A stretch of DNA of 13,541 bases from Candidatus Methylomirabilales bacterium (GTDB lineage: Bacteria > Methylomirabilota > Methylomirabilia > Methylomirabilales > CSP1-5). Shown here one piece after another: positions 1 through 13,541 of the stretch. The position numbers and the translations under genes are program-made. How positions within the stretch are numbered: position 1 is the stretch's first letter; every line of letters begins with the position of its first letter. A model generated the notes under the pieces. It did not search any database. It was not told the origin of the DNA and was given only the letters and a program-made list of their open reading frames with translations. The stretch lies in NCBI GenBank assembly GCA_046758505.1, contig JBHIAH010000074.1, positions 1-13,541 of the forward strand. Reading direction: 5' to 3'.

Positions 1-88
1 GCCGCCGCAGGACCCCCCGAAGGATCTGCACGTAATCCAGCTCGGTCTCTGCCGGCTCCGACCGCGGCACACGTGGCGGCTGTGGCAT
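1..88 (-). CDS. 5' end (partial) of a probable polysaccharide co-polymerase / chain-length determinant (Wzc/GumC-like)
   Basis: ATG at 88, 21 nt after the glycosylphosphotransferase stop, with a G-rich RBS-like GGGGGA upstream. Reads MPQPPRVPRSEPAETELDYVQILRGVLRR to the window edge. ELDYxxILxxxLRR resembles Wzz/Wzc N-termini and fits the context, but only 29 codons are visible. Confidence 0.6.
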   Translation of the reverse strand, partial: MPQPPRVPRSEPAETELDYVQILRGVLRR

Positions 89-109
89 CAGTCCGTTCCC
101 CCGCCGGCG

Positions 110-1501
110 CTATCGCGCTCCCCGTCCGAAGAGCACCACCTGCACCGTGCTGAACAGGATGAGCAGATCCAAAAAGACCGACATGTTCTTGACGTAGTAC
201 AGGTCGTACTCGAGCTTGTGCGCGGCCTCTTCGATCGTGGATCCGTAGGGACAACGGATCTGCGCCCAGCCGGTGATCCCCGGCTTGACGCTGAGCCGCT
301 GGAGGTAATAGGGGATGCGCTGCTGGAGCATAGCGACGAAATGGGGCCGTTCCGGACGCGGCCCGACAAAGCTCACATCCCCCCTCAGCACATTGACAAT
401 CTGCGGAAGCTCGTCGAGGCGCGACCGCCGCAGAAAACGCCCGACCCGCGTGACGCGCGGGTCGTTGGCCGCCGCCCAGACCGGGCCCGTCTTCCCTTCG
501 GCCCCCTCGACCATCGTCCGAAACTTCAGCAGCCGAAAGACCTTCCCGGCCTGCCCCACGCGCTCTTGCCGGAAGAAGATCGAGCCCCGCGACTCGAGCG
601 TGATGGCCAGGGCGATGGCGACAAAGAGCGGAAACCCGAGGACCAGAAAAACGAGGGCGAGGCCGATATCCATGCCACGCTTCACCGTCCGGGTCATGGA
701 CGCCCGGTGAAACCCGTCGCAGAAGACCATCCAACTGGGCCGCAATTTCTCTACCCCGATCCTTCCGGTCAGTCGTTCGTAAAACGACGGCCAGTCTTCG
801 ACCCGGATCCCGCGCAGTTTGCAGTCGAGCACGGGGGCCAGCGGGAGGGCTCCCCGGCGCTCATCCAGCGTGACGACGATCGTCCCCGCCCGGTGCTCTG
901 CGGCCACCCGGTTCAGCTCGGAGACCCGCCCCAGCACCCGGTACCCGTCGTTGAGCTGCAGTTCCGCCTCTGACCGGTTGTCCACGTACCCCAGCACCTC
1001 GTAGCCGCGCGTGCCCATCCGGGAAATCGTCTCGATGAGGTTATCCGCCACGGGCGTCGCCCCGAGGAGCAGGAGCCGCTCCCGGAAGCGGGGGATATTC
1101 CACAGCCGCAGCGTCGTCAGCCGGATCACGGCGACCGCACAGAATCCGGCAACGAGCGCCAGCAAAAGCGCCAGCCGCCCCCAGCGCAAGACCGGCACGG
1201 CGAATCCGACCGCGCTCAACAGAAAGGCCAGGGCGGCGAAACACCCCATCTGGCGGATCACGATCTCCTTGCGCCCCTGCTGCGGGGAGACATCGGTGGC
1301 GCCCCCCACACAGAGGACGACCCAGCCGAGTCCCACGAACGCGAGCGCCTTCGGCCAGATGGGGTCGAAGCCCATCCAGACAGGCGGGAGGCCGAGCAGG
1401 GGGGTCAGCCGTCCGGCGTATGCGGCCGCGAGCAGGCCGATGACATCGGCGAGGCCGAGGGCGAGGACTTGCCACGAGAGATGGTATCGAAAGATCCGCA
1501 A
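110..1501 (-). CDS. Exopolysaccharide polyprenyl glycosylphosphotransferase (WcaJ/WbaP family; PEP-CTERM-system-associated type)
   Basis: 463 aa. Several N-terminal hydrophobic helices, a middle Rossmann-like region, and Bac_transf motifs KRxxD, FRQERVG, KFRTM, DPRVTRVGRFLRRSRLDELPQ, VGPRPE, KPGITGWAQ, YDLYYVKN. TTG start with GGAG upstream. Confidence 0.95.
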   Translation of the reverse strand: MRIFRYHLSWQVLALGLADVIGLLAAAYAGRLTPLLGLPPVWMGFDPIWPKALAFVGLGWVVLCVGGATDVSPQQGRKEIVIRQMGCFAALAFLLSAVGFAVPVLRWGRLALLLALVAGFCAVAVIRLTTLRLWNIPRFRERLLLLGATPVADNLIETISRMGTRGYEVLGYVDNRSEAELQLNDGYRVLGRVSELNRVAAEHRAGTIVVTLDERRGALPLAPVLDCKLRGIRVEDWPSFYERLTGRIGVEKLRPSWMVFCDGFHRASMTRTVKRGMDIGLALVFLVLGFPLFVAIALAITLESRGSIFFRQERVGQAGKVFRLLKFRTMVEGAEGKTGPVWAAANDPRVTRVGRFLRRSRLDELPQIVNVLRGDVSFVGPRPERPHFVAMLQQRIPYYLQRLSVKPGITGWAQIRCPYGSTIEEAAHKLEYDLYYVKNMSVFLDLLILFSTVQVVLFGRGAR

Positions 1502-1519
1502 GACGAAGCTACTCCACGG

Positions 1520-1561
1520 TGAGAAATGAAAATGAGAAATTGGAAAATGGAAAACAGGTAA
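1520..1561. repeat. Short degenerate 6-8-bp tandem repeat (TGAGAAA/TGGAAAA)
   Basis: tgagaaa tgaaaa tgagaaa ttggaaaa tggaaaa caggtaa, lying between the sigma-54 motif and the TTG start at 1501. Confidence 0.6.
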
Positions 1562-1578
1562 CAGCGGGGGGGGCGTAG

Positions 1579-1594
1579 TGCCAGTTCTATGCCA
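1579..1594 (-). promoter_or_regulatory. Sigma-54 (-24/-12) promoter candidate for the glycosylphosphotransferase gene
   Basis: Minus strand reads TGGCATAGAACTGGCA: GG-N10-GC spacing with a TGGCA -24 box, about 80 nt upstream of the start. Confidence 0.7.
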
Positions 1595-1818
1595 CGGCAG
1601 GCGGAGACCGAAGGACCCACGATCGTCGAGGACGCCGTCCCGAACGAAATCGCAAAGTTACCTCGTAGCAAACGACGCAAATCCGCCCGATGGGATCTCG
1701 CGGTGTCGGTTCTCTTGCCAGTGACGGCGTGCAGACCTTGCGCGATTTTCTGCACGATCCGGCGGCGGGTCACACCAACCTGTTTGATGTGAAGGCAATT
1801 TCCCCGGACCGGCGGGCA

Positions 1819-1833
1819 ATGAAAACTTTGCAC
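1819..1833 (-). promoter_or_regulatory. Candidate upstream activator site
   Basis: Minus strand GTGCAAAGTTTTCAT is identical (15/15) to plus strand 12786-12800. Both lie upstream of a sigma-54 motif in the same relative orientation. Confidence 0.55.
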
Positions 1834-1881
1834 ACCTCTTGGACGAACACAGAACGACTGAAGATGGGTACGGGAGAACGG

Positions 1882-3390
1882 TCAGAACGGGAGTGGGGTC
1901 GAGAAGCGGAGCGAGAGACCGAGAAACACCCGGTTCGTGGTCAGATCTTCGCCGGCCCCGTCGGAGTTGCGATCAAAGCGGCGGTACCCCATACTGAGGA
2001 AAAGAACGCGCGTGAGCCGATAGCGGACATCAACCGACACGCTGTTAATCAGATCCTGCCGGTCCTGTTCCTCAAAGTCCTCGCGGGCAAACGAGCCGGT
2101 GACCGCAAAAGAGAGCCGCGGCCCCACCTGGTAGGAAAAAGACGCGGATCCCCGCAGGACGTCTATGACCCCTTGGTTGTCAATGTCGTTAAAGGACTCG
2201 GTAAACCGACGCTCGACCCGCACCGTCAGGCTTCCCCGGGGAACCTTCCACGTGAGGCTCGAATCGGTAAAAAACCCTCTGGTCGGATCGGAGCCGCTCT
2301 CTTTGAACCGCTGGAAGCCGGCCGTCGTCGTGCTCTGCAGCCGGCGGCTGAATTGATGGTTCAGGCCCACGTTGCCGGTCACCACGGTAAAGTCCCGATC
2401 CCCCTTCCGGTCCCGGAACACCCCCCCTGCCCCCAGGAGCAGCTCATTCTTTGGGTTGAGGCGCCATGTGGTGTTCAGTGTCCCCTCGTGGCCCAGAAAG
2501 TCCGCACTCTCGGTAAAGTCGGCCGAGGTGAGGGTATATGCCAGGCTCACCCCCCCTCGCTTGAAGCGACGCCTGAGTCCAATCCGCCCGCTGTGAATCG
2601 TTCGGTCGTCCCCCTCGTCTCCCCCCGCGTTCTCCACATCGGTGACGGTGTTGGTGTACTGCAAACCCAGGTCGGACCGGTTCGTCAGTTTGATTTCGAA
2701 GGCAGGCGACACCTCGTTCCGTGTGGTGCGCCGCAACCCGACCTCCCTGATCCCCAACGCGCTTGACTCCACCGGATCCTCGGTAATGAGCAGACTTTCC
2801 CGGACCGACGCCCGGAGCCGGGGCGTCGGATTCCAGCTCCCGGCAGCCACCAAGCTTTGATCCACCCGATTCAGCTCGGGAAACCGGACGTACTCGAAAA
2901 TCCTCGGGGTATATCGGAGGCTGAGCGAGGACCGTCCCCTCTTGCGTTCGAGGGCGACCGCCGGCACGATCACGGTGCGAAAGTCGGCCTCGCGGCGCCC
3001 GCCCAACCGAAAGGCGTTGTCATCGTACTCTTCCTCGACGCTCAGGTCGAACAGGAGTTGCCCGGGGGGCAAGAGCTGGAGTCGCCGCTGAAACCGGTCG
3101 CCGAGCCCCGGGGCGGCGGGGGGAGCGGTCAGACCGGGTGCCTGAAGACTCAGGGGTTCCACGGGGGCCGCTGCGCCAGGCAAGGCCGGCGGCGCAGGCG
3201 CTTTTTCTTCTTTTTTCTCTTCTGTCGGCGTCGGAACGGTCGGCGCGGCGGGCGCCTCTGCAGGAGCGGGAGAGGACTCCTGCGCAGAGGCCATAGGAAG
3301 AGCAGCGGAGAGAGAGACGTGGAGGAACACCAGGCCGCAGAGCCCCAGGGCCCGGATGTCAGCTTTTTTCAACGGGGCAGCGCGGGTCAT
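1882..3390 (-). CDS. Outer-membrane beta-barrel protein associated with polysaccharide export (BBP2 / PEP-CTERM-system-associated type)
   Basis: 502 aa. Signal peptide ending ASA-QE, a Pro/Ala-rich linker, then many amphipathic strands (LSVEEEYDDN, LSLRYTP, VSLAYTL, ASFSYQV, VDVRYRL, LSMGYRR, NRVFLGLSLRF) and a C-terminal Phe. Adjacent to the OPX gene. Confidence 0.85.
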   Translation of the reverse strand: MTRAAPLKKADIRALGLCGLVFLHVSLSAALPMASAQESSPAPAEAPAAPTVPTPTEEKKEEKAPAPPALPGAAAPVEPLSLQAPGLTAPPAAPGLGDRFQRRLQLLPPGQLLFDLSVEEEYDDNAFRLGGRREADFRTVIVPAVALERKRGRSSLSLRYTPRIFEYVRFPELNRVDQSLVAAGSWNPTPRLRASVRESLLITEDPVESSALGIREVGLRRTTRNEVSPAFEIKLTNRSDLGLQYTNTVTDVENAGGDEGDDRTIHSGRIGLRRRFKRGGVSLAYTLTSADFTESADFLGHEGTLNTTWRLNPKNELLLGAGGVFRDRKGDRDFTVVTGNVGLNHQFSRRLQSTTTAGFQRFKESGSDPTRGFFTDSSLTWKVPRGSLTVRVERRFTESFNDIDNQGVIDVLRGSASFSYQVGPRLSFAVTGSFAREDFEEQDRQDLINSVSVDVRYRLTRVLFLSMGYRRFDRNSDGAGEDLTTNRVFLGLSLRFSTPLPF

Positions 3391-3429
3391 CCGGCACCAC
3401 CATCATACGGTCGGGCTCCACCTCCCCTT

Positions 3430-4263
3430 TCAGAAGAGACCTCCCTGCGGGACAATCACGACGTCCCCGGGTTGCAGCAGTATGTCCTTTGCCTCCTGCG
3501 GGTTCTCGATGATTTCGTCCACGTCCGCAGGGATGATCTGCTTTCGGTTTCCCTCCTCGCGGATGATGATGGTCCGCGAGGGCTTGGCGAAATCGCTGAA
3601 CCCTCCCGCCCGGGCCACGGCCTTCAAGATGGTGAACTGACTCTCGCGGTCGAGGGGGAACGTCCCGGGATTCTTGACCTCCCCCATGACGAAGACCGCG
3701 TTCCGCGGATTGGCCGGCACGACGACCACATCCTCCGGCTTGAGGAGGATGTTCTGGGACAGGTCCCCCTCCATGAGGAGTTTCCGGAAATCGAGATCCA
3801 GCCGCTCGCTCCCCCGGGCCACGTAGGCGAGCGTCAGGTCCGTGCCGGGAGCGATGCCGCCCGCGAGGGCCAGGGCCTGGAGCACCGTGACCTCACTCTT
3901 GCTCGCCAGGACGCCGGGCCTCCCGACGCTCCCGAGGACATAGATCCGGTAGCTATTGACCTCTCGCAGACTCACGCTAACGACCGGATTCCTGATCTTT
4001 TTGGTCAGGCGGCGCGTCAGATAGTCTGCCAGCTCTTCGGCCGTCATGCCCGCGGCCTGCACGTCCCCCACCAGGGGAAAGGAGATCTTCCCGCCGGGGT
4101 TCACCCGCGCCACCGTATCCAGCTCTTTGTTCCCCAACACGGAAATGAACAGGACATCGGCCGACCCGATGACGTAGTCAGCCGCACAAACATGGGCCGG
4201 CGCACCCAGCAGGGACACGACGGCCACCGTCGCCAGCAGGATCCTCCATCGTCCCCAGACCAT
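3430..4263 (-). CDS. Polysaccharide biosynthesis/export protein (OPX, Wza-like; Poly_export + two SLBB domains)
   Basis: 277 aa. Signal peptide, DYVIGSADVLFISV, GKISFPLVGDVQAAGMT (PES motif), two SLBB repeats (IYVLGSVGRPG..LQALALAGG; VFVMGEVKNPG..LKAVARAGG), and LxPxDVVxVP ends. Confidence 0.93.
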   Translation of the reverse strand: MVWGRWRILLATVAVVSLLGAPAHVCAADYVIGSADVLFISVLGNKELDTVARVNPGGKISFPLVGDVQAAGMTAEELADYLTRRLTKKIRNPVVSVSLREVNSYRIYVLGSVGRPGVLASKSEVTVLQALALAGGIAPGTDLTLAYVARGSERLDLDFRKLLMEGDLSQNILLKPEDVVVVPANPRNAVFVMGEVKNPGTFPLDRESQFTILKAVARAGGFSDFAKPSRTIIIREEGNRKQIIPADVDEIIENPQEAKDILLQPGDVVIVPQGGLF

Positions 4264-4281
4264 CTGCGCTCCCTCCCTGTG

Positions 4282-5655
4282 CTACCCGGTTTCGGTCCGG
4301 ATTCTGTCTTTCTCGAGCCGCTTCAACTTGTAGTGGAGCCCCCGGATGCTGATGCCCAAGAGCGCGGCCGCCGCCGTCTTGTTGCCGCGCGTCTGGCGCA
4401 GGGCGTCCCGGATCATCGCCCGCTCGCGCTCGCGCAGGGTGTCGCCGGCCGGCCCCGCGGCCCCGGCCTGGGCCGGGTGGAGGATCTGATGCAGGTGGGC
4501 GATGTCGATGAAGGCCCCGTCCGCCAGGATCGCGGCGCGCTCGACGCAGTTCTGGAGCTCGCGCACGTTGCCCGGCCAGTCGTATTGGAGCAGGTGCCGC
4601 AGGGTCCGGGCGGTCACCCCGCGAATCTGCTTGGTGCTCTGCCGGTTGAAGGCCTCGACAAAGTGCTCGACCAACAGGGGAATATCCTCCTTCCGCTTTC
4701 GCAGCGGGGGGAGGGTGATGCTGATGACGTCCAGGCGGTAGAAGAGATCCTCCCGGAACCGCCCCTGCTTGACCAGGGCGGCCAGATCCCGGTTGGTGGC
4801 GGCGATGATGCGGACGTCGACCCGCAGGGGGTGGCTGCTTCCGACGCGCCGAAACTCCCGATTCTGAATGACCCGCAGCAGTTTGGCCTGCAGGGGGAAG
4901 GTGAGCTCCCCCACCTCGTCGAGGAAGAGGGTTCCGGTGTCGGCCAACTGAAAAACCCCGACCCGATCCCCGACGGCCGAGGTGAAAGCCCCCCGGACAT
5001 GGCCGAACATCTCGCTTTCCATGAGGCCCTCGGGGATGGCGGCGCAGTCGAGCACCACAAAGGGCCGGCCGCGGCGGCGGCCACAGTCATGGATCGCCCG
5101 GGCGACGAGTTCCTTGCCCGTCCCGCTTTCCCCGTGGAGGCAGACGTTGGCGTCCGCCGGGGCCACCTTGTGGACCCAGTGATAGACCTCCTGCATGGCG
5201 TCGGAGTCCCCGATGATCTCCGGAAAGGGCTTGTCGCCGCTCCCTCTCGCCGGTGTGCGGGGGGCGAGCGGATCCCCCGCACACAACTGGCTCCAAGTCA
5301 GCGCCCGGTGCAGCACGGCCAGGAGCGCGGCACGGTCGAGCGGTTTGGAGAGCACTTCGAAGGCGCCGGCGGCCCCGCACTCGGCCAGGCCGGGTTGCTC
5401 CAACACGTCCGCGACGATGATCACGGGGGTCGTCGGGGTCTCGCGCTGGATGGCCGCCAGAAACCGCCGGCCCTCCGTCGGGGCGTCATCGAGATCGATG
5501 ACGACGGCCCCGAATCTCCCCGCACCCAGCAGGCCCAGCGCGTCGGGCCACGAGGCGACCTGCACCTTTGCGACTGCCGAGGAAGGGAGGGAACCCTGAA
5601 TATATCCCGCCGCCTCTGACCGGCCGTCCACGATTAATACCTGCGACGATTCCAT
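4282..5655 (-). CDS. Sigma-54-dependent transcriptional regulator (NtrC/AtoC-type REC-AAA+-Fis HTH)
   Basis: 457 aa. Degenerate receiver, Walker A GESGTGKE, GAFTSA loop, Walker B LFLDEVGE, AATNRDL, FREDLFYRL, WPGNVRELQN, and HTH AAALLGISIRGLHYKLK. Confidence 0.95.
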   Translation of the reverse strand: MESSQVLIVDGRSEAAGYIQGSLPSSAVAKVQVASWPDALGLLGAGRFGAVVIDLDDAPTEGRRFLAAIQRETPTTPVIIVADVLEQPGLAECGAAGAFEVLSKPLDRAALLAVLHRALTWSQLCAGDPLAPRTPARGSGDKPFPEIIGDSDAMQEVYHWVHKVAPADANVCLHGESGTGKELVARAIHDCGRRRGRPFVVLDCAAIPEGLMESEMFGHVRGAFTSAVGDRVGVFQLADTGTLFLDEVGELTFPLQAKLLRVIQNREFRRVGSSHPLRVDVRIIAATNRDLAALVKQGRFREDLFYRLDVISITLPPLRKRKEDIPLLVEHFVEAFNRQSTKQIRGVTARTLRHLLQYDWPGNVRELQNCVERAAILADGAFIDIAHLHQILHPAQAGAAGPAGDTLRERERAMIRDALRQTRGNKTAAAALLGISIRGLHYKLKRLEKDRIRTETG

Positions 5656-5828
5656 GGGACACCCCCTATTGGCCCCAGGCCCCAGAACAGCAGGATGAAG
5701 CCGAGGTCACACCGCATCTAGGCGATAAGAATGCTGTCAACCCGCTGAACTCTTCTCTCTTCGCGGAGCCGCCTACCCCATCCGCCTGGTCCGAAATGCG
5801 ACAGACCGGACGACACCACCTCGGGCTA

Positions 5829-5844
5829 TGCAAACATCGCACCG
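5829..5844 (-). promoter_or_regulatory. Weaker sigma-54 promoter candidate for the regulator-OPX-barrel genes
   Basis: Minus strand CGGTGCGATGTTTGCA: GG-N10-GC with a good TTGCA -12 box but a non-consensus -24 context. Confidence 0.4.
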
Positions 5845-5930
5845 CTTATCGGTCTGTTACGGGGGGAAAGGAACTTACGGTGCCCGCTCCCCCCACCGCC
5901 TCGGTGAGGAGCCTTCAGCAGTGCAACACG

Positions 5931-5947
5931 AGTGCAAGAATTGCACT
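5931..5947. promoter_or_regulatory. Palindromic protein-binding site candidate (enhancer) between divergent promoters
   Basis: AGTGCAA-GAA-TTGCACT has perfect 7-bp arms. An extra AGTGCAA half-site lies at 5920-5926. It sits 104 nt upstream of the 6052 sigma-54 motif. Confidence 0.65.
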
Positions 5948-6051
5948 GTTGAAATTAGCCATGTGGATGGGGACAGGATTATACCGGCGTTTTATTATGA
6001 TCAACCCAACGTTGTCAACACATTTTTGGGGATCTTTTCCACAGACGAACA

Positions 6052-6067
6052 TGGCCTCCAAGTTGCA
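6052..6067 (+). promoter_or_regulatory. Sigma-54 promoter candidate for the TPR lipoprotein gene
   Basis: TGGCCTCCAAGTTGCA: TGGC, GG-N10-GC and TTGCA, ending 68 nt upstream of the ATG at 6136. Confidence 0.75.
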
Positions 6068-6135
6068 ACGGTCCCTCCCGATGCAAGGTCATATTTCTCG
6101 TCTCGAATCGTTTCCCTGATGCCGCGAGGTGCATT

Positions 6136-9100
6136 ATGGTGGGACGGATCCGGAATTGGCGGGTGGGAGGCGGGTTTCTGGCGATCGCCATTGTTCTGGC
6201 GGCGTGCCAGCAAAGCCCGGAGGTCCAGAAGGAGGGGTATCTCACAAGCGGCCTCGAGTACCTGAAAGCGCGCAAGTACGACGAGGCCATTATCGAATTC
6301 AGAAACGCCGTGCAGGTCGACCCCCGATTTGGCGCCGCCTACGCCGCCCTCGGGGTTGGGTACCAGGGGAAAGGCTGGGTGCACGACGCGCAATGGGCGT
6401 ACGCCAAGGCCATCGAGATCGACCCCCGGAACCTGCAGGCGCATCTCGATCTTGCCAGGCTTTACCGAGAGGTCGGCCTCACCGAGGACGCCATCCGGAC
6501 TGCCAAGAAAGCGATCGAGATCGACGACGGAGTCGCCAGCGCCTACGTCGTTCTCGGGCGGGCGCTGACGAGGAAGCGCGAGTTTGTCGAGGCCAAGCAG
6601 GCCATCGACAGGGGCCTTCAGCTCGACCCCGAGGCTGCCGAAGGATACCTCGCCCTCGGGGAATGGCATCTGCTGCAGCGGCAGAGCCCGGAAGCGCGGG
6701 CAAGCTTTGAAAAGGCACTCGAGCGTGATCGGGGGCTTGTCGAGGCCCACCTGGGCCTGGGGAGCCTCGCGCTCGCCGCCCAGCAGGTGGACGAAGCGCG
6801 CGCGGCCCTTCAGACGGCCATCAGCATCCAACCCACGAACGTGGTGGCGCGCGTGAGCCTCGCCCGGCTGTATGCCTCGGAGGGGAAGACCGCCGAGGCG
6901 ATCGTTGAGCTCCAGGCCCTCCCCCGGGCCCGGGTCCCGGACCTCCGGGTCGCTCTCCCACTGGCCGCCCTGTACAACCGGGATGGCCGATTCAAGAAGA
7001 CCGTCACGCTGCTGAGCCCAGCGACGAAGCTCTTCCCGAACGTTCCCGACCCCTATTACCTGCTGGGGGAGGCCTATCTCGCGCTGAAAAAAATCGACCC
7101 GGCCCTCGGGGCCTTCCAGGAAGTGGTCGGCCTGCAGCCGAACAGCCCGCTGGCGCAGTTTCGCCTGGGCCAGGCCCTCGCCCGGGCAAACCGGTTTCGC
7201 GAAGCGGCGACCCATCTCGAGGCGGCCCGCAACCTGGGACAGGGCCCCGCCGCGGTGCGCTTGGAGCTGGCGGCGGTCTATCTCAAACTCGGGCGGGCCA
7301 CGGCCGCCCTCGACGAGGCCAAGGCGGCCTCCGCGGTGAACCCCAAGGAACCCCTGAGCTACAGCTTGATGGGCTTGAGCGCCATGGCGACGCAGCAGTA
7401 CGATGCGGCGCTCGAATATTTCTCGAAGGAACGGATCCTGACACCCGATTCCCCCCAAGCGTACGTCCACATCGCCCGGCTCTACGATGTGCAGGGAAAA
7501 ACCGACGAGGCGCTCGAGGCGTACCGGACCGCTATCGCCAAAGACCCCGCGCGCCTGAGCAGCCGCATCGCCCTGATCCGATCGCACCTTGCCCATCAAC
7601 GGTGGCAGGAGGCCGTCAAGGTCGCCCAAGCCGCCCTCGAGGTCGCGCCGAAGCAGCCCGAGATCCTGACGCTCCTCGGTGCCGCATACATGGGCGCGCG
7701 GCAGCCAGAGCAGGCCAGGCCGGCTCTGTCAGCGGCCCTGAAGGCCGACCCGACGTACCCTCCCGCCCATCGCACCCTCAGCGCCCTGGCCGTCCTCGAG
7801 GGGAAACGGGAGGAGGCCATCACCCACCAGGAAGCCATCCGCGAGGCCCACCCGAAGGATCTCTCTGCCTTGATCGGCCTCGCCTCGCTGTACGCCGCAG
7901 GGGGGAACACCCCCAAGGCCATCGAACGCCTGCAGGCGGCCCTCGATGCCCGGCCGGATTTATCCATCCTCAAGCTCGGGCTGGCCGAGTTGTACGTCCA
8001 GGGGGGCCAGTACGAGCTGGCCATCCAGCGGGCCACGGAGGTCCTCAGAGAAAATCCGAAGGTGGCCCGGGCGTATCTCGTCATCGGGCAGGCCCACCTC
8101 GAGACGCGAAAAATCGACGCAGCCTCCAAGGCGATCCGACAGGCCGTGGCGCTGGCGCCCGACTCGGCCCCGGCGCACCGTCTGCTGGCCCGCACCCTGC
8201 TCCAGCAGCAACGGATCGGTGAGGCCATCGCCGAGTACCAGCAGGCCCACACCCTCAAGCCGGATCTCCCCGGACTCGTCGAGGAGCTTGCCCTCGTCGA
8301 GGCCGCGCAGGAAAAACCCCGGGCCGTGGGGGCCATCATCGCCAAGGCCAAGGAACTCGTGCGCGATCACCCCAAGAACGCGTTTCTCCACAACATCCTG
8401 GGGGCCGCGTACCTGGCCGGGAAGGATCTCGCGCAGGCCGAAAAGGCACTGCAGGAGGCCCTGCGCCTCAATCCCCGGATGCTCACCGCCCGCGTGAACC
8501 TGGCCCAGGTGTACGCCGCCCAAAATCAGGGAGACCGGGCGTGGCAAGAGATCAAACGCGTCCTCAAGGTCAACCCGCGCCACGTGGTGGCGAACGCCCT
8601 GGCCGGGCAACTGGCTGCGGCCGGAGGGCGCGTCGAGGAAGCCACGCGCTACCTGGAGACCGCGCACGAGGTCAATCCGTCCCTGGGCCGAGTCAACCTC
8701 GCCTTGGCGCGGCTCTATCTCGCCCGGGGGCGGCTCGGCGATGCCGAGCGGCTGATTGGTACGGTCCTCGCGAGTCATCCGAAGGTGGCCGAGGCACATG
8801 TCGTGAAGGGGATGCTCGCGTTACGCCGGGGCCGCAACACAGAGGCGATCCGCGCCTTCACAGAGGCGGTGCGCCTGAATCCCTCCCTCGCCGAGGGGTT
8901 CTTTGGCCTGGGCAATGCCCAGAACGCCACCGGGGCGTACGACCGCGCCGCACAGGCCTACCAGAAGGTCGTCGCCTTGAATCCCCGTCACTTCGGCGCC
9001 CTGAACAACCTCGCCTGGATCTATGCACAAAAGAAAGACAACCACGTCCTTCACGAGGCGCTCACGTTGGCGGAGAAGGCCCTGGCGCTTCAGCCGAAGA

Positions 9101-9354
9101 ACGGGCTGGTTCTCGACACGGTGGGGTACGTGCTGTACCGGCAGGGGAAGCTCGAGGAGGCCGAGGCGCGTCTCAAGCAAGCGCTGGAGGTCCTCCCCCA
9201 TCAGGCGAGCATTCTCTACCACCTGGGGCTCGTCGCCCACGCCCAGGGGCGCAACGACGAGGCCGTAACCGCCATCCAGCGCGCCCTGCTCCTCAATCCC
9301 GACTTTGACGGATCCCACGAGGCCCGCCTGCTGCTGAAGCAGATCTCGGGGTAA
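6136..9354 (+). CDS. Large tetratricopeptide-repeat lipoprotein (PrsT-like, PEP-CTERM/EPS system)
   Basis: 1072 aa, with GAGGT RBS. Lipobox VLAA-C, then continuous TPR units (AIIEFRNAVQVDP, ALEAYRTAIAKDP, etc.). C-terminal ALNNLAWIYA..LDTVGYVLY..ILYHLG is typical of PrsT-like proteins. Confidence 0.9.
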   Translation: MVGRIRNWRVGGGFLAIAIVLAACQQSPEVQKEGYLTSGLEYLKARKYDEAIIEFRNAVQVDPRFGAAYAALGVGYQGKGWVHDAQWAYAKAIEIDPRNLQAHLDLARLYREVGLTEDAIRTAKKAIEIDDGVASAYVVLGRALTRKREFVEAKQAIDRGLQLDPEAAEGYLALGEWHLLQRQSPEARASFEKALERDRGLVEAHLGLGSLALAAQQVDEARAALQTAISIQPTNVVARVSLARLYASEGKTAEAIVELQALPRARVPDLRVALPLAALYNRDGRFKKTVTLLSPATKLFPNVPDPYYLLGEAYLALKKIDPALGAFQEVVGLQPNSPLAQFRLGQALARANRFREAATHLEAARNLGQGPAAVRLELAAVYLKLGRATAALDEAKAASAVNPKEPLSYSLMGLSAMATQQYDAALEYFSKERILTPDSPQAYVHIARLYDVQGKTDEALEAYRTAIAKDPARLSSRIALIRSHLAHQRWQEAVKVAQAALEVAPKQPEILTLLGAAYMGARQPEQARPALSAALKADPTYPPAHRTLSALAVLEGKREEAITHQEAIREAHPKDLSALIGLASLYAAGGNTPKAIERLQAALDARPDLSILKLGLAELYVQGGQYELAIQRATEVLRENPKVARAYLVIGQAHLETRKIDAASKAIRQAVALAPDSAPAHRLLARTLLQQQRIGEAIAEYQQAHTLKPDLPGLVEELALVEAAQEKPRAVGAIIAKAKELVRDHPKNAFLHNILGAAYLAGKDLAQAEKALQEALRLNPRMLTARVNLAQVYAAQNQGDRAWQEIKRVLKVNPRHVVANALAGQLAAAGGRVEEATRYLETAHEVNPSLGRVNLALARLYLARGRLGDAERLIGTVLASHPKVAEAHVVKGMLALRRGRNTEAIRAFTEAVRLNPSLAEGFFGLGNAQNATGAYDRAAQAYQKVVALNPRHFGALNNLAWIYAQKKDNHVLHEALTLAEKALALQPKNGLVLDTVGYVLYRQGKLEEAEARLKQALEVLPHQASILYHLGLVAHAQGRNDEAVTAIQRALLLNPDFDGSHEARLLLKQISG

Positions 9355-9814
9355 GTTAGTCGAGGGTTGAGAGTTGAGAGTGAAATTGTCGAGTGTTAAG
9401 AGTCGAGAGTTGAGAGCTTCAGGAGTTTGACTCTCAACTGTCGATTATAGACTCTGGATTATCGACTATTCGCTCTCGGCCCTCGACCATCCGCTATCGA
9501 CTCTCGACTCTCCGCTCTCGACCCTCGACCATCCGGTATCGACTCTCAGCTCCTGACGGTTCATGGTTCATGGTTCATGGTCCACGGTTCACTGAGTGCT
9601 GAGTGTTGAGTGTTGAGGGCTTAGAGGTTCACATCCTCGATCTTGGCTGTCCGCTGTCCGCTGTCCGCTGTCCGCTGTTCACTATTCGCTCTCGACTCTC
9701 AACCATCCGCACTTGACTCTCCGCTCTCAACCCTCCGCTCTCAACTCCTGACGGTTCATAGTTCATGGTTCATAGTTCATGCAAACTCGAAATTCGCAAT
9801 CCGAAATCCGAAAT
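9355..9814. repeat. Mosaic heptamer (7-bp) tandem-repeat array 1
   Basis: About 60 consecutive 7-mers starting right after the TAA at 9354. Blocks: YGAGAGT, its complement TCRACTC/TCCGCTC, TTCATGG x3, AGTGYTG x3, TCCGCTG x4 (9650-9677), TTCATRG-type x4, and YCGMAAT x4 (9787-9814). Confidence 0.95.
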
Positions 9815-9946
9815 CTCCCGGTCATCGGAGTGCCCCCTTCCGCTATGCAAAAATTGCTTGCACAGGGTGGGGGTCCGTACTACAAAGGAATAACGAATAC
9901 AAGGGGTAACGGAGGGCCCCACCAGGGGCATGGGTGAGGAGGCCAG

Positions 9947-10732
9947 GTGGGCCGCGGGCAACGGATCCTGATGGTGGATAACGACCCGGTGATCCTGGAA
10001 GCCGTGGGCGACATGCTCGCGGCGAAGGAGCACCAGGTCACCAAAGCGCGGGACGGCCTCGAGGCGCTGGAGCAATTCCGGAAGAGCTCATTTGATCTCG
10101 CGATCCTCGACATCGTGGTTCCCAAGATCGACGGTCACGACCTCTGTCGGCTGATCAGGCAAGACGAGCGGGGCCGCCTGCTGCCCATCATCGCGTTCAC
10201 GGCCCTGGCCCCGCACGATGTCGCCAAGCTCCCCGGCCTCAGCGCCGATGCCTATGTGGCGAAGGGACCCCTCACGGTGGTGATCCCCAACATCCTGGAC
10301 GCGATCAAATCGGTCATGACCAGCCGACGAGGGCATCAGGGGCAGCGGATTTTTGGCTACGAGGGGTTCCGCCCTCGGCGGATCGTGAGCGAAATGTTCG
10401 ATTTGAAGCGACATTACCAACGTCTCGTGCATGCCGTCGCCGAGGTGGTCATCGAACTCGACGCCCAGGCAAAGATCCTCTCGGCAAACCCCATGGCCCT
10501 GCGACTGATCGGGCGATCCGAGGCCGAGGTGACAGGCCTGGCGTTCTCGGACCTGCTCACCCCCAGGGACCAGGCCGACTTCCAAGGCACGCTGGCGCAG
10601 CTCTCAGAAGACCCTCTCGGGGGGGCGGCGATGAAAGATCTCACCATAGCAGGCACGCGACGGCGCCTGCGGTGCCAACCGGTCCTCGACAACGGAGAGA
10701 TTGCAGGCTTCCTCGTGACGGCGGGCTCCTGA
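9947..10732 (+). CDS. Response regulator receiver + PAS domain protein with no output domain
   Basis: 261 aa. GTG start with GAGGAGG RBS. REC motifs ILMVDND, AILDIVVP, FTA, YVAKGP. PAS-like VIELDAQAKILSANPMALRLIG..EVTGLAFSDLL. Confidence 0.88.
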   Translation: MGRGQRILMVDNDPVILEAVGDMLAAKEHQVTKARDGLEALEQFRKSSFDLAILDIVVPKIDGHDLCRLIRQDERGRLLPIIAFTALAPHDVAKLPGLSADAYVAKGPLTVVIPNILDAIKSVMTSRRGHQGQRIFGYEGFRPRRIVSEMFDLKRHYQRLVHAVAEVVIELDAQAKILSANPMALRLIGRSEAEVTGLAFSDLLTPRDQADFQGTLAQLSEDPLGGAAMKDLTIAGTRRRLRCQPVLDNGEIAGFLVTAGS

Positions 10733-10753
10733 CGACCCCGCCCGGAGGATCGT

Positions 10754-10942
10754 ATGTCTTTTGCTTTGGGCGCAATCCTCGGGTTCTGCCTGGGAGTCCT
10801 CTGCATGGCCTTGCTATTCCTGACCAGGGCCTCCGAGGCCCCGACCCCGCCGCCCGCGGACACACCGGTCGAGGAATTGAACCCACCCCATAGCGTAGTC
10901 AGCCCCTCCGAGGCTCCTTCAGCCCCCTCCCTTAGGGAGTAG
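10754..10942 (+). CDS. Small single-pass membrane protein (62 aa)
   Basis: Strong GGAGGA RBS, 21 nt after the previous stop. N-terminal hydrophobic helix with GxxxGxxxG (LGAILGFCLGVLCMALLFL), then a Pro/Ser-rich tail. Confidence 0.7.
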   Translation: MSFALGAILGFCLGVLCMALLFLTRASEAPTPPPADTPVEELNPPHSVVSPSEAPSAPSLRE

Positions 10943-10950
10943 CGCGCCAG

Positions 10951-11118
10951 GGATTTCGAATTTGGAATTTCGGATTGCGGATTTAAAAGAATAGACTTAG
11001 GATTTGGAATTTCGGATTTCGGATCGCGAACTTCGAATTTGGCAAGAGCAGTTTTAAATCCGAAATTCGAAATCCGCTGGCACTGAACTCTCGACCCTCC
11101 GCACTCGACAGTCAACAG
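10951..11118. repeat. Heptamer array 2 (GGATTTC/GAATTTG blocks, inverted AAATCCG block, short TCGACCC-type tail)
   Basis: 5 units (10951-10985), a 14-nt gap, 6 units (11000-11041), a 14-nt gap, 3 inverted units (11056-11076), then tgaactc tcgaccc tccgcac tcgacag tcaacag. Confidence 0.92.
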
Positions 11119-11232
11119 ATGAGGGTGTCACGAATCTTTACATGTTCGGTCATCCTTACCTGCCCCTGCGGATGCCCGTGGGATGGGCAAGGAGCGCCGC
11201 CGGTCATCTCCCGCTGTCTCAGATGCAAAATG

Positions 11233-11326
11233 TGTCGGAAAACGTTACAAGAGGCCTGAGGCATAACACTCCCTGCTTTCAATCAGATGCGCGCACCGCT
11301 CCTTTTCGGTGTCGGCGCTCTTTACG
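11233..11326. promoter_or_regulatory. Two TGTCGG-N6-TTACR boxes, candidate activator sites
   Basis: TGTCGG-AAAACG-TTACA (11233-11249) and TGTCGG-CGCTCT-TTACG (11310-11326), upstream of the consensus sigma-54 motif at 11460. Confidence 0.55.
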
Positions 11327-11459
11327 ATTTCGACCACTTTGCACGTCCTTTTTGTCCGATCGTCCCCATCTTTTTCGAGAAAAGTGAGGGGAAAAGACTT
11401 TTACGAATAAAACGGTTACGGCGAACTTGCGGCGGTCCATGCCTGCACCTCGCAATCGC

Positions 11460-11475
11460 TGGCACGGGAGTTGCT
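11460..11475 (+). promoter_or_regulatory. Sigma-54 promoter (perfect consensus)
   Basis: TGGCACGGGAGTTGCT matches TGGCACG-N4-TTGCW exactly. Confidence 0.88.
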
Positions 11476-11843
11476 GCCTCCCGTGTTGAAGCGTGCATGA
11501 TGCGTGAATAGGCCTGAGGTTACGTCGAGGCGCGATGGTGGAAACCGCATTCTCCACACGGACAGGACCCCAGGCCCCCCACCCCCATGTTGTATTCCAG
11601 ACTCAGAACGCTTTGCGCCACACACCGAGGCTTTACTGTGGCTTCATCAAGCCTTCTGCTGTAGAGCACGTAGGTCTCGCCCGTTTAGCATCAGCCACAC
11701 AGACGTGGCATATCCATTGGAGCCTGACTGTTCCTTCGACCGGGGGATTGGGCGGGAACTAACTTGGCAAGACCTGGCAGGCGCCCCTCCGGGGCCCGAT
11801 CATTGTGACTCCGACGCCGCCGTCCGTGCAGAAAGGCTGCGCC

Positions 11844-12596
11844 ATGATGCCGGTCCAACATACGGTCCTGATCATTGATGATAACCCCCTGGTTCGGGAG
11901 TCGTTTCGTGATCTGCTCGAGGCGGAGGCATTTTCCGTAGCGGAGGCCAGCAATGGGGCCGAGGCCATACTGTGGTTTCAGCGGGGGACCGCAGACATGA
12001 TCCTTCTCGACCTGAAGATGCCCGTCATGGACGGCCGGAGCTTTCTCGAGTACCGGCTGCGCCAAACAGGAATGCGGCGTATTCCGGTGCTCGTCGTGAG
12101 CAGCGCGCCCGACGACCCCGGGGTCCGCCCCGTGATGCTGCGCCTGGGGGCGGACCGCCTGTTGCAAAAGCCGGTCCGGCGCGAGGAACTCCTGCATGCC
12201 ATGCAGGGAGTCCTCGCACGACCCGACACTTCGGCTATCCCGCCCCCAACCGAGGCCCAGGACAACGGCGTGCGCCAGGACGCCCGCCTATCGTTCAATG
12301 TCCCTATTCGGGTCCGCACGCACTCCTCCCTGGGGGCCACCGGGATGCTCCGCGACCTGAGCGCCGGGGGGCTCGGCGTGTATCTCTCTCGACGGCTCGA
12401 GCCGCGAGAAACGATCACCGTCAGCCTGGACGTCGAGGGCCGCTCCCTAGCCTTGACGGGGTTCGTGCAGTGGGCCGCCGAAGACCGAACGGCCATGGGG
12501 TTTCGCCATGGGATCCGGTTTACCGAGAAGCAGGAGGACACGTTTCCCCTGTATACGTATTCATTCTTTCGCGAACACTCGGGGGCGCCTAATTAG
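11844..12596 (+). CDS. Response regulator receiver + PilZ (c-di-GMP-binding) domain protein
   Basis: Canonical REC (IIDDN, LLDLKMPVMDG, VVSS, LQKP). PilZ motifs RQDAR (RxxxR) and DLSAGG (DxSxxG), plus GFVQW and HGIRF. Start moved from the track's 11805 to ATG 11844, which has GAAAGG 7 nt upstream; ATG 11847 is also possible. Confidence 0.9.
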   Translation: MMPVQHTVLIIDDNPLVRESFRDLLEAEAFSVAEASNGAEAILWFQRGTADMILLDLKMPVMDGRSFLEYRLRQTGMRRIPVLVVSSAPDDPGVRPVMLRLGADRLLQKPVRREELLHAMQGVLARPDTSAIPPPTEAQDNGVRQDARLSFNVPIRVRTHSSLGATGMLRDLSAGGLGVYLSRRLEPRETITVSLDVEGRSLALTGFVQWAAEDRTAMGFRHGIRFTEKQEDTFPLYTYSFFREHSGAPN

Positions 12597-12613
12597 GAGC
12601 GGACCGGGGAGAG

Positions 12614-12784
12614 GAGAGAGTCGAGAGTTGAGAGTGAATAGTCGATAGTCCAGAGTCAATAGTTGATAGTTGAGAGTCGATAGTTGAGGATTCGTAACTC
12701 TAGACCCTCGACTCTAGACCCTCAACACTCAACAATTTCACTCTCAGCCCTCAACCCTTCACACTGGACACCCGACACGGGGAC
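12614..12784. repeat. Heptamer array 3, quasi-palindromic (TYGAKAG block followed by complementary CTCRAC-type block)
   Basis: tcgagag ttgagag tgaatag tcgatag tccagag tcaatag ttgatag ttgagag tcgatag, then tctagac cctcgac tctagac cctcaac actcaac aatttcac tctcagc cctcaac. Starts about 18 nt after the stop at 12596. Confidence 0.93.
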
Positions 12785-12785
12785 A

Positions 12786-12800
12786 GTGCAAAGTTTTCAT
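12786..12800 (+). promoter_or_regulatory. Candidate upstream activator site
   Basis: GTGCAAAGTTTTCAT, identical to the reverse complement of 1819-1833, 121 nt upstream of the 12922 sigma-54 motif. Confidence 0.55.
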
Positions 12801-12921
12801 GGTCACCATAGAAACGGGAGCCGGGCAGTGTCCCGGCCGCTCCCCCGCACCATGGGGAGAACCGATCCAAGTCCTTGGAAGTACGAGGCTCGTCGCGTAG
12901 AAAACGGCGCTCGGGTCTGGC

Positions 12922-12937
12922 TGGCACATGGTATGCT
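12922..12937 (+). promoter_or_regulatory. Sigma-54 promoter candidate 1 for the PEP-CTERM gene
   Basis: TGGCACATGGTATGCT: TGGCAC, GG-N10-GC and TGCT. Confidence 0.8.
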
Positions 12938-12955
12938 AAAGGAATATTCCTCTCA

Positions 12956-12971
12956 TGGCATGATTCTGGCT
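12956..12971 (+). promoter_or_regulatory. Sigma-54 promoter candidate 2 for the PEP-CTERM gene
   Basis: TGGCATGATTCTGGCT: GG-N10-GC, similar to the 1579-1594 motif (TGGCAT..CTGGCW). Confidence 0.6.
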
Positions 12972-13018
12972 ATTCAAACTCGGCCGATTTTTGAGGATCA
13001 AGGATTCAGGGGGAAGCA

Positions 13019-13541
13019 ATGAGAATCAAGGCCATATCCCAAATAGCTTGTCTCATCATGGCGCTGATACTTACACCGCTTCCCCCTATTGCCGAAGCAG
13101 CCATAATCACATCGACCCTCCCAGAATTCAGTGGTAATGGCACTGTCACTGTTGGAGTATTCATGTATGACATTCCCGTCGGCGAGAACATCGTGATGGC
13201 AACTATTGGAGGGACCTTCGGAAATTTAGTGGCGGAAACTAGCGCGCCCGTGGATGTCTTTCTGGACGGTCTGCAGGTGGCGCAATGCGCAGTTAAGGCG
13301 CTGTGCTCGGGAGCTCCTCCTCCAGATCCATGGTCATTTACATTCGAGCCAGCCCACTTTCCGTTGTTGGCAGATGGGGAAGCAGAACTCGCAGCGATTC
13401 AGACGTCAGGGTTCGCCATCCGACTGGGCGAGACGACGCTCACTGTGGAAACAGCACAGATTCCCGAGCGCCGCCCGGCGCCAATCCCGGAGCCGGGGAC
13501 GCTGCTGCTCCTCGGATCCGGCCTGGTGGGGATCGGCGTCG
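13019..13541 (+). CDS. PEP-CTERM sorting-domain protein (3' end beyond window)
   Basis: Open from ATG 13019 (AGGGGG RBS) to the edge. Signal peptide MRIKAISQIACLIMALILTPLPPIAEA-A, a body of about 120 aa with a Cys pair (QCAVKALC), then IPEPGTLLLLGSGLVGIGV, a classic PEP motif plus TM helix. Not in the ORF track because no stop lies in the window. Confidence 0.93.
   Translation, partial: MRIKAISQIACLIMALILTPLPPIAEAAIITSTLPEFSGNGTVTVGVFMYDIPVGENIVMATIGGTFGNLVAETSAPVDVFLDGLQVAQCAVKALCSGAPPPDPWSFTFEPAHFPLLADGEAELAAIQTSGFAIRLGETTLTVETAQIPERRPAPIPEPGTLLLLGSGLVGIGV

Follow-up and report, generated by a model that had tools for sequence, protein, structure and literature searches.

The window, the whole stretch of 13,541 nt analysed here (contig C74), carries on its plus strand the gene of PrsT, the TPR protein of the XrtA/PEP-CTERM system (6136..9354; TIGR02917 above cut-off), followed by the genes of a REC-PAS response regulator (9947..10732; PF00072, PF00989), whose orthologues are 71–80% identical, and of a REC-PilZ protein (11805..12596; PF00072, PF07238), with a 62-aa ORF in between (10754..10942) that has a hydrophobic N-terminus, gave no family match and is conserved in the relatives G006 and G003. 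A PEP-CTERM protein gene (13019..13541, plus strand; PF07589) is open at the contig end. Two heptamer hairpins, named copies A and B, bracket the REC-PAS, 62-aa and REC-PilZ genes and each starts just past a stop codon; in both points the first-pass annotation was borne out. Copy A (9358..9480) begins 3 nt past the PrsT stop codon (9354) and consists of a purine-rich arm (9358–9417) with an irregular 8-nt unit, an 11-nt loop and a pyrimidine-rich arm from 9429. Copy B (12609..12758), which is inverted relative to A and has its own loop of 25 nt, begins about 13–20 nt past the REC-PilZ stop codon (12596). Array 2 lies between A and B (10951..11113), and its segment 11009–11041 is a 91% inverted match of 9782–9814 within the remainder of the PrsT/REC-PAS spacer (9481..9815). 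This remainder is a mosaic in which several additional types of 7-nt unit occur; it contains an internal duplication (9494–9557 resembling 9689–9752) and has modules in common with contigs C32, C70 and C119. In a single observation, a contig of run X3 lacks one 7-nt unit at 9646. Downstream of the arrays and before the REC-PAS gene we found a conserved promoter-like motif (9847..9883, plus strand), which is present in 6 of 9 orthologous spacers and represents a putative promoter; a sigma-70 scan gave no call at this motif.

The inverted likeness of A and B could be reproduced with exactly the figures given before. Positions 9363–9417 of copy A match the reverse complement of 12704–12758 at 46/55 positions, the mismatches being 8 transitions and 1 transversion, and 9429–9477 match the reverse complement of 12630–12678 at 43/49 (5 transitions, 1 transversion), with transitions accounting for 13 of the 15 mismatches over both arms. 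The longest exact stretch common to A and B is 15 nt. As a control, the 7-nt units of copy A were permuted inside each arm in 3000 shuffles and the local score against B was recorded: the observed score of 103 compares with a mean of 66.6 and was reached or exceeded in 15/3000 shuffles, and arm by arm the first arm was equalled in 93/3000 and the second in 1/3000. Together with the irregular 8-nt unit, which is common to all four copies of the family described below, this upholds the earlier proposal of common descent rather than a mere shared 7-mer. Of the 7 sites at which a 10-mer spanning the irregular unit occurs in the 2.99-Mb genome, 4 belong to the four copies. The excess of transitions is weak proof of descent, because neighbouring units inside the left arm of copy A also differ mainly by transitions (5/6).

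A genome-wide search for the element, as suggested in the first-pass annotation, revealed two more copies, both on contig C32 (9766–9869 and 10757–10911) and in direct orientation. The family therefore has four copies (A and B on C74, C and D on C32) and occurs in both orientations overall; a stop codon precedes the copy in 4/4 cases, and a hairpin fold is predicted for each, with z = −4.47 for 9355–9560 (copy A) and z = −3.20 for 12597–12770 (copy B). The copies are 77–90% similar, with 43–47/52 identical positions in the best arm. By their pairwise local scores (A–B 103, A–C 113, C–D 124, B–D 156) and informative alignment sites (0 for AB|CD, 2 for AC|BD), neither A nor B has the other as its closest copy, B being nearest to D. 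Sequence sharing is mosaic, as the loop is common to A, C and D, the left arm to A, B and D and the right end to B and D, and the ends of the copies are fuzzy and run on into other heptamer arrays. Against the element, no other array built on the same 7-nt word exceeds a score of about 52 bits. A 17-nt diagnostic pattern gave 4 exact matches in the genome, 0 in 13 same-genus genomes and 2 matches, each with one mismatch, in the remaining 52 genomes of the order; with this pattern search the four-copy family was found in none of the 65 other genomes of the order. A metagenome scan with a 20-nt pattern yielded 7 loci, all in unrelated non-array DNA as judged from their flanks. As the genes at the far C32 end share one contig with REC-PilZ in G003, G006 and G007, the four copies would occupy about 21 kb and, in addition, a contig gap, the adjacency of C32 and C74 being deduced from synteny in these relatives.

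The orthologous spacers of the relatives are empty or contain unrelated arrays, and the element is present at none of them. G009 and G012 have near-identical flanks, yet different arrays in the same spacer, and the spacer of copy D measures 2 nt in G004 and 10 nt in G013 and holds unrelated arrays in G006 and G010. From these comparisons the arrays seem to turn over fast.

Genome-wide we counted about 190–370 period-7 arrays (strict 193 vs 0 in a shuffled genome, loose 367 vs 16) made of dozens of different 7-nt words, and exact triple tandems number 39 at period 7 and no more than 5 at any of the periods 5, 6 and 8–11. After removal of 27 of 94 pairs (contig ends or homologous flanks), 67 array pairs of at least 70 bits remained, of which 13 are no more than 20 kb apart where 0.67 would be expected; the binomial p for this clustering is overstated because the 13 near pairs, forming about 9 clusters, are not independent. 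At a threshold of at least 85 bits the figures are 9/22 vs 0.22 expected. On the same contig the pair rate at 70 bits is 9/254 below 5 kb, 4/337 at 5–20 kb, 2/206 at 20–50 kb and 0/190 at 50–150 kb, and between contigs it is 52/58353; at 60 bits the decay with distance is not monotonic (4/190 at 50–150 kb). The orientation is inverted in 5 of the 13 near pairs; the other 54 of the 67 top pairs are farther apart than 20 kb or on different contigs. The best near pair, on contig C3, is inverted, 5.7 kb apart and 93% identical over 130 nt, and both ends of the shared patch fall inside heptamer runs. Four near pairs come from a single C9 cluster that shares non-heptamer DNA as well, and the C14 near pair may ride on insertion-sequence ends. 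Replication in two relatives was weak: 610 kb of the 2.8 Mb of G005 contained a single near pair, 443 bp apart (1/9 below 5 kb, 0/552 otherwise), and 800 kb of the 5.3 Mb of G037 none (0/275 within 20 kb). The near-identical arrays lying close together in the genome of the window point to short-range copying between arrays.

We therefore regard A and B as probably belonging to a set of four sister copies of a heptamer hairpin without genes, 115–160 bp long, that spread among nearby intergenic spacers by short-range array-to-array copying, the intervening genes being ordinary residents. The mechanism, as we infer it from sequence patterns, would involve gene conversion or template switching, in which a nearby array donates a patch that replaces or lengthens the recipient array. 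The patch could be inserted in either orientation because the shared 7-nt words would supply microhomology on both strands, and slippage might afterwards gain or lose whole units. It is also conceivable, but on the whole doubtful, that bacterial heptamer arrays are more than products of slippage and make up a population inside the genome whose members pass patches on to one another in both orientations, with a preference for recipient arrays no farther than about 5–20 kb away. A dedicated short-range mechanism would then be at work, in which PF05635 four-helix-bundle proteins, found between the same type of arms, might take part.

The earlier proposal of an invertible or insertable 3.1-kb REC-PAS/REC-PilZ cassette with A and B as its terminal inverted repeats, which a recombinase encoded elsewhere in the genome would have to serve, had to be abandoned as most improbable. 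It could invoke the genuine inverted similarity around three genes, four tyrosine-recombinase (PF00589) matches elsewhere in the genome and an opposite-strand joint, 9434/12688, present in all four runs X1–X4. This joint, however, was rejected as evidence of inversion as it is copy D: it has 11 mismatches to B, the count found for C32, and its record (541 nt, depth 30.9) maps to C32 with 0 differences. Run contigs span A and B in the assembled orientation, and among the joints listed (15 of 32) 9434/12688 was the sole opposite-strand joint at the arms, with no excision or true inversion joint. The set was read from four DNA runs of one study, possibly the source of the genome, in the form of assembled contigs, which drop rare variants; no RNA run was among those listed. 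Furthermore, A and B are not a dedicated pair of sister copies, none of the four PF00589 matches falls on C74 or C32, and the genome, which is 96.8% complete, gave no resolvase/invertase (PF00239) match. A comparison with relatives showed neither an empty site nor an inverted order. G006 and G003 keep TPR, REC-PAS, small ORF and REC-PilZ in the same direction, neither end having the element, and it is the upstream TPR (PrsT) gene that varies instead: at the orthologous locus it is present in 2 relatives and missing in 5 others, REC-PAS lying behind a sigma-54 activator without the TPR gene in G007, G009, G011, G012 and L171. Hence A and B very probably do not mark the ends of a movable cassette. 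Selection of the hairpins as RNA elements at gene 3' ends, acting in stability, RNase III processing or long-range A–B pairing in one transcript, would agree with all four copies lying past stop codons and folding well and with an A–B cofold of −167.8 vs −103.8 kcal/mol for A and B alone. It is nevertheless very unlikely as the origin of the pattern, as orthologous spacers lack a copy or have unrelated arrays and separate transcripts for A and B are suggested by the conserved promoter-like motif that lies after A and before REC-PAS. Rfam gave only two matches, with E 0.17 and 0.96, far under the gathering cut-off, and a promoter/terminator scan found no terminator consensus; a putative function of the hairpins at the mRNA 3' end would be secondary.

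More serious, though still rather unlikely, is that the copies constitute a mobile unit of the non-autonomous type (REPIN/MITE-like and possibly derived, with loss of the gene, from a PF05635 cassette with inverted heptamer arms) moved in trans by a protein and favouring nearby sites after stop codons. Local hopping of such a unit would predict identical clustering. PF05635 ('23S rRNA IVP') occurs in 51/66 genomes of the order, and among the best-scoring 30 of about 200 matches 20/30 loci have period-7 tracts on both sides (control 26/600) and 15/30 have inverted arms (control 22/600). Like the element, these cassettes consist of a purine-rich arm, an insert and a pyrimidine-rich arm right past a stop codon and use the same 7-nt word range, but they carry a gene between the arms where the element has a loop of 11–25 nt and no gene. 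No published description of PF05635 genes between inverted heptamer arms was found by title or abstract opening. The sole PF05635 copy of the genome also has heptamer flanks, the same spacer exists empty and filled, and the genome contains 12 Y1 transposase-like genes (PF01797). Against a mobile unit, the alignment of the four copies shows neither conserved termini nor a target duplication, the copies are mosaics of each other, B scores at best only 38 against the flanks of those 30 PF05635 loci, the PF05635 gene of the genome has an internal TAG, and no RVT_1 match was found in it. PF05635 is absent from C74 and C32, and the genome gave no PDDEXK_3/PF13366 match. The Y1 genes carry their own non-heptamer terminal repeats and were rejected as partners, the nearest array being 1025–37049 nt away from the 12 genes. 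The C32–C74 block could have been recombined in from a donor lineage with a genome-wide array family, so that the clustering would reflect the repeat dialect of the donor. The restriction of the family to one neighbourhood and the surrounding PEP-CTERM genes, which vary among relatives and even among alleles in the runs, would fit, but the family is in none of the 65 genomes of the order, the 7 metagenome matches sit in unrelated DNA and comparable local clusters exist on several other contigs, making a donor block improbable. Convergence of independently grown arrays using one 7-nt word might account for the first arm alone, given its shuffle result, and for the transitions that dominate inside the left arm of A. 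The second arm and the whole element are matched far more rarely by shuffles, other same-word arrays stay at about 52 bits or less, and convergence is refuted by the shared irregular 8-nt unit and the non-periodic loop common to three copies, leaving it next to no probability.

The suggestion of an undescribed system did not hold, as arrays of this heptamer class have been described from cyanobacteria, Xanthomonas and Geobacter. Cyanobacterial STRR are a class of heptamer tandem repeats. The arrays of the genome fit this STRR/LSSR-type class, being tandem 7-nt repeats at many loci above chance with whole-unit length change (one case), and the four copies (4/4) lie past stop codons and are built as inverted pairs. 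The long simple-sequence repeats with heptamer units of Mrazek et al. 2007 (summarised in PMC4679880) share with our arrays the dominant period of 7 and whole-unit slippage. Slippage explains how an array grows in place; it does not explain inverted sister copies that have loops in common and lie at separate loci. According to Rehm et al. 2015 (PMC4692102), the heptanucleotide repeats found in Xanthomonas (GGGAATC) and Nostoc are 7-nt tandems that lie mostly between genes, close past stop codons and often in hairpin-capable inverted pairs (70 and 75 cases in two xanthomonads), as here. In those repeats a single word of the G-quadruplex type prevails and 83% of sites are conserved in two species (PMC4692102), unlike the dozens of words, rapid replacement among relatives and locally clustered sister copies seen here. 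Geobacter metallireducens and G. bemidjiensis have multicopy elements of 4–5 tandem 7/8-nt repeats, which like our arrays frequently come as opposite-strand pairs with varying spacing, are lineage-specific and number several per spacer, and a supplement legend calls some miscellaneous families 'located near each other' (PMC2700814, PMC2996986). In the available parts of these papers they are treated as regulator binding sites or regulatory RNAs, and descent or local copying of irregular copies does not figure in that treatment. REPINs, which go with a RAYT transposase, are described by Bertels and Rainey 2011 (PMC3116915) as intergenic hairpins of about 100 bp with two inverted arms, multiplied inside a genome; they have a highly conserved 16-mer and hundreds of approximately randomly distributed copies, with clusters beside RAYT genes. 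The element resembles them in its two inverted arms and intergenic hairpin and differs in having only 4 clustered copies that are 77–90% alike, built of tandem heptamers and none beside a Y1 gene. Of the REP/MITE-like dispersed element that the first-pass annotation had envisaged, the dispersed, palindromic and heptamer-built nature stands, with four copies; conserved ends, target duplication and an adjacent transposase do not. We found no highly conserved multicopy palindromic core and no array cluster beside a RAYT/Y1 gene as in REPs, and no sharp conserved termini or target-site duplication as in MITEs, the ends running into different arrays. Among the literature listed in our searches, no publication on distance-dependent copying of heptamer arrays was found. 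With the array class already known, the local clustering of near-identical arrays is a modest new clue.

The cassette, had it held, would have been a recombinase-free switch of c-di-GMP signalling genes, and the evidence removes this. Gene-bracketing inverted heptamer arrays are expected by-products in array-rich genomes, and in an assembly they can pass for inversion joints. The sister copies, which have irregularities in common, are clustered over tens of kb and occur in both orientations, point to copying of arrays from locus to locus, and if a dedicated short-range mechanism were true, the four copies would be a datable footprint of spread. Similarity that falls with distance gives a measurable signature that bears on the origin and spread of 7-base repeats in the spacers of bacteria.

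Copy A (9358-9480) and copy B (12609-12758), the two heptamer arrays of the window with predicted hairpin folds (z -4.47 and -3.20), match each other in inverted orientation at 46/55 and 43/49 positions, and the loops of 11 and 25 nt as well as the 13 transitions among 15 mismatches are also as the first-pass annotation had described them. Its claim of common descent was borne out by a control in which the units of A were shuffled within each arm: the observed local score was reached in only 15 of 3000 trials (93 for the first arm alone and one for the second), and thus A and B share descent. The window itself (contig C74 of genome G000; 2.99 Mb, 149 contigs, 62.8% GC) is an XrtA/PEP-CTERM exopolysaccharide locus according to domain and family profile matches. 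It encodes a TIGR03013 sugar transferase, a beta-barrel protein, a polysaccharide export protein and a sigma-54 activator and, divergent from the latter, the TPR protein PrsT (TIGR02917; 6136-9354, forward strand), REC-PAS, a 62-aa ORF, REC-PilZ and a PEP-CTERM protein. A short period-7 tract lies immediately 5' of the sugar-transferase gene (1520-1554), and a REC-PAS paralogue with 66% identity was found at C63:3111-3884 and in several relatives.

A genome-wide BLASTN search with the element revealed two further copies, C (9766-9869) and D (10757-10911), both on contig C32 and both scoring equal to or above the A-B match. They are direct repeats, each immediately 3' of a stop codon, and flank a membrane-protein gene that obtained no confident NCBIfam name and that we take to be TauE-like. 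As the pairwise scores (A-B 103, A-C 113, A-D 104, B-C 65, B-D 156, C-D 124), the loop common to A, C and D, the left arm common to A, B and D and the only two informative sites of the 52-nt right arm, both supporting the groupings A-C and B-D, do not single out A and B, these two are no dedicated pair. Neither common termini nor a target duplication are visible in the four copies, whose ends merge into other heptamer runs. A 17-nt diagnostic pattern has four exact matches in G000, precisely copies A-D; the 13 same-genus genomes lack it, and the order's 52 remaining genomes contain two matches with one mismatch. Seven metagenome matches of a longer pattern lie, judged from their flanks, in unrelated DNA. 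The far-end genes of C32 (presumably undecaprenyl-diphosphate synthase, isopentenyl-diphosphate isomerase, dCTP deaminase and ribonucleotide reductase) share one contig with REC-PilZ in three relatives (G003, G006 and G007), and the stretch holding the four copies is thus probably some 21 kb long, not counting a gap.

Four related copies support the earlier suggestion of a dispersed element. The other suggestion, that the inverted match marks A and B as terminal repeats of an invertible or insertable REC-PAS/REC-PilZ cassette, was rejected and appears very improbable to us, since A and B are no dedicated pair and the relatives, searched for an empty site or an inverted cassette, keep order and direction of the signalling genes without any cassette. 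Two of the seven relatives examined, G003 and G006, carry PrsT at this locus; in both, PrsT, REC-PAS, the small ORF and REC-PilZ are arranged as in the window with an extra ORF preceding REC-PilZ. In the other five (G007, G009, G011, G012 and locus L171) PrsT is missing and the gene directly opposite the sigma-54 activator is REC-PAS, which is followed by REC-PilZ wherever the contig extends far enough (G007, G009, G012). The PrsT C-terminus was found in 2/13 same-genus genomes (E 1e-40). These gene orders show that it is PrsT that varies, while the signalling genes stay constant. Compared with 13 orthologous loci the element scored at most 48, and its signature word occurred in none. G009 and G012 carry a tandem duplication of REC-PilZ, and the PEP-CTERM gene content near REC-PilZ varies between relatives. 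A promoter-like motif (9847-9883), 5' of REC-PAS and 3' of the arrays, is conserved in six of nine orthologous spacers, and its position suggests that copy A is located between the PrsT stop and a putative REC-PAS promoter; G009 and G012 additionally have heptamer arrays between this motif and the REC-PAS start codon. Profile searches of G000 gave no PF00239 recombinase and four PF00589 matches, all on contigs other than C74 and C32.

Contigs from four DNA runs of a single study, possibly the source of the assembly, cross A (8000-9837, 8000-9671) and B (9653-12939, 11090-13518) in the assembled orientation. Among the 15 listed of 32 joints, the one that resembles an inversion (9434/12688, opposite strands, all four runs) is actually copy D, as the record (541 nt, depth 30.9 in run X1) shows 11 differences from B, the number counted for D, and aligns to C32 with zero differences. 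No excision joint was present among these 15; as contigs drop rare variants, rare inversion is still conceivable. One contig misses a 7-nt unit at 9646. In the same runs the region 5' of the PEP-CTERM gene (12750-13041) also occurs as a second, diverged allele, and three positions (12782, 12801 and 12808) show fixed differences relative to the assembly.

Arrays of this kind are abundant in G000: strict criteria give 193 period-7 arrays (none in the shuffled genome), loose criteria 367 regions (16 in the shuffled genome), and the unit words number in the dozens. Period 7 has 39 exact triple tandems, and no other period from 5 to 11 has more than five. Arrays like these occur family-wide and in much of the order (spacer matched in 31/41 genomes). 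Comparison of spacers between relatives indicates that array turnover is fast: in one spacer G009 and G012 have near-identical flanks and completely different arrays, and the spacer of copy D measures 2 nt in G004 and 10 nt in G013 and carries unrelated arrays in G006 and G010.

Sister arrays tend to be neighbours. From 94 array pairs of at least 70 bits, 27 were removed (contig ends or homologous flanks), and 13 of the 67 kept are at most 20 kb apart, where 0.67 would be expected (9/22 against 0.22 at 85 bits), five of the 13 being inverted. The rate at 70 bits is 9/254 below 5 kb, 4/337 at 5-20 kb, 2/206 at 20-50 kb, 0/190 at 50-150 kb and 52/58353 between contigs. Several points count against this signal: the near pairs are not independent but form about nine clusters, at 60 bits 4/190 pairs appear at 50-150 kb, and of two other genomes G005 gave a single pair, 443 bp apart, in 610 kb and G037 no pair within 20 kb in 800 kb. 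The youngest inverted pair of the genome (C3:64091-64263 and 69794-70028; 93% over 130 nt, 5.7 kb apart) surpasses A/B, brackets a gene set presumably encoding an ABC peptide transporter, and has both ends of its shared patch inside heptamer runs. One cluster is possibly carried by insertion-sequence ends, with a heptamer array (C14:41211-41335 and 45502-45619) between a terminal repeat, IS3-type as we assume from its appearance, and a transposase-like reading frame; judged from this layout, insertion sequences may be carriers of arrays. At C9:21915-26218 a 60-160-nt element, a non-heptamer start plus heptamer runs, occurs four times in direct orientation and alternates with small ORFs, an arrangement resembling a cassette array or repeated insertion into one target.

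Taken together, these patterns make it reasonably probable that patches are copied at short range between existing arrays, with slippage acting in addition. Gene conversion or template switching would transfer the patches, primed by 7-nt words shared on either strand, and such copying would account for the mosaic make-up and fuzzy ends of the copies, their occurrence in both orientations and their clustering. The main rival, copies that are non-autonomous mobile hairpins, seems rather unlikely to us. Among the PF05635 loci of the order (the 30 best-scoring of about 200 matches) period-7 tracts stand on both sides in 20/30 against 26/600 controls and inverted arms in 15/30 against 22/600, but no sequence link between these loci and the element was found, and the sole PF05635 four-helix-bundle gene of G000 (C116:4019-4306), itself with inverted heptamer flanks, carries an internal stop (TAG). 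RVT_1 had no match in a profile search of G000, and its 12 Y1 transposase-like (PF01797) genes are each separated from the nearest array by 1 kb or more, unlike REPIN clusters, which adjoin RAYTs (PMC3116915). Most of these Y1 genes have short inverted repeats of their own close on both sides; the right-hand repeat frequently overlaps the stop codon and in some cases is present as tandem copies. In G006 an ORF between two core genes (L036:11711-12676), which we take from its motif to be Y1 transposase-like, occupies the site of a heptamer array on C32 of G000.

Copies A-D belong to an already known but unexplained repeat class, as publications on Xanthomonas and Nostoc (PMC4692102), Geobacter (PMC2700814, PMC2996986) and Beggiatoaceae (PMC4679880) describe intergenic heptamer repeats that follow stop codons and form inverted pairs. 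To this class the apparent local copying in both orientations would add a clue, strong in G000 but not replicated in the stretches of G005 and G037 examined.
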